Part shown: one piece after another, positions 1 to 64,000 of the stretch
Layout: every line of letters starts with the position of its first letter
How positions within the stretch are numbered: the first letter of the stretch is position 1
NCBI GenBank assembly: GCA_029855935.1
Contig: JAGSHN010000004.1
Location: 64,001-128,000, forward strand
Length of the DNA: 64,000 bases
Direction: 5' to 3'
DNA from: Candidatus Thorarchaeota archaeon
Lineage (GTDB): Archaea; Asgardarchaeota; Thorarchaeia; Thorarchaeales; Thorarchaeaceae
Made by a program: the position numbers and the translations under genes
The notes under the pieces: generated by a model
The model's database searches: none
Told to the model about the DNA's origin: nothing
The model's input: the letters and a program-made list of their open reading frames with translations, nothing else

Positions 1-245
1 TTCGCAGCAGAGGTGCCACCGCCCTTCACGCGTGGGACACGGGACCGACCGTGACCGGTCTGCCAGCTCTCGGCCGTGGTCCGCTTGCCCGCCAGCTCAT
101 CGACGCCGTGTGGCTGATATCGCTGGGACTGCAGGGCGAGGACAGCCCGCTTGATCAGGTCTGGCCGATAGGGTGTGTCGAAGTGTTCCGGTAGGTCGAT
201 TGCGGTGCCAGCCTTTCCCTTCAGAGAATATGTCTTGACCTTCAT
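1..245 (-). CDS. rpl4: 50S ribosomal protein uL4 (5' part; runs off the window edge)
   Basis: Manual translation from ATG at 245: MKVKTYSLKGKAGTAIDLPEHFDTPYRPDLIKRAVLALQSQRYQPHGVDELAGKRTTAESWQTGHGRSRVPRVKGGG, the typical archaeal L4 N-terminus; directly downstream of rpl3. Confidence 0.95.
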   Translation of the reverse strand, partial: MKVKTYSLKGKAGTAIDLPEHFDTPYRPDLIKRAVLALQSQRYQPHGVDELAGKRTTAESWQTGHGRSRVPRVKGGGTSAA

Positions 246-264
246 TGTTAACACATCCTCCCGT

Positions 265-1272
265 CTACTGCTTCGATGAGGTGCTGATGTAGCTCACCTG
301 CAGAGGCTTGGCCACGTGACCCTTCTTGGGACGGATGGCAAACCGCAGACGGACCGGACGCTTGATGGTACCAGGTATCGATCCCTTCACCATCACATAG
401 TCGCCACGGACCACGCCATAGTGGACAAACCCACCGGCAGGTGTGATCTCCTCGCCGCGCTCACCCATCTTCACGACCACGTGGTTATAGCTGACGCGGG
501 AGTGGAACCCTGTCTGTCCCGGTCGTGGTACTGTGTAGCGTACGTTGGTGGGGCTCCACGGGCCAATACAACCTACACCACGTTTGGTCTTCCTAGACTT
601 GTGCTGCAGGATTCTCACGCCCCATCTCCGTACGGGGCCCTGAAAGCCGTGACCCTTGGTCACTGCAGCGATGTCCACCAACATTCCCTCTTCCAAGATG
701 TCTGCAACTCTGAGGTCCGTTCCGAGAATGCTCTTGGCATACTCAAAGGCCTCTGTCACACTTGGCGCGCCAACCTTGTACTCCGTGATGTCCGGCTTCT
801 TCTTCGGCACTCCAGCAAGTCTTGGCTGAGTATGAACGAGCATTCGAATCTCGGTAAGTCTGTCGAGATGCTCCTCGAACTGCGACATCTTGGCATCAAA
901 GTCGTATTCCTTTGGCAGCTGAATCTTTCTACGGAGATCGTCTGACAGAGTCTCTGCCAGGACCTCCGTGACAAGTCTCAGCCCATATGGAGTGGCCATA
1001 TAGCCCCTGATTGAGAAGGGGCGAATGGGCGGTGTGTCGATCACAGTTACGGGGATGACTGTTTCCTGACCCTTGAATGGGCTGTTCGGGTTGTCAATCG
1101 TAATGACGGCGTGTGTCATTCCCGCCTTGTAACCAATGAAGCCAAGTAGTTTTGCAGCCGAGCCATCATACTCAGGCCAGTTCTTGATACGGGGCACAAA
1201 CCTAGAGGCCCGACATCGCGGCAAGTAGGCTAGGCTGCCGCGCTTTGGAGCATGCTTCTTTCTGTGTGCCAT
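265..1272 (-). CDS. rpl3: 50S ribosomal protein uL3
   Basis: MAHRKKHAPKRGSLAYLPR, GYKAGMTH, TKGHGFQGPVRRWG motifs. Confidence 0.98.
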   Translation of the reverse strand: MAHRKKHAPKRGSLAYLPRCRASRFVPRIKNWPEYDGSAAKLLGFIGYKAGMTHAVITIDNPNSPFKGQETVIPVTVIDTPPIRPFSIRGYMATPYGLRLVTEVLAETLSDDLRRKIQLPKEYDFDAKMSQFEEHLDRLTEIRMLVHTQPRLAGVPKKKPDITEYKVGAPSVTEAFEYAKSILGTDLRVADILEEGMLVDIAAVTKGHGFQGPVRRWGVRILQHKSRKTKRGVGCIGPWSPTNVRYTVPRPGQTGFHSRVSYNHVVVKMGERGEEITPAGGFVHYGVVRGDYVMVKGSIPGTIKRPVRLRFAIRPKKGHVAKPLQVSYISTSSKQ

Positions 1273-1384
1273 CTATAACACCACTTTCCCGTATCGAATG
1301 GCCTATGGACTGGGCTATTCGTACTACTGATGCCGACAACCAATTGGTGTGCTTTTTAAGGTTGCTCTATTGCCAAGATGCCTC

Positions 1385-2251
1385 TCAGTCAATGCCATCA
1401 TAGTAGCCGGGCCTCGAGACGAGATGGCCAAGAGAGACGTTCATCAGTGCAAGACTCGCAATCATCGCCTCCTCAAGGCGCACTGTTTCTGTCCCCTGAT
1501 TCGGTATGGTGTTGACAACATAGTCCACGAGAGAGAGAAACTCCTCCGACCCCTTAACGAGTATGTCGGGAAGACCAAGCTTGGGCCCTCCGAAGAGCGC
1601 GATGAGATGCCGGGGCCCGGTCACCGACTCGACTATATCGTTGATAACCGACTTGAAGTCGGTACCCCGGCGCGAGAAGACCACACGTACGGCTCTATTC
1701 TGTTGTTTCAGCCACTCCACAAGATTCGGCACCACGGCGACCTCGAAGCCGAAGTATCGACTCACACTGTGGCGTTCCACTGGTCGCAGGGTAATGCGGG
1801 GGCTGGTTCGGGTCACCCTGAACAGGGTGGGTGTGCGATTGTCCACGTCAAAGTTGACCTTCACCAGAGAGGCCAGTCCGATGTCCACTGTGCGAGGACC
1901 GACCCCGATGCCCCATCTCACATCACCCACACGTACCTCGCTTGGCGAGGTCTCGAGGGGATGACTCCGTGTTCTGAGTGGAGGCAACAGGCCAGCATAC
2001 CTCAGTGTAGGGGTGCGAGCAAAGACCCGTTTCCGGAGATACTGTGGTGTGTCCATGTATCTGAGAAGACGGACTAGTGTGTCCACATCACGTTGCTGGC
2101 GTGAGGGCAGACGACCGGTGGTATAGACTATGATGCGGTCCACACAGAACACGGCCAGTGCACGGGCAATCCGGCCGGCCAGCACGGTCTTCTCACGAAG
2201 ACTGGTTGTATTGGAGAGAGTCGTATCGGGAACTGCAGCCTCCAGTGTCAA
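1385..2251 (-). CDS. SPOUT-family RNA methyltransferase (DUF171/COG2106, C9orf114-like)
   Basis: REKT..AGRIARALAVF, YMDTPQYLRK, GLLPPL, NTIPNQGTETVRLEEA motifs; conserved position upstream of rpl3; start moved to TTG 2251 (ORF track 2302). Confidence 0.9.
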   Translation of the reverse strand: MTLEAAVPDTTLSNTTSLREKTVLAGRIARALAVFCVDRIIVYTTGRLPSRQQRDVDTLVRLLRYMDTPQYLRKRVFARTPTLRYAGLLPPLRTRSHPLETSPSEVRVGDVRWGIGVGPRTVDIGLASLVKVNFDVDNRTPTLFRVTRTSPRITLRPVERHSVSRYFGFEVAVVPNLVEWLKQQNRAVRVVFSRRGTDFKSVINDIVESVTGPRHLIALFGGPKLGLPDILVKGSEEFLSLVDYVVNTIPNQGTETVRLEEAMIASLALMNVSLGHLVSRPGYYDGID

Positions 2252-2270
2252 CGAACCCGCCTCGATGATC

Positions 2271-2720
2271 TCACAGGTCGAGGGTGAACCACAACGTAAC
2301 ACGGTCCGGACGCTGCTCGATCTTCAGGTCCGCATAGGTCATCGCCTTGACCTCGGTCCGAATGGGATGGCGCTCGATGTCAATCTCCTCGCCCCATGCC
2401 TCACCTGAAAGATGCCACCTCTGCTCACCACTGTCGTCGCGAGTTATGTAGTGCACCTTGAATCTGGAGTAGAATCGGTTGTTGAGGTCAATCAGTGCAA
2501 TGAGCTGACCGACCCACTCAACGAGAAGCTCCTCTAGGTCTATTCCATCAACGTCGACCTTGGAGGAGTGAAGTGGCCGTACCTTTGACGTGTCGACCAT
2601 CACCTCAAAGGCTGCGAGCGCAGCAGTTTCGAAGGCCTCCTCAAGGGTGGGTGCCCAGCACTCTATTGTCACGTCAGCTGTGTGTTCGTGGTACCTGAAG
2701 CCTCGAGGACCTTCGCTCAC
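2271..2720 (-). CDS. Archease (RtcB tRNA-ligase cofactor)
   Basis: FRYHEHTADV...EVKAMTY...FTLDL signature; GTG start at 2720 behind GGAGGT SD (the ORF-track extension to 2885 overlaps a tRNA). Confidence 0.93.
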   Translation of the reverse strand: MSEGPRGFRYHEHTADVTIECWAPTLEEAFETAALAAFEVMVDTSKVRPLHSSKVDVDGIDLEELLVEWVGQLIALIDLNNRFYSRFKVHYITRDDSGEQRWHLSGEAWGEEIDIERHPIRTEVKAMTYADLKIEQRPDRVTLWFTLDL

Positions 2721-2815
2721 AGCGTCGAACCTCCGGCCTGTAATCGCTCCAAGAAGCTTAAAAGCAGTTCTCAACGGAAGAACAATAGTCGCCTCCTCAC
2801 GAGGCCGACATCTAT

Positions 2816-2903
2816 GCCGAGGTAGCCAAGCCTGGACCACGGCGCTGGTCTTGAAAACCAGTGTGCTCTGCACGCAGGAGTTCAAATCTCCTCCTCGGCG
2901 CCA
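2816..2903 (+). tRNA. tRNA-Ser(TGA)
   Basis: GCCGAGG acceptor/CCTCGGC, anticodon arm CTGGT-CTTGAAA-ACCAG, long variable arm, GTTCAAATC T-loop, encoded CCA. Confidence 0.95.
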
Positions 2904-2942
2904 TCACTCATTCGCTCACTCGTTCTCCGTCAGCCGGACCGC

Positions 2943-4550
2943 TCACAGACTCTTCGCCAGATACGGGCCATCATCAACGAATCCCAGGTTTCTGTAGTAC
3001 TCCTTTACTCCAGTCCCACTGAGAACCAAGATTCGGTCGACACCGAGGTCCTCCCGTGCAGTCCGCTCCGCCTCACCCACCAGACACTCACCAAGACCCA
3101 GATGCTGCCATCTCTCAGGATCGCGCTCGCCAATCCTCACCATAGGACCAAACACCCTGAGCTCCCGTATGATTGCGCATGGACTGCACCGAACCTCGGG
3201 CCGATGCGCCGCCTCGCTCGGATAGCGGAGACGCAGGAATGCGAAGATTATGTCTTCAACTGGATCCTCAAGGGAGATGAAGACTTCAGTGCCCCCGCCG
3301 GCCTCGTAGACACGCTGAATCAGCGTCATAGTGTCGGGGTTTGCACGCCGTCCTGTACGCATCTCGTAGTGACCGACCTCGCGATAGCGAATTGTGGGAT
3401 TCCGCAGGCCCAGACGACGCATCTCCGCGTGCACGAGCTCTCGCAGATTCCCGCGGGACAACCCAGCCTCAATCTGGTGTAGGGGGATGTCGCGTTGCAT
3501 CCGCTGGATACGAACATACTCCGGCATCTCGCTCACGGCCTGTGCTATCAACGAGACAGTCTCGTCGTCGGTGTAGGGAGAGTAGCGGCCCTCTCTCCAC
3601 CATTCGTAGAGTCGCGTGTTCTTCACCACAAGCGTTGGGTAGATTTTGAGCATATCAGGACGGAAGCGCGGATCCGAGAACATCTGATGGAACATATGCA
3701 GATCCATCTCAATGTTCGAGCCAGGAAGACCGGGCATGATGTGGTAACATACCTTGAGGCCACTATCGCGAAGAATCCTTGTCGCAACTGCAGAGGCCTC
3801 AACATCGTGACCTCGACCAACAAGCGTCAGAACCTCATCTGAGAGGGACTGTACTCCAATCTCCACACGGGTCGCGCCCATCTCAAGCATCTCGTCCACT
3901 GTGGCAGGAGATATCCAGTCAGGGCGGGTCTCGAAGGTTGTCCCAATGTTGCGCACTGCTGCTGTTTCGTTGACCCGTTTGGCCGCCTCCAAAGTAGGAC
4001 TCACAGAGCCGTTCATAGCATCGAGGCATCTCTTGACGAACCACTCGCGGTAGGCACGCTCCTTGGAGCACCAGTCCCCGCCCATGACTATCAACTCCAC
4101 CTTCTGAACGGGGTGACCAATCGTGCGCAGCTGACCGAGACGAGAACGGACCTGCCGATACGGATCAAACTTGTTCTGCAGTCCGCGCATAGTCGCGGGT
4201 TCATATCCAGTGTAGCTCTGTGGCACACCAAGATCAGGTCCTCCGGGACAGTATGCACATTTCCCGTGAGGACAGGCCTGCGGCTCTGTCATTACTGCAA
4301 CAACAGCCACTCCAGAGAGAGTGCGAACAGGTCGCTTCTGAAGAAAGGGGAGGAGAACCTCTCTCTCCTCAGGAACGGCGCACTCGAGCACATCGGCATT
4401 GGAGGGGATGCGGGCCCGGCGAAACCGGCCACATACCCTGTTCTTGATGCGGTTGATTGTCTGCCTTGTCAGAGGCTCAGGAGAACTGAGCAGAGCCTCT
4501 ATGATTGCCCGGTTCACTTCATAGTCGCTAATGGTATCAGTCTGGGCCAT
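2943..4550 (-). CDS. elp3: Elp3 tRNA uridine(34) acetyltransferase (radical SAM + KAT)
   Basis: RTLSGVAVVAVMT, CPHGKCAYCPGG, ETRPD, LKIYPT, RELRVFG, QHLGLG motifs. Confidence 0.95.
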   Translation of the reverse strand: MAQTDTISDYEVNRAIIEALLSSPEPLTRQTINRIKNRVCGRFRRARIPSNADVLECAVPEEREVLLPFLQKRPVRTLSGVAVVAVMTEPQACPHGKCAYCPGGPDLGVPQSYTGYEPATMRGLQNKFDPYRQVRSRLGQLRTIGHPVQKVELIVMGGDWCSKERAYREWFVKRCLDAMNGSVSPTLEAAKRVNETAAVRNIGTTFETRPDWISPATVDEMLEMGATRVEIGVQSLSDEVLTLVGRGHDVEASAVATRILRDSGLKVCYHIMPGLPGSNIEMDLHMFHQMFSDPRFRPDMLKIYPTLVVKNTRLYEWWREGRYSPYTDDETVSLIAQAVSEMPEYVRIQRMQRDIPLHQIEAGLSRGNLRELVHAEMRRLGLRNPTIRYREVGHYEMRTGRRANPDTMTLIQRVYEAGGGTEVFISLEDPVEDIIFAFLRLRYPSEAAHRPEVRCSPCAIIRELRVFGPMVRIGERDPERWQHLGLGECLVGEAERTAREDLGVDRILVLSGTGVKEYYRNLGFVDDGPYLAKSL

Positions 4551-4647
4551 GATGCATCTATTCCTGTGGCTCACAACAATAGATGCCTTTTGGATATCTT
4601 TTTATGAACATAGTTCTGGCCATGAGTGAAGGCTGAGGTAGAGAGAA

Positions 4648-4809
4648 ATGCCAGGCTCACACGGTTCACTGACAAAGGCCGGAAAAGTGCGTGAGTCCAC
4701 CCCAAAGGTTCAGGGAAGAGAGAGGCACACGCCAATCCCGCGTATCAGAAACAAGCGGAACTACATCAAGCGGTTTGTACGTGGCAGGACTGTAGGCGTG
4801 CGCGCCTAG
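4648..4809 (+). CDS. rps30e: 30S ribosomal protein eS30 (below the ORF-track length cutoff)
   Basis: Manual translation MPGSHGSLTKAGKVRESTPKVQGRERHTPIPRIRNKRNYIKRFVRGRTVGVRA*, with the HGSLtkAGKVR..TPK signature; GAGGT SD. Confidence 0.95.
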   Translation: MPGSHGSLTKAGKVRESTPKVQGRERHTPIPRIRNKRNYIKRFVRGRTVGVRA

Positions 4810-4834
4810 ACCGTGATGGAGGTTCTGCATCTGG

Positions 4835-5671
4835 TCATCTAATCTCGTCAATCCGTGCACCAGTCGCATCTCGAGAGTATTTCCCGAACTCCACTATTGA
4901 CGCCAGCGTTGACCCTGTGAAGACAGGGCCATCAAGACACACCAGATGACCAGTGGGATCAAGGGCACAGGAACCGCAGAGGCCGCAACCGCACTTCATG
5001 TACCGTTCTAGCGATAACTGAATGGGAATCTCGTGACGCAAGGCGATCCTATAGACCTCGTACATCATCCGCTCGGGGCCGCACGCATAGATCACATCGG
5101 CGGTCTGCTGCTCAAGGAGAGCGGTCAGACAGTCTGTCGCCAGCCCGTGAAATCCTAGTGAGCCGTCGTCAGTCGCCACCTGTGTGCGCAGTCTTGAGTC
5201 TGACTCGGCAATCCTGAGCATCTCATCGTGAAATAGGAGTTCATCTCGCGTGCGGGCGGCTATCAGGACGGTGACTTGCTTCAGACTGGCCAGAAGGGCA
5301 TACACAAGAGGACGCAGCGGGGCCATTCCCACTCCACCGCCCACAACAATGGCAGCGTCTCCCGTAACGGAGAAGGAACGACCGAACGGTCCGCGAATGC
5401 CAATATAGTCTCCGGGTCGCATTCTGACCAGACGCTGTGTCGCCTCCCCCACAGGCCGGACGGTCAGGCCAATATGCTCATCGTCTGACCACGACGCGCT
5501 CAGCGGGATCTCGTCAACATCTGGCACCCATACCATGAAGAACTGTCCGGGAGCAGCAGTGGGACTGTCTGGTTGGCGTCGAAAGAAAAGAGTCACATCG
5601 CGGATATTCTCCCTGACAACACGACTGATTGCAACACTCCGAGGTCTACCGGTTGACAACTCAATATCCAT
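4835..5671 (-). CDS. pyrK: Dihydroorotate dehydrogenase electron-transfer subunit
   Basis: PGQFFMVW, RGPFG, GGGVGMAP, CGPE, ERYMKCGCGLCGSC...CLDGPVF 2Fe-2S motif; adjacent to pyrD. Confidence 0.93.
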   Translation of the reverse strand: MDIELSTGRPRSVAISRVVRENIRDVTLFFRRQPDSPTAAPGQFFMVWVPDVDEIPLSASWSDDEHIGLTVRPVGEATQRLVRMRPGDYIGIRGPFGRSFSVTGDAAIVVGGGVGMAPLRPLVYALLASLKQVTVLIAARTRDELLFHDEMLRIAESDSRLRTQVATDDGSLGFHGLATDCLTALLEQQTADVIYACGPERMMYEVYRIALRHEIPIQLSLERYMKCGCGLCGSCALDPTGHLVCLDGPVFTGSTLASIVEFGKYSRDATGARIDEIR

Positions 5672-5673
5672 TG

Positions 5674-6543
5674 CTATCGCCTCTGAGCCAGGCCAACTAT
5701 GTCTGCGATGTCCGAGAACCCCGTCTCTTGAACGTAGGTCATTACGCCCTCTCTGACTCTGCTGAATACATCAAGTCCAGACAGGACACCGGTCCCTATC
5801 TCGATGGCACTTGCGCCAGCGAGATGCATCTCTACAGCATCCTGCCACGTCGTCACACCTCCAACTCCTATGATTGGGACTGATAGTGACGCATAGAGGT
5901 CGTAGACAGCACGAACGGCAATTGGAAAGACAGGTGGTCCAGACAACCCGCCGACAAGATTGCCCAAGATCGGGCGACGCTGTACTATGTCAATACGCAT
6001 GGCCCGTACTGTGTTGATTGCCACAACAGCGTCAGCTCCTGCACGCTCCGCTGCACGACCAACGGATGTGATGTCCGATGCATTAGGCGTCAGTTTGGCA
6101 AACACCGGGCAGTCGACTGCGTCTTTGACGGCCCGCACGTACTGGAAGGTCAGATCCGGGTCGTGTGCAACCTGCCCAATCTCCGCATGAGGACACGACA
6201 GATTTAGCTCTATTGCCAGAGGCTTGGCCTCAACACCCCGAGATGCTACACTTGCTGCCTCCTGAGGGGAACGTCCAAAGACACTCAGAACAAAGGGGAC
6301 ACCCCACTCTCCTAGCCTATGCAGCTCATCCAGAAATGCGTCTATGCCGGGATTCGTGAGACCCACGGCATTGATCAGCCCGCCATGTGAAGAGGTGCAG
6401 ATGGGCCCCGGGTGGCCAACACGGGGAACGGGCCCGATTGACTTTGTCACAACGACATCGGCACCACTCTCGTGCACTCGTCTAAGGACGGAGGCTGTGA
6501 CTCCCAGAATGCCTGATGCCAACCAGTAACCCTTTATCTCCAA
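5674..6543 (-). CDS. pyrD: Dihydroorotate dehydrogenase (family 1B) catalytic subunit
   Basis: LASGILG, VTKS, NAVGLTNPG, ELNLSCPH, KLTPN, INT, GGLSG motifs; probable TTG start at 6543 (ORF track extends to 6687, overlapping nop5). Confidence 0.93.
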   Translation of the reverse strand: MEIKGYWLASGILGVTASVLRRVHESGADVVVTKSIGPVPRVGHPGPICTSSHGGLINAVGLTNPGIDAFLDELHRLGEWGVPFVLSVFGRSPQEAASVASRGVEAKPLAIELNLSCPHAEIGQVAHDPDLTFQYVRAVKDAVDCPVFAKLTPNASDITSVGRAAERAGADAVVAINTVRAMRIDIVQRRPILGNLVGGLSGPPVFPIAVRAVYDLYASLSVPIIGVGGVTTWQDAVEMHLAGASAIEIGTGVLSGLDVFSRVREGVMTYVQETGFSDIADIVGLAQRR

Positions 6544-6664
6544 GGCCGCACCTACTGTTGACAGAACGAGACCGCGCAAAAGCTTATCGTTCGAGGGATG
6601 TTCCTCAGGGGCCTCATATCCCCGTGTCCACAGCCAAGGCGAAAGCAACAGGGTCTGGTGCCAC

Positions 6665-7894
6665 ATGTCCACATACCTAGTTCCCACTCCCTTCGGGGTC
6701 TTCGTTCACAACGAAGACTGTAGAATACTGTATGAGGTCATTGTCTACCCAGATGAGGAACTAGCCACCAAGATGATGATGCAGATTGCAGACAAGACTC
6801 TGCCTGTCGAGATTCGAGATGCGATTGAGGCGGCACGGCAGGCTGGCGTCAATCGAATTGTTGTTGAGAGCAGTGGACTTGCAGCACTCATCAGGGACCT
6901 CAACGTCGAGGTGATGGTCGACAATGCCTCAAGGGCCATCAAGATGTTCAGGACGAGCATTGACAGTGTTCTCATAGAAAGAGGTGTGCTCGAGTCCGAG
7001 CAGCAGACGACCGACTTCAGGCGACGAGTTGCTCTGGGTATCTCAAGAGAGAAGATAATGCGACATCTCAGATCCCCTGATCTCACCATCAAGTATGCTG
7101 TGGAAACGATTGATAGCCTCGACAAGACAATCAATCTTCTTGGAATGCGGCTGAGGGAGTGGTATGCCATTAACGTGCCCGCTATAGTCAACCATGTTGA
7201 AGATATACAGACCCTTGTCGAAACCGTTCTCTCTGTGGGTACGGGAATGCCAACAGCGGAACACCTTGTCAGAGCAGGACTCCCCCCTGAGGCGGCAAAG
7301 AACATTGTCGAGGAAACCGCTCAAGAGGTGGGAACACCACTGAGCGAGGAGGGTCTCAAACCAGTTCTGGCAATTGCCCAGAGTATCAGAACGATGCTGG
7401 ATGCAAGACGAACGATAGAGGAATACATTGAGAAATCTATGTCGCGTGTCGCGCCCAACATGACAGCGCTCGTCGGTCCACTCGTGGGGGCTCGGCTCAT
7501 CAGTGCGGCGGGATCGCTGGAGGACCTGGCCAAGAAGCCCTCTAGCACGATACAGGTCTTGGGCGCAGAGAGAGCACTGTTTCGTAGTCTGCGGACGGGG
7601 GCGGCTCCACCCAAGCATGGGGTCATATTCCAGGTGCCGCTTGTTCATTCTTCACCCTTTTGGCAACGAGGTAAGATTGCAAGGGCACTGGCAGGCAAGC
7701 TTGCGATAGCTGCAAAGGTCGATGCCCACTCCGGTCAAGACCTCAGTGCCGCCCTGAGGCTGCAATTAGAGAGGAGAATTGAGGAGATTCGGAGGCAGAA
7801 TCCCCGGCCCAGTGCGAAAGGCCAGCCTGAGAAACAACAGCAGAGGCCCACCCGCAAGAGAGGGTCTAGAGGGAGGAGGTCGAGGTCACGTTGA
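6665..7894 (+). CDS. nop5: C/D box RNP protein Nop5/Nop56
   Basis: RLREWY, APNMTALVG..VGARLI, PSSTIQVLGAERALF, PKHGVIFQ, GKIARALAGK motifs; next to fibrillarin. Confidence 0.95.
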   Translation: MSTYLVPTPFGVFVHNEDCRILYEVIVYPDEELATKMMMQIADKTLPVEIRDAIEAARQAGVNRIVVESSGLAALIRDLNVEVMVDNASRAIKMFRTSIDSVLIERGVLESEQQTTDFRRRVALGISREKIMRHLRSPDLTIKYAVETIDSLDKTINLLGMRLREWYAINVPAIVNHVEDIQTLVETVLSVGTGMPTAEHLVRAGLPPEAAKNIVEETAQEVGTPLSEEGLKPVLAIAQSIRTMLDARRTIEEYIEKSMSRVAPNMTALVGPLVGARLISAAGSLEDLAKKPSSTIQVLGAERALFRSLRTGAAPPKHGVIFQVPLVHSSPFWQRGKIARALAGKLAIAAKVDAHSGQDLSAALRLQLERRIEEIRRQNPRPSAKGQPEKQQQRPTRKRGSRGRRSRSR

Positions 7895-8583
7895 GTGTCC
7901 ACGAGACCAATTTCCCAGGCGTATATCAAATCACAGATGGCCAGCACACGTCACTGGCCACAAGGAGCCTAGTTGAAGGCCAGAGCGTCTACGGCGAGAG
8001 AGTAATAACAGTTGGTGAGGAGAGCTATAGGCTCTGGTCTGGACGTCGCTCCAAGCTGGCTGCAGCCATCCGAAACGGACTGGGGGAACTTCCAATCAGG
8101 CCGGGGTCGCGTGTGCTGTATCTCGGAGCGGCGTCCGGAACGACTGTCAGCCATGTCTCGGATATTGTCGGTCCGCACGGCGTGGTAAGCGCAATAGAGT
8201 TCTCGCCAACTGTGGCAAGGGGTTTGGTCAGACTCGCAGAGAGCCGCCCGAATATCATCCCGATAGTGGAGGATGCGAGACATCCGGACCGTTACGCCAC
8301 GCTCGTCGCAGGACCTGTGGATGTGGTCTATCAAGACATTGCACAGCCGGATCAGGCACGAATACTGTATGAGAACATTCGGCACTTCTGTACAATCGGT
8401 ACCTATGCGATGATTGCAATAAAGGCGCGAAGCATAGATTCTACAGCATCGGTGAAACGGGTCTTCGACAGAGAGATACGGCAACTGATGGACAGGGGAC
8501 TGGAGGTTGTCGAACGGGTGAATCTAGCCCCCCTCGAGAGAGATCATCTGATGGTGTCGCTCAGAGTTGTGGAGGATGTGTAA
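7891..8583 (+). CDS. flpA: Fibrillarin-like rRNA/tRNA 2'-O-methyltransferase
   Basis: VYGE, RSKLAA, VLYLGAASGTTVSHVSD, DIAQPDQA, KARSID motifs. Confidence 0.97.
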   Translation: MSVHETNFPGVYQITDGQHTSLATRSLVEGQSVYGERVITVGEESYRLWSGRRSKLAAAIRNGLGELPIRPGSRVLYLGAASGTTVSHVSDIVGPHGVVSAIEFSPTVARGLVRLAESRPNIIPIVEDARHPDRYATLVAGPVDVVYQDIAQPDQARILYENIRHFCTIGTYAMIAIKARSIDSTASVKRVFDREIRQLMDRGLEVVERVNLAPLERDHLMVSLRVVEDV

Positions 8584-9047
8584 TGGGTCCCTCATTTATT
8601 GAGAGAATCATTGAGAGAGAGATTGATCAGATCAACGACCACCTACCTCAGACCACTATTCTACTCTCCCAACTCGAGAGCGATAGACGCCTCACGTATG
8701 TCACTCGTGGGGGCGACAGCTCCGCATTCAGGGCCGACGAGATTGACTTTCTGCTTCGGGAGGTGCCCCCCCACTTTCGTGATAAGATATCGCTCCCCAT
8801 AGTCATTCTTCGTAGAATTGACCTAGGACCGGGGATGTACACTATATCGGGCGGAAGGCTGGTGTCATTCCTACTGCATCGAGTCCTAGGACAGGTAGAC
8901 CTAGCATGGGAAGATCTGATGGACTGGACAGAGAGAACGACACTTGCTCGGCCGGAGGTACAGGCCATCCGACGAAGACTACCCACAACTACCTGCCTGG
9001 GTTTTGCACATAGTGTACCACGAAGGGCCTTCTCCAAGACCGACTGA
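8583..9047 (+). CDS. DUF61/UPF0216 family protein
   Basis: INDHLP N-terminus, LPIVILRR, ...RRRLPTTT C-terminus resemble DUF61; translationally coupled to flpA. Confidence 0.65.
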   Translation: MGPSFIERIIEREIDQINDHLPQTTILLSQLESDRRLTYVTRGGDSSAFRADEIDFLLREVPPHFRDKISLPIVILRRIDLGPGMYTISGGRLVSFLLHRVLGQVDLAWEDLMDWTERTTLARPEVQAIRRRLPTTTCLGFAHSVPRRAFSKTD

Positions 9048-9133
9048 GGCGGCCGAGTGGCTACACAGAGACATCCTCCACTAACAGAATCCTCAAAAGC
9101 ATATTGTAGGAAGGGGCAGGCGAGTGATGCCAG

Positions 9134-10096
9134 ATGACAAGAGCCCGCAGCAGACTAATTGAGGAGGTATGTTCTCAGTTAGAGGCTGCTGGGTTTGATA
9201 TGTCATCACCCTGTGATGTCAGACCGACCTGCTTCGATCTTGTCGCCCGAAGAGATGACCAACTCGTTCTCATCAAGGTCCTGAACAATGTGGACGCCCT
9301 CACGAAGGAGGATGCTGACACTCTTCAGCAGGTCGCCCAATTCTTCAATGCCACACCGTTGGTGATTGGACGAAAGACACGGAGAGGCGAACTGGACGAG
9401 GATGCCGTCTACAAGCGGTACGGAATATCGACCATAACACCGGTCAGCCTCCGAAGAATCATCACAGAGGATGCCCTTCCAAGAGAGTACATCCAGCGGG
9501 GTGGCAGATTTGTGGCCATCGATGGCGCAAAGTTGAGGAGAGCCCGTCTCGAGCGACGCATGAGCAAGCATGACTTGGCCGAGTGCGTACAGGTCTCCAC
9601 ACGAGCCATTCTTGCGTACGAGAGAGAGGAGATGGATGTCAGTGCGGAGGTGGCACAGAAACTCGAGAAAGTTCTTGAAACAGACCTCATCATCCCGATC
9701 GACATACTTAGAGATCGTGGTGCCACTAGCCAAGTGACTCCACCGAGTGATGTGCGTGATATTCCTGACCTTGAGCGTCGTGTCAACGAGTTCTTCGAGA
9801 GGCTGGGAATGAAGGTCCTCTGGACAAATCGGGCGCCGTTCCACGTGGCGGCCAAGGAGCGAGGACCTCCACTTATGTCCGGTGTCGGTTCGCTTCGAAG
9901 TTGGTCGCTCAAGAAACGAGTTCAGATACTGAAGAGTGTTTCAGAGGTCACAGAGTCCGATGCTGTGCTCATCGTCGAGGAGGGGCAGGCTGAAACACGT
10001 GTCGCAGATGTGCCTGTGATCAGGCAGCTGGAACTCGACGAGATTGAGAAGGCTGGAGAGCTCAAGAAGATCATTGCTGAGCGGAGCGAACAATAA
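9134..10096 (+). CDS. Archaeal HTH transcriptional regulator (COG1395-like: nuclease-like domain plus Cro/C1 HTH)
   Basis: CFDLVARR..IKVL.NVD, GGRFVAIDG.KLR..R, HTH SKHDLAECVQVSTRAILAYE. Confidence 0.85.
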   Translation: MTRARSRLIEEVCSQLEAAGFDMSSPCDVRPTCFDLVARRDDQLVLIKVLNNVDALTKEDADTLQQVAQFFNATPLVIGRKTRRGELDEDAVYKRYGISTITPVSLRRIITEDALPREYIQRGGRFVAIDGAKLRRARLERRMSKHDLAECVQVSTRAILAYEREEMDVSAEVAQKLEKVLETDLIIPIDILRDRGATSQVTPPSDVRDIPDLERRVNEFFERLGMKVLWTNRAPFHVAAKERGPPLMSGVGSLRSWSLKKRVQILKSVSEVTESDAVLIVEEGQAETRVADVPVIRQLELDEIEKAGELKKIIAERSEQ

Positions 10097-10124
10097 GAAG
10101 ACTAGCAACCTGCAATAATAATTG

Positions 10125-10805
10125 TCAGGGGAGCCTCTGTTGAGTGTGTTCAGAGGCGGACAATACTCGGATCACAGACTTCCAAGTTCTACGTATGATT
10201 GGTGGCAACGGCACCCCCGCTGTGACAAGGCCACGAACAAAGTCGACCGTCTTCGCATCGGAAGGGTATCCAGAGCCAAAGTCCCCATAGGTGCCGTGTA
10301 AGTCCCTGATGACGGCATCACGTCGCACTTTTGCAATGATTGATGCTGCGGCCACGACCACATTGTGCCGATCAGCGCGGTGCTCGGCCACGAACTGACA
10401 CTCGTCAGACTGCAGTCCGCTACTTGCTGCGACCCTGTCTCGAAACCGGTGGGGGTCGACATCTGCAGCGTCCATATAGACTCGGTCTGGACGAAGCTCG
10501 CGTACTATCTCTGCAAATGCGTCCACCTCAATCTGATTCAGACTGGTGCCTCTTCCCCGTAGGTCGTCGATGACCCTTGCAGGTATCGAGCGTAACGAGA
10601 TGCGATCCACCGTTTCAAGTATGAGGCCATACAGGACCTCGCGGCGATGCGGCGTCAGACACTTTGAGTCACGAACACCAATCTCTTCGAGCTCGGGAAT
10701 CCTGTCCTCGGTGACGAGTACCCCACAGACTATGAGGGGGCCAATCATTGGACCGCGACCAGCCTCATCAATACCCGCGACAGCAAGAGAACCATTTGAC
10801 GACAT
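10125..10805 (-). CDS. rnhB: Ribonuclease HII
   Basis: GIDEAGRGPMIGP, DSK, AASIIAKV.RD, GSGYPSD motifs. Confidence 0.97.
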   Translation of the reverse strand: MSSNGSLAVAGIDEAGRGPMIGPLIVCGVLVTEDRIPELEEIGVRDSKCLTPHRREVLYGLILETVDRISLRSIPARVIDDLRGRGTSLNQIEVDAFAEIVRELRPDRVYMDAADVDPHRFRDRVAASSGLQSDECQFVAEHRADRHNVVVAAASIIAKVRRDAVIRDLHGTYGDFGSGYPSDAKTVDFVRGLVTAGVPLPPIIRRTWKSVIRVLSASEHTQQRLP

Positions 10806-10950
10806 CGTTGCACTGACGTGTGAAGAATCTGGTATAACCCTTGTTCTTCACAGCAAAGAGGCCTCTGTGACTCGCAATGGGACAGAAAGCTTCATATCTG
10901 CATCAGGTGTTTCGAGCCCTTGGGCCTATGCCCAGACGAGTGCATTGAAT

Positions 10951-11060
10951 GGGGACGTGGCCTAGTCCGGCATGGCGACGGGCTCCAGATCTTATGAAAC
11001 AAGGGGTCATAAGAAGAGCAGACTCGTCGGTCCTGGGTTCAAATCCCAGCGTCCCCACCA
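10951..11060 (+). tRNA. tRNA-Trp(CCA) with ~33-nt anticodon-loop intron (~10989-11021)
   Basis: GGGGACG/CGTCCCC acceptor, ACGGG-CTCCAG|intron|A-CTCGT anticodon arm, intron hairpin TCTTATGA/TCATAAGA, GTTCAAATC, CCA. Confidence 0.92.
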
Positions 11061-11218
11061 ATGCAATCACCTCCTTCTTCCTCTCATCTGCAACAGGGTC
11101 GACTGACGATCACACTGCGGGCCACCCAAGACGCTGTCCAATTGCCACCTTCATGTCTGTGAGGAACAGTCATCTAGCACAATCTTTAAAACTCGACCGC
11201 AGGACAGACGATACTCGA

Positions 11219-11333
11219 TGGCGGCCATAGGCGCCAGGGTCCACCGGAACCCGTTCCGATCTCCGAAGTTAAGGCTGGCGCCGTTGCCGGAGATGTGCGC
11301 TGCGCGAGCGCGTGACAGGCCGGCAAGCTGCCA
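11219..11333 (+). rRNA. rrf: 5S rRNA (stand-alone)
   Basis: Terminal helix TGGCGGC/GCTGCCA; conserved GGCCATAG, CCCGTTCCGA, GAAGTTAAG and GCGAG motifs; ~115 nt; TTTAAA box ~30 nt upstream and a pyrimidine tract downstream. Confidence 0.88.
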
Positions 11334-11479
11334 CATTTTCCCTTCTTTTCATCCCGTCCTGACCTCATTGGGTGGTCACCTGCGTTTCGGAGGGGCCACA
11401 TTCAACCACAAAAAGACCTTCGTATTAGCATAGATAGAAATGATTAAAGCGGTACTACCCTTCCAGCGCGTCGATATAG

Positions 11480-12598
11480 ATGCAGTTCGGAAACGCCTCA
11501 GAGATCAGTTGGATCATCAATCTGGCATTCTTTGCATTCATTCTAATCTTCAGCCTCTATGGTGCCAAGATACAGATGTGGCAATGGTTGAAACAGATAG
11601 AGGCGGGGTTGATTGAGCTAAAGCGTATGGCAATCGAGTCTAGACAGAGGGCGATAGACACATTCAAGGAGTACGGTAGGAGCGAGGAGGAAGTTGCAAC
11701 CGAACTTGACAGATGGCTCGACTATTTTCTGATATACCCTGTAGACCTCGATCCTGCGGGTATACTCCAACGACTTGATCACCTGTTAGATGAGCGCAGA
11801 GATAGATATCGGGAGTTTGTGACCCAACTGGCACCTGAGGCCGGACCGGAGCTCGCACAAAACCTTGAGAATACACTCGAAGTCGCGCAGGTGCTCAGCC
11901 TAGTCTTCCGAATTGTGCGCCATTACTACCTCTTGGGCAAGAAGACGGGAAGCCAGATACTCATAATGCAGATACACATGCAGATGCCAGAGCTGCTGCG
12001 CATTGCACGTGCGTACTTCGAGGCCATTGATGCCTTTGCAGACGGAAAGCCGATTGGCGATGGAGTGGGGCCACTAGTTGTGACGAGATTTGCTAGGGAA
12101 TACGGAGCGACACCCGACCAATACGTCCACGATGTTAGCCGGGAGGTTGGCTACTACAGGGTGGAGTTCGAGGGGCGAACTGTCTTCGCCGTACGAGCCA
12201 CAGGACCTGGAGGAACCGTCGGAAAGCCTGGTGTTGCAGTGAAGCGACTTGTTGAGGAAAACAAAGGCGCCATCTCGAGAATCATAACCGTGGATGCGGC
12301 TCTGAAGCTCGAGGGAGAGGAGCTCGGACGCATATCGGAGGGAACAGGTGCGGCGATAGGAGACCCCGGACCAGAGAAACATGCAATCGAGCAGACCGCG
12401 ACCGATCACGACATCGCCATTGAGGCGATTGTGGTGAAAGAGGATGAGGCTGCAGCGGTCGGAGTAATGAGGAAGAGGATCTTGGACTCTGTTCCAGAGG
12501 TCATCAACAGGGTCAAGTCTGCAATAAGAGAGAGAACAAAGCCAGGTGACAAGGTGATTCTGGCCGGGATTGGGAACACCATAGGGATTGGACTGTGA
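11480..12598 (+). CDS. DUF1512 family membrane-anchored protein
   Basis: N-terminal TM, P.DLDP.GI, RHYYLLGKK, PIGDGVGP, GPGGTVG, VDAALKLEGE, GIGNTIG motifs. Confidence 0.88.
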   Translation: MQFGNASEISWIINLAFFAFILIFSLYGAKIQMWQWLKQIEAGLIELKRMAIESRQRAIDTFKEYGRSEEEVATELDRWLDYFLIYPVDLDPAGILQRLDHLLDERRDRYREFVTQLAPEAGPELAQNLENTLEVAQVLSLVFRIVRHYYLLGKKTGSQILIMQIHMQMPELLRIARAYFEAIDAFADGKPIGDGVGPLVVTRFAREYGATPDQYVHDVSREVGYYRVEFEGRTVFAVRATGPGGTVGKPGVAVKRLVEENKGAISRIITVDAALKLEGEELGRISEGTGAAIGDPGPEKHAIEQTATDHDIAIEAIVVKEDEAAAVGVMRKRILDSVPEVINRVKSAIRERTKPGDKVILAGIGNTIGIGL

Positions 12599-12613
12599 GG
12601 CGGGTGAATGTAA

Positions 12614-12979
12614 TTGGGAGTCGTAACGAAGATAATCAGCCTGTCATTCATTGCACTAGGCACTCTGATAGTAATCACCTATGGAGGCGCTCAGGACCCC
12701 GTCATCTCATTCATTGGCATGTTCGCAGGGCTTATGCTATGGTCAATTGGACTCGCGCTGATGGGCGCGGGAAGGACTACTCAGGTCAAGCCGCCGCCAC
12801 CAACCATCACCGAAATTCGCTGTGATAACCCAGACTGCGATTTTAAGGAGATTAGAGACTTCGAGCCAGGAGACTACATTCTCCGCCCCATGGAGGCCCA
12901 CTGCCCGAAGTGTCAGGGCAGTCTGACAATATATGGTATCTATGTAGTGTTGGAACAGGAGGAGAAGAGCACAATATAG
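12614..12979 (+). CDS. Small 2-TM membrane protein with C-terminal zinc ribbon
   Basis: Two hydrophobic helices, then CDNPDC..R.F..GDY...CPKC; follows DUF1512. Confidence 0.75.
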   Translation: MGVVTKIISLSFIALGTLIVITYGGAQDPVISFIGMFAGLMLWSIGLALMGAGRTTQVKPPPPTITEIRCDNPDCDFKEIRDFEPGDYILRPMEAHCPKCQGSLTIYGIYVVLEQEEKSTI

Positions 12980-12990
12980 GGCAGAGGAGC

Positions 12991-13902
12991 TCATTCTGTC
13001 AGAATAGTCGCACCATCTTCGGAAACAAAGACTGTATGTTCGGTCTGGCTCACCAGCCCTCCACGCTTCTCCACGAGGACGGGATAGCCTCGTATCGCCT
13101 TTGCGCGTAACAGCTTCTTCAGCTCCTCTGCGAGCTGAATGCCCTTCTGCGAGACTCCAATCCATCTTGAGGCAAAGGGGAGAGGACCGTAGCTCTTTCG
13201 GAGGTGCAGTCGGAGCTTCTCTGTCACTCCGGTCAGGGGCTTGTCTACAGGGTTGTTAGAGAATATGTACATCTGCTTGCTATCAACCACTCTCGACCCC
13301 GTTGTGGCAAACGGCTCTATGGCATAGTACTCTCCAGCCAAGATGGGCGTAGAGTCGCGTGTCTTGACATTCGGTATCTGTTTCCCGGCATGAAGGGCGT
13401 ACCTCTTCAGACTGTGACCAGTCAGCTCCCTGACGGGCCGCAGACCATAGTCCTTGATGACCCGCTCTATTACGGCGCCCACCTCACCGACGGTGACACC
13501 TGGGCGGATAAAGGATATTGCCTCGTGGAGTGCCTCTGCGGAGGCGTCGACGAGCGCATCGAGAGTACCATCGAGATCCACGGTCCGTGCAGTGTCAGCG
13601 ATATGACCATTAATATGAACGCCAACATCGACCTTGACAACTCCAAAATCCGGAATCACGGAGGGGTCGTTCTTCGGAGATGTGTAGTGCGCGGCAACCT
13701 CATTGACAGAAACGTTACACGGAAAGGCAGGTCGTCCACCAAGCTCGAGAATCCGCTTCTCGGCAAGAGCGCAGATACTGATTATCTTCGCGCCCGGACG
13801 AACTGCCTCGCATGTTTCTCCAAGTACTCGTGCTGCAATCCGTCCGGCCTTGACACTGTCGGGATGAGGTCTTCTTGCCATTGTCATTCGCTTGAGTGGC
13901 AC
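12991..13902 (-). CDS. map: Type II methionine aminopeptidase (copy 1)
   Basis: AFPCN, AAHYT, KVDVGVH..G.IAD, GH, IEPFAT, QTEHT: all metal ligands present. Confidence 0.93.
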   Translation of the reverse strand: MPLKRMTMARRPHPDSVKAGRIAARVLGETCEAVRPGAKIISICALAEKRILELGGRPAFPCNVSVNEVAAHYTSPKNDPSVIPDFGVVKVDVGVHINGHIADTARTVDLDGTLDALVDASAEALHEAISFIRPGVTVGEVGAVIERVIKDYGLRPVRELTGHSLKRYALHAGKQIPNVKTRDSTPILAGEYYAIEPFATTGSRVVDSKQMYIFSNNPVDKPLTGVTEKLRLHLRKSYGPLPFASRWIGVSQKGIQLAEELKKLLRAKAIRGYPVLVEKRGGLVSQTEHTVFVSEDGATILTE

Positions 13903-13952
13903 TGGGCAACAATGAAATAAATGTTGGTTGGACGGTGGGGGACTCCCGCCTT

Positions 13953-14852
13953 TCAGACAGCGGTTGTGACGACTGGGCCGTCCTCTGTGACCAGAACCGT
14001 ATGCTCAAACTGGCTGACGATGCCTCCGCTTGCCTCGACAAGGACGGGATAGCCTCTGATGGCCCCTGCATTGATGAGCGTACGGAGGTTGGCCTCGACA
14101 TCCGGTAGCCCCATCTGCTGGACCCAGCGAAGAGCGAAGGGCAAAGTCCGAAACCGCTGGTGAAGTGTCTTCAGGAGATCTCTCGCAGCAGCGGGCAGGT
14201 CGGGCCTGCCAAACGTTGTACCAGAGAAGATCAGAGTGGGCCGACGCTCAGCGACCGCACCAGTGCCGTCCGTTGCAAATGGCTCGATGGCATATACGTG
14301 CCCCGCCTTTATCTCATATTGTTCCGCGGAACTGATGTTGGGAATGGAGAGCCCAGCGTGCAGAGTCCATCTACGCATCTCATGGCCCGCGAGCTGATAC
14401 ACGGGAGTCAGCCCAATCCGGCGGATTTCTCTTTCGATGACAGTGCCGATGTGACCGACAGTGACTCCGGGATGCATCTCCGCGATTGCAGCTTGTAGTG
14501 CGCTATGCGCTGCAGAGATGAAATTAGGATGCGACCCATCAAGGTCAATGGTGAGTGCAGAGTCTGCCAAGTAACCGTTCATATGTGCACCGATGTCAAC
14601 CTTGACAAGACCACTATCAGGAATCAACGTCGAATCGTGTTGGGGACTCGTATAGTGAGCGGCAACATCGTCAATTGAGATGTTGCAAGGAAATGCCAGC
14701 CCTGTGGCCCCGCGGTCAAGCAGTCTGTGTTCCGCCAATTCGCAGATGTCCACGACTCGTGCACCCGGACGAATCCGTTGGGACACCTCCCTCAACACGT
14801 GTCCCGTTATGCGGCCGGCAAGAATGATGTCATCAAGGGAGTCGGCGCTCAC
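13953..14852 (-). CDS. map: Type II methionine aminopeptidase (copy 2)
   Basis: AFPCN, AAHYT, KVDIGAH..GYLAD, GH, IEPFAT, QFEHT; probable GTG start at 14852. Confidence 0.92.
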   Translation of the reverse strand: MSADSLDDIILAGRITGHVLREVSQRIRPGARVVDICELAEHRLLDRGATGLAFPCNISIDDVAAHYTSPQHDSTLIPDSGLVKVDIGAHMNGYLADSALTIDLDGSHPNFISAAHSALQAAIAEMHPGVTVGHIGTVIEREIRRIGLTPVYQLAGHEMRRWTLHAGLSIPNISSAEQYEIKAGHVYAIEPFATDGTGAVAERRPTLIFSGTTFGRPDLPAAARDLLKTLHQRFRTLPFALRWVQQMGLPDVEANLRTLINAGAIRGYPVLVEASGGIVSQFEHTVLVTEDGPVVTTAV

Positions 14853-14977
14853 TCCAGATGCCTCAGAGTGGTGAGAACGACTGGTCTTATCAGTCCACTG
14901 AAGCTGGCACACCAGCAGGTCAGTCGAAAAAGAAAAGAGCAGCATACGGAGGAGAACTCCCGGAGTGTGATTGGTAG

Positions 14978-15649
14978 ATGAGGTTCACATACCTTGGTCA
15001 TGCGTCTTTCAAGGTCGAGTCGGACGGAAAGGTGATCTTTGTTGATCCGTGGCTCAATGGCCCTACGTCACCAGTGAAAGTCGACGATGTTACAGAGGCA
15101 GACATAGTACTTGTGACCCATGATCACGGGGATCACGGCTATGATGAGGCCATCGAGATCTGCAAGAAGACTGGGGCCTGGTTCGTTGCAATAAACGAGT
15201 TAAGTCTGAGAGCCAAAGAGGCAGGGGTTGAGAATGCACACACTCTGAACATTGGTGGCAGTGTACAGATTGATGGGGTCACCGTGACGCTTGTTCAGGC
15301 ATTTCATTCGTGTGGAGTGGGTGCACCAACAGGGTTCGTCGTCAGGTTCCCAAGTGGAACGTTCTATCATGCGGGAGACACTGGCCTGTTCGCAAGCATG
15401 TCACTGATTGGCGACCTGTACAAGCCCGATGTGGCACTGCTCCCCATCGGGAGCTACTACACGATGGATGTGCATCAGGCAGCGCTGGCCAGCACATTGC
15501 TCAAACCCAAGTGTGTCGTGCCGATGCATTATGATACATTCCCCGTGATCGGTGCAGACCCAGCAGAGTTTGCCAAGCTCGTCGCCCAGAGAGACGCCTC
15601 AATCAGAGTTGCCGTCATCAGGGTCGGCGAAACTATGGATTTGCCCTGA
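14978..15649 (+). CDS. Metal-dependent hydrolase, metallo-beta-lactamase fold (UPF0173)
   Basis: YLGHASF, THDHGDH, YHAGDT, LPIG, PMHYDTFP motifs. Confidence 0.92.
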   Translation: MRFTYLGHASFKVESDGKVIFVDPWLNGPTSPVKVDDVTEADIVLVTHDHGDHGYDEAIEICKKTGAWFVAINELSLRAKEAGVENAHTLNIGGSVQIDGVTVTLVQAFHSCGVGAPTGFVVRFPSGTFYHAGDTGLFASMSLIGDLYKPDVALLPIGSYYTMDVHQAALASTLLKPKCVVPMHYDTFPVIGADPAEFAKLVAQRDASIRVAVIRVGETMDLP

Positions 15650-15700
15650 GCAGGTCAGACAACAAGAATGTGGAGCCGATGCCTGTCGCCCGACACACTA

Positions 15701-16037
15701 ACTCCCAACGTCACAGCATCGGAGTGTTCCGGCTCCGTTGAGTGGTCTCGTGGTGGGCCGTGACGGCATCGGTCCACCTGCCAATGTGTGAGCCGTGGGT
15801 GACACCAGTCTCATCTGCGGATGGCTGGACCATCCATCATCGACTAGGTCCGTCTTGGCTCGATGCTTGACAGGTGAGCAGGATGTCGCCCGCCCCTTGC
15901 GCTGCACTTCATCGATCAGAGATCTCCGTGTGCCCTCGTGAGCGGGACTTTCTCCTGACACACATCAGTCCGCGAGAGGATATTAGCCTTGTTGTGCGTC
16001 GCGTAGCATACTCGCCAGTCGAAAAATGGTTGGGAGT
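15701..16037 (+). ncRNA. Candidate structured non-coding RNA (~340 nt), family unknown
   Basis: 9-bp terminal helix ACTCCCAAC/GTTGGGAGT enclosing several short stems; G-U pairs favour the + strand; no credible ORF. Confidence 0.35.
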
Positions 16038-16397
16038 GCAGTCCCGTATGACAACGTTCAAATACAAGGCCCCTCCCGTAGGAGAAGTGACGTGATTGTA
16101 TCACGCTCACATCAACATAATCATAATTACCGTATCACAAGACGCCACGGGGTCTCGTGACTCGGAGAAGGAAGAGTCAGCGAGCGACCGCAAGAGATGA
16201 AATGAAACGCTTATGACTCTCATCACATCACAGGATCATCAAGTCACAGTCATTTCGAATCTCTAAGGGAGAGTTCACAGGGGAATAGTCCGGCTGTATA
16301 GAGGAATGAAAGGGGAACACCCTAGAGAAGTGGGGTCGCGGCGATAACTTCTCAGAGTCATTGTAAAGACACGTGGCGGGACACATGGGAGACGTGC

Positions 16398-17699
16398 ATG
16401 GAAATAGGAACCGACTTTGATCAGAGCACTGCCAAATACGTCATCAGAGCCCGAATAGATATTGACGGCGTTGTTGACAAGCCCGATGTCATTGGGGCCA
16501 TCTTCGGACAGACGGAGGGACTCCTCGGCGAGGACCTCGACCTACGCGAGTTACAACGAACTGGTAGAATAGGGAGGATACAGATTGCCATCAGGTCAGA
16601 GGGTGGTACCAGCAAAGGCGAGATTGTGATTCCCGTGTCACTGAACAAGACTGCCACTGCCATTCTTGCAGCCGCTCTCGAAACCGTTGACCGGGTGGGG
16701 CCGTGTACGGCGAAGGTCACTCTCGAGAAGGTTGAGGATATCCGGGGGGCCAAACGTAGGAGGGTCGTCAGTAGAGCGATAAGCATACTAAAGGGCTGGG
16801 AAGAAGATGTGGCTCCGGGGACGGAGGAGATAACCGGTGCCGTTGAGAGAGCCAGCCGAAAGACCATTGTGAAGTTTGGTCCCGAGAAGCTTCCGGCTGG
16901 TCCCGACCTAGAGAGCAGCGATGAGATAATCATTGTCGAGGGGCGGGCCGATGTTATCAATCTACTGAAGAACGGCATAACTAATACGGTGGCTGTTGAG
17001 GGCACTCATATCCCCAAGTCCATCGTGGAACTGACGAAGAAGAAGGGGAAGCGGGTCGTAGCGTTCCTTGACGGTGACAGAGGCGGCGACCTTATTCTTC
17101 GCGAGCTGATGCAGGTGGCCAAGGTTGACTATATAGCGAGAGCGCCGGAAGGGAAGGAAGTCGAGGAGCTGACCAAGAGAGAGATATCAAAGGCGCTCCA
17201 GACAAAGATTCCCGCGGACCAAGCTCTAGCACTCGTGGAGGAGCGCAAGGCACCATCACCACGGAAACGCAAGACGCCAAAGAGATCGACAACAAGGCCG
17301 AAGAGAGAGGAAATTGCCGCTCCCCCCCCGACACCAGCGTTGGAAGCCCCTCATACGTCGCGCAGAATAGGTAGATCCGTTGTCAGGCCGCCCATCGAGC
17401 TTGATGAGGAATATATTGCGAAGGTTGACGAGATAAGGGAGTCGTTCAGAGCAGTGCTGTTCGATGCAGAGAAGAACATCATTGCTGAATGCGGTGTTGC
17501 CGAACTGACGAGGCATCTGGAGGATGTGGAGTCGGTCCACACTATCGTGTTCGATGGAGTTGTCACCCAGAGACTTGTTGACCTAGCCGCAAAGAAGGGG
17601 GCCACACTCATAATTGGGGCTGCAGCTGCGGACATTGAAAACAAACCACCGGGTCTGAGGTATATCACGTTCGAGGACATAGACCGCAGAAGACAGTAG
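16398..17699 (+). CDS. dnaG: Archaeal DnaG-like primase / exosome-associated protein
   Basis: GVVDKPDVIGAIFGQTEGLLG..LDLRELQ..GRIGRI, TOPRIM VEGRADV and DGDRGG. Confidence 0.96.
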   Translation: MEIGTDFDQSTAKYVIRARIDIDGVVDKPDVIGAIFGQTEGLLGEDLDLRELQRTGRIGRIQIAIRSEGGTSKGEIVIPVSLNKTATAILAAALETVDRVGPCTAKVTLEKVEDIRGAKRRRVVSRAISILKGWEEDVAPGTEEITGAVERASRKTIVKFGPEKLPAGPDLESSDEIIIVEGRADVINLLKNGITNTVAVEGTHIPKSIVELTKKKGKRVVAFLDGDRGGDLILRELMQVAKVDYIARAPEGKEVEELTKREISKALQTKIPADQALALVEERKAPSPRKRKTPKRSTTRPKREEIAAPPPTPALEAPHTSRRIGRSVVRPPIELDEEYIAKVDEIRESFRAVLFDAEKNIIAECGVAELTRHLEDVESVHTIVFDGVVTQRLVDLAAKKGATLIIGAAAADIENKPPGLRYITFEDIDRRRQ

Positions 17700-17787
17700 G
17701 GCGCAGGGACGGACGGGTATTACACACAGTTATGATGGCGTGTCTGACAAGTAGCTCCTAGAACCGCTTGCCCAAGGGGCTGACAAG

Positions 17788-19248
17788 GTGCTAGGCCTAT
17801 TGGACAGTATCGAGTCCACAGCCGATATCCCGATACCGGAAGACCCGTTTGAGAGGATAGTAGGACAGGACCGTGCCGTCGCACTTGTGAGAACCGCCGT
17901 CCTGCAGCGGCGCCATGTTCTTCTCTGTGGGGCGCCAGGCGTTGGAAAGTCCATGCTTGCAAAGGCAGCAACAACACTTCTACCTCCACCAAGAGAAGAG
18001 ATTCAGATACACAACAATCCTAGCCAGCCAAACCGGCCGACTGTGGTAGTTCGTCACTACGATGAGAGAACAGAGAACTCCCGGTCACACCAGACCGAGA
18101 GTGAGCTGTGGAGTGGAGCGGAAACCTACTATGTACGCCCCGAGGACCTGCCGTTCGATGTTGCTGTGAAGATGGGGTATAGATGCCCCAACTGTGGGGC
18201 GCTCTCAATCCCCGACCAGGGAGTATGTTTTGACTGTGGAGGGGCAAAGCGCTGCGACTGGAGGGGAACAGATGCGTACATTGGACTGTTCAGAGCACTG
18301 GACGTGATATATGAGAGAGCACTCCCTGAGGTTGTCACCGAGGAGCGGGTGGCAGGTCAACAGAGGACCGTGACCTACCGGAGAGAGGGGTCACTTGACA
18401 CAATCCTTGTCACTGTCACAGAACATCGGCAGGTCGTAGAGAACGACCCCGCACCAGTCCCAGATAGCGTCAATGTGATAGTGCCAATCAACTCGCCTCG
18501 CTTTGTGAGAGTTACAGGTGCCAGTGCTGTAGAGCTCCTTGGGGACATCAGGCACGACCCCTATGGAGGCAACAGTGAGATAGGTACACCGCCATATATG
18601 AGAGTCGTACCGGGAGCAATACACGAGGCGCACGAGGGCATTCTCTACATCGACGAGATTGCCACTCTGGGGCCACTCCAGAAGTACCTGCTCACTGCGA
18701 TGCAGGACAGACAATATCCAATAGCAGGTCACAACCCTCAAAGCTCAGGTGCTGCCGTCAGGGTTGATGGCGTCCCCTGTGACTTCATCCTCTTCGCATC
18801 GACAAACCCTGAAGATCTCCCGGGAATAATTCCACCTCTCAGGTCACGGATAAGGGGCTATGGGTATGAGATCGTCCTCGCATCGTGGATGAAGAGAGAT
18901 GCACAGGCCATAGATGGGCTGGCGCGCTTTGTGGCCCAGACTGTGACGGAGGATGGGAGGATCCCACACTTCACTGTTGATGCCGTGAGAGCTGTCATCG
19001 ATGTGGCGGAGAAGATGGCACTCTCCCTCGATGGGCAGACGGACGCACTCACACTGCGGCTACGGGAACTTGGAGGAATCGTCAGAGTGGCAGGAGATCT
19101 CGCAGTGCGGGACGGGGCAGAACTGGTGGAAAAGCGTCAGGTGAAGGAGGCAGTACGGCTCAGCAACGGAGCAGTGTTGGAGTTGACCCGCGGCGGACGC
19201 GGCTCCGCATCTAAACCATCGAGGGAGTACGGAAGCTATTTCTTCTGA
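17788..19248 (+). CDS. LonB-like AAA+ ATPase (COG1067) with zinc-ribbon insert, no protease domain
   Basis: IVGQD.A, RRHVLL.GAPGVGKS, LLGDIRHDPYGG, PGAIHEAHEGILYIDEI, LRSRIRGYGYE, TLRLRELGG; ends before any Ser-Lys protease domain. Confidence 0.88.
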   Translation: MLGLLDSIESTADIPIPEDPFERIVGQDRAVALVRTAVLQRRHVLLCGAPGVGKSMLAKAATTLLPPPREEIQIHNNPSQPNRPTVVVRHYDERTENSRSHQTESELWSGAETYYVRPEDLPFDVAVKMGYRCPNCGALSIPDQGVCFDCGGAKRCDWRGTDAYIGLFRALDVIYERALPEVVTEERVAGQQRTVTYRREGSLDTILVTVTEHRQVVENDPAPVPDSVNVIVPINSPRFVRVTGASAVELLGDIRHDPYGGNSEIGTPPYMRVVPGAIHEAHEGILYIDEIATLGPLQKYLLTAMQDRQYPIAGHNPQSSGAAVRVDGVPCDFILFASTNPEDLPGIIPPLRSRIRGYGYEIVLASWMKRDAQAIDGLARFVAQTVTEDGRIPHFTVDAVRAVIDVAEKMALSLDGQTDALTLRLRELGGIVRVAGDLAVRDGAELVEKRQVKEAVRLSNGAVLELTRGGRGSASKPSREYGSYFF

Positions 19249-19279
19249 CAGTCCCGCAACAGCAGAGTGGTAGTGACGA

Positions 19280-20368
19280 GTGAAGATCCTCAAGCGCGAC
19301 CTGAGAGAGGGAAAGATCACACTGAAGATTGAAACCCTTGACGACCTCTGGCATCTGTACAATGTGATTCAGGTCGGAGACACTGTAATAGGACGCACAA
19401 CACGACGGGTGCGGATTGGTGACGAGGACTCAAGGAAACAGGAGAGCGTGAGAAAAACTATGACGCTCACGCTCAAGGTTGATGACGTGTCGTTTCACAG
19501 CTTTGCGAACAGGGTCAGAATCAAGGGGAGGATTCTGCAGGGCCCAGCCGACTTAGTCAGCATTGGCTCCTTTCATACTCTCAACATTGAGTTGGGGAAC
19601 ACCATTACGATAATCAAGGAACACTGGCCACAGTACATCCTGAAACGGTTGGAGGAAGCGCAAAGATCGCGGGCCAGCCCAATAGCGCTGATCGTCACAA
19701 TCGAGGATGGAGTTGCAGAGCTCTTCTTGGTGGCCGACTTTGGAATAAGGCAGATGAGCAGGATAAGAACGAGTATCTCGCGGAAACGTGGAGACCAGAA
19801 GGCCTACGATTCGTCGATGAGGGAGTTCTTCCAAGAAGTTGTCACTGCAGTACGTACTGCGCTGGAACAAAATGAGGTCGGCCTGGTCGTTATCTGTGGG
19901 CCGGGGTTTGTCAAAGACCACTTCAGAGAGTTCCTCCTGAGCTCGCAAATCAAGGGCCTACCACCGGTAATCGCAGAGGCGACGAACACCACTGGCCTCC
20001 CCGCTGCCAGGGAGATTCTCTACAGAGGTGTCGTGTCAAAGGTTCTGACTGAACTGAAGATTGAAACCGAAACACGGCTGATGGAAGAACTACTGACACA
20101 TATTGCGAAAGATGACGGCCTGGGCGCATATGGAGATGAGGATGTCGCAAGGGCTGTGCAGTTCGGAGCAGTTGAACATCTTCTCATAACAGACCGCAGA
20201 CTCAGGCAGGTCCCCAACAACGAGAGGAGAGAGATGGACACGCTCATACGCGAAACCGAACGGTCACGAGGGGCAGTTCATATCGTATCGACAGAACATC
20301 CTGCGGGTGATCAGCTCGATAGCCTCGGGGGAATTGCCGCCATCCTGAGATTCAGAATAGAACACTGA
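19280..20368 (+). CDS. pelA: mRNA surveillance protein pelota
   Basis: ETLDDLWHL.N, TTRR, FHTLNI, GPGFVKD, AYG, STEH.AG.QL.SLGGIAAILRF. Confidence 0.96.
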   Translation: MKILKRDLREGKITLKIETLDDLWHLYNVIQVGDTVIGRTTRRVRIGDEDSRKQESVRKTMTLTLKVDDVSFHSFANRVRIKGRILQGPADLVSIGSFHTLNIELGNTITIIKEHWPQYILKRLEEAQRSRASPIALIVTIEDGVAELFLVADFGIRQMSRIRTSISRKRGDQKAYDSSMREFFQEVVTAVRTALEQNEVGLVVICGPGFVKDHFREFLLSSQIKGLPPVIAEATNTTGLPAAREILYRGVVSKVLTELKIETETRLMEELLTHIAKDDGLGAYGDEDVARAVQFGAVEHLLITDRRLRQVPNNERREMDTLIRETERSRGAVHIVSTEHPAGDQLDSLGGIAAILRFRIEH

Positions 20369-20384
20369 GGAGACCTCCGCTCTC

Positions 20385-21500
20385 TCATACTGGCTCGAAC
20401 AGCGTCTGCAGTCGGTCCCAAGTCGGGTATTCATAGGCGATGCCAATCTCCAATGCACCCCCGTAGCTGAACTCCTTCCGAATGTCGTCGACTATGTCTA
20501 GCAATACCCATGGTGCAATCTCGATTCGGGACAGGCGCCTATCAATATTGACCAGATGATGTGGGACATCAAACTTGTCCGTCAGAAGTGTCAGCAGGCG
20601 CTCCATTGTCTTGTTGGAGAGTGTGCTCCCGTGCGGCGCCCGTATGACGCCCACAATCAGTAGCGGATCCTCATCGTCGAGCTCTTCAAAGGGCCGCTTT
20701 ATTCTCTCACGTCGTCGAAGGAGACGATTTCGCATCTGGACTGAGTCTTTAAACCTTGATGAACAGAAGTGCACAGTCAGAGTTTTGAGAGTGACAGATG
20801 CCCACTCAAGGATACGTTCTGCCGTTTCCAGGCTGCCAAGAATGCTGGCACCAGAGAGATCACGGAGCCTGTATCCCCGGGAGAGCAGCGCAGAGAAGTT
20901 GGTCTCACTCGCCTCGAGCTCGTTAAGATTCACGAATGAAACGCCCATCTCTTCGGCCCTCAGGAGGATATCACAGACGGCCTCGTCACTGTCAGGTAGT
21001 ACTGGAATCTCGATTCCAACATCCAGACCGATGTCCAGCGCCCTGCTCACACCAGTCCAATCGTCGTCTTGGGGATGGAATCGTATCTCATCAAGGCCTG
21101 CATCATAGAGGGGCCGAATCACGCTGCTCTCAGCATCGGCACGAGCGGTATAGAGGTGGATGTGAAACGCAGGGCCAAACTCGCGCTTGAGAAGACGAAT
21201 ATAGCGGATTGTCCTGTCAAGCTGGCACAAGGGATCGCCACCACTGATTCCTGCCCCCTCGGCACCTATCGACTCGGCCTCATAGACTACGTCGGCATCC
21301 GACGAAACAGGCGTCTCGTCCGCGAATACTACGTCTCTGTTCGCCTTATCGGCGGAGAGAGGACAATAGAAACACGCAGCATCACATAGACCGGTGGCAA
21401 ACAAGACCATCTTCGAGCCACGAGCGCACAGCTTACAGCCTTGTGGGAGTTCTCCCACGTAGAGTGAGCCACCATCACGAAACTTTACCTGACGACTCAT
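20385..21500 (-). CDS. Radical SAM protein (COG2108-like)
   Basis: LPQGCKLC..GSKMVLF.TGLC...CFYCP (CxxxCxxC), SGGDP, HIHLYT, LDEIRFHP, NLNELE. Confidence 0.88.
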   Translation of the reverse strand: MSRQVKFRDGGSLYVGELPQGCKLCARGSKMVLFATGLCDAACFYCPLSADKANRDVVFADETPVSSDADVVYEAESIGAEGAGISGGDPLCQLDRTIRYIRLLKREFGPAFHIHLYTARADAESSVIRPLYDAGLDEIRFHPQDDDWTGVSRALDIGLDVGIEIPVLPDSDEAVCDILLRAEEMGVSFVNLNELEASETNFSALLSRGYRLRDLSGASILGSLETAERILEWASVTLKTLTVHFCSSRFKDSVQMRNRLLRRRERIKRPFEELDDEDPLLIVGVIRAPHGSTLSNKTMERLLTLLTDKFDVPHHLVNIDRRLSRIEIAPWVLLDIVDDIRKEFSYGGALEIGIAYEYPTWDRLQTLFEPV

Positions 21501-22216
21501 AATCTAGTGCTTCCTCCTCTCCTGCGTATGGTGCGTCGTAGTGCGGGGTCGCTGTCGCACAGTATCTTTGCCATCTCCTCAAACGTTGTACCATCGGGGA
21601 CATGACGGACTATGTAGACTCCTGTCCGTCCAACCCTGCTGCGACGCAAAAGGACTCGCACGCGCTCCTTGGCAATGTCTATGCTGACACCCAGACGTTT
21701 GGCGACCTCACGCTCACGCCCAATCACCCCGGACTCGATGTGCCCCTCAGGTATGGGCTCGATGAGTAAGAGACGCTTGTTCACACCAAGGACTCGCTGG
21801 TCACCCTTGAGCTGGTCGGAGTCAACAACACCACCCCAGCGATAGAACTCCTCCTCACGCGGCATCATCTTGAGAAGAGGGAACGTCACCACTATGTTGT
21901 CCTTAACATGAATATGTGCCTTCAACACAGAGGAGGGAGTCGCCTGCACAATCTCCCGGCGTATCCACCTACCCAGAGCTAGTTCTACGCGAAAACTCGG
22001 AACGGAATACGGAACGACTATGTCAATATCGGACCTCGGTCTGACATCCCCACGGGCCACTGAACCATGCACCAGTGGCCTAAGCGACTCATGCTCCAGC
22101 CGAGTCATCACCTCAAGAGCCTGTTGTCGCAGACGCCTCAGATGTGCCCAACGTTCTGTGGTATAGGTGATCCGACGGGGCTCGTGAAGAATCTCAGGTT
22201 GACGGGACACTATCAC
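21497..22216 (-). CDS. Pol-beta superfamily nucleotidyltransferase (COG2413-like)
   Basis: HGSVARGDV...SDIDI motif, VQATP, EFYRWGG, GRTGVY. Confidence 0.85.
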   Translation of the reverse strand: MIVSRQPEILHEPRRITYTTERWAHLRRLRQQALEVMTRLEHESLRPLVHGSVARGDVRPRSDIDIVVPYSVPSFRVELALGRWIRREIVQATPSSVLKAHIHVKDNIVVTFPLLKMMPREEEFYRWGGVVDSDQLKGDQRVLGVNKRLLLIEPIPEGHIESGVIGREREVAKRLGVSIDIAKERVRVLLRRSRVGRTGVYIVRHVPDGTTFEEMAKILCDSDPALRRTIRRRGGSTRL

Positions 22217-23160
22217 TCACCATTGCGGTTGGCATCAATCTCCTCCAGAATCAGACAGGTCTTGCAGACGCGTCCGGTGGTGGGCGCACCACATCTCTCA
22301 CACGAGGTCGCTCGAGTCGTGTCGCTCAGAGTGCTCTCCAGCGCGGACGCCACTGTTTCACCAGACCGGAGTATTGCTAGCATCGTCCCAGGACGCTTGT
22401 GCTCCATCTGGCTTACGAAAGCACGGATATCGTTTCGCAGGGCCTCTCCAGCATAGGGGCATGGAACATCATGATAAGGTAGCTCTGCAAAATGGGCATA
22501 CGCGACTACGTCGCGTTCTGATAGCTCGATTATGGGCTTTACACGAGGGACAAACCCAGGGACCGCGTATTCCCTCAGTCTGTTCGTACGGGCAATACGT
22601 CTGACATCGCCCCGGAGAATGTTCATGATTATGGTCTGGGCCTCATCATCAAGGTTATGGCCCGTTGCTATCACGTCCGCACCCAACTCCCGAGCAGCAT
22701 CATTCAACGCCCTGCGACGCAGAACTCCGCAGTAGGAACAGGCCCCGACGGTCCTGTCCGCGCGACGACGTACTATCGAGTCCAGAGAACTACCGAACAG
22801 TTTCTCAAAGCTCCATACGTGCAACTCAAGATCAAGAGAATGCGCCAACTCCTGCGCGCACTTGAGAGCCTGATCTCGATAGCCACGAATTCCCTCATCA
22901 ATCGTGATTGGGAGTAATTCAGACTGGGGATACTTGGCCTCAATCTCTGTGAGAATGTGCAGCAGAACTGCACTGTCCTTGCCGCCAGAGATTGCGACCG
23001 CAATTCGGTCCGTTTCTCGTAGCATCTTGTACTTGTTTATCGAGCGCTGTACTCGCTGGACGGTCGTAGACAACAGACACCTAGCGCATAGGGCCTCGGA
23101 TGTGTGTCGTCTGAGATAGACTGGAGGGGCAGTTCCACATCTTGTACAGTTTGTCGCCAT
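22213..23160 (-). CDS. tRNA 2-thiolation protein, Ncs6/Ctu1/TtuA family (TIGR00269)
   Basis: CxxC zinc fingers, SGGKDS PP-loop, IDEGI.GYR, CSYCGVLRR, ATGHNLDDE, CPY. Confidence 0.92.
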   Translation of the reverse strand: MATNCTRCGTAPPVYLRRHTSEALCARCLLSTTVQRVQRSINKYKMLRETDRIAVAISGGKDSAVLLHILTEIEAKYPQSELLPITIDEGIRGYRDQALKCAQELAHSLDLELHVWSFEKLFGSSLDSIVRRRADRTVGACSYCGVLRRRALNDAARELGADVIATGHNLDDEAQTIIMNILRGDVRRIARTNRLREYAVPGFVPRVKPIIELSERDVVAYAHFAELPYHDVPCPYAGEALRNDIRAFVSQMEHKRPGTMLAILRSGETVASALESTLSDTTRATSCERCGAPTTGRVCKTCLILEEIDANRNGE

Positions 23161-23215
23161 GTTTGCTCATCCGGCTCTGTTTCCGTACTCGGTTGATTAC
23201 AGTTCACGGCACGTT

Positions 23216-24388
23216 TCAAAATAGCCCTTTGCCAAGTGCCAGACTCAGCCCGATGTTCAGAAGAACAATCATCAGAGAGAGTATCCTGAGGGGGTACATT
23301 ATCGCCTTGATCTTCCGTTCATCACGAATGATGAGGCTCAGGCCGTTTGACAATAGTTTGTCACCATCCAGTAGTGGAATGGGCAGGAGGTTGAATAGCG
23401 CGACGGAGAATAGAATGACAAAAGACCATGTCAGAGTCTGCTGGATATGGAAGGCATACATAGGTCCGCCGGGAATCCACTCCCAGCCTGGTCGTGGCTG
23501 CCAGTAGTCTGCACCATAGATGCCGATATAACCTCTACTCGCATTCAACTCGTGCGGAGCGAGAGTTATTGTGATATTGCCCCGATTGAGGGTGACGATT
23601 GTCAGCTGGCTTCCTGCAGGGGCATTGACCATGAAATGTGATACATCGTTCCAGTTGCGAATGGCTGTGTCATTGAGGCCCACAATCACATCACCGACCT
23701 GCAGAGCACTGGCAGCAGGGCTACCGGGAACGACATCATAGATGTACGCTCCACTCGGAGGATAAAAGGCGACAGACATGATGGCTCCAAAGTTCGATAT
23801 CAAGAGCAGCACAACAAAGGCCGAGATTATGTTGGCGTAGGATCCTGCGGCAAGAAGACGCATTCTCGCCTTGGGAGATGCCTTCTTCTCAAAGACCTCC
23901 TCGTCAGGCTCGACAAAACCGCCGAAGAGAAGCAGGAAGAAGAGCAGTCCCGAACTCTTGATGGGGATATCGTCTCGGGCGGAGGCAAGACCGTGTGCGA
24001 ATTCGTGTGTGAGCAGGGTGATCGCAAGGGCGATGGTGAGATAGATGAGAGGAATGCCTGTGACTGTGACCCCAGGAACTATGGGCACAACGCCCCCGGC
24101 AGAGGCGGGCACAACAAAGAACTTGATGAGATTGTCGAGAAGCATCCAGAACCCGAATACCATACCGCCAAATGCCACAATGATACCGACATTGAAGAAC
24201 ACACGAGGAATCCGTCTTCCAGTGCGCGTTAGAAAGTCATTGAGCCGCTGAGTCTTGAGAATAATCAGGAGTGGTGTTGATGCCTCAATGCCTCGTGCAC
24301 TCAGGTTCTCTGGACCTATGGCCTTTGCAACGAGGTAGATAACGAGGTAGAGCAGCGCCAGTGTTGCGAGGAGCGTCATGGAATCCAT
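23216..24388 (-). CDS. Site-2 (M50) intramembrane metalloprotease with PDZ domain
   Basis: HEFAH, GGFVEPDE, AGSYAN, PGSPA..LQVGDVI (PDZ), NLLPIPLLDG. Confidence 0.93.
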   Translation of the reverse strand: MDSMTLLATLALLYLVIYLVAKAIGPENLSARGIEASTPLLIILKTQRLNDFLTRTGRRIPRVFFNVGIIVAFGGMVFGFWMLLDNLIKFFVVPASAGGVVPIVPGVTVTGIPLIYLTIALAITLLTHEFAHGLASARDDIPIKSSGLLFFLLLFGGFVEPDEEVFEKKASPKARMRLLAAGSYANIISAFVVLLLISNFGAIMSVAFYPPSGAYIYDVVPGSPAASALQVGDVIVGLNDTAIRNWNDVSHFMVNAPAGSQLTIVTLNRGNITITLAPHELNASRGYIGIYGADYWQPRPGWEWIPGGPMYAFHIQQTLTWSFVILFSVALFNLLPIPLLDGDKLLSNGLSLIIRDERKIKAIMYPLRILSLMIVLLNIGLSLALGKGLF

Positions 24389-24579
24389 AGCTGTCACAGT
24401 CTTGATGGTGATGCGTTGTTCTGGTCCACGAGCCAAGGTCGTGGATATAATGCTTGCGAACTGGGAGAGAACGGCAGTTTGAAGACGCAGGGACCACAAC
24501 CCTCATAAAGTGAACGCAAATCGCTTGACCGTTGTCCGAAGGGACGTCAGCTCAACGAGTGAAAAGCAGGCGACGGACC

Positions 24580-24963
24580 GTGCCGTTCAAACTAGTGATT
24601 TCAGACCCTGAAACTGGGAGAGCCATTCAGTATGAGTTGGATGAGGCAAAGACCAACGCACTCATAGGGAAGAGGGTCGGTGATGTGATTGAGGGAGATA
24701 TCATCGGGCTGCCCGGGTACAAGCTGAAGATCACGGGCGGAAGTGATTCCTCCGGTTTTCCAATTCGTCCTGACGTTCACGGAAGCGGCAAGAAGAAGAT
24801 ACTCATCCGGGGACCTCCGGGATTCAGACCCAAGCGGAAGGGCATTGCGCGGCGCAAGACCGTACGAGGAAGAGAACTAGGCCCAGACATAGTCCAGGTC
24901 AATATGAGGATAGAGGAGAAGGGCAGCACACCACTCGAGGAATTCATTATGAAGACCGCATAG
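24580..24963 (+). CDS. rps6e: 30S ribosomal protein eS6
   Basis: FKLVISDPETG, LKITGGSD.SGFP, RRKTVRG; GTG start at 24580. Confidence 0.96.
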   Translation: MPFKLVISDPETGRAIQYELDEAKTNALIGKRVGDVIEGDIIGLPGYKLKITGGSDSSGFPIRPDVHGSGKKKILIRGPPGFRPKRKGIARRKTVRGRELGPDIVQVNMRIEEKGSTPLEEFIMKTA

Positions 24964-25069
24964 TTCCTTGCGGCCAAGAACCAACGACCGAGGGCGTGCA
25001 AGACCATAGACTTCTTATGTGGACTCGCCGAGCTCCGCATCTGAAGAAGTCCACGGAAGTGAAACGCGG

Positions 25070-26326
25070 GTGAGCGGAAAATACGAAGGACAGTCTGAGG
25101 TGAACATAGGGGCGCTTGGGCACGTCGACCACGGAAAGACCACTCTTGTAGAGTATCTCACTGGAGAGTGGACAGACCGTCACTCCGATGAGATCAGAAG
25201 AGGCATATCGATCAGGCTCGGGTATGCTGCAACGACGATTCTCAAATGTCCGAGATGCCCAGAGCCCCAAGCGTATACGACCTCTCATCTGGCCAAGGAT
25301 GGAAAGTGCCCACACTGCGGCGCCCAGCTGGTGAAGCTAAGAGAAGTGTCCTTCGTAGATAGCCCAGGGCACGAGTCGCTTATGGCCACCTGTCTCAGTG
25401 GCGCCAGCCTAATGGACGGAGCAATCCTAGTGATAGCAGCAAATGAGCCCTGCCCCATGCCCCAGACAGCAGAGCATCTCCACGCACTGGAGATTGTCGG
25501 CGTCACGAACATAATAATCGTACAGAACAAGATTGAGCTGGTCAGCGAGGAAGAGGCGAAGGAACACTACAGGCAAATCAAGGAGTTCATCAAGGGAACG
25601 TCAATCGAGGATGCGCCCATCATTCCGGTTTCTGCAGTGTTCGGCGCAAACATCGACCTATTGATTCAGAAGATAGAGGAAGTGATTCCAACACCGGAAC
25701 GGAATGCCGATGCTCTACCGAAGATGTTTGTGGCCAGGTCGTTCGACATCAATAAACCCGGGACCTTGCCTCAGGATCTGAAGGGCGGAGTGGTAGGCGG
25801 GTCGATAGTTCAGGGCCGCCTCAGGGTTGGTGATGAAATAGAGATTGCACCGGGAATGAAGACAGACAAGGGCTTCAAGTCGATACGGACAAGAATTGTC
25901 AGTCTAGTTTCAGGCAGCGGCAACCACCTTGAGGAGGCCTATCCGGGAGGACTGATAGGGGTCGGCACGACTCTTGATCCCGCAATGACACGTGCGGACC
26001 GTCTTGTGGGCAATGTCGTGGGGAAAGTTGGAAAGATGCCCAAGACCGTGTATAAGCTGACGATAAGACCGCAACTCATGCAACGTGTGGTCGGCATGGA
26101 CTCCGAGCGTGAAGTCGAGAGCCTCAAGCACAATGAGGCGTTGATGCTTGTCGCAGGCACAGCCGCGACCGTGGGCGTCATAACGCGGCTGCACGAGAAC
26201 GAGATTGAAGTGACACTGAAGCGACCAGTCTGTGTCGAGAACGGGCAGAGAGTGGCTCTCGGAAGACGGGTTGACAACAAGTGGCGTCTCATAGGCCACG
26301 CCGTGATAGGAGCGAAGAAGGCGTAG
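25070..26326 (+). CDS. eif2g: Translation initiation factor aIF2 gamma subunit
   Basis: [49 protein letters not shown]. Confidence 0.97.
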
Positions 26327-26332
26327 TGTAGA

Positions 26333-26749
26333 GTGAGTCCCGTGCCCATCAGAGTTGTTGTGGACACGAACTTCCTCACAGTCCCGTCCCAGTTTGGGCT
26401 GGATGTCTTTGTTGAAACAGAACGCCTCCTCGAGAGATCTGTCGAGTTCCTTGTGCTGGAATCGGTCAAGAGGGAGGTTGACCATAAGATTGCACGTAGC
26501 GGTCCGGGAGAGGCACGCCACTTTAGAGTGGCAAAGCACCTAATGAGAGAGAGATGCACAATTGTGCCCGTGCCAGCTGACCTCGTGCGGTGGCCTGTTG
26601 ATGACCAGCTGATAGAGTTCGCACATCGAAACGGTGCTGTGCTAGCAACGAACGATAGACATCTGAGGAAACGCGCTAGGGAGATAGGAGTCCCCGTGCT
26701 CTTGCTCAGGGGGAGAAGACGGCTCTGGTTAGAGGGGGATATGCCATAG
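26333..26749 (+). CDS. PIN-domain protein (Fcf1/Utp24-like, COG1412)
   Basis: VVDTNFL, VDD.L, ATND..L; conserved position after aIF2-gamma. Confidence 0.9.
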   Translation: MSPVPIRVVVDTNFLTVPSQFGLDVFVETERLLERSVEFLVLESVKREVDHKIARSGPGEARHFRVAKHLMRERCTIVPVPADLVRWPVDDQLIEFAHRNGAVLATNDRHLRKRAREIGVPVLLLRGRRRLWLEGDMP

Positions 26750-26784
26750 CTTGACGAGGAGAAAATGGTGACACAGAAGTGGCA

Positions 26785-26802
26785 ATGTCACAACGTTTTT
26801 AT
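26785..26802 (+). promoter_or_regulatory. BRE/TATA promoter of the rpoE1-spt4 unit
   Basis: ATGTCACAACGTTTTTAT; an identical 18-mer lies upstream of rps3ae. Confidence 0.6.
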
Positions 26803-26939
26803 GGTGACTCACTCGTTGCTGCGCTGAGCCGCCGGGTCAGTACCATGGTAGTATGATGCCTAGGGTCTGATTGTTCTAAGAACAAATCTGGTAGAGAAGA
26901 GAGCAACAGACGTGGATATCGCACAAGGAGGTTCCACCG

Positions 26940-27539
26940 ATTTACTCAGTCGTCACGGTAAAGGACATCGTTAGAATTCCCCCATCTCAGTTTGGCCAGC
27001 CCCTGGAGGAGGCAGCCATAGTACATCTGAGGAAGAATCACGAGAACGTCTTGGATCGTGACATCGGCCTGATGATAGCAGTGATTGGAATAGATGAGAT
27101 TGGGCAAGGGAAACTCGTCCCCGGAGATGGAGCCACATATCACTCGGTAACGTACAGGGTGCTGGCATTCAAGCCTATCCGAGGCGAGGTTGTGGAGGGC
27201 AATGTTGTCGAGATAATGGACTTCGGGGCGTTCATACGCATAGGTCCTCTTGATGGCCTATGTCACGTCAGCCAAATCTGCGACGACTTTATCACCCAAG
27301 ATCCAAAGGGTAACTCTCTGATGGGTAAGGAAACCGGGCGTGTATTACAGGAGGGAGACCAGGTCCGTGCGAGAATCACCACAATACGCTTTGACACGGG
27401 CGGTAGATCTGGAAAGCTCGGGCTGACTATGAGGCAGCCTTTCTTGGGCAAGATTGGCCCAGATGTGTCTTGGATTGAGGAAGATGTCAAGAAGGCCCGC
27501 GGCGAGTCAGCGAAGAAATCTGAGAAGAAGGAGGGGTAG
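26940..27539 (+). CDS. rpoE1: DNA-directed RNA polymerase subunit E' (Rpo7), apparent ATT start
   Basis: In-frame extension upstream of the ORF-track start gives (M)YSVVTVKDIVRIPP; GDGATYH, FGAFIRIGPLDGL.HVSQI, LTMRQPFLGK. Confidence 0.95.
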   Translation: MYSVVTVKDIVRIPPSQFGQPLEEAAIVHLRKNHENVLDRDIGLMIAVIGIDEIGQGKLVPGDGATYHSVTYRVLAFKPIRGEVVEGNVVEIMDFGAFIRIGPLDGLCHVSQICDDFITQDPKGNSLMGKETGRVLQEGDQVRARITTIRFDTGGRSGKLGLTMRQPFLGKIGPDVSWIEEDVKKARGESAKKSEKKEG

Positions 27540-27545
27540 TAACAT

Positions 27546-27758
27546 ATGCCACGGCTACGTGCATGTAGACAATGTCACTATCTCACCACAGAGAACATCT
27601 GTCCAAACTGTGGGAGTACAAACCTCTCGTCATCATTCACGGGTATCGTGGTGATTCTCCCTGGACGCGACCCTCACGAGGATCCGCGAAAGACCTCGTA
27701 CATTGCGGAACGACTGAACATAGACAAGCCCGGCAAGTACGCTCTCAAGGTGCGGTAG
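27546..27758 (+). CDS. spt4: Transcription elongation factor Spt4 (RpoE'')
   Basis: RACRQC...CPNCGS..LS..FTG, S.IA..L.I.KPGKYALKVR. Confidence 0.95.
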   Translation: MPRLRACRQCHYLTTENICPNCGSTNLSSSFTGIVVILPGRDPHEDPRKTSYIAERLNIDKPGKYALKVR

Positions 27759-27899
27759 GACCTCATCATCCTGCGCGACTCTTGTCCAAAGTCACTTACC
27801 CCACCTTCTACCCTGCAGCATCGTTTCACTGAAAGCTTTATTAGACAACCGCGGGTCGGGGGGCTGACTCGCCCTGAATGTCCGATAGAATCAGAGTGA

Positions 27900-28202
27900 T
27901 TGACGATGAAGATTGAGATCCTTCGTGAGAGAGCTAATAAGCCGCTTCGAAGAAAGGAGGTTGAGTTCAGGATAGATCACATTGGCGGAACAACTCCTAG
28001 CCGCCCTGACGTGAGAAACAAGATTGCGGCCAAGTTCGATGCCGACCCCGAAACCGTCGTCGTCAAGATTCTCAAGACTGTATACGGAGCAGGGATAACG
28101 CATGGACGGGCTCACATATACGAGAACAAGTCCGATGTGCGAACGATAGAACACGAGTATCTACTCAAGAGACACGAGAAGAAGGAAGAGGCGGGGGCCT
28201 GA
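27900..28202 (+). CDS. rps24e: 30S ribosomal protein eS24
   Basis: N.PL.RKE, TPSR, T.YGAG.T.G.AHIY. Confidence 0.95.
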   Translation: MTMKIEILRERANKPLRRKEVEFRIDHIGGTTPSRPDVRNKIAAKFDADPETVVVKILKTVYGAGITHGRAHIYENKSDVRTIEHEYLLKRHEKKEEAGA

Positions 28203-28206
28203 GTGA

Positions 28207-28365
28207 ATGGCAAGCACGTACAAACTCTATAAGGTCGACAAGAGCGGAAAGGTCACACCTCTACGCAAGCAGTGTCCTAGGTGCGAGAAGGGGACGTATA
28301 TGGCGGAACACTTCAACCGGTTCTCGTGCGGGCGATGTGGCTACACGGAGTTCAAACGCAAGTAG
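28207..28365 (+). CDS. rps27ae: 30S ribosomal protein eS31 (S27ae; below the ORF-track cutoff)
   Basis: Manual translation [52 protein letters not shown]. Confidence 0.96.
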
Positions 28366-28372
28366 AGTGAGA

Positions 28373-28672
28373 TCATTCGACAAGCACAGCGGCCATCCAG
28401 CGGACGAGCAGAAGCATACTGACTACGAGCCACACAGAGATACAGATCAGAGTGGCTCCGGGTAACCACCCCTCGACGGCCATTGCTAGGACTATGGCCA
28501 ATGGCAGAGTGATGATATGAGGGAGAAATGCGACTGTGAGAGAAACTATCTCACAGGACGACATCGCGGCAATTGTGGATATCATCCAGATACAGAGTAT
28601 GCCCACCAACAGAGTTGCTTCAATCATATGGAGTTTCACCGAGCCATCCTGCATGTCATAATCGTATTTCAC
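28373..28672 (-). CDS. Small hypothetical membrane protein (~3 TM)
   Basis: Strongly hydrophobic ORF filling an otherwise empty gap; start uncertain. Confidence 0.5.
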   Translation of the reverse strand: MKYDYDMQDGSVKLHMIEATLLVGILCIWMISTIAAMSSCEIVSLTVAFLPHIITLPLAIVLAMAVEGWLPGATLICISVWLVVSMLLLVRWMAAVLVE

Positions 28673-28963
28673 CAGTGGTGTGAAGTAGCCGAGATCAATA
28701 TCCCGCGACGCTGATTCCGGCGGAGGGCGGAGAGTGTCGCGGTCGCCTACTACCCAGTCCTACTCGTTCTGTAGGACAATCTATAGTTTCCGTCCAGGCC
28801 ATATATTTTCCACACGCTGGCGCTGTGCTCGCGCTGGGGGAGAAGCAGCAATGGCTCTGGTGACAAGGGCGTGCAGACCGGGATGCTATGATGAACCGTT
28901 GGTCGGGCAGAAACGCTCTGTAATATGAAAAGCCTTAAAACCCCTCTGGCGAGAATTTCATAC

Positions 28964-29073
28964 AGCGGGTTGGGGAAGCCAGGGATTGGCGGACCTGCTC
29001 CGCAATCGACTAAGTCTATCCCGCGGGGCTCATAACCCCGAGATCGGTTGTTCAAATCAACCACCCGCTACCA
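28964..29073 (+). tRNA. Initiator tRNA-Met(CAT) with 31-nt D-loop intron (28983-29013)
   Basis: A1-U72 acceptor AGCGGGT/ACCCGCT, anticodon arm CGGGG-CTCATAA-CCCCG, T-loop GTTCAAATC, CCA; insert in the D-loop forms a BHB-like structure. Confidence 0.93.
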
Positions 29074-29091
29074 TTCTCTCTCTTTATTGTC

Positions 29092-29418
29092 CTACTTTTT
29101 CAAGGAGGGCTCTGTGTCCTCTTGACCGTGACCAATGACAAGCGGACGGCCCTCAATGAGCGACTGAACGACCTTCCGTCTGGCGGTCATCAAGAGACGC
29201 CATATCGTTCCGCGAGATAGACCCATTGCCATTCCTGCCTGCTCCTGATACAGCCCCTCAAGATCAATAAGACGAAGGGCCTCTACCTCCGCCAAGTCGA
29301 GATGGATGGGGCGTGAGTCAATCTGAGGATCGGGTATCAGGCGCCTGACACGAGGGTGACACTCTATGTGAGGCTGAATCGGAAAACGTCCGCGGGACCC
29401 TCGTCGTCTTCTGTGCAA
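29092..29418 (-). CDS. DUF134 family DNA-binding protein
   Basis: EVEALRLIDLEGLYQEQAG..MG.SRGT.WR.L..AR.K. Confidence 0.92.
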   Translation of the reverse strand: MHRRRRGSRGRFPIQPHIECHPRVRRLIPDPQIDSRPIHLDLAEVEALRLIDLEGLYQEQAGMAMGLSRGTIWRLLMTARRKVVQSLIEGRPLVIGHGQEDTEPSLKK

Positions 29419-29500
29419 GGTATGCCACCACCAATAACACGACGTTCGCCGAGGCTTAAGACGTTACCGAAGCCACGTGCCAGATTGCAATCATTTATAA

Positions 29501-29514
29501 TGTGCGTATGCACA
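29501..29514. promoter_or_regulatory. Palindromic operator candidate next to a TATA box
   Basis: TGTGC-GTAT-GCACA directly after TTTATAA, between divergent DUF134 and DUF5320 genes. Confidence 0.5.
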
Positions 29515-29524
29515 GAATTATCTG

Positions 29525-29860
29525 GTGATTGATGTGAGCTGGAGATGGTATGGATACGGAAGAGGTAACAGAGGTGCAGGCAGTGGCCTGTGGCCAGGAA
29601 ACGGCCCGTTCCGGAATCTGCCACCTTGGCAGAGACCAGGATGGCTCTATGGTCCGGGATCATGCTGGGCCCTAGGTCTGTTGCCAACGGGCACCGGACC
29701 GACCCCTCCGGCGTGGCCTGTGGGGGCAGCAACTGAGGCGGAGATACTCAGCAGGCAGAAAGACCTGCTGGAGCAGCAGCTCTCAGTCATGAGAAACACC
29801 ATAGACCAAATATCCAAGCGCCTTGAGGAACTTGAGCGTGAGTCTGCGGAGCGTCAATGA
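29525..29860 (+). CDS. DUF5320-like Gly-rich/coiled-coil protein
   Basis: WPGNGPF.NLPPWQRPGWLYG motif, C-terminal coiled coil E.E.L..Q...LE..L..I.KRL.ELE. Confidence 0.75.
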   Translation: MIDVSWRWYGYGRGNRGAGSGLWPGNGPFRNLPPWQRPGWLYGPGSCWALGLLPTGTGPTPPAWPVGAATEAEILSRQKDLLEQQLSVMRNTIDQISKRLEELERESAERQ

Positions 29861-30744
29861 CGACCGCGGGCTCTTTCTATTTCTGTCAACAGTTCTACGA
29901 CTCGATTCCACATAGAACGCAGTGTCTGAGTAATCCCGCTCCCGGGAGCGTATTCCGGCAACGTCCTCGCTTGGACCATCGATTCGGTCATTATCGGGTT
30001 GAAGGGGATTCGCCCCAGTATCTCAATTCCCTGCTCACGACAGTACTCTTCAATCTCTTCGCTCTTGCTTGGGTTCAAATCGTATTTGTTGAGTATCACA
30101 AGAGGGGTAACACGGAATCTCGCCATCAGGTCAAGTACCCGTTCCATATCATGAATCCCCGACACAGTAGGTTCTGTCACAACAATACCCAGACGAGCAC
30201 CCGTGAGAGTCGCAATCACTGGACACCCAACACCCGGAGAACCATCTATCAGAACCTTTTCCAGTCCCGACGTCTGCGCGAGGCGGAGAGCGCGCTTGCG
30301 TACCTCTGTCACAAGCTTCCCGGAGTTCCCCTCGCCGGGATGTAGGCGGGCGTGTGACATGGGGCCAAATCGCGTCTGAGATTCGTAGGTCATACCAGAC
30401 ACCTTGTCCTCTAGCCGGATTGCACCAGTGGGGCAGACATACTCACACACTCCGCACCCTTCGCATGCGATGGTGTCAATATGCGGAGGATAGGCCGCAC
30501 CATACCGGCAATGCGTTACACATAGACCACAATCTGTACACAGGTCGGGATCAATCACTGCCACCTTTGAAGCGATGAAGTCCTCTTTCTTGTTGATGGT
30601 AGGATGTAGCAGGATATGCAGGTCGGAGGCGTCCACATCACAGTCCGCCAAGACAAGTGGCGCACCAATTGCTGCAAAGGATGCTGCTATGGTGGTCTTA
30701 CCAGTTCCACCTTTGCCACTCACAACCGCAATCTCGTGAATCAA
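29854..30744 (-). CDS. MinD-superfamily P-loop ATPase with 4Fe-4S ferredoxin insert (COG1149)
   Basis: SGKGGTGKT, DCDVDA, CTDCGLC...C, CEGCGVC...CP, NSGKLV, DGSPGVGCPV. Confidence 0.92.
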   Translation of the reverse strand: MIHEIAVVSGKGGTGKTTIAASFAAIGAPLVLADCDVDASDLHILLHPTINKKEDFIASKVAVIDPDLCTDCGLCVTHCRYGAAYPPHIDTIACEGCGVCEYVCPTGAIRLEDKVSGMTYESQTRFGPMSHARLHPGEGNSGKLVTEVRKRALRLAQTSGLEKVLIDGSPGVGCPVIATLTGARLGIVVTEPTVSGIHDMERVLDLMARFRVTPLVILNKYDLNPSKSEEIEEYCREQGIEILGRIPFNPIMTESMVQARTLPEYAPGSGITQTLRSMWNRVVELLTEIERARGRH

Positions 30745-31580
30745 TGCGAAGACACCTCTTGACGAATGCGTTCGAAGAGATCCACGAATCTCTTCCGCCA
30801 CTCGGGGAGCACCTCTACGAATGGCGTACCACGCGAGTACAGCTCTGCAATTGTACGTTCGAAGGGTATCTCAAGCAAGACAGGAATCCCACGTTCATTG
30901 CAGTACTCTCTGACCGAGTCGTCTCCAATGCCGGCCTTGTTGATGATGACACCAAACGGGGTCTCGAGGCCTCTCATTACCTCTACGGCCAACGATAGGT
31001 CGTAAAGCCCGAATGGGGTAGGCTCTGTTACAAGGACTATATAGTCGGAGCCGCGTACGGACTCAATCACCGGACAAGCGGTCCCCGGTGGGGCATCTAT
31101 GATGGCAATCTCCGAGGGATGTATCGCCGCCTTCACGGCCTTGATGACCGATGTGGCAATTGGCTCACCGATGTTCAGGGTTCCGTATACAATCTGATGC
31201 CCCTTTGAGTTGCCCCTGTATAGTCGACCGATAGGCCGAGGCATTTCTGTGATTGCCTTGACTGGGCATACGAGAGCACATCCACCACATGAGTGGCATA
31301 TCTCAGGATAGATCACTACGCCACTTCTCCCCACGAATATGGCATTGAACTGGCAGAAGTCTGCGCATTGCCCGCACCGTGTGCAGACGTCTTGGTCGAC
31401 CACTGGCACTGGGAGCGTGATATCTTCGAAGTCGGTGATATCGGGCCTCAGCATGAGATGAACATTCGGTTCCTCAACATCACAGTCGTAGATGCTCGAT
31501 CCCTCGATGGAGAGGGCCAGATTCACCGCGACCGTTGTCTTGCCGGTCCCACCCTTGCCCGAGGCAACAGAGATTATCAT
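30741..31580 (-). CDS. MinD-superfamily P-loop ATPase with 4Fe-4S ferredoxin insert (COG1149), paralogue
   Basis: SGKGGTGKT, DCDVEEPN, CTRCGQC, CHSCGGC...CP, DAPPGTACP, EPTPFG. Confidence 0.92.
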   Translation of the reverse strand: MIISVASGKGGTGKTTVAVNLALSIEGSSIYDCDVEEPNVHLMLRPDITDFEDITLPVPVVDQDVCTRCGQCADFCQFNAIFVGRSGVVIYPEICHSCGGCALVCPVKAITEMPRPIGRLYRGNSKGHQIVYGTLNIGEPIATSVIKAVKAAIHPSEIAIIDAPPGTACPVIESVRGSDYIVLVTEPTPFGLYDLSLAVEVMRGLETPFGVIINKAGIGDDSVREYCNERGIPVLLEIPFERTIAELYSRGTPFVEVLPEWRKRFVDLFERIRQEVSSH

Positions 31581-31614
31581 TGCTCGGGTCACACTCTCCG
31601 AAATGGAATGTTTC

Positions 31615-31980
31615 TCAATGCCCGTGTGGCTCAGCACAGGCCTCTGTCAGTGGTGCGAGTTCGCCATGGACATACGCTGTGACGGCTTGGTCGGTTTCCG
31701 TGAGGATGGTACGATATACAGCGACTCCGGCCTGCTCAAGTGCACTCAGGCCCCGTGGGCCCATTGAATAGACTATCAACGCATCTGGGCGTAGAGCCAT
31801 TATGTTATCGTGGGTATGACCACGACCACCCAAGTGCTCACTGCGATTGACCGCCACCTGACGATCGACGGTCTCGTCACCATCTACGTCAAAGATAGCA
31901 AGATATGGAGCGCGACCAAAATGCATTGCGACCTGCTTGCCTGATGCATCTTCTGCTGGAATCACCACTCTCCGGACCAC
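31615..31980 (-). CDS. NifB/NifX family (dinitrogenase FeMo-cofactor-like) protein
   Basis: HFGRAPY, MGPRG...L..AGV. Confidence 0.88.
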   Translation of the reverse strand: MVRRVVIPAEDASGKQVAMHFGRAPYLAIFDVDGDETVDRQVAVNRSEHLGGRGHTHDNIMALRPDALIVYSMGPRGLSALEQAGVAVYRTILTETDQAVTAYVHGELAPLTEACAEPHGH

Positions 31981-31983
31981 TGA

Positions 31984-32430
31984 TCACCAGCCTCCACCGT
32001 GTCGTCCCCGGCCACGGCCGTGACCCATGCCTCCCCCCATTCCACGAATTCCACGACTGGCCCCACGACCGGCGCCAGCGTATGCCGGACCGGGTGCGAC
32101 TGTTTCTCTCAGGGATCCCGCGAGGAACTGTTCCACTGCGTCTTTCACTGTACCGTTGATGAATATCATCACACGAATTCCCTGGCTCTGGAGTGCAGGA
32201 TAAGCATTGGGTCCCACACTGCCCGTGATCAGGACCTCAACCCCTCTATCAGAAATCATCTGGGCTGCCCGAATCCCAGCACCACCCGATGCCATCGCGG
32301 CAGCATTGGGCACAGCGTCAAATGCCATAGTATCGGTGTCCACAAAGACAAAGTACGCACAGCGCCCGAATCGCGGATCGACGAATGACTCAAGTGTCGG
32401 TCCCGTTGATGTCACACAGACACGTGTCAA
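31984..32430 (-). CDS. NifB/NifX family protein with Gly/Arg-rich tail
   Basis: VDPRFGRCAYF, GAGIRAAQ, ITGSVGPNA; TTG start at 32430. Confidence 0.9.
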   Translation of the reverse strand: MTRVCVTSTGPTLESFVDPRFGRCAYFVFVDTDTMAFDAVPNAAAMASGGAGIRAAQMISDRGVEVLITGSVGPNAYPALQSQGIRVMIFINGTVKDAVEQFLAGSLRETVAPGPAYAGAGRGASRGIRGMGGGMGHGRGRGRHGGGW

Positions 32431-32554
32431 TAGAATCACCACTCTACTTTGAATCATTATCTGCATTATTATTCATAAAAATCCTGCGATGGGGCCCTGA
32501 CACCACGTTTATCTCTTTGCTCTACAAGGATGTTCACAGTGGATGTGGAACCCC

Positions 32555-33772
32555 ATGGGATTCAGCATAGGGATTGTTGGAAAGCCGTCATGTGGGAAGA
32601 CCTCCTTCACAAATGCCGCATGTATGACAGAGTTCAAGGAGGGAAGCTATCCCTTCACCACCATTGAGGCGAACGTTGGAGTGGCACACGTCAGGACACA
32701 GTGTGTGTGCACCGAGTTTGGTGTGAAGGACAACCCGAAGAACTCAATCTGCATCGATGGCATAAGGCTGATACCGGTCAAGCTCATCGATGTGGCAGGA
32801 CTGGTCCCTGGCGCTCACGAGGGGAGAGGAATGGGCAACCAGTTCTTGGACGATCTCAGGCAGGCCGACGTACTGATTCACATAGTGGATGCAAGCGGCT
32901 CTCTCGATGTGGAGGGTCAGGAGGTGGCGGCAGGGAGCCACGACCCCATCGAGGATGTCAAGTTCCTCGAGGATGAGATTGCGGAGTGGATTCTGGGAAT
33001 TCTCCTCAAAGACTGGAGACGCATATCCGGCAGAGTGCGTGCAGAAGGGGCGAAAGTAGACGAACTCTTGGTAGACAAACTGTCTGGACTAAAGATAACG
33101 CGAGCCCAGATCTTGAGGGCCATCAGGGATGCCAATCTGTCCCAGGACAGCGCAGACAAGTGGTCGGAGGAGGAGTTACGAGTACTTGCTCACAGCATCC
33201 AACGTGTAGCCAAACCTATCATCATTGCAGCAAACAAGATTGATCGTCCAAATGCCCACGAGAACTATGAGCGTCTGAAGAAGGCCTTCCCTGACTTGCT
33301 AGTGGTCCCAGTCAGCGCACTGGCAGAGAAGGTCCTTAGAGACCTCGACAAGCGGGGGATCATCAGATATGTCCCAGGAAGCGACGACTTTGAGATTCTC
33401 AGGAGGGACCAGCTCAAAGAGAGCGAGATTGCGCAGCTGGAGAAGCTGAGAGAGAATATATTGAAGAGGTATGGTGGGACGGGGGTTCAGCAGGCCCTGA
33501 ACGGTGCAGTCTTCGACTTCCTCAAGATGATCACGGTCTATCCAGTGCACGATGTCAACACTCTCAGTGACAGCGAGGGAAATGTACTTCCGGACGTCTA
33601 CCTCGTTCCGGAGGGGACTACAGCCAAAGAGTTCGCAGGCTACATCCATACCGACCTGATGGAAACCTTCATTCATGCTATAGATGCGAGGACAAAGATG
33701 AGAATCTCCGACAAGCACGTATTGAAGGATCGGGATGTCATCAAGATAGTCAGTGCAAAGGGCGCGAAATGA
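32555..33772 (+). CDS. ychF: YchF/OLA1-family translation-associated GTPase/ATPase (archaeal type)
   Basis: GKPSCGKT, YPFTTI.AN, DVAGLVPGAHEGRGMGNQFLD, NKID, TGS domain IHTDL. Confidence 0.93.
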   Translation: MGFSIGIVGKPSCGKTSFTNAACMTEFKEGSYPFTTIEANVGVAHVRTQCVCTEFGVKDNPKNSICIDGIRLIPVKLIDVAGLVPGAHEGRGMGNQFLDDLRQADVLIHIVDASGSLDVEGQEVAAGSHDPIEDVKFLEDEIAEWILGILLKDWRRISGRVRAEGAKVDELLVDKLSGLKITRAQILRAIRDANLSQDSADKWSEEELRVLAHSIQRVAKPIIIAANKIDRPNAHENYERLKKAFPDLLVVPVSALAEKVLRDLDKRGIIRYVPGSDDFEILRRDQLKESEIAQLEKLRENILKRYGGTGVQQALNGAVFDFLKMITVYPVHDVNTLSDSEGNVLPDVYLVPEGTTAKEFAGYIHTDLMETFIHAIDARTKMRISDKHVLKDRDVIKIVSAKGAK

Positions 33773-33792
33773 TAGGACTCAGGCACGGGCAT

Positions 33793-34329
33793 CTATCGGA
33801 GAGGCTTGCCGAGGCCCCAGTACTCCCCTGTGAGAGGGATATACGTGAAAAGGTGTAGATGAGTCAGGTCAGGATTGCCGTTCGAGTCTAGTAACGCCTC
33901 ATCAATATGTACAGCAAGAACCTCCGCAATCACAAGATTGTGGGCGCCGAGATTCACTGTTTCCTTCACCCTGCACTCTATATTGATGGGACACTCTGCG
34001 ATGAGTGGACTGTTGATCTGCGACGACGCGAGAGGCGTGAGATTGCACTCCTCGAACTTGTCATGGTCGCGACCAGACTTTGTACCACAAAACACTGTAG
34101 CCTCAAGCTGCTCAGCAGTCGGTACGTTGAGAACGAATTCACCAGCTGCGCTGATTAGTTCGTGACTGTGCCGCTCTGGACGTATCCCGACTGCCACGGT
34201 GGGAGGGCGGCTGCACACATTTGCCACCCAAGAAACTGTGATTATGTTGGGACGCTCTTGACCCGCCACACTCAAGAGTATCACAGGGCATGGAATGACG
34301 GCCGTTGTGGGACTTAGGATACGCTTCAT
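33793..34329 (-). CDS. Flavin reductase-like FMN-binding protein
   Basis: P.PVIL, N.IT.SW, CGTKSGR..DKF, P.I.ECP..IEC, GAH. Confidence 0.9.
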   Translation of the reverse strand: MKRILSPTTAVIPCPVILLSVAGQERPNIITVSWVANVCSRPPTVAVGIRPERHSHELISAAGEFVLNVPTAEQLEATVFCGTKSGRDHDKFEECNLTPLASSQINSPLIAECPINIECRVKETVNLGAHNLVIAEVLAVHIDEALLDSNGNPDLTHLHLFTYIPLTGEYWGLGKPLR

Positions 34330-34484
34330 ATCGAACTGCAAGGTGGGCGCCCCTTATCAGTATTGACACGAAGCGCGACAGTTAGTCAGTACGATCAAGC
34401 TCGTAATCTGACGACAGGTTTGTGAGCGCCAACTTTAAGAAAAGATGACGAGGGCAACTTCATCGAAGTCAGAGGTGTTACGAG

Positions 34485-35393
34485 TTGGCACGCATACTGA
34501 TTGCGGATCCGATAGCCGAGCCAGCGATACAGAAGATGAGGAACGCTGGGCTTGAGATTGAGATGTGGAACAAAGAAACACCGCTCACAGAGCAAATCAA
34601 GGGTTTTGACTGCGTAGTCGTTCGTAGTGCTACCAAGGTCACTCGTGAGGTCGTTGAGGCAGCAGACAGACTCCGGCTCATCGTGAGAGCTGGTGTTGGC
34701 CTGGACAACGTCGACCAAGAGGCGGCGCGAGAGAGAAACATCAAGGTACTGAACACACCTGAGGCGCCCTCGGTGTCTGTTGCCGAGATGGTCTTCGCCC
34801 ATATGTTCGCTCTTGCACGCAGAATATCCGAGGCTGACGCGTCCATGAAGGCCGAGCGGTGGGAAAAGAAGAAGCTGAAAGGGATTGAGCTATGGAGAAA
34901 GACAATCGGCATCATTGGCTTCGGTAGGATAGGCGTCGAGGTGGCAAAACGGGCCAAGGCCCTCGGAATGAGTGTGCTTGCCTATGACGTCGTTGACATA
35001 GATGCTCGTTGCAAAGAGGTTGGAGCCGAGCGCGCCACATTCGATAAGATGATCGAAGAGTCGGACTTCATCACTGTTCACGTGCCACTACTGCCTCAGA
35101 CCCGGGGTCTGATTGGGAGAGCAGAGTTCGCCAAGATGAAGAACACAGCATTCATAATCAACACCGCCCGGGGCGGCGTGGTGGATGAAGCAGCCCTGTT
35201 GGAGGCACTGAATGAGGGAGAGATTGCAGGTGCAGGTCTTGATGTCTTTGAAACAGAGCCTCCCACGGACTGGACTTTGGTGAAGCATCCACGGGTGGTG
35301 GCCACACCTCACATTGCCTCGTCCACCAGTGAGGCACAGGCGCGTGTTGGGGAGCTGACTGCAGAGAAGATAATCAAGGAACTCACGCGATGA
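34485..35393 (+). CDS. D-2-hydroxyacid / D-3-phosphoglycerate dehydrogenase (short form)
   Basis: VRSATKVT, RAGVGLDNVD, GIIGFGRIG, NTARGG, TPHIASST.EAQ. Confidence 0.9.
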   Translation: MARILIADPIAEPAIQKMRNAGLEIEMWNKETPLTEQIKGFDCVVVRSATKVTREVVEAADRLRLIVRAGVGLDNVDQEAARERNIKVLNTPEAPSVSVAEMVFAHMFALARRISEADASMKAERWEKKKLKGIELWRKTIGIIGFGRIGVEVAKRAKALGMSVLAYDVVDIDARCKEVGAERATFDKMIEESDFITVHVPLLPQTRGLIGRAEFAKMKNTAFIINTARGGVVDEAALLEALNEGEIAGAGLDVFETEPPTDWTLVKHPRVVATPHIASSTSEAQARVGELTAEKIIKELTR

Positions 35394-35444
35394 CAACCTT
35401 CGCATATCGCTATATCTTTAAGCAGAGACGATGGGACCTGGAGT

Positions 35445-35566
35445 AGGCCCTCTCTCAAGAGGGTGAGCCATTCCTTTGTGTTGGCGGATGCGTCCGCACG
35501 GGATGTGGCCCATAGGGGCTGAACCAAAAACACGAAGATTGACAAGCTGCAAAGGATGGAGTTGCG
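35445..35566 (+). promoter_or_regulatory. Structured 5' leader of rpl15e (candidate ribosomal-protein leader)
   Basis: Hairpins CCCTCT/AGAGGG and GCGGA/TCCGC; long-range CCATTCCTTTG/CAAAGGATGG pairing overlapping the SD; TATA-like TATATCTTTAA at ~35411. Confidence 0.45.
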
Positions 35567-36145
35567 TTGGCATACAAATACATGAACGATGCCTGGATTG
35601 AGGAACAGAGAGAGCGTTCCGAGCTGGTGAGGAGCAGACTAATTGTCTGGAGAAAACAGGCCAGTATAGTCCGTCTTGAACGGCCAACACGTCTAGGGAG
35701 AGCACGATCTCTCGGATACAAGGCTAAGCAGGGCTATGTAGTGGTCCGTGTCAAGACTGGAAGGGGGCCACGAGAGAAGCCTCGTCCGAGAATGGGCAGA
35801 AAGCCTAGGAGCCTCGGTGTGAGAAAGTACACTCCGCAGAAGTCCAGACAGTGGATTGCAGAAGAGCGCGCTGCCCGCAAGTATCCAAACCTTCGAGTCC
35901 TCAACTCCTACTGGGTCGGCTCTGACCACAAGTGGGTGTTCTATGAGGTCATCCTCGTTGATCCCAATCATCCGTCAATCTACAATGACCCCGACATCAA
36001 CTGGATCTGCGATCCGGTGCATAAAGGGAGAGTCCATCGGGGCCTCACATCAGCAGGTAAGAAGAGCAGGGGGCTCCGAAGGAGAGGGCGTGGCGCTGAG
36101 AAAATCAGACCATCTCTGGCTGCTCACGGCAATCGTGGAAAGTAG
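35567..36145 (+). CDS. rpl15e: 50S ribosomal protein eL15
   Basis: [44 protein letters not shown]. Confidence 0.98.
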
Positions 36146-36148
36146 GGT

Positions 36149-36673
36149 ATGAGAAGGGGGCCAATGATGCCATCGGCAATCAGGGTGGAGGCCCGTGCCC
36201 ACTCACGAGCGACAGAAATACTTGAGAGAGTCGTCACGGCAGTTCTGAACATCTTTCCGGACTCTCTCAGAGAGAAAGTCGTGGTTTCAACGACAGACAC
36301 AGAGGGATATGGCGGGCTACCCATAGTGGTAGTCACCGCAGTGGTTGAAGGAGAGAAGGCTGCAAGCACCACCCTTAGCCATATACTGAAATCACTGACG
36401 GAGAGCGACCGAGAATGGCTGGCCAACACATTGGAGAGGCGGGTGGATGAGAAATGCACGCTATTTCTTAGGGCCGACAAGCAAGATGCATTTCGGGGGC
36501 GTGTCAGTCTGGCAACCGGCCCGGACATCATAAGTATCCAAGTTCAGTTCCAGGATCACCCCCGGTGTCAGAGAGGAAGAGCGGTCGAATTCATTAGAGA
36601 GGCCATCATACAGGGGGCCTGGGATGACGGCAGACCTCAATGTCAGAGCGAAGACACTGCAGCAGGTCAGTGA
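36149..36673 (+). CDS. Exosome-superoperon RNA-binding protein (COG1325/DUF54)
   Basis: ATE..E.V..A, GYGG.PI, LFLR.DKQ; conserved position after rpl15e. Confidence 0.8.
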   Translation: MRRGPMMPSAIRVEARAHSRATEILERVVTAVLNIFPDSLREKVVVSTTDTEGYGGLPIVVVTAVVEGEKAASTTLSHILKSLTESDREWLANTLERRVDEKCTLFLRADKQDAFRGRVSLATGPDIISIQVQFQDHPRCQRGRAVEFIREAIIQGAWDDGRPQCQSEDTAAGQ

Positions 36674-37334
36674 GTTCAAGGCCCTCGCAGAGGCACTTGG
36701 CATAGAGATCATAGTCACATGCTGTGATGAACTAGCACATCCATCGCAGGATCAGGGCTCCGATAAGGCCACTGTGAGGGTCTTCACGCGGAGAGATCTC
36801 CACGGTCGGACTGTCAACGCTCTGAAGACTCAGACAAATCAGTTCAGGAGAAGAAACGCAATACTCGCTGTTCCGCTTGGAGCGACCAGTGCGACTAACT
36901 GGGCCGCTGAGGACCCACGAGTCGACCTTCTGACAGTCACCAACCTCGACCGCAAGGCCCAGCTCAAGCGTAGTACCGCGAGATTTGCAGCATCATCGGA
37001 CACAGCCCTTGAGATTCCAATACGCCCGCTGATACGGACTGTGGGGCTTGACAGATCACGTTACCTTAAAGCGTACAGGGAAACCATCGAAACCGCACTC
37101 ACCGCCGAGATGCAGGTGGTACTGAGCAGTAGTGCCGCCGACGCATACGAACTCAGGTCGCCAGCCGGATTGTGTTACATTGGAACGGTACTCGGGCTTG
37201 ATAGGAAATATGTGAAGGACAGTCTCGAGTGGGCAAAGAGACGTGTTCTGAGAAACGTGGATAGGTTCAGACCGGAGTTCATAGCACCCGGAGTCGAGAT
37301 AGTCCGGGGGAGGCCTAGTGATGAAGACGTATAG
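36624..37334 (+). CDS. rnp3: RNase P protein subunit Rpp30
   Basis: A.ED.RVDLL, ALEI, LSS.A....ELRSP, ...PGVEIV; conserved synteny. Confidence 0.88.
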   Translation: MTADLNVRAKTLQQVSEFKALAEALGIEIIVTCCDELAHPSQDQGSDKATVRVFTRRDLHGRTVNALKTQTNQFRRRNAILAVPLGATSATNWAAEDPRVDLLTVTNLDRKAQLKRSTARFAASSDTALEIPIRPLIRTVGLDRSRYLKAYRETIETALTAEMQVVLSSSAADAYELRSPAGLCYIGTVLGLDRKYVKDSLEWAKRRVLRNVDRFRPEFIAPGVEIVRGRPSDEDV

Positions 37335-37656
37335 AAGACGCTATGTCCTGTTTCGACTCCTATCTGAAGACAATGGGGCGATTGACGATAAGCAGATAGC
37401 AGATGCCATTCGTCACAGCCTACTGTCACTGTTCGGAGAGATTATCGTCGCTGAGTCAAGGCTCTATGTTCAGGCCTTCGACAACAATACTGGATTTGGG
37501 GTTCTACAGGTGAGTCAGCAGGCACTTGAGAAGACTCTGGCCGCTGCAGCACTCATCAGGTCAATTGGAGATGTTGGCGTCATATTTCATCCAATCAGGA
37601 CCTCTGGAACCCTCAGAGCACTTTTGAGAAAGGTTTCTATAGAACTTCAAGTCTGA
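37318..37656 (+). CDS. rnp2: RNase P protein subunit Pop5/Rpp14
   Basis: RRRYVLF, LFGE, TSGTLR. Confidence 0.9.
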   Translation: MMKTYRRRYVLFRLLSEDNGAIDDKQIADAIRHSLLSLFGEIIVAESRLYVQAFDNNTGFGVLQVSQQALEKTLAAAALIRSIGDVGVIFHPIRTSGTLRALLRKVSIELQV

Positions 37657-38062
37657 CCTCAGTCATCTGATCTGTCGTACCCTGGGCGAGAGCAAAACAT
37701 CGTAGACTCCACTCACCTTTCGACCTTCCCGAGATCAGCCATGGTACAGGATTGAAACGCATATTCCGAACGTCGAGGGATGAGGGGGTAGGATCTGATG
37801 GATGCGAGTGGAAGATTCCTACAACTTCAAGCCCACGTTCCTCTGCATCCAAGAGTAGTCTGTAGTGCGTATGTGGATCAACTTCGAATAGACTAGGTGC
37901 GTCTGCAACGTTCTCCACAGGGTGTGTCTGTAACACTGTTGCGACAGTGTTTCGTACAATACCAAGGAGAAATGCCACGGCCTCGTGGGGCCAGCATTGG
38001 GATGCGTGCTCGAGCAACTGTTGAAGATGCAATTCCTGTATTCTGAGGACCTCAATCCTCAT
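37637..38062 (-). CDS. JAMM/MPN+ (M67) metalloprotease
   Basis: P.EA...LLG, FHSHP...PS..D catalytic motif. Confidence 0.9.
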   Translation of the reverse strand: MRIEVLRIQELHLQQLLEHASQCWPHEAVAFLLGIVRNTVATVLQTHPVENVADAPSLFEVDPHTHYRLLLDAEERGLEVVGIFHSHPSDPTPSSLDVRNMRFNPVPWLISGRSKGEWSLRCFALAQGTTDQMTEVRLEVL

Positions 38063-38072
38063 CAGATGTACC

Positions 38073-38510
38073 TCAATATGGGGACTTGATGGTTTCGAGG
38101 ACTATACAGGTTTCCACTTCTCCAACGCCAGGCACCTTGCCAAGACGCCGTTCGAGAAAATCGCGGAGCTCACTGAGATCGTTCACCGTGACCTTGAGCA
38201 TCAGTCCACACGCGCCGTCCAAGAAATAGGCCTCATCAACCTCGCTATAGTCGCGCACCTTCTCGGCTATCAGCGAGGCCTGCTTCATCATGGCCTTGAC
38301 GCGAATCATCGCGCAGATCCGACGACCCATCTTGAGCGGGTCCAACACGACCGTGAACCGCTTTATAACGCCCTCGCGCAACAGACGACGCACACGTCTC
38401 CTTACCGTCACCTCTGTCTTTCCCACAATCTCAGCGATGTCGGAGTAAGACATACGCCCATCTTTCTGCAATAGAGAGATTATGGTTAAATCGGTGTTGT
38501 CGAGATTCAC
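38073..38510 (-). CDS. Lrp/AsnC family transcriptional regulator
   Basis: LD.TD..I..LLQ.DGR.SY..IA..VG.TE.TV.RR..RL...GVI..F; GTG start at 38510. Confidence 0.93.
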   Translation of the reverse strand: MNLDNTDLTIISLLQKDGRMSYSDIAEIVGKTEVTVRRRVRRLLREGVIKRFTVVLDPLKMGRRICAMIRVKAMMKQASLIAEKVRDYSEVDEAYFLDGACGLMLKVTVNDLSELRDFLERRLGKVPGVGEVETCIVLETIKSPY

Positions 38511-38672
38511 TGATCTGACCTCGTGGTCAGGCCCTCTATACGGGGCGCTCTTCCTCGGACTGTGCCAATTCGTACATATACCTTCCGAAATGTGTACGAA
38601 GTCGGTAATGTGGGCGTACCGAATGACCGAGACCGCATCTATTCCTGACATCACTATGGCATGAAAAGTGGA

Positions 38673-39491
38673 CTACAGAACGCGAATCTCCGACTCCAAG
38701 ATGCGTTCCTCTTGAGAGGACATCACCGCGTACAACTCTATGTGATCCAAGAGCTGGGGGGCGCTTCGAATCTTCTTCTCTAGCAGCTCTTGAATCTGGA
38801 ATATGCCGGATGCATTGTTCATCTCAACGACTATACGCACCGGCTTCTCCGTGCCCCGTACGATACGAACCCGACGGATTGCCATGGCTGATGCCGAATG
38901 GATGTTCACCTTGCCGGCCTCAAAGGGGATTCTAGCCCTGCCTGAAGTCATGTCCAGTGCATCGGCAACACCGACAACCCCAGCCTCGACTGTTGTCGGA
39001 CGGATTAGCTTGTCATGAGCATAGATTGCGTGTAGTGCATGGCCTCTAATATGAACCTGCTTGTGCCGATCATCAGGGCAGACCTTTGTGAGAATTCTGT
39101 CGATGATTGGGATTGCCAAAGTGACCGAGAACTCGTTGTGGCGCTCGCGATGTACGCTCATGCCAATGTCATGAAGATAACACGCTAGAAGAACAACTAG
39201 CTGTGAGTCCTCGAAGACACCTGTTCCCTCTTCGACTATTGTCGGCTGGACCCTCGCGGCAAGGGCCTTCAGAAGTTCCATGCCGTTCTTTGTGACGATT
39301 AGTGAGTGTATGTGTCCGTGATCAGAGTAACCGAGACGGTCTATGGCCATCCGGTTGGTGTCTTCAAGCATTGTCTGGATCTCGATGTCTGCCTCGAGCT
39401 CATCAAATGCCGCCAGACAGATTGGCGAGTCCCGAAAGAGCGACCGAACGCGCGCGCGCAAGGTACGTCTGCTGTGCTTCTGTTTCGACAA
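38673..39491 (-). CDS. HD-domain phosphohydrolase (COG3294-like)
   Basis: RLGYSDHG..H, YLHDIG..VHR..H, ADALDM..GRARIP. Confidence 0.88.
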   Translation of the reverse strand: MSKQKHSRRTLRARVRSLFRDSPICLAAFDELEADIEIQTMLEDTNRMAIDRLGYSDHGHIHSLIVTKNGMELLKALAARVQPTIVEEGTGVFEDSQLVVLLACYLHDIGMSVHRERHNEFSVTLAIPIIDRILTKVCPDDRHKQVHIRGHALHAIYAHDKLIRPTTVEAGVVGVADALDMTSGRARIPFEAGKVNIHSASAMAIRRVRIVRGTEKPVRIVVEMNNASGIFQIQELLEKKIRSAPQLLDHIELYAVMSSQEERILESEIRVL

Positions 39492-39526
39492 TTCATCTCG
39501 CCTCTACAGGTCATCTACACAATGAA

Positions 39527-40369
39527 TCAAGCGGCTGATAGTGTTCTAGAGCTGCGGTTCCTTATGAAGAGCACAATCGTAAACAGCAAATAGAGGGAAT
39601 AGGCCACTACCTCTAGAGCTGACGGATTACCATTGTACCCGAATAGTCCCTTGAGAATCCCGCCAACAAGCCCGTTCTCGTGAAGGAGCGGGAATGTTCC
39701 GTCATCCATCAGGGGAGGGTTGAGATTCCAGACCTCAAGTGGACCGATAAGGAGAAGGCCTGCCTCCTGTAGTTCGTGGATTCCGTAGCTGAACATCCCA
39801 GCTGCTATGAAGATGAGCATGATAGAGCTCCACTTAAGCATGGAGGACGGGCTCAACCGGATTGATCCACGGACCACCGCAAACCCAATCAGCGCTGCAA
39901 GGAGTATCCCGGCCGTGACTGCAATGACAGATGAGGACAGACCCTCAGTAGAGAATGCCATCGTGAATAGGGCCATCTCCACCCCCTCTCGCAAGATTAG
40001 TACGAATCCCAACGAGAAGATGCCGATACGACTGCCCGTCATAGTCTGTTGCTCGACTGAGGTTTCAATCTCCTGACGCATCTGTGACCCCCTGCGGGCC
40101 ATCCACACCAGCATCGTCGTCAGCAGGATGGCTGCAAATATCATCAGAAGACCTTCGAATACTGGAAGAACCTCAGGGTCGATACTCGCCCAAGAGAGTG
40201 CCAGAAGAGCGCCGAAACCAATGCTCACAAGTGCCGCTGTCACAACACTCGAAACTACAGCGGGTAGCAGGCTGTACCTCCCCGTCCTCACCAGATAGGA
40301 AACGATTGTCGCGACTATAAGGGCGGCCTCTAACCCTTCACGGAATATTATGAGCATGAGTGCAATCAT
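39527..40369 (-). CDS. FTR1/EfeU high-affinity iron permease
   Basis: Two REGxE motifs (REGLE, REGVE), 7 TM, HELQEAG, LFGY. Confidence 0.92.
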   Translation of the reverse strand: MIALMLIIFREGLEAALIVATIVSYLVRTGRYSLLPAVVSSVVTAALVSIGFGALLALSWASIDPEVLPVFEGLLMIFAAILLTTMLVWMARRGSQMRQEIETSVEQQTMTGSRIGIFSLGFVLILREGVEMALFTMAFSTEGLSSSVIAVTAGILLAALIGFAVVRGSIRLSPSSMLKWSSIMLIFIAAGMFSYGIHELQEAGLLLIGPLEVWNLNPPLMDDGTFPLLHENGLVGGILKGLFGYNGNPSALEVVAYSLYLLFTIVLFIRNRSSRTLSAA

Positions 40370-40447
40370 TATCAACAGACCGTTAACAATGGTTAATATC
40401 TTAAGTGATTTGGTGCGCACGTAAAATGGAGGCCAATAGGACGGAGA

Positions 40448-40535
40448 TGGTGCGGAGGGCGAGATTTGAACTCGCGAACTTCTACAAGACCAGATCCTAA
40501 GTCTGGCGCCTTTGACCTGGCTTGGCTACCTCCGC
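40448..40535 (-). tRNA. tRNA-Leu(TAG)
   Basis: Reverse complement GCGGAGG...CCAGA-CTTAGGA-TCTGG, long variable arm, GTTCAAATC, CCA. Confidence 0.95.
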
Positions 40536-40611
40536 ATAGACAGGGGTGGCAACCGGGGAACGACGTATCAACTCCGCAGACAGGGAATTATAACCATTTG
40601 GGCGGGGTCAA

Positions 40612-40746
40612 TCACGCCTCAACAGTCCATACCTTTTTGCAGCGGGGACAGCGATAGTTCTTTCTATACCGACCATTCCCGACAAGTTCCCGCTTCACAA
40701 GTGCTACATCCCGATTGCCACATCTTGGACAAACAACTTCAGTCAT
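40612..40746 (-). CDS. Small zinc-ribbon protein (44 aa)
   Basis: MTEVVCPRCGNRDV...YRCPRCKKVW, two CPxC motifs; GGGTG SD before ATG 40746. Confidence 0.7.
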   Translation of the reverse strand: MTEVVCPRCGNRDVALVKRELVGNGRYRKNYRCPRCKKVWTVEA

Positions 40747-40852
40747 GAGGCTAGGCACCCTGCACTCGCCTACACAGATGTGAATATCTAGTTTGTTGCG
40801 ATGGCATGTGCCTGGCAGTCGGAAGACTATCGGACCACGAGAGCAGTGAGTC

Positions 40853-40870
40853 ATGTCACAACGTTTTTAT
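40853..40870 (+). promoter_or_regulatory. BRE/TATA promoter of rps3ae
   Basis: ATGTCACAACGTTTTTAT, identical to 26785-26802. Confidence 0.6.
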
Positions 40871-40984
40871 TGGCCTCGTAGAAAGTCGCGCAGACCCCTG
40901 CCTAAAGAAGAAGAGTGGGGCCTTGCCATTCCCTGGACCGCCCTAATTGTTGGTCCGATGGTCCAGTGAGAGAGTGATGTCGAC

Positions 40985-41635
40985 ATGTCCTCAAGAAGTA
41001 GACAGGCATCTGCACGGACACGTGACAAGTGGAGAGAGAAAGAGTGGTACACGATACTGGCACCAGACTACTTCGATAACAAGGAGATAGGTCTCACTCC
41101 AGCCAGTGACCCAGGCCTGCTCATCGGCCGGACTGTCCAACCCACCCTCTACGAACTCACCGGGGACTATATCAAGAATCACGATCGCGTCAAGATCAAG
41201 TTCAAGATCGTAGAGGTCGTGGGTAAACAGGCCAAGACCGTCTTCCACGGCCACGACTGGAGCTCTGATTATCTGCGAGGACTAATCAGACGAGGAACAT
41301 CACGAATAGACTGGATTGGCCCAATCCTCACCAAGGACGACTACCTGATGAGGATATCGGTCATCGTCTTTACGACAAAGAGAGCAAAGACCAGCCAAGA
41401 ACACGCCGTACGAAAGGCCATCGAGAAGGTGATCAGAGCTCACGCCAAGAAGCACTCGTTTGACGAGCTGGTCCAGAAGGTTGTGCTGGGCGATTTGGCG
41501 GCGGAGGTGCGCCAAGAGGTAGAGCCCATCATTCCAATAAGAGAGTGCGAGATTCGCAAGAGCAAGGTGCTCAAGGGGCCGGAGGAGGTCAAGGCCCGGC
41601 GCGCTAGACTCCGCAGAGGGGCGTCGGCAGGCTGA
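40985..41635 (+). CDS. rps3ae: 30S ribosomal protein eS1 (S3Ae)
   Basis: RDKW.EK.WY.I.AP, GRT, DYLR.LIRR.TSRID, I.PIR..EIRKSKV. Confidence 0.96.
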   Translation: MSSRSRQASARTRDKWREKEWYTILAPDYFDNKEIGLTPASDPGLLIGRTVQPTLYELTGDYIKNHDRVKIKFKIVEVVGKQAKTVFHGHDWSSDYLRGLIRRGTSRIDWIGPILTKDDYLMRISVIVFTTKRAKTSQEHAVRKAIEKVIRAHAKKHSFDELVQKVVLGDLAAEVRQEVEPIIPIRECEIRKSKVLKGPEEVKARRARLRRGASAG

Positions 41636-41827
41636 AACTCACAGTCGAGCTCTGAGGAGCATACTACCAGTCAGAGACATATGAGTCCGCGACGACATTC
41701 ATAGATTGTGTACCACAAACGAACCGAGTTTCAGTCTGAGGGCCGCCTCAAGTTCCGAGGGGGCATCTGAAAGAATATATGGTGCGCCGGGGTCTGCACA
41801 CTGGACTCATCGAGTTGGTGTCCCAGA

Positions 41828-42238
41828 ATGCCTCCAAAGGACATGAACATCATAGTCTTTGGCTGTATGCAATGCATGTATGCCGCCGCCGACCTAGCCG
41901 GAACGATGAAGCTCCAATATGATGCCAGCGCCAGAATAATCAGGATGCCGTGTACTGCGCGGCTGGACATCAATTTCATTCTCAAAGCATTGCAGGAGGG
42001 CGCCGATGGGGTCCTTGTTGTCGGATGCCATCCGGGCGACTGCGCATACAAGACTGGCAACTTGGGGGCAGAGAGACGAGTCCGTTTTGCGAGAAAGCTG
42101 ATTGGACAACTTGGTCTGAATGAGGACCGTGTCAAGATGGTCTTCGTCAGTGCAGCAGAGGGGGACAAGTTCGCTGCAGAGGTCAATAAGTTTGCAGATC
42201 AGATTCGCAAGATAGGTCCAAATCCAATCCGTCTATGA
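41828..42238 (+). CDS. mvhD: Hydrogenase Fe-S subunit MvhD/VhuD (all-Cys)
   Basis: C.QC.Y.AADLAG, R.PCT.R, GADGVLV.GCHPGDC.Y..GN, SAAEG.KF. Confidence 0.93.
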   Translation: MPPKDMNIIVFGCMQCMYAAADLAGTMKLQYDASARIIRMPCTARLDINFILKALQEGADGVLVVGCHPGDCAYKTGNLGAERRVRFARKLIGQLGLNEDRVKMVFVSAAEGDKFAAEVNKFADQIRKIGPNPIRL

Positions 42239-42331
42239 TAGATTCCACACCCGACTAGGACACCGCAATGAAGCTGTGTAGTTGGAGGGTGTACCAAGAT
42301 CAAGGACCGAGTCATTCATAGAAGAGAGATA

Positions 42332-42416
42332 TGGCGCCGAGGACGAGATTCGAACTCGCGAGCCACAAGGGCAACGGTTTTCGAGACCGTCTCCGTAACC
42401 ACTTGGATACCTCGGC
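42332..42416 (-). tRNA. tRNA-Ser(CGA)
   Basis: Reverse complement GCCGAGG...ACGGT-CTCGAAA-ACCGT, long variable arm, GTTCGAATC, CCA. Confidence 0.95.
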
Positions 42417-42507
42417 GCAGTTGGAAGGCCTAGGGGGTGGGTTCCCAAGTATAAGAGATTCGTAAATAGGATTTAATGTTAATGCTAGTGCACGTGTCAA
42501 TGGATTG

Positions 42508-43905
42508 TTAATGAGTGCGCTGTGCGGAATCGATGGCTCTGTGCATGACCGATCGTGCGATTGAAACAACTCGGTTGAGTGCATGTTCCGTTCTTGCTCC
42601 AGCATATAGACGTGCCTTGGGCTCTGTTCCAGAAACCCTGACAAGTACGTAGGAGCCATCACTGCACTCGACGCGTACCCCATCTATGTCGAGGACACGA
42701 TCAACGTGCGGGATCTCCTCAGGTAGAGTCTTCAGAACGAAATCCATGAAGGGACGTTTGACGTCATCGGGACAGTCGATATGCTCACGCAGCATCGGAT
42801 ACTTGGGAATAGACGCCATCAGACGCTTGCAGCTACCGTACCCAATCTCTTTGACGAGCTGGGCGAAACGTACAGCACCGACAGTTCCATCCATCCATAG
42901 GCCTAGGTCTACGAATATGGGTTTCCACGGTTCAGAGGCAAAGACAATCTCATCTGCACGTACACCAACGAACTGCTCCTGAAGTGATCCCAAGGGGACG
43001 CGCACCACTTCTCCCCCAGCACGTGAAACAATCTCGTCAATCACACTTGAGGTGTCAATCGATACAACAATCACGCCTGACCCTCTGCGTTCCAACTCGT
43101 CACGTGCAAAGACCGCGATGACGCGGTTCTGGTCGATGAACGAGCCATCTTCATCTAGCACGGCGACCCGATCCCCATCACCGTCATGACAAAGCGCCAC
43201 CGAAACGTTCAATTCTGCGGTCATCTGCATGGTATCTTCAAGGTTCTTCGGGGATGGTTCGGCGGGGCGGCCGGGAAAATGACCATCCTGATGGGAGTTG
43301 ACGGCTACCACCGAGAAACCAAAGCTTCCGAGTAGCCTAGGCGTATAGGATGATGCGGCCCCATTGGCGAGATCAACCAACACCCTCGTTCCCTCGCCAC
43401 TGCCTCCACGAGAGGCGAGGAACTCCCGGACGTGACGCATGTAAGGGACAGACGGCTCTTGGCGGAGAACCCTACCAATGCGGTGCCATGGGGCCGAGCG
43501 GAAGTCGTGACTAAAGATGCGGTTCTCTATGTGACTTTCTTCTGCGTGAGTGAATTCACGACCAGCCTTGAAGAACTTGAAGCCATTGTCGGATGGAGGA
43601 TTGTGACTGGCCGTGATGATGACAGATGCGTCAATACCATTGACTGAACTGAAGAATGCCACATTAGGCATCGATGCGACACCCAGATTGACGACATTCA
43701 CTCCCGTGGACAAAGCACCGCTGACGAAAGCGTTCAGAAGCATTGTACGCGAGGTTCGTGCGTCCGTTGCAACGGCAATGGTGGCATTGCCGTTCAACTC
43801 GCTTCCTAGAGCACGACCAAGGCCAAGTGCCAAGTCGATGTCTACGCGATCGAGGCCGCCTCGAATTCCTGAGGTTCCAAAGAGGCGTCGTCGTCTTCGA
43901 GCCAT
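42508..43905 (-). CDS. Alpha-D-phosphohexomutase family enzyme (PGM/PMM or phosphopentomutase-like)
   Basis: LFGTSGIRG, ITASHNP, DGDGDR, R.SGTEPK.R. Confidence 0.92.
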   Translation of the reverse strand: MARRRRRLFGTSGIRGGLDRVDIDLALGLGRALGSELNGNATIAVATDARTSRTMLLNAFVSGALSTGVNVVNLGVASMPNVAFFSSVNGIDASVIITASHNPPSDNGFKFFKAGREFTHAEESHIENRIFSHDFRSAPWHRIGRVLRQEPSVPYMRHVREFLASRGGSGEGTRVLVDLANGAASSYTPRLLGSFGFSVVAVNSHQDGHFPGRPAEPSPKNLEDTMQMTAELNVSVALCHDGDGDRVAVLDEDGSFIDQNRVIAVFARDELERRGSGVIVVSIDTSSVIDEIVSRAGGEVVRVPLGSLQEQFVGVRADEIVFASEPWKPIFVDLGLWMDGTVGAVRFAQLVKEIGYGSCKRLMASIPKYPMLREHIDCPDDVKRPFMDFVLKTLPEEIPHVDRVLDIDGVRVECSDGSYVLVRVSGTEPKARLYAGARTEHALNRVVSIARSVMHRAIDSAQRTH

Positions 43906-43964
43906 TGTACGAAAAGCCTCGTCAGCGGACTGTAGCATGCACAAGATGAGTCTTCCGAAACGCA

Positions 43965-44939
43965 TTAGTCGCGAGGTAACGCCAAATCCACTATGTCCTT
44001 TGCGGCCTCACCAATCTTCTGTAGACTGTCAATCACCAGCAGGAGGGGTTGCAGGAACTCGCTCGAAGAGCCGATTAAATCCTGTCTGAGGGAAGCAGTC
44101 GACTTCGTGAGATTCTTCTCCGCATTCATGACCCACGCCACCTTCTCAGCATCGAATCTGAAGAGATTGGTCACTGACCGTGAGAGCATCTCCTGAGCCA
44201 GATCAGCAATCTCACGAACACGATCCACCAGCGCAGATGAGATAGGTCGCTCCGTCTGAGAGGCGATGTCAACAGCCAAGTCAGCGACTCTCTCGATATA
44301 CTGCACTGCGAGACGAAAGTCCAGCGCCTCGACAGGTGCAATGCTCATCTTCTCGGATACGCTGGGGTATTGAATAGCCGATCTAAGCTCACGGACTATC
44401 AGGAAGAACAGTCGGTCAACCTCCTCATCACGCATCTGTACTGCCGATGCAAGAGATCTGTCCCCTGAGAGGAACGCCGTAAGAGCATCGCGTAACATTC
44501 TCGTTGCCAACAGGTTCATCCGCTTCATGGCCTTGTTGACAGGGATTGTGGAGGGGTCGACCAGACATTGTACAACCAGCTGTCGCTCATCCTCATCGGT
44601 AATCTCGAGCGCCACAAACCGCTTGATTATTGTTTCGAGTTCTTCGCGTTGTTCATCGGTTATTGGAGAGTCACTGATGACTCTGATTTCATCAAATCCC
44701 AGCAGGTACTTACTTGTGATACTCCAGCGAAGGTTGGAACTGATGCTGACAGTAGTTGTGCGCGGCTCTCCTGCCTTGGGCAATCGTGGGTCCACAATCA
44801 GACAGCCGTCCTCGCGTTCTGACACAACAACAGGGTCACCCTTCTTTAGATTCTGTCTGACGACCCATTCCTTGGGCAGGATTATGAGGAATGAGCTGCC
44901 ATTCTTTCCGCCAGTCTGTTGCAATCTTCTAATGTCCAT
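43965..44939 (-). CDS. phoU: AbrB-PhoU fusion phosphate-uptake regulator
   Basis: RRLQ.TGG..SF.I.LPKEW, Y..GFD.I, RDEEVDRLFF, ERVAD. Confidence 0.9.
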   Translation of the reverse strand: MDIRRLQQTGGKNGSSFLIILPKEWVVRQNLKKGDPVVVSEREDGCLIVDPRLPKAGEPRTTTVSISSNLRWSITSKYLLGFDEIRVISDSPITDEQREELETIIKRFVALEITDEDERQLVVQCLVDPSTIPVNKAMKRMNLLATRMLRDALTAFLSGDRSLASAVQMRDEEVDRLFFLIVRELRSAIQYPSVSEKMSIAPVEALDFRLAVQYIERVADLAVDIASQTERPISSALVDRVREIADLAQEMLSRSVTNLFRFDAEKVAWVMNAEKNLTKSTASLRQDLIGSSSEFLQPLLLVIDSLQKIGEAAKDIVDLALPRD

Positions 44940-45097
44940 ATTCTAACCGCCTGTCACTCCGTATCCAGACAACGCTCCAATGGTTTACACCGATACTCCT
45001 GAGTCAAGTACCTTGTTGTCAGCACATAGCGTCTGACTCGGGACATCTGCGCCTGAACCTTTAAGACGAATTGACAAATCACAGTTGCGATGGATAA

Positions 45098-46852
45098 TTG
45101 AATCCCAAGGTACGAAAGACAATTCTGAAGAGATTTGTGACTTCGGGCTTTCAGATTGCTCCTGACGCGCTTGACCTCATCACCAACTCCGATGGACCAG
45201 CAGAAACTGCGGAACGCGTGCTGAGGGCAATCACAGGACACAGCACAGGCGTCGTCATCTCACGGTCAGTTGTTGAGAGAATCCTCAGTGGGACCTGGGG
45301 AGAAGAAGAGAAGGAAGAGAGCCAAGCGGAGAACACAGGCCGTGTGACCGTAGCAATGATGGATAATACCGAGACCTGTACAGAGAAGAGCGGTACCGCT
45401 TGTGTAGATGGTGCGATTGTAGCAAGCGAAGAAACGGAAAACGAGGCTCACGAACAAGATAAGGAAGAGCCACAGCAGACGGACAGGACACCAATAAGGA
45501 AGATTAAGAACCCAACACTTGATTCCCTCACTGCCGAGGGGACAATTGAGGATTTTCACGCTCTGTTCCTAGATCGATTTGAGAGGATAAAATCGCTGTA
45601 CTCACGGCGTGTTGACACACAGGGCGCCCTCTCACTGTCTGCGGCAAAGTCGCTGAGATATGAGGCATACAGGCGTAAGGCACTGAGAAAGGGAGGCGGC
45701 CCTCCAGAGAGGTCACTCTCAATCAAGGTTATTGGAATGGTGAGAAACAAGAGGGTCTCTCGGTCGAGGAACACAATCATTGAACTGGAGGACTTGGAGG
45801 ACACTCTCACTTGCATCATACCCAACAACCGACCAGGCAAGGAGGGGCAGATGCTTGCAGAGAGTGGGAATCTTCTACTTCTTGACGAGGTGATATGCAT
45901 CTCTGGTACGATTGATCAGGATGGCCGCCTAATAGCAGATGGTGTGATCTTTCCAGATATTCCAGTTTCACGCTTAGGAGGACGCGCCCAGAGAGACACC
46001 TATGCTGCATTCATTTCGGATATCCACTATGGCTCAAAGGAGTTCCTAGAGGACGAGTTTGACCGGTTCATCGATTGGTTGAGAGGCGTGGATGTAGATA
46101 CCCAAGACAGATCTATGGTGTCGAGAGTCGAATATCTGTTCATAGCTGGCGACTTGTGCGATGGGGTTGGTGTCTATCCAACGCAACAGGAGGATCTCCT
46201 CATCACAAGTGTCCGTGAGCAGTATGAAGAGCTCGCCCGCAAGCTCAGACGGCTACCAGAGCGAATCAAGATAATCTGTATCCCCGGAAACCACGATGCG
46301 AGCCGACAGGCTCTCCCGAGACCGCCAATACCGGAGGAGTTTGCAGAGGGACTGTACAGACTCGGGGATCGGGTGGTAATGCTCGGAGATCCCAGTCAGA
46401 TTGTTGTTGAGGGGGTCAATGTGCTTCTTGTGCATGGTGATTCACTTGATGACCTTGTGACTCAGATTCCGGGAGCATCATACAGGAGGCCTGCCCTTGC
46501 AATGAAAGAACTCCTGCGCAAGAGGCATCTCGCTCCACTCTATGGGGGCAAGACAGAGCTGGCACCAGGCCATCGTGACTGGCTTGTGATAGAGGACGTT
46601 CCGGACATAGTGCATTTCGGTCACGCACATCACAACGCAGTGGACAACTATCGTGGAGTACAGATCATCAATTCTGGAACATTTCAGTCTCAGACAGACT
46701 TTATGAGAAAGCAGGGAATAGAACCAACACCGGGAATAGTGACACTTGTCAATCTCCATACCGGCGCTCCCACTGTACGGGTGTTCTACGACTTTGCCAC
46801 ATCAGGAGATGTGGCTGTGAGAGCAAGTGGTCGGACAGTGTCATCCTCCTAG
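45098..46852 (+). CDS. polB: DNA polymerase D small (exonuclease) subunit DP1
   Basis: OB fold plus phosphoesterase motifs SDIHYGS, GDLCDG, PGNHD, HG, RHLAP.YG, HFGHAH, NSGTFQ. Confidence 0.96.
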   Translation: MNPKVRKTILKRFVTSGFQIAPDALDLITNSDGPAETAERVLRAITGHSTGVVISRSVVERILSGTWGEEEKEESQAENTGRVTVAMMDNTETCTEKSGTACVDGAIVASEETENEAHEQDKEEPQQTDRTPIRKIKNPTLDSLTAEGTIEDFHALFLDRFERIKSLYSRRVDTQGALSLSAAKSLRYEAYRRKALRKGGGPPERSLSIKVIGMVRNKRVSRSRNTIIELEDLEDTLTCIIPNNRPGKEGQMLAESGNLLLLDEVICISGTIDQDGRLIADGVIFPDIPVSRLGGRAQRDTYAAFISDIHYGSKEFLEDEFDRFIDWLRGVDVDTQDRSMVSRVEYLFIAGDLCDGVGVYPTQQEDLLITSVREQYEELARKLRRLPERIKIICIPGNHDASRQALPRPPIPEEFAEGLYRLGDRVVMLGDPSQIVVEGVNVLLVHGDSLDDLVTQIPGASYRRPALAMKELLRKRHLAPLYGGKTELAPGHRDWLVIEDVPDIVHFGHAHHNAVDNYRGVQIINSGTFQSQTDFMRKQGIEPTPGIVTLVNLHTGAPTVRVFYDFATSGDVAVRASGRTVSSS

Positions 46853-46861
46853 GCTCAGGCA

Positions 46862-48574
46862 CTATGGGGCATGTTGATGTCTAAACGTGTGCCCAGGTGA
46901 TGAGTCAACAGTCGATACTCTCCTAGAATCGGATGAAGACACGGTCGGCAGGGGAGCTGTGACTGCAACCGAACTCGACTCCTGGGGCTGTGCAACATGC
47001 AAACTGGCCCGCCATATCAAGATGGACATGATTGCCAGCGAGCCGACAAAGATTATGGCTGTGAGAGTGATGAGAAGGGGATTAGACGGGGGAGTGTCCG
47101 GACCCTGCATGGTCGACGGGAAACCTACTTTGAGGAATTCGTTCAGGAAGTTGATGAGAGTGTGTGCTGTGATTGTGCCGACTAGCGATTGTTTCGCGCT
47201 AAAGTATACATAGTAGATAGCAAAGAATACGCCCAGAAGAGCTGAGAATACCACCGATATGCCCATTTCAACCAGCAGCCTCGTACCTTGAAAACCATTT
47301 GCAATGGGCCACACAATGTGCCAGAAACCGAACAAGACTGATGACAGTACAATGGCACGTCCGGCATTCATTCGGAGATTGAGTGTGTTGAACAGCAGGC
47401 CGCGGAAATAGGTTTCCTCCATGATTGCATTTGTGAGAAAGAAGACGAATCCGTACCAGAGAAGGTCCGCATTGACTATCCCAATTCCTAGAGGCTCGGA
47501 TGTAAAGAGTGAGAAGAGTGCCTGAGGAACCACCACCCCTGCGGAGTATAGAACGATTCCAACCGCGGTACCAACTACAAGATGTGTCCTGAGAGAGGCC
47601 GAACTCAAGCCGAGGATTGATGAAACCTCATTGCGTCGAAAGAACCAGAATGTGGCGAGAAGGATGAGAAGCGGGAATAGCTTCGATGGAAGTATGTTGA
47701 TGGGCGTGGACCCCAGATCAAACACGAAGATATCAGCAAGACGCCACAGTGTTGCTACAGAGAAGAGTGCGAGTGTGAGTCGGAGGAGTCCACTACGAGA
47801 CAACAAGACTGTTTCATCCAGGGTTTCGACTGTACCAAGCGAGCTGTCGTGGAGTAGACCGCCGATATCATTCGAGGTAGTCATCAAGTTGCCCTCAGAG
47901 GGGAATTCGCTGACAAGAGGGCTCGTCACCTCACCGGGAACGGGCGTGCGGGAGGACGACCGATGCCAGGGATTCGTTAGGGCGATGGCGGCAGTAACCG
48001 TTCCCAGCCCGTTGCAAAGGCCATTGACAATGGGGTTTGTAGCCGTAATCTGCCCGATAGAGATTAGCGCCAATGCAATGACCATAAGGCCACTGCGCAC
48101 CTCCCTGAGGCGCCTCGTCTTCCATGTGATGAGGAAGGTCAGAGCCAGAAGAAGCGTCACAGTCAATACAATGGGTATGCATAGTAACAGGATTGTCAAC
48201 TGGCTTGCAGAGAAGAACACTGCGCCAACCCAATAGATTGTCATCAGTCCAATCAGACGGGGGTGGTGGCGTCGGTACTGAGGAGTCCAGATCTCCAGCA
48301 GGGCCACCATGAGGGGTAGGACAGTTCCAAGAATGACGAGGGACCTGATCTTGAAGACCCATAACGAGTCCGGAAGCACATTGTCCATCACAAGAGCCCG
48401 AAGCAGGTTGTTCAGGCCGTGCGACAGGAAAGTGATGCCGAAAACAAGAGGAAGGTCCGAATACAGACGGACCTCTTGGCGACTCCACGATTGAAGTAGA
48501 TAGAGTCCAACGAGAAAGGACACAAGAGTGGTTGCTATCGTGAGGGGGAGATAGGTAAGGGTCACAGACTGCAA
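46862..48574 (-). CDS. Multi-pass membrane protein: N-terminal ~7-TM domain fused to a CPBP/Abi (Rce1-like CAAX) intramembrane protease
   Basis: C-terminal EETYFRG, FGFWH, HTLIN motifs; N-terminal ~200 aa with seven hydrophobic segments and a polar linker. Confidence 0.82.
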   Translation of the reverse strand: MQSVTLTYLPLTIATTLVSFLVGLYLLQSWSRQEVRLYSDLPLVFGITFLSHGLNNLLRALVMDNVLPDSLWVFKIRSLVILGTVLPLMVALLEIWTPQYRRHHPRLIGLMTIYWVGAVFFSASQLTILLLCIPIVLTVTLLLALTFLITWKTRRLREVRSGLMVIALALISIGQITATNPIVNGLCNGLGTVTAAIALTNPWHRSSSRTPVPGEVTSPLVSEFPSEGNLMTTSNDIGGLLHDSSLGTVETLDETVLLSRSGLLRLTLALFSVATLWRLADIFVFDLGSTPINILPSKLFPLLILLATFWFFRRNEVSSILGLSSASLRTHLVVGTAVGIVLYSAGVVVPQALFSLFTSEPLGIGIVNADLLWYGFVFFLTNAIMEETYFRGLLFNTLNLRMNAGRAIVLSSVLFGFWHIVWPIANGFQGTRLLVEMGISVVFSALLGVFFAIYYVYFSAKQSLVGTITAHTLINFLNEFLKVGFPSTMQGPDTPPSNPLLITLTAIIFVGSLAIMSILIWRASLHVAQPQESSSVAVTAPLPTVSSSDSRRVSTVDSSPGHTFRHQHAP

Positions 48575-48819
48575 GGATACTCACCCGTGCCGCAATAGTA
48601 GTTCCGATATCACGTGCTGACCGCACTACTTAAGGTCCTACAGGGAATAGAGCAACAGTCCGCAGGCTCGCAGACTGTCAAGTTGATAGAAGACTTCTGC
48701 TCGGTGACTCCGTTCAGCAACTTTAAGTGACTTGCAGCGAAGAGCCCGATGAATAGTGCTGGGATGATAGTTCACGACTGTTCCGGCCATCTCTAACTGA
48801 GATGGAGAGATGATGACGG

Positions 48820-50886
48820 ATGTACGTGCTGGAAGACCTACAGGAGCGGATTGAGGAGTTTCTTCGCGGATTCAAGGATGAAGAGGGGAACCTAGTTTAT
48901 CTTCCCCGAATTCAGGCAATGTCGCTCGATCGCATGACCTCGCTCACGGTGGACTTTCAGGACTTGGTGACTTTTGACAACGTGTTTCTGGACGTTGCAA
49001 ACAAGGATCCCAGCACGTTTCTGAGGGCCGGGACCAATGCCCTTCTAGCAATCCTAGAGTTGGAGGATCCAGACTATGTCGACGATATGGACCGAAGGAC
49101 ATTCAGGTTCCGAATCGTGAACTATCCGGATCACGTGCCGCTGCGGGCAATACGTTCGAAGCATATCGGACGGCTCATCCATATCAGTGGAATTATGATG
49201 CGGGCAAGCGAGGTAAAGCCATTGCTCGTCGAGGCAGTCTTCATGTGTAGAGTCTGCGGAAGCGAGATTCATCAGATACAGGAGGAGGGGAGGTACACTG
49301 AGCCGCTCCAATGTGACACCTGTCAGAAGAAGACACCCATGAAGTTGATTCCCGAGAAGTCTAGGTTCATAGACTGGCAGAAGGTCAGGATTCAGGAGTC
49401 GCCGGAGGAACTTCCACCGGGTCAGATGCCACGCTCAGTTGACGTAATCCTCGACGGCGATATCGTCGATCTCTCAAGACCAGGGGACCTCGTCAAGGTG
49501 ACTGGAATTCTTCGGACATCTCCCGACTTCTCAAGACGAGGTGGACGACTTGCGACATTCAATGTCTACATTGAGGCCAATGGAATAGAAATCTCGGAGA
49601 AGGAGTTCGAGGAACTCAATATCTCTGAGGAGGATGAGAGAAGAATCAGGGAACTTGCAGACGATCCGTATGTCCACGAGAGAATATACGCTTCAATAGC
49701 GCCCTCCATCCACGGCCACGAACTCATAAAAGAGTCGATAGCCCTGTTGTTGTTTGGCGGGGTAGGGAAAGTCTTGCCCGATGGGACCCGCCTCAGAGGA
49801 CGCTCGAACATCCTCATAATAGGCGACCCCGGGACGGGGAAGAGCCAGATGCTGAAGTTTGTTGCGAGTCTTGCACAGCGGGGGCTATACACCTCTGGCA
49901 AGGGAACAACTGCTGCAGGCCTCACAGCCGCAGTAGTCAGGGACACCGAAACAGGCGCGATGACGCTGGAGGCGGGCGCTCTTGTCTTGGCCGACCAAGG
50001 GATAGCATGTATTGATGAGTTCGACAAGATGGATCCAAACGACCGTACGGCAATACACGAGGCAATGGAACAGCACACGGTCAGCATCGCGAAGGCGGGG
50101 ATTGTTGCGACACTGAATGCTCGAACGTCGATTCTTGCGGCTGCAAATCCGGCCCTAGGACGATACGAGCCCTCGCTCTCCGTTCAAGACAATATCAAGC
50201 TTCCATTCACAATACTCTCTAGGTTTGACCTCATCTGGATACTCGTTGACACGGTTGAGGTCGAGAGGGACAGGGACCTTGCACGGTTCATATTGGGGAT
50301 GCATCAGAGGCAGAGAACGCCAATCCAAGAAAAAGTCGAAACAGTACACCCCGACTTTCTGAGAAAGTATATCGCCTATGCAAGTAGAGAGAATCCCGTT
50401 CTCACCTCGGAGGCCGCAGAAGTGATTGAGAATTTCTACGTCGACCTCCGCAAGACCGCGGAGGGTGGCAATGCGCCGGTTCCAATCACCGCAAGACAGC
50501 TGGAGTCGCTTGTCCGCTTGGCCGAGGCGCGAGCAAGAATGGCTCTGCGCCCGAAAGTGACAAGAGAGGATGCAGAGGCTGCAGTGCGGCTTATGGAGGA
50601 GTCATTGAGGATGGTGGCCTTTGATAGGGTGACAGGAAAGATTGACATCGACCGTCTGGTATCCACTATGAGCGCATCCCAACGTAATGTTTCAGATTTG
50701 ATAATCAAGGTCATGAAGGACTTTGAGAAAGAGGGCATATCCACGGTTGACGAGGAAACGCTGATCAAGCGGGTGACGGACATGGGAGTGGCCAGAGAAC
50801 GTGTAGAGGAAACGCTGAGAAAGCTCTTGGCCGAGGGGATTTTGTTCAACCCACGTGGGGGGAAAATAAAGCGGGCCCAGACTTGA
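48820..50886 (+). CDS. mcm: Replicative helicase MCM
   Basis: C4 zinc finger, QE.PE.LP.GQMPRS, GDPGTGKSQ, TAAGLTAAV, IDEFDKM, SRFD, TARQLESL.R; no intein. Confidence 0.98.
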   Translation: MYVLEDLQERIEEFLRGFKDEEGNLVYLPRIQAMSLDRMTSLTVDFQDLVTFDNVFLDVANKDPSTFLRAGTNALLAILELEDPDYVDDMDRRTFRFRIVNYPDHVPLRAIRSKHIGRLIHISGIMMRASEVKPLLVEAVFMCRVCGSEIHQIQEEGRYTEPLQCDTCQKKTPMKLIPEKSRFIDWQKVRIQESPEELPPGQMPRSVDVILDGDIVDLSRPGDLVKVTGILRTSPDFSRRGGRLATFNVYIEANGIEISEKEFEELNISEEDERRIRELADDPYVHERIYASIAPSIHGHELIKESIALLLFGGVGKVLPDGTRLRGRSNILIIGDPGTGKSQMLKFVASLAQRGLYTSGKGTTAAGLTAAVVRDTETGAMTLEAGALVLADQGIACIDEFDKMDPNDRTAIHEAMEQHTVSIAKAGIVATLNARTSILAAANPALGRYEPSLSVQDNIKLPFTILSRFDLIWILVDTVEVERDRDLARFILGMHQRQRTPIQEKVETVHPDFLRKYIAYASRENPVLTSEAAEVIENFYVDLRKTAEGGNAPVPITARQLESLVRLAEARARMALRPKVTREDAEAAVRLMEESLRMVAFDRVTGKIDIDRLVSTMSASQRNVSDLIIKVMKDFEKEGISTVDEETLIKRVTDMGVARERVEETLRKLLAEGILFNPRGGKIKRAQT

Positions 50887-50898
50887 ACGGTGTTATAG

Positions 50899-53115
50899 AT
50901 GAGAGTAGAGGAACTGCCCCTTCATCACTCACTCTTGGCTGCTGTCAGAAACAGTGGAATCTCGACACTATTCCCACCACAGGAAGAGGCGTTTAGGAGC
51001 GGCGTCCTGGAAGGGGATAATCTTGTTTTGGCAGTTCCAACCAGCGCTGGGAAGACTTTGGTGGCAGAGGTTGCAATTCTGAAGTCCATATCTGAAGGTA
51101 GAGGACGCGCGCTGTATCTGGTTCCGCTAAGATCTCTCGCTAGGGAGAAGTATCTAGACTTCAACAAGTACGAGGAAATAGGGATTCGTGTTGCAATCTC
51201 AATAGGGGACTACGACTCTGCAGTTTCAGACCTACGCCAAGCGGACATAGTCGTGATGACGACGGAGCGGGCTGATGCCCTACTGCGTCACTATCCGGAC
51301 TATATGACGGGTGTTGGCATAGTGATTGTTGATGAGGTACATCTCATCAACGACACTCACCGCGGGCCAACGCTTGAAGTTCTTGTAGCAAAGATGCGTA
51401 GGCTGGCACCTCAGATTCAGATTGTGGCCCTGAGCGCGACCATATCCAATGCCGACGAGATAGCCAAATGGCTTGATGCTCGGCTTGTTCGAAGTGACTG
51501 GCGCCCTGTTCCTCTGGAGGAGGGCGTCGTCCTAGAAGGGGATATCTATTTTGCAAATGGAAGAGTCGAGTCCTTTCGGCGGAGAAGGTATGACGACGTA
51601 CTCGACCTGGTCATGGACACGCTGGACGGGGCAGGACAGATACTCATTTTCGTGTCGAGCCGACGGAATACGATGGCCCTTGCAAGAAGGGTTGCTCCTG
51701 TCGTCCGAACCTATCTTCAGGAAAGTGATGCGAGAACATTGGAGAAGATAGCACAACGGTTGGTCGCTCGCCCGTCGGTTTCCGAGACAACAGTAGCTTT
51801 GGCCAATGTCGTGAGAGGCGGCGCGGCATTCCATCATGCGGGGTTGACGAATAGCGAGCGTGCTGTAATAGAGGAGCTGTTCAAGGCCAATGCACTCAAG
51901 GCAATCGTCGCCACCCCTACGCTGGCTGCAGGTGTCAATCTTCCTGCGAGACGTGTCGTGATAAGGGACTATCGCCGCTATGAGGCTGACAGGGGAAACA
52001 GGCCCATCCCCGTGCTGGAGTACAAGCAGATGGCGGGGCGCGCTGGACGCCCAAGTTATGATGAGAGAGGGGAGGCACTGCTCATTGCCAAGACGCCAGA
52101 GGAATGCGATGGGCTGCTGGAGAGATACGTCCTCGCCGAAACCGAGAGGATTCGCTCTCGCCTAGCCGACCAAGATGTGTTGCAGTTTCATCTGCTTGCA
52201 ACAATAGCAAGCGGACTGACGCAGAAGCGCAGAGAGATAGACGATCTTGTGGCACAGACTTTCTACGGACACCAGTACAAGATTCATCAGATTGAGTACG
52301 AGATAGACTCGGCCATCGAGTTTCTCATAGCGGGGGAGCTCGTCAAACTTGATGGTCAGCAGTACCTTGCAACGCCGCTCGGAGAACGCGTGTCTCAGCT
52401 CTATATCGCACCAAGCACAGCACTCCTGTTCAGGGATTTGCTTGGCAAAAGGCGGGACATCACCGAGATTGGTGCGCTGCATATGCTATGTCACTCGCAA
52501 GACCAGCCCTTGGCATACGTCACACGGTCGGAGATTGATGAGTTAGAACTGTTTCTTGAAACCCACCTTGACGAGCTGTTACTCAGTCCACCGGATAGTT
52601 GGGATGAGGAGGAATATGGTCGATTCCTTGGTGAACTAAAGACTGCGCGCATTCTGATGAGCTGGATCTCAGAGGAAACAGAGAGATCGATCACAGAGCA
52701 ATTCAGTGTTGGCATGGGCGATGTGCACAGATTTGCACAGTCAGCGGAGTGGCTGGCATACTCGGCAAGCGAGATATCTCACTTGATTGGAGCATTTGAC
52801 CTAGTGAGGCCATTCCGGGAGCTCCAGTCGCGCCTGAAGTATGGAGTGCGCGCAGAACTCCTCCCTCTTGTCAGGCTGAGAGGTATAGGGCGGGTTCGTG
52901 GTCGAATGTTGTACCAACATGGCTTCAAGAGCGTGAGCAATCTTGTGGAGGCGTCTGTCGAGGCCATTGCGCGTGTGCCTGCAATAGGGACACGTGTAGC
53001 GGAGGCATTGAAGGCGCAGATCACAGAGTATGATTCAGCGGGTGGGAATGCTGCAGTGGAGATAGAGGATGGAGAGTTGTCGGACCTTCAGCTTTCTCTT
53101 GAGGACTTCCTGTGA
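50899..53115 (+). CDS. hel308: Ski2-like DNA helicase Hel308/Hjm
   Basis: PTSAGKT, DEVH, LSAT, FHHAGL, ATPTLAAGVNLPA, QMAGRAGRP, HhH GIGRVR. Confidence 0.95.
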   Translation: MRVEELPLHHSLLAAVRNSGISTLFPPQEEAFRSGVLEGDNLVLAVPTSAGKTLVAEVAILKSISEGRGRALYLVPLRSLAREKYLDFNKYEEIGIRVAISIGDYDSAVSDLRQADIVVMTTERADALLRHYPDYMTGVGIVIVDEVHLINDTHRGPTLEVLVAKMRRLAPQIQIVALSATISNADEIAKWLDARLVRSDWRPVPLEEGVVLEGDIYFANGRVESFRRRRYDDVLDLVMDTLDGAGQILIFVSSRRNTMALARRVAPVVRTYLQESDARTLEKIAQRLVARPSVSETTVALANVVRGGAAFHHAGLTNSERAVIEELFKANALKAIVATPTLAAGVNLPARRVVIRDYRRYEADRGNRPIPVLEYKQMAGRAGRPSYDERGEALLIAKTPEECDGLLERYVLAETERIRSRLADQDVLQFHLLATIASGLTQKRREIDDLVAQTFYGHQYKIHQIEYEIDSAIEFLIAGELVKLDGQQYLATPLGERVSQLYIAPSTALLFRDLLGKRRDITEIGALHMLCHSQDQPLAYVTRSEIDELELFLETHLDELLLSPPDSWDEEEYGRFLGELKTARILMSWISEETERSITEQFSVGMGDVHRFAQSAEWLAYSASEISHLIGAFDLVRPFRELQSRLKYGVRAELLPLVRLRGIGRVRGRMLYQHGFKSVSNLVEASVEAIARVPAIGTRVAEALKAQITEYDSAGGNAAVEIEDGELSDLQLSLEDFL

Positions 53116-53118
53116 CTC

Positions 53119-54174
53119 TCAGAGCAGGATACCTTCCTGTCGGTCCTTTACACTCTCGATTGTTGCAAGTACGTAATCGATACATGTCTTGCTCTCACGA
53201 TACTCCTCTCTATGGCTCTGCGGCCTAGTACCTGCAAAACGCTCCACAAGGTCACGAGAGGCCTGGCCAACAACATCGAGGTTGTACCCGCCTTCAAGAA
53301 ATGCCACAAGATGGCCATCGGCGTAGTTGGAGGCGATTTCGCACAGATAGTTATTCATCATAGAGATATCATCGAGTGTGAGACCGAGATTCGTTAGCGG
53401 ATCTTCAAAGTGGCAGTCGAAGCCGACCGAGGCCAACACGAACTGAGGCCTGAACGAGGCCACGAGAGGGAGTATCACGTCCTCGAATGCATGCCTGTAG
53501 GAGGTGTGGCCTGCACCAGGATACATTGGTATGTTGACAGTGTAGCCATATCCTTTGCCACGCCCCATCTCATCAACAAACCCGCTCCCAGGGAATAGGG
53601 TGCGCCCATCCTGATGAAGTCCAATGTAGAGCACCTCATCGGAAGAGTAGAAGGCGTTCTGTGTGCCATTCCCGTGGTGGGCATCGTAGTCGATTATCAC
53701 CACGCGCTTCAACTGCCTACGTCGAACGAGGTGATTTGCAGCCACAGCGACGTTGTTAATGAAGCAGAAACCAAAAGCTCGATCATACTCCGCGTGATGA
53801 CCAGGAGGCCGGCATAGGACAAATGCATTCTCAGAAATCCCATCCAAAACACGATCCACGGCAACAAGACCGCCTCCTGCAGCGAATAGTGCCGCCTTGT
53901 ACGTGAACCTGTTGACCGATGTGTCGAGCGTGAAGAACCCACCGCCCCTCTCGGACATGCTCTTGAGTGACAGTAGGTACTCGTTACTGTGAAGTGAGAT
54001 GACCTCGTCCAGTGGAGCCTCCCTCGCCTCGATCAGTCGTATTGTTTCCCCATCGAAGACAGGAGATTGCCGAATCTCTGATAGTGCGGTCTGCAGTCGT
54101 TCGGGGCGTTCTGGATGTCCGACAGACATCTTGTGTTTGATAAAGTAGTCATGATAAATGATGTCCGTTGTCAT
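53119..54174 (-). CDS. Histone deacetylase family protein (zinc-dependent)
   Basis: HPERPER, RPPGHHA, GFC..NN, DYDAHHGNGTQ, GFD.H..DPL, LEGGY. Confidence 0.95.
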   Translation of the reverse strand: MTTDIIYHDYFIKHKMSVGHPERPERLQTALSEIRQSPVFDGETIRLIEAREAPLDEVISLHSNEYLLSLKSMSERGGGFFTLDTSVNRFTYKAALFAAGGGLVAVDRVLDGISENAFVLCRPPGHHAEYDRAFGFCFINNVAVAANHLVRRRQLKRVVIIDYDAHHGNGTQNAFYSSDEVLYIGLHQDGRTLFPGSGFVDEMGRGKGYGYTVNIPMYPGAGHTSYRHAFEDVILPLVASFRPQFVLASVGFDCHFEDPLTNLGLTLDDISMMNNYLCEIASNYADGHLVAFLEGGYNLDVVGQASRDLVERFAGTRPQSHREEYRESKTCIDYVLATIESVKDRQEGILL

Positions 54175-54299
54175 TTGACCGACTCCTCGGGATTAGAGTA
54201 CTAGAACAAAACCATCTCTTCTTCGTTCATAGATAAGTCATTCACATCCCGAAAGCAATCTTTATCTTGGAACCAGCCGCGAAAGTATTACTGTAGAAT

Positions 54300-54405
54300 G
54301 GGTCGGTAGTCTAGCTTGGTATGATTCTTGCTTGGGGTGGCTCAAGTCATCGCTTGAGTCACAGATTGCAAGAGGTCGGGCGTTCAAGTCGCCCCCGGCC
54401 CACCA
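54300..54405 (+). tRNA. tRNA-Pro(GGG) with 29-nt 37/38 intron (54338-54366)
   Basis: GGGTCGG/CCGGCCC acceptor, CTTGC-TTGGGG|intron|T-GCAAG, intron hairpin GGCTCAAG/CTTGAGTC, GTTCAAGTC, CCA. Confidence 0.92.
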
Positions 54406-54493
54406 TCATCAATTTTCTTCCTCTGTTGCCAGTCGACTGTTCCAAGGTCTTGTGTTTCCAATAAGCGAACAGGCGTACCTAGGGTAGGAGTCA

Positions 54494-55054
54494 CTAGAGG
54501 GGAATCTCCCATAACGTTTCGTAGATTGGACCTGCGGGCGTTAGTGTGCTCTTTTTCATCCTTATGCAGGTGACAGACATAGTTCCAACAACCTCGTTCC
54601 TCAATGACTCTATGTTGCGAAGGAACCGGTCCCGGTCACGAACACTACGCACACGAGCAATGGTCAGATGAGTCTTGAACCTCTTGTCTGGAGGATAACC
54701 CAGATTTCCCAAGAGATCGTCTATCTGTGACTTTAGCGAAACCATCTTGTCGTGACCATCACTCACACCGACCCAGATCACTCGTGCACGGGTTAGCGTC
54801 GGGAATGCACCAACGCCCTCCATCCGTACTGCGAACGGCCTGGCTTGGAGCGACTGTAGACTATCACGGATTATGTCCGTCTTGGATAAGGGAGTATCCC
54901 CGAAGAATCGCAGGGTGAAATGCACATTCTGTATTTCGACCAACTTGAGCTTGGCGGCATGCTGATCAAGGCGGCTCTGAAGGTGATGAATCCTATCGCG
55001 TAGTGATGGTTCTTCAACATCGATGCTTAGAAAGGCTCGGACGGTGGAACTCAT
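54494..55054 (-). CDS. thpR: RNA 2',3'-cyclic phosphodiesterase / 2'-5' RNA ligase (2H family)
   Basis: RAFLS, HFTL.FFG, HLTIARV, STLT..GPIY. Confidence 0.93.
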   Translation of the reverse strand: MSSTVRAFLSIDVEEPSLRDRIHHLQSRLDQHAAKLKLVEIQNVHFTLRFFGDTPLSKTDIIRDSLQSLQARPFAVRMEGVGAFPTLTRARVIWVGVSDGHDKMVSLKSQIDDLLGNLGYPPDKRFKTHLTIARVRSVRDRDRFLRNIESLRNEVVGTMSVTCIRMKKSTLTPAGPIYETLWEIPL

Positions 55055-55195
55055 CGCAATCACATGGACTCCATTTGGGGTGGCATTCAACTTCAATGTG
55101 CCGACCCACAGATGATGTAGTACGTATGTGAAACGTTACAGTTCGCTAGTCTTAAAGGCACACACCTGAGGAATTGACAGTCGAAGGGTTTCAAG

Positions 55196-56323
55196 TTGAC
55201 AAGAAAGGAGTCAGGTGTCGATCTACCGGCCTCCACAAGGGGCACCGTGAAGAAGTCATCTCGGAGAGGGAGGGCGGAAACGTACGGTGCAAGGAGAGTA
55301 GTGTTGCGGCCGATTGGGTATCCGTTTAGACTGAGGGGGGACCCTCAGCCATCAGGGATAGAAATAGATGACGATGGACTCTTTCAGGACTATGCACGCG
55401 AGCAGTGGATTGGAAGCGTCGTGAGAAAGGGGATGTACCTCTTTGACCGTTACGTTATGCCAGACTTCGCCTTTCACGTTCTTGATGTTGTTCCCGAGGG
55501 GTCTGTGATAACGAGGGACACGGAGATAGTGCTGCAGAATGGGCGAAGTGGTAAGCCAAATGCCTCCTTGAAACCAGTGCCGTTTGAAGATATCATCGGA
55601 CACGACGATGTGAAGTCCAAATGTCAAATCATTCTTCGATACCTGAACGACCCGACATTATATGAGGAGTGGGCTCCGCGTGCCGTCCTTTTCTATGGTC
55701 CACCTGGCACAGGAAAGACTATGACAGCTGTTGCCCTCGCCAGTAAGGCCAAGGCTAATGTTATCATCGTAAAAGCACCGGACCTCATAGGCGCCCATGT
55801 GGGCGACGGAGCAAGACGCATAGCAGCTGTCTTCGATGAGGCAAGAGGAGCGGCACCAAGCATCGTGTTCATAGACGAGATTGATGCTATTGCACTCCAT
55901 AGATCATTTCAGTCAGTCCGTGGAGACGTATCGGAGATAGTCACGACACTGCTGGGAGAGATCGACCGGACTGTAGATGATGTGCCAGTGGTGGTCATTG
56001 CTGCAACTAATGCAATTGAACTGTTGGATCCCGCAGTGAGAAGTAGATTTGACGCCGCCTTTGAGTTCCGGCTACCAACAGATGAAGAGAGATACCAGAT
56101 TCTTGAGATGTATGCCTCTCGCCTGCCCCTGCCTGTGAGGGCGGACCTCAAGCTCATAGCAAGGAGATCACATGGACTATCGGGACGCGACCTTCGCAAC
56201 CGCCTTCTAAAGGAGGCGTTCCATCTTGCCGTTGTTGAGGGACTGGATCACGTTCCAGCACGAATCTTGATGTCAGTACTTCAAAAGATAATGTCGAGGA
56301 AACGACCAGACTATGTCTTGTAA
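55196..56323 (+). CDS. AAA+ ATPase, archaeal COG1223 type
   Basis: L.P.GYP, F..YAREQW, YLFD...PDFAF N-domain; GPPGTGKT, FIDEIDA, RSRF. Confidence 0.9.
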   Translation: MTRKESGVDLPASTRGTVKKSSRRGRAETYGARRVVLRPIGYPFRLRGDPQPSGIEIDDDGLFQDYAREQWIGSVVRKGMYLFDRYVMPDFAFHVLDVVPEGSVITRDTEIVLQNGRSGKPNASLKPVPFEDIIGHDDVKSKCQIILRYLNDPTLYEEWAPRAVLFYGPPGTGKTMTAVALASKAKANVIIVKAPDLIGAHVGDGARRIAAVFDEARGAAPSIVFIDEIDAIALHRSFQSVRGDVSEIVTTLLGEIDRTVDDVPVVVIAATNAIELLDPAVRSRFDAAFEFRLPTDEERYQILEMYASRLPLPVRADLKLIARRSHGLSGRDLRNRLLKEAFHLAVVEGLDHVPARILMSVLQKIMSRKRPDYVL

Positions 56324-56347
56324 AGGAGGCACAGGAGAACGCACAGA

Positions 56348-56908
56348 ATGAGAGTGATAATAGTGACTGGCATGCCCGGCTCTGGAAAGAGTGAGGCCGC
56401 GCGTCTGCTAAACGAGGAATACGGCATCCCCATCGTTGTGATGGGCGATGTTGTCCGCGACGTCATTCGTGAGAGGGGGCTGGAGCCGACACCTGAGCTC
56501 ACGAGGGAAACTATGCTGCGTCTGCGGGAGGAGGATGGCCCGGGCGCCATTGCAATGAGATGTCTGGACAAACTCCGTGACTGTGGTTCCGATGTGGTTG
56601 TCATCGAGGGCTGCAGAAGCTTGGCCGAGGTGGAGGTATTTGAGAGAGAGGCGCGGACGATCACAATCGTATGTATTCATTCATCACCCACGACCAGATT
56701 CACGCGACTGAAACTCAGAGGCAGATCCGATGCTCCGCTGGACTACCAATCGTTCCGTAGACGGGATCTGACGGAGTTGTCAGTGGGCATCGGGGGGGTG
56801 ATAGCGCTCGCAGACTTCATGATAGTCAATGAGGGCACACTCGAAGAATTCTGTGCACGAGTACGACAGATTGCGGAGAGGATACTTGGAAATGAGGGTT
56901 GTTGTTGA
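56348..56908 (+). CDS. Dephospho-CoA kinase-like nucleotide kinase (UPF0200/COG0237)
   Basis: TGMPGSGKS, MGDVVR, G.RS..EV, RGRSD, RD..EL..G. Confidence 0.85.
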   Translation: MRVIIVTGMPGSGKSEAARLLNEEYGIPIVVMGDVVRDVIRERGLEPTPELTRETMLRLREEDGPGAIAMRCLDKLRDCGSDVVVIEGCRSLAEVEVFEREARTITIVCIHSSPTTRFTRLKLRGRSDAPLDYQSFRRRDLTELSVGIGGVIALADFMIVNEGTLEEFCARVRQIAERILGNEGCC

Positions 56909-57302
56909 TTGTCCCACGTATCCAACCGAGGATCCAGAAAAGGTCCTCTTGGCGGTCACAAGCCTCTTTCCAGACTTAGAGTTCAGACCCACCGAGAACG
57001 GCGTACGAGCCGAGACAAGCGGGAGAAGCGGTCTCGAGTGGCTCCGGTCGAGAATCTTCGAACGACGTATAATCGACGCCACTCGCGCTCGTCTCTACTC
57101 AAACGCTGACGATGATCACACCAGACTTCACCTTGACAAACAGGCCGGACTGCACGGCCGCGTACGCATAGTTGATGAGTTCGAGGAGGAACCCCCGCTC
57201 GGAACCATTGTGGTAGACTTCTTCTTTGAGTCCACGAGAGAGATGGAGGAGTTCATCAAGTGGATTGCTCCACCCACAGAAGATGGACGCGCGTTAATCT
57301 AG
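56892..57302 (+). CDS. UPF0201/DUF54 RNA-binding protein (COG1931)
   Basis: YPTEDPEKV..A...LFP, I.D..R, L.KQA..G, PPLG.I, W..P.T.DG. Confidence 0.85.
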   Translation: MRVVVDCPTYPTEDPEKVLLAVTSLFPDLEFRPTENGVRAETSGRSGLEWLRSRIFERRIIDATRARLYSNADDDHTRLHLDKQAGLHGRVRIVDEFEEEPPLGTIVVDFFFESTREMEEFIKWIAPPTEDGRALI

Positions 57303-58381
57303 TGATGTTGAACCACAAAGATCTCTCTTGTCAGTGCAGCATGGACACGGACCTCCACCTGAACCTCAATGGATAGAGCATGTCTGCGAATCATCTCTTC
57401 CGCCCGCATCCTGCTATCAGTACAGAGGCACATTCGCCCCCCAGCACGTAGGAGCGATGACAGTTGGCTCAACAGGGAGTCCACTAGCAGTCGTGCGTGC
57501 TCGCCCCTTGTCGAGCTTACTCGGCCATAGGGAGGGTCGGTGACTATCGAGTCACATTGAGCCAAGGGAATCTGTCGCGCGTCCCCCTGAATCAGAGAGA
57601 AGTCCACTCCACCCGTGTCTGACAAGTTGGCACGTGCACCTTGAAGCAGTTTCCAATTGATTTCAAGACCGATCACGCGTGCCCCAAGGTCAGCCGCCTC
57701 ACAGAGGATTCCTCCAGCCCCACAGAATGGGTCAAGAACCACATTGCCAGGGAGAAGACGCGCAAGATTGCACATTGCACGAGCAAGTGGGGCATTCATG
57801 ATTGATGGGTGAAAAAAGGGGCGCTTGCGCGACTTTCGCAGCATTACTTCTCTACGGGTCACGGAGCGCTGGAGGTCCCCCAAGAGGAGTGTGCCATTGC
57901 AGTCGATTGCCAACAGGGGCAGGTCGGGACTGTCTAGATTAACTCGTAGGCCAGTATTGCGCTTCACAACGGCTCCAACCTCTACGGCCAGCTCGCGACC
58001 AGAGGACCGTGGTTGACTGACGATGAAGCCTCTCAGTGCAAACGACCTTGCATTACCCAGAAACTCTGACAACGTGACAAGTCGAAGGTCCTCCGGTCTG
58101 TCGGCCTCTTCAAAGATTCTACCAGTGACCTGAAGAAATGCAGCTCGATGCAGAAGCGGTACTGTGACATCAATCTTGCTGTTAATCAGACACAGTCGCC
58201 CGCACCAGCTTGTATCGGCGGAAGGGTCGTAAGTATGTACGATTGACTCAACTTCGGCTCTTGCAAGGTCAGGTAGTTCCCCACTCACAATGGCGTACTG
58301 TCTTCTCAATGCAATCAGCTCATCGGACGAGATTGTCGCCAGCAAGAAAGATACGCTGCATAGCACCGTAGAGATGGCCAA
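57299..58381 (-). CDS. THUMP-domain tRNA (guanine-10-N2) methyltransferase, Trm11/TrmG10-like
   Basis: SGE.P.L..AE, V.L..PD, RPFFHP, LAR.M.NL, LDPFCG.GG, TDPPYG; true start probably ~58310. Confidence 0.88.
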   Translation of the reverse strand: MAISTVLCSVSFLLATISSDELIALRRQYAIVSGELPDLARAEVESIVHTYDPSADTSWCGRLCLINSKIDVTVPLLHRAAFLQVTGRIFEEADRPEDLRLVTLSEFLGNARSFALRGFIVSQPRSSGRELAVEVGAVVKRNTGLRVNLDSPDLPLLAIDCNGTLLLGDLQRSVTRREVMLRKSRKRPFFHPSIMNAPLARAMCNLARLLPGNVVLDPFCGAGGILCEAADLGARVIGLEINWKLLQGARANLSDTGGVDFSLIQGDARQIPLAQCDSIVTDPPYGRVSSTRGEHARLLVDSLLSQLSSLLRAGGRMCLCTDSRMRAEEMIRRHALSIEVQVEVRVHAALTREIFVVQHH

Positions 58382-59084
58382 TGCCAGTCATCTGCTTTGC
58401 AGATACTGGAAGAAGGACGGGGCCGCCTCCTAGGTCCTGTAGCATCCTCAGAATTGCTGTGGCATACTCCCTGTTAAGCCCTCTCGAAGACTCCAGCAAT
58501 GCCTCCTCCAGGACATACGGATCCTCAGACCAAGACACTATCTCTTCGACTTTGTCATCTGACAGGATGTCAGACTTGCTTAACAGGTTGAGCTGGGGCA
58601 ACCCAAAACGGAGATTGATAGACAGGCCCAGCAGCATCGATGATAGATATCCCTCGGGAGTGCGGGCAATATTGGCATCAAGAAGATGCAGTGTGAGAGA
58701 TGGCTCACGCTCGGCAATGGACGACACCATCAGAGGGCCAGAGTTGCGATAGGCGAACAGCTCCATCTGGCCCGGACAGTCAACAATCGCGTAGTCCACA
58801 CCCGTTTCAAAGACCTCATCACGTAGGTCCTGCACATGGTTCACAGCCATATCCAATGCGGCCACCAGACCACCATTAGGACCAAGACCGAAAGTGCGGA
58901 CTATCTCGTCATAGTCAACATACTCGCGTATATCCACATCACTGGTATAGGGGGGGCTGTCCACCCCGGGATCCAAGTTCACAATTGCAACGCTCAGCTC
59001 CATTCCGAGGAGCCACTTTTCCAGGGACGCGGTAAGTAGCGACTTTCCCGAACCAGCTGTACCAACCACAAATGTGAAGAACAT
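58320..59084 (-). CDS. GPN-loop GTPase
   Basis: GTAGSGKS, NLDPG, LGPNG, D.PGQMELF, LSKSD. Confidence 0.94.
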   Translation of the reverse strand: MFFTFVVGTAGSGKSLLTASLEKWLLGMELSVAIVNLDPGVDSPPYTSDVDIREYVDYDEIVRTFGLGPNGGLVAALDMAVNHVQDLRDEVFETGVDYAIVDCPGQMELFAYRNSGPLMVSSIAEREPSLTLHLLDANIARTPEGYLSSMLLGLSINLRFGLPQLNLLSKSDILSDDKVEEIVSWSEDPYVLEEALLESSRGLNREYATAILRMLQDLGGGPVLLPVSAKQMTGIGHLYGAMQRIFLAGDNLVR

Positions 59085-59192
59085 GGCACTCTGATGGTTT
59101 CAGACCAACAATTCGCTCTTAGATGCTTCGGACCAGACGGCGCTGGCAGTTGGAGAGAAAGGCATAACAGACAGTCGGACTGTGTGACTGCT

Positions 59193-59942
59193 ATGGTGAG
59201 AGGCGAAACGCTCAGGCGCCTTGCCGAGATAATGGCAGGAGACATCTGCTTGGCAGACGAGGATCCAGGAACCGTGATGAAACGATGGCGAGAGCGTTTT
59301 CATGTATCTCAGAAGGACCTTGCAAGGCAACTTGGTGTTTCCCCCTCCGTGATTAGTGACTATGAGAGCGGGCGAAGAAAGTCCCCACGTGTCGAAACCA
59401 TAAAGAGATTTGTCGAGGGTCTCCTTGAGATAGATGCCGCAAACGGTGGGCGTGTCGCAGCGGCAATGGAGAAGCTAGTGACGCCGGCAATCGCATCCGA
59501 CGCGATCCTAGATAGCCGAGAGTTCCGGGTGCCCGTGTTGGCACGGCTCTTTGTCGATTGGCTCAGATGCCGGGTGTTGACACATGCCCCCCTGCTAGAA
59601 AGAGAGATTTATGGCTATACGGCCCTCGACAGCATTAAGGCAATAGTTTCACTTAGCCCTAAGCAACTCCTGAGATTGTATGGAGGCACAACACGTAGAG
59701 CGGCCGTACTCACGAACGTGTCAACGGGCCGGTCTCCGATGGTGGCCATAAAGGCGAGCCAGATAGGAACATCGACAGCTGTGAAACCCGCAGTGGTCAT
59801 ACTACAGGGGGTGAAAGAGCTCGATCCACTGGCTGTCAAGATCGCAGATGGAATTCACGTTCCGCTCTGCGTTTCGGACATTCCAACACAAGAGGAGCTG
59901 GTTCGGCGATTGCGAGGATTTGACCCTATTGAGCGGAGGTAG
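59193..59942 (+). CDS. Archaeal HTH transcriptional regulator (COG1709-like)
   Basis: AGDI.L...PG..MKRWRE.F, SPSVISDYESGRRKSP, GYT..DS..AI, V.TGRSPMVAI. Confidence 0.88.
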   Translation: MVRGETLRRLAEIMAGDICLADEDPGTVMKRWRERFHVSQKDLARQLGVSPSVISDYESGRRKSPRVETIKRFVEGLLEIDAANGGRVAAAMEKLVTPAIASDAILDSREFRVPVLARLFVDWLRCRVLTHAPLLEREIYGYTALDSIKAIVSLSPKQLLRLYGGTTRRAAVLTNVSTGRSPMVAIKASQIGTSTAVKPAVVILQGVKELDPLAVKIADGIHVPLCVSDIPTQEELVRRLRGFDPIERR

Positions 59943-59947
59943 AAGAA

Positions 59948-61246
59948 TTGTTGGAACAGGCGATTGAAATAAACGACCCTATTCTTGGATTCATAGGAGT
60001 TACCGAGCTCGAAAAGAGAGTTATCGACTCGGAGCCATATCAACGGCTTCGTAGAATCAAGCAACTCTCTGGGGGGCATTTTGTATATCCTACTGCCGAA
60101 CATACGAGATTTGGCCACTGCCTCGGAGCTATGCATCTTGCATCTCGCCTGGGCGAGAAACTGTTGCCACACCTAGGTCTTGGAGATGACGATCTGCAGG
60201 AAGTTCGCGTGGCAAGCCTCCTCCACGACATTGGTCACGGGCCGTTCAGCCACGTCTTTGAGGAAGTTCTACTAGAGCATAGAGGAATGAATCATGAGGA
60301 TATGACCGAGTGGATAATCGAGGAGAGTGTAGTCGGGGATTTATTGAGTGATTTTGGGATAGTGCCCTCTCGAGTTGCTGATTTGGTTCGAGGAAGAAGG
60401 AAGAAGAAAGTGGATGCAGTCTTGGCGGGCATTGTAGCTGGGCAAATCGATGCGGACAAGATGGACTATCTCGTTCGAGATTCCTTCTACTGCGGGGTTA
60501 ATTACGGGCTCATTGACCAAGACAGGCTCTTGGACAATGTTGAGATAGGAGAGGACTATGCTATGGAGTTCTCCCTTGCCACTAGGGGCACCCTAGAGGC
60601 ATTTCTCGTGGCACGCTATGAGATGTTCATGAATGTCTACTACCACAAGACTGTGCGGAGTGTTGAGGTGATGCTCGTCAAGCTGATGACGGCGGCAAAC
60701 GATGTCTTGCAGTTGGTCGACTTTGGGAGCCCTGAGGAGTTTCTGAAACTGGACGACATCTCTGTAGTGTCGAGAATCAGAAAAGTCGATCCATCTGAGT
60801 CCGCCGAGGCGGCGGAAGCCTTGGAGATGGTCAGGCGGTTAGACTCACGCGTCCTCTACAAGCCAGCATTTGAGAAGATCCTTTACACTGGGGACAAGTT
60901 TGTTTCCAAACTGCTCACGAAACGAAAAGTGAGAGAAACCATCGAGGAAGAGATAGCGGAAGAGGCGCATGTCCCACGGGAGGAGGTGATAGTTGATGTT
61001 CCAACACTGCCGTCCGTTCCGCACAACCCCCACCAAGAGGACCCAATGGAGATCTATATTTTCGAGATTGTGGAGGGTGAGAAGAAGCGGAGAAATCTCT
61101 CAGAGTTGTCCAACATAGCAGAGATGATGAAGGGATACCTTGATGTGATACGTGTCTATACACATGCCAAATATAGAAGAAGGGTTGAGCGGGCTGCACG
61201 GGCGGTCTTCAAGGGAGTGCCCGCGAGCGCAGAGATTCATATGTGA
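59948..61246 (+). CDS. HD-domain dNTP triphosphohydrolase-like protein (COG1078, SAMHD1-like)
   Basis: QRLRRIKQL, VYP.A.HTRF.H.LG, LLHDIGHGPFSH, DADKMDYL.RD, VYYHKT. Confidence 0.92.
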   Translation: MLEQAIEINDPILGFIGVTELEKRVIDSEPYQRLRRIKQLSGGHFVYPTAEHTRFGHCLGAMHLASRLGEKLLPHLGLGDDDLQEVRVASLLHDIGHGPFSHVFEEVLLEHRGMNHEDMTEWIIEESVVGDLLSDFGIVPSRVADLVRGRRKKKVDAVLAGIVAGQIDADKMDYLVRDSFYCGVNYGLIDQDRLLDNVEIGEDYAMEFSLATRGTLEAFLVARYEMFMNVYYHKTVRSVEVMLVKLMTAANDVLQLVDFGSPEEFLKLDDISVVSRIRKVDPSESAEAAEALEMVRRLDSRVLYKPAFEKILYTGDKFVSKLLTKRKVRETIEEEIAEEAHVPREEVIVDVPTLPSVPHNPHQEDPMEIYIFEIVEGEKKRRNLSELSNIAEMMKGYLDVIRVYTHAKYRRRVERAARAVFKGVPASAEIHM

Positions 61247-61263
61247 TGAGGCGAGCGAGTTTT

Positions 61264-61848
61264 TCAGTCCACGGATGCCTGGGGAAGAATACTGGCACGT
61301 ATCGCATTCTGGAACAGCATCTGAAAGGCCTCCAGAATGTTGGTGCCGTTACGGGCTACGCTCGGGAAAATTGGAACAGCAAGAGGAATCTTCACCGAGG
61401 AACGGAACTCTTGCTCACCAATCGGATTCGGCATATCATACTTGTTCAGTAGTATGACCACTGGGACTATCCTCTCGGCTGAGTCTATCATATCTACAAG
61501 CTCATTCCAGCTAGCGATGTTGTCATCCAGAAGATGCCTCTGTGAGTCGGCCACAAATACCACCCCATCGGTTCCGGTCATAACAACATCGCGAGTCGCA
61601 CGATAGAAGTCTTGACCTGTTGCAGTCCATACATGGGCACTGATACTCCACCCAGAAGATATGGGGATGGAGAGTGTGCCGTAGTCGCAGAACATCGTTC
61701 TGCCAAGAGTGTTCTCGATGGAGCTGAGTCTGTCTGGACAACCCAGCGCCTTGAACAGCCAGCGTACCGATGTCGTCTTTCCACTCATTGCTGGACCAAA
61801 GAAGACAATCTTCAGGCCAATGTTCCGATTTCCATAGTCAACAATCAT
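61264..61848 (-). CDS. Small GTPase, MglA-like
   Basis: LKIVFFGPAMSGKTT (G1), RTMFCDY (G2 with intrinsic Arg), TATGQ (G3), DGVVFVADS, NKYD (G4), SVA (G5). Confidence 0.9.
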   Translation of the reverse strand: MIVDYGNRNIGLKIVFFGPAMSGKTTSVRWLFKALGCPDRLSSIENTLGRTMFCDYGTLSIPISSGWSISAHVWTATGQDFYRATRDVVMTGTDGVVFVADSQRHLLDDNIASWNELVDMIDSAERIVPVVILLNKYDMPNPIGEQEFRSSVKIPLAVPIFPSVARNGTNILEAFQMLFQNAIRASILPQASVD

Positions 61849-61862
61849 GTCATCTTATCCTC

Positions 61863-62783
61863 CTAAGCGCCCCACATACTATCCACCCACGACCCCAACC
61901 CCAGGAGAGTATCGTCTGTGACGCAATCAGAGAAATCCTCGTGCCACTCAGCACCAATGAAGCGGACAAAACTGGAGAGACCACCAATGTTCCATCCAGC
62001 CGCCTCAAACAGGTTTCTCTCAGTCAACCGTACATTAATGCCAAACTCGCGAACAAGACGAACTCTCGTCAGAATCGTCACAGCACGACGAGCAGCGTGA
62101 ACAAAGGCGGAAATCTCCTCGACAAACATGTCACGTGTCACCATCTCAGCCTCTTCTTCCAGATCAAGGAAAGAGTCGATGAAATTGCCAGCGAGAGATT
62201 GACCACGCAGGGACTTTCTCAGGAGACGGCGAATACGCTCCAAAGCCTGTTTCTTGCGCCCCAGAATCTTGGAGAGGATGTGCGATTCTATCGTGGGTTT
62301 GGCAGGAAGGGGACGAGCCATCTTGAATTCCGCGTCGGAGGGGCCATACACCCGTAGAATGCCACAGTTGGGGGAAGAAGCCAAGATGACAGTGAGTAGA
62401 CGGTCGACCATCAGTTCGTCTATTGTTAGACCTAGCGATTTCTCGCCCAGTGAAACTCCTATTATCCAAGCCGTGAAGGAAGTTATTCTATCGATTACGA
62501 GGCGCAATGAGTTGGAGAGAGAGCAAACTATGACTCTAGAGGCCTCGAAGTCGTGACGCTCTTCTTCCAACAGGGAAAGCAGCTCATCTTCTGTCGTGAA
62601 GTCCCGCCAGAAAACGACTCGGTGTCTATGCGGGGCAATCTCAGCTAGACTCTTTACAAAATCGTCAACGACCTCCGAGTCACTGCCAACAACGAGTATG
62701 GGGTACCTGTGAAGAACAGCATGTAGCATCAATGGAAACTGTCTATCGAAGAGGGTCATCAGTTTCAGTATTGAGTACGACAT
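61863..62783 (-). CDS. Uncharacterised protein, possible core-DENN-like fold
   Basis: Translationally coupled ORF between the roadblock and GTPase genes; AVLHRYPILVVGSD...FVKSLAEIAP...FTAWIIGV recalls the cDENN pattern (fold is inference). Confidence 0.6.
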   Translation of the reverse strand: MSYSILKLMTLFDRQFPLMLHAVLHRYPILVVGSDSEVVDDFVKSLAEIAPHRHRVVFWRDFTTEDELLSLLEEERHDFEASRVIVCSLSNSLRLVIDRITSFTAWIIGVSLGEKSLGLTIDELMVDRLLTVILASSPNCGILRVYGPSDAEFKMARPLPAKPTIESHILSKILGRKKQALERIRRLLRKSLRGQSLAGNFIDSFLDLEEEAEMVTRDMFVEEISAFVHAARRAVTILTRVRLVREFGINVRLTERNLFEAAGWNIGGLSSFVRFIGAEWHEDFSDCVTDDTLLGLGSWVDSMWGA

Positions 62784-63727
62784 CAGTCATTACCTCCCAG
62801 TACTAATCGTGGCTCGGCTATTCCTGACATCAGGAGCTCGCGCAAGTCCTCCGGTATGCTCGTGGATGCCCTAGACAGCGATTCCAGAACTTGAGAGGCC
62901 TCGGCAAGATAGTGGCGCAATAGAAGACGAATGAGACCAAGCTTCTGGTTTGTGTGACCGACCCAGAGACTAAAGACTCCGTTGGGAACGGAGTAGAGAA
63001 AGTGGCGGCCACGTTCAGCCTCACAGAGAACTCGTTGAAGAGAGGCGTTCCTGAGGGTTCGCACAACACGTTCAGATGCCCCGTGCAGGGCAAATGACAT
63101 GGCAGCGAATCTGTCGTCTGTGAATCCCGTCAGAGATATTCGGATTCCACCATTGAGAGCAAAGAAGGCAGAGTGAGTCCCAGGAATTGTGTCACTGATC
63201 TGTTGGAGAATATTACGAAGGCCGAGAGCATGTGCGCGATCTAGAGAAAGGATGGGGTACGAGGTCGGGTTGTGAGCAACAATACCATCTGTCACGGAGA
63301 ACCCGCTGAGCACCTCACGCGTATCGTCTGGTGAATAGGATCTCAATGGGGGCCGCCTGCCCTCAAGGTGCTCTTGGAGAAGAAACGTGATCCGTGACAG
63401 GTTCTGCTTCATTTCCATGAAGAGCGCGGCCAGATTGACACGTGGAGCGGTTGTCACTGTGAGGAAGAAGTGCGGATTCTTGGGAAGCGACGCTAGAAAG
63501 ATCTTTGAGGTGTCGGTTTCCATCAGTAGATACTTGAATGCCCCATGTACGAGTCTTGCCACTCCAAAGATTGCACAAGTGGCTGACGCGACTGAGAAGA
63601 CTTCATCTCTGCTGAACCAGACTCCGGCACTGGCGACAGGTAGCCCATCTTGCTGGATGAGTACTACGTTCTCAACGCCGACTATCTCGCGAATGTCCTG
63701 TAGTGCTTCGTTGAGCTCGCTCGTCAA
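62783..63727 (-). CDS. Tandem (double) Roadblock/LC7 (MglB-like) domain protein
   Basis: Domain 1 L.DI....GV..VVL...DGLPVAS...NLAALF.EM; domain 2 L.QI....PG...A...FAAMS.AL....ER...KLGLIR..L; probable TTG start at 63727. Confidence 0.85.
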   Translation of the reverse strand: MTSELNEALQDIREIVGVENVVLIQQDGLPVASAGVWFSRDEVFSVASATCAIFGVARLVHGAFKYLLMETDTSKIFLASLPKNPHFFLTVTTAPRVNLAALFMEMKQNLSRITFLLQEHLEGRRPPLRSYSPDDTREVLSGFSVTDGIVAHNPTSYPILSLDRAHALGLRNILQQISDTIPGTHSAFFALNGGIRISLTGFTDDRFAAMSFALHGASERVVRTLRNASLQRVLCEAERGRHFLYSVPNGVFSLWVGHTNQKLGLIRLLLRHYLAEASQVLESLSRASTSIPEDLRELLMSGIAEPRLVLGGND

Positions 63728-63881
63728 TCTATGGGCCTCACATAACAATGGTCTGCAGTAGGGTTTGGTAGAACAGTATATAATCACCACACAGCACAGT
63801 CCATATAGTCACACACAATGACAATGCCAGATTGAACCATAGCGAATTGGAAGACAGTACTGTATGAGAGATGGTGGTCAA

Positions 63882-64000
63882 TTGGTTAGTGATCTCACAA
63901 TTGTAAAACTTGGAGGGTCCGTAATCACATACAAGGATAAAGTGCCCCCCAAGACAGACATTGATGCACTAGACCGAATAGCGCAGGAGTTGAGGGCGTG
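63882..64000 (+). CDS. Amino-acid-kinase family enzyme, probably isopentenyl phosphate kinase (5' part; runs off the window edge)
   Basis: Manual translation MVSDLTIVKLGGSVITYKDK...LDRIAQEL matches the IPK N-terminus KLGGSVITxK. Confidence 0.8.
   Translation, partial: MVSDLTIVKLGGSVITYKDKVPPKTDIDALDRIAQELRA

Follow-up and report, generated by a model that had tools for sequence, protein, structure and literature searches.

A Conserved Roadblock-DENN-MglA Operon of Thorarchaeota Likely Encodes a Small GTPase and Its Two Regulators

The Rab, Rag, and Arf GTPases of eukaryotic membrane traffic and mTORC1 nutrient signalling are controlled by DENN, longin, and roadblock modules, whose origin is a question of eukaryogenesis. 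A 64,000-nucleotide stretch of a Thorarchaeota contig (here, the window) carries, at positions 61264 to 63727, three consecutive minus-strand genes (A, B, and C) for a roadblock protein, a DENN-like protein, and a small GTPase. The question raised by this locus is whether the three genes form a GTPase switch in which the first two products regulate the third.

Gene A (62783 to 63727) encodes a tandem Roadblock/LC7 protein of 314 amino acids with a TTG start, gene B (61863 to 62783) encodes a predicted stand-alone DENN+dDENN protein of 306 amino acids without a longin/uDENN domain, and gene C (61264 to 61848) encodes an MglA-family small GTPase of 194 amino acids. The stop codon of A (TGA, 62785 to 62783) and the start codon of B (ATG, 62783 to 62781) overlap by one base in the string TGATG. 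The stop codon of B (TAG, 61865 to 61863) is followed by a 14-nt gap before the ATG of C at 61848, and a GGAGGA Shine-Dalgarno element for gene C lies at 61858 to 61863 on the minus strand, overlapping the last base of this stop codon. An earlier note on this DNA had described three tightly coupled minus-strand genes with the TGATG at 62783 and the GGAGGA in a 14-nt gap, and all of these elements were found as described. The genes are predicted to be co-transcribed and, with the 1-nt overlap and the Shine-Dalgarno element in the gap, are probably translationally coupled.

The longest frame of gene A reaches up to a GTG at 63790 and would encode 335 amino acids. The start chosen in the earlier note is the TTG at 63727, and a Shine-Dalgarno-like GAGG (63739 to 63736, minus strand) lies 8 nt before it. 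The same TTG start (315 amino acids) is found in nearly all Thorarchaeota orthologues of A, with GGAG/GAGG-type elements at the same place in Thorarchaeota loci. In addition, a promoter-like box, CTGTGTGGTGATTATATAC (63776 to 63794, minus strand), with a TATA-like TTATATA at 63783 to 63777, is located about 50 nt upstream of the gene A start, and a near-identical box occurs at the same distance in all 10 Thorarchaeota orthologous loci inspected. Because the TTG is conserved and the conserved box (CTGTGTGGTGRTTATATA, 63794 to 63776) falls inside the longer 335-residue frame, 63727 is the better start. The box may act as a BRE/TATA element. A scan for bacterial-type promoters and terminators, of a type ill-suited to archaea, gave results at chance level.

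In a phmmer search against the PDB, residues 3 to 177 of protein C match MglA structures (6hjh, 6h17, 5ymx, and 3t12) with E values of 1.4e-27 to 2.5e-27, and the best non-MglA match is Rab11 (E value of 4.8e-9). Against Pfam, C matches Arf, Roc, and Ras, with Gtr1_RagA scoring 20.3 bits, under the cut-off of 22. Its motifs, all encoded on the minus strand, were assessed in an alignment of 27 orthologues from 10 families (alignment A3). In the P-loop GPAMSGKT (residues 18 to 25; 61774 to 61797), G18 and A20 to K24 are invariant. Switch I reads GRTMFCDY, with G49, R50, and T51 invariant and aligned to the RT of MglA DRTLFFDF, which places Arg50 (codon 61699 to 61701) at the position of the MglA intrinsic arginine finger (MglA Arg53). 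The G3 motif TATGQ (residues 75 to 79; 61612 to 61626), aligned to MglA TVPGQ, has Thr in place of the canonical Asp; T77, G78, and Q79 are invariant, A76 is nearly so, and Gln79 is presumed to be the catalytic Gln. N135, K136, and D138 of the G4 motif NKYD (residues 135 to 138; 61435 to 61446) are also invariant. These matches and motifs bear out the previous assignment of C as an MglA GTPase with an intrinsic Arg and a G3 motif lacking the Asp; judged by its sequence, C is an MglA-family GTPase with its own catalytic Arg and Gln. Of the Rag-type features, a C-terminal roadblock domain is absent from this 194-residue, single-domain protein.

Protein A matches Pfam Robl_LC7 in two stretches (42.2 bits; cut-off of 23), and its two halves align with each other by hhalign (E value of 2.3e-5 over 111 columns). 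The AF2 model (pLDDT of 77.7; pTM of 0.73) contains two alpha-beta-beta-alpha-beta-beta-beta-alpha units, composed in unit 1 of helix 2-13, strands 18-25 and 30-35, helix 40-61, strands 64-71, 75-81, and 84-93, and helix 99-121, and in unit 2 of helix 164-180, strands 184-191 and 195-198, helix 205-226, strands 230-237, 240-247, and 250-257, and helix 263-287. The pTM suggests a defined arrangement of the two roadblock domains. Foldseek retrieves roadblock structures (9jue and 7f8m), MglB (6h5b and 6hjm), and LAMTOR2/p14 with E values of 2e-6 to 5e-5 and target-normalized TM-scores of 0.75 to 0.83 for roadblock, MglB, and LAMTOR2 chains. Together, these results uphold the claim that A is a single chain with two roadblock folds. 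According to the model and an alignment of orthologues (A2), roadblock domain 1 (residues 1 to 121; 63365 to 63727, minus strand), which matches PDB 7f8m, is the better conserved half. It has invariant G17, V18, Q25, D27, G28, P30, G35, W37, and E42, and no conserved arginine finger was seen in this domain in alignment A2. Domain 2 (residues 164 to 287 in the model; 62867 to 63238, minus strand) is more divergent and matches PDB 9jue/7yh1 with an E value of 0.015. A flexible stretch then leads to a short C-terminal helix, EDLRELLM (residues 293 to 300; 62828 to 62851, minus strand), which lies within the low-confidence tail of the model and belongs to a motif, P-x-[LIVF]-[DE]-[LIV]-x-x-[LIFM]-[LF], found across families in all 27 rows of alignment A2.

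A close known counterpart of the A-C pair is the MglA-MglB polarity switch of Myxococcus xanthus and Thermus thermophilus (PDB 3t12, 6izw, and 6h5b), which shares the GTPase family, the roadblock-fold partner, and the adjacency of the two genes. The short helix predicted after the roadblock folds of A may, by analogy, correspond to the Ct-helix that follows the roadblock fold of MglB (PMC6785124). Unlike in MglA-MglB, however, two roadblocks are fused in A instead of forming a homodimer, so that the 2:1 asymmetry would be hard-wired, and a DENN-fold gene is inserted between the roadblock and GTPase genes. Ragulator-Rag (LAMTOR2/3 and p14/MP1; PDB 6b9x, 5y3a, and 1vet) likewise uses roadblock pairs as a small-GTPase platform, and A matches LAMTOR2/p14 with an E value of about 1e-5, but its similarity to prokaryotic and Asgard roadblocks is no weaker. 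In addition, C lacks the C-terminal roadblock domain and is not a Rag, and neither a LAMTOR1-type wrapping subunit nor a lipid anchor was seen.

The middle gene had been read as a DENN-type regulator, and as to fold the structural comparisons agree. The AF2 model of B (pLDDT of 91.2; pTM of 0.87) was compared with 48,161 chains by VIA-align; the five best matches are all DENN modules aligned over both domains, namely DENND10 (Z of 12.7), the folliculin C-terminal domain (12.7), SMCR8 (10.7), C9orf72 (10.4), and DENND1A (9.5), giving a Z range of 9.5 to 12.7. The superposition on the folliculin domain has an rmsd of 3.4 over 187 residues and covers model residues 1 to 282. The top Foldseek matches are folliculin, DENND1A/B, and C9orf72/SMCR8 (probability of 0.95 to 0.99), with E values against the PDB of only about 3e-3, none at or below 1e-3, and whole-chain TM-scores of 0.3 to 0.4, which are low because of a difference in the orientation of the two domains. 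ESM Atlas neighbors, by features and by shape, belong to DENN-clan families (8 of 10 rows by shape), taken here as DENN, Folliculin_C, SMCR8_C, C9orf72-like, SPA, Avl9, and DENND11, and language-model neighbors carry C9orf72-like, SPA, Folliculin_C, and SMCR8_C. By sequence, protein B of the window has no Pfam match at an E value of 1 or below; among 37 relatives, two match Folliculin_C (best E value of 4.8e-4) and one matches DENN (0.093), all weakly. Neither the sequence nor the 37-row profile retrieves a DENN protein from the PDB, the top matches being designed repeats and ferritin with E values above 0.007. Since Pfam and the PDB give no sequence match to DENN for B itself, its assignment rests on predicted structure together with weak sequence signals.

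In the model, B consists of a core DENN alpha/beta domain (residues 1 to 159; 62307 to 62783, minus strand), defined by model secondary structure and alignments A1 and A4, in which R26-x-P28, R53, D61, F62, E75, and R83 are invariant, and an all-helical dDENN-like domain (residues 164 to 304; 61872 to 62294, minus strand). The chain begins at the core DENN domain, and a longin (uDENN) domain is absent. Model residue 1 aligns to folliculin residue 345, DENND10 residue 157, SMCR8 residue 705, and DENND1A residue 170, all of which are past the longin domains. The relatives of B are all about 300 amino acids long, apart from two of 400 and 434 amino acids, which contain no extra Pfam domain; the alignment shows loop insertions in the 400-residue protein. 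No fused or longer relatives (546 to 2000 amino acids), including a roadblock-DENN fusion, were found, which is weak evidence against the regulator reading given below. B is thus modelled as a DENN+dDENN module that lacks the longin domain usually present at the N terminus.

The DENN core has the minimal P-loop NTPase topology (Zhang, Iyer, He, and Aravind; PMC3521125), and B could in principle be a degenerate P-loop NTPase, an inactivated AAA+/VirB11-like alpha/beta domain with a helical lid whose likeness to DENN is convergent or very distant. RuvB-like, VirB11/HP0525, CpaF, GspE, and PilT ATPases match residues 1 to 159 of B with Z values of 8 to 10 in VIA-align, and in the Foldseek ranking AAA+ proteins appear between the DENN proteins. 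However, the DENN modules score higher (Z of 10.4 to 12.7) and span both domains; DENN-family alignments reach residues 282 to 292 of the model, whereas most of those with P-loop ATPases end near residue 159. B also has neither a Walker A (GxxxxGK[ST]) nor a Walker B motif, the loop after strand 1 reads PILVVGSDSEVVD, and Walker A is not conserved in the 37 relatives. The weak but specific sequence matches go to Folliculin_C and DENN and none to ATPase families, and the DENN-clan makeup of the Atlas neighbors also argues against an ATPase origin, which we consider very improbable.

As a DENN module, B shares the core DENN plus dDENN fold with DENND1B-Rab35 and DENND10 (PDB 3tw8, 6ekk, and 8p0v), corresponding to residues 157 to 357 of DENND10 and 170 to 367 of DENND1A, but its chain lacks a uDENN/longin domain, and Pfam detects no sequence similarity. 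It also fits onto the C-terminal DENN regions of folliculin (residues 345 to 558), SMCR8 (705 to 913), and C9orf72 (202 to 468). The longin-DENN GAP complexes folliculin-FNIP2 and C9orf72-SMCR8 (PDB 6nzd, 6ulg, 8dhb, 6lt0, 7o2w, and 7mge) and the operon both combine a GTPase-binding longin/roadblock-type pair with a DENN module. In contrast to these complexes, the longin-like part (two roadblocks) and the DENN part are separate polypeptides here, there is one DENN and no DENN heterodimer, and the presumed client, a GTPase of the MglA type, brings its own Arg finger, with none conserved in roadblock domain 1.

A synteny survey, which the earlier note had suggested, showed that the three genes are co-conserved, with the same order in ten Asgard families. 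The order A-B-C, with spacings of -4 to +23 nt, is kept in 29 of 30 loci of the nine other Asgard families that have the operon, and in a search from the GTPase side, 76 of the 80 best loci, all from Thorarchaeota, contain all three genes. Of the 30 families sampled, the same 10 contain A and B (169 of 301 genomes for A, 170 for B), and the roadblock gene is in the operon of C in 10 families. Conservation across families is limited to A-B-C; the neighboring HD and HTH genes are Thorarchaeota specific. The recurrence of A-B-C in ten families is far beyond chance, and the three genes are evidently inherited together. The earlier reading is thus supported for fold and co-conservation. The genome of the window has genes for at least 11 small GTPases, including three of MglA type, and the targets of eukaryotic DENN/longin complexes are Rab, Rag, and Arf rather than MglA (PMC12290439); A and B might hence regulate a Rag-, Arf-, or Ras-like GTPase encoded elsewhere, with C as a co-transcribed passenger. 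We regard this as barely credible, as C adjoins A-B in every family examined, A and C stay together even where B does not, and roadblock-MglA pairing is the canonical prokaryotic arrangement (PMC3521125).

A conserved Asgard operon with these components was described by Liu et al., whose preprint reportedly appeared in final form in Nature in 2021. According to the preprint (bioRxiv 10.1101/2020.10.19.343400), it joins the genes of a Roadblock protein, a DENN protein, and a small GTPase and is a candidate for a folliculin-like module. The operon and the folliculin/Ragulator analogy are therefore not new (Liu et al. 2020/21): this "DENN operon" has the same three components in one putative operon, and the window locus is a Thorarchaeota orthologue of it. 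Liu et al. call the roadblock protein LAMTOR1-like and the GTPase Rab-like (not a Rag), whereas the GTPase here is clearly MglA type and the roadblock protein contains two roadblock domains in tandem, followed by a conserved C-terminal motif; moreover, the operon was found here in 10 of 30 families of the sampled species genomes rather than in most. What is added is another orthologue, the MglA-type GTPase, the fused roadblock pair with its C-terminal motif, the longin-less DENN protein, and a variant with an unlinked DENN gene.

In this variant genome (G138), A and C are adjacent with a 46-nt gap, and B stands alone on another contig beside a pyruvate formate-lyase gene; therefore, A and C can form a genetic unit with B located elsewhere. 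This arrangement favors a reading in which A-C is a complete MglB/MglA-type switch and B acts downstream, as an effector or adaptor recognizing MglA-GTP or as an anchor of the complex at a membrane or cytoskeletal site, rather than as a regulator of the nucleotide cycle. In the window's genome, a second MglA paralogue has three single-domain roadblock genes but no DENN gene in its cluster, which indicates that roadblock-MglA modules exist without DENN, and the catalytic arginine of folliculin and C9orf72-SMCR8 is in the longin domains rather than in the DENN domains (PMC12290439). Nevertheless, G138 retains B, and A and B share their family-level distribution; the position of B between A and C, overlapping the A stop codon, suggests stoichiometric co-production; and classical DENN domains contact Rab switch regions and act as exchange factors (PMC3521125). 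On balance, an effector or anchor role for B appears unlikely.

We consider it likely that the locus is the Thorarchaeota copy of a three-gene GTPase-switch operon, conserved in much of the Asgard archaea, in which A and B serve as regulators of C. In this switch, A would be the single-chain equivalent of the MglB homodimer, binding one MglA-type GTPase on its roadblock platform and orienting Arg50 and Gln79 of the GTPase itself so as to stimulate hydrolysis. MglB is a dual GAP/GEF through its Ct-helix (PMC6785124), and the conserved C-terminal helix of A may serve nucleotide exchange in the same way. B would dock onto A-C, and together A and B would then rebuild in trans the longin/roadblock-plus-DENN layout of folliculin-FNIP and C9orf72-SMCR8. 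As a second regulator, B could act either in nucleotide exchange or as a co-GAP/scaffold that controls the time and place of switching. A complex prediction with chains A, C, and B, each with its own alignment and with B as the partner, gave ipSAE values of 0.11 and 0.00 and a mark of 0.32 without controls, and it counts neither way on binding. A more specific and rather doubtful possibility is that A and the longin-less B form an in-trans "split DENN module," a GAP plus GEF for an MglA-type GTPase; this assembly, rather than a Rab/Rag-directed one, would be ancestral, by fusion and client change, to the eukaryotic longin-DENN complexes (folliculin-FNIP, C9orf72-SMCR8, and the DENND proteins).

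No experimental characterization of the module was found in the papers searched. In this compact archaeal set of three proteins, each part still has its own gene, and the presumed client is an MglA of the prokaryotic type. A system of this size could be reconstituted completely in vitro; the operon is an attractive but known target, the value of which was recognized by Liu et al. (2020/21). In two Asgard families, the operon adjoins a 16S rRNA gene, which could hint at a link to growth control.

Three minus-strand ORFs occupy the final 2.7 kb of the window and encode a double-roadblock protein (gene A, 62783..63727), a DENN-fold protein (gene B, 61863..62783), and an MglA-type GTPase (gene C, 61264..61848). 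The TGA stop of gene A and the ATG of gene B overlap by one A (TGATG), gene B ends with TAG, and a 14-nt gap containing GGAGGA separates it from the ATG of gene C downstream. The start of gene A is placed at the TTG at 63727 rather than at the GTG at 63790, to which its longest frame extends, because GAGG lies just 5' of this TTG, the corresponding TTG is used by nearly all Thorarchaeota orthologues (315 aa), and a strongly conserved box (CTGTGTGGTGRTTATATA / CTGTGTGGTGRTTATATAG, 63776-63794) about 50 nt upstream falls within the longer frame. The box is found at the same place in the fetched Thorarchaeota loci L002-L029, and CTGTGTGGTGRTTATATA is kept in all 10 Thor loci inspected. In most Thorarchaeota loci, CTGTGTGGTGRTTATATAG is followed by GATTCTAnATTGAAC, and the region probably represents a BRE/TATA element with a further conserved 5'-leader element. 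The ORF boundaries, the TGATG overlap, the GGAGGA-containing gap, and the start at 63727 agree with those in the earlier note, which had read the locus as a roadblock-DENN-MglA operon. The locus is an orthologue of an operon described by Liu et al. (bioRxiv 10.1101/2020.10.19.343400), which comprises a Roadblock-superfamily protein, a small GTPase outside the Rag family, and a DENN-domain protein and was proposed to work like the folliculin complex; as a computational prediction, the finding is therefore already in the literature. Later papers dealing with GTPases and roadblocks of Asgard archaea or with GAP complexes of the longin type mention DENN domains or MglA-like GTPases without characterizing the A-B-C module. 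No experimental study of the module, which bears on eukaryogenesis, was found in the literature searched.

The tandem-roadblock assignment of protein A holds at the levels of sequence and model. Pfam Robl_LC7 matches it in two stretches, and both halves have PDB sequence matches (residues 26-129 to 7f8m and residues 185-302 of the long frame to 9jue/7yh1). In the AlphaFold model, built with 27 orthologues (pLDDT 77.7, pTM 0.73), residues 1-121 and residues 164-287 each form a complete roadblock unit. The linker between them is modeled with low confidence, and the flexible tail after the second unit carries a short helix (residues 293-300). Foldseek matches it to Asgard roadblock homodimers, a Streptomyces roadblock, MglB, and LAMTOR2/p14, with E values from 2e-6 to 5e-5 and TM scores, taken by target, of 0.7-0.83. 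The two halves can be aligned over their whole length (hhalign E 2.3e-5, 111 columns), so that protein A is, on sequence grounds, the product of an internal duplication. Conservation is much stronger in half 1, where G17, V18, Q25, D27, G28, P30, G35, W37, and E42 are invariant. This half has no invariant arginine in the orthologue alignment, which is compatible with a GAP that uses the GTPase's own arginine. In addition, the tail carries the motif P-x-[LIVF]-[DE]-[LIV]-x-x-[LIFM]-[LF] in 27/27 alignment rows. In MglB, the Ct-helix binds MglA at a distance from the active site and stimulates nucleotide exchange (PMC6785124), and the tail motif is reminiscent of this helix and may be its analogue.

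Protein B belongs to a family of ~300-aa proteins and has no match in Pfam or in sequence and profile searches of the PDB. Its relatives form 217 clusters at 90% identity, whose source names, where given, are Thorarchaeota in most cases and Odin- and Lokiarchaeota in one case each, and 67 clusters at 50% identity, reaching down to 20% identity. A confident AlphaFold model based on 37 diverse relatives (pLDDT 91.2, pTM 0.87) divides the protein into an alpha/beta domain at the N terminus (residues 1-159) and a second domain made up entirely of helices (residues 164-304). In an exhaustive comparison with 48,161 PDB representatives, the model matched five DENN modules at the head of the ranking, namely DENND10 (Z 12.7), the C-terminal domain of folliculin (Z 12.7, rmsd 3.4, 187 residues, model residues 1-282), SMCR8 (Z 10.7), C9orf72 (Z 10.4), and DENND1A (Z 9.5, seventh in rank), and all five alignments cover both domains and enter the targets after their longin domains. 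P-loop ATPases reached Z 8-10, mostly confined to residues 1-159. B has no Walker A motif, and none is conserved among its relatives; this is consistent with the DENN core as described in the literature, a minimal P-loop-like topology that lacks nucleotide-binding residues (PMC3521125). The same DENN families fill the top rows of a Foldseek search, with weak E values and probabilities of 0.95-0.99. Among the relatives of B, Pfam matches two to Folliculin_C (E 4.8e-4) and one to DENN (0.093), and neighbors in the ESM Atlas by language-model features and shape are C9orf72-like, SPA, Folliculin_C, SMCR8_C, Avl9, DENND11, and FAM45/DENND10. By its predicted fold, B is assigned to the DENN+dDENN modules, a DENN-type identity having been suspected of the middle gene, and it lacks a longin domain.

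Protein C matches Arf, Roc, and Ras in Pfam. Its four best matches among all PDB sequences are MglA proteins (E 1.4e-27 to 2.5e-27, residues 3-177), which come from Myxococcus and Thermus, and the next family is Rab11 (E 5e-9). Across 27 aligned orthologues that represent ten Asgard families, GPAMSGK, G49-R50-T51, T77-G78-Q79, and N135-K136-x-D138 are invariant; Arg50 occupies the aligned position of the intrinsic MglA arginine, and the G3 motif has Thr at the position of the Asp in Ras-like GTPases. By these sequence features, C is assigned to the MglA family, to which it had been ascribed earlier. The window's genome encodes two further MglA-type paralogues and ~8 other small GTPases. The second MglA-type GTPase (187 aa; locus L142, G000:C14:77500-82800, 1948-3919) lies on the same strand as three single-domain roadblock genes (126, 156, and 99 aa), one of which also matches LAMTOR5 and another MAPKK1_Int (MP1), and no DENN gene is present in this cluster. 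The third (L143, G000:C21:255800-261200, 2031-2942) is a C-terminal domain in a 303-aa frame whose ~120 unexplained N-terminal residues may reflect an over-long start; it is neighbored by genes for an aminotransferase and a creatininase-family protein, with no roadblock gene nearby. Several other Thorarchaeota genomes carry a C paralogue (L133, L135, and L137; 48-52% identity) that has no A or B gene within 4 kb.

The three genes are co-conserved, as would be expected of the self-contained module put forward in the earlier note. The B profile is present in 170/301 sampled genomes of the phylum and is strong in ten of the thirty families (f1, 74/76; f9, 57/68; f12, 16/19; f3 and f15, 4/4 each; f24, 5/7; f2, f6, f8, and f28, 1/1 each). 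Families f22 and f30 have weak matches only (E 1e-4 to 1e-6), and none was found in the other eighteen (e.g., f5, 0/28; f14, 0/11; f27, 0/11). The A profile picks out the identical ten families and is present in 169/301 of the sampled genomes. In 29/30 loci fetched from nine families, the window's own left out, the genes share a strand and follow the order A, B, C at a spacing of -4 to +23 nt. A GTPase-based search found all three genes in 76/80 Thorarchaeota loci; of the four others, three hold a more distant MglA paralogue and one lies at the end of a contig. The single real exception to the linkage is an f9 genome, G138, where A and C are adjacent with a 46-nt gap (L144, G138:C76, 1728-3330) and B is naturally unlinked on a second contig (L056, G138:C139, 3454-4350), where it lies between a pyruvate formate-lyase gene and an unknown gene of 230 aa.

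The earlier interpretation is supported in all of its parts that can be tested in silico, and on the established gene coupling, fold identities, and joint inheritance a mechanism may be proposed. Protein A would act as a single-chain MglB equivalent that binds one MglA and stimulates hydrolysis via Arg50 and Gln79 of the GTPase itself, and its C-terminal helix may aid nucleotide exchange. B would join A and C, acting either in nucleotide exchange or as a co-GAP/scaffold, and the roadblock-roadblock pair plus DENN would recreate in trans the way longin and DENN domains are laid out in folliculin-FNIP and C9orf72-SMCR8. The main alternative, that B is an effector and not a regulator, is somewhat favored by the separation of B from the A-C pair in G138 and by the second MglA cluster of the window's genome, in which three single roadblock genes occur without a DENN gene; we regard it as rather unlikely and prefer the regulatory role of B.

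Downstream, an HD plus HD_assoc_2 phosphohydrolase gene (59948-61246, plus strand) is convergent with gene C and ends 17 nt from it. It is preceded by genes for an HTH_3 protein (59094-59942, plus strand), a GPN-loop/ATP_bind_1 GTPase (58320-59084, minus strand), and a UPF0020/Trm-type methyltransferase (57299-58381, minus strand), whose start is probably over-called, since its longest frame overlaps the GPN gene by 62 nt. The flanking HD and HTH genes are conserved in the Thor family only, in ~90% of its loci. In the Loki-type families f9 and f24, the operon lies head to head with a 16S rRNA gene on the opposite strand, whose start lies some 290-530 nt upstream of A (L033, L034, L037, L051, L052, L054, L055, L058, L059, and L060), and many f9/f24 contigs end 0.2-1 kb upstream of A because of this gene. 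The arrangement is absent from the window's genome and from the other families, and it may reflect co-regulation with growth or mere lineage synteny.
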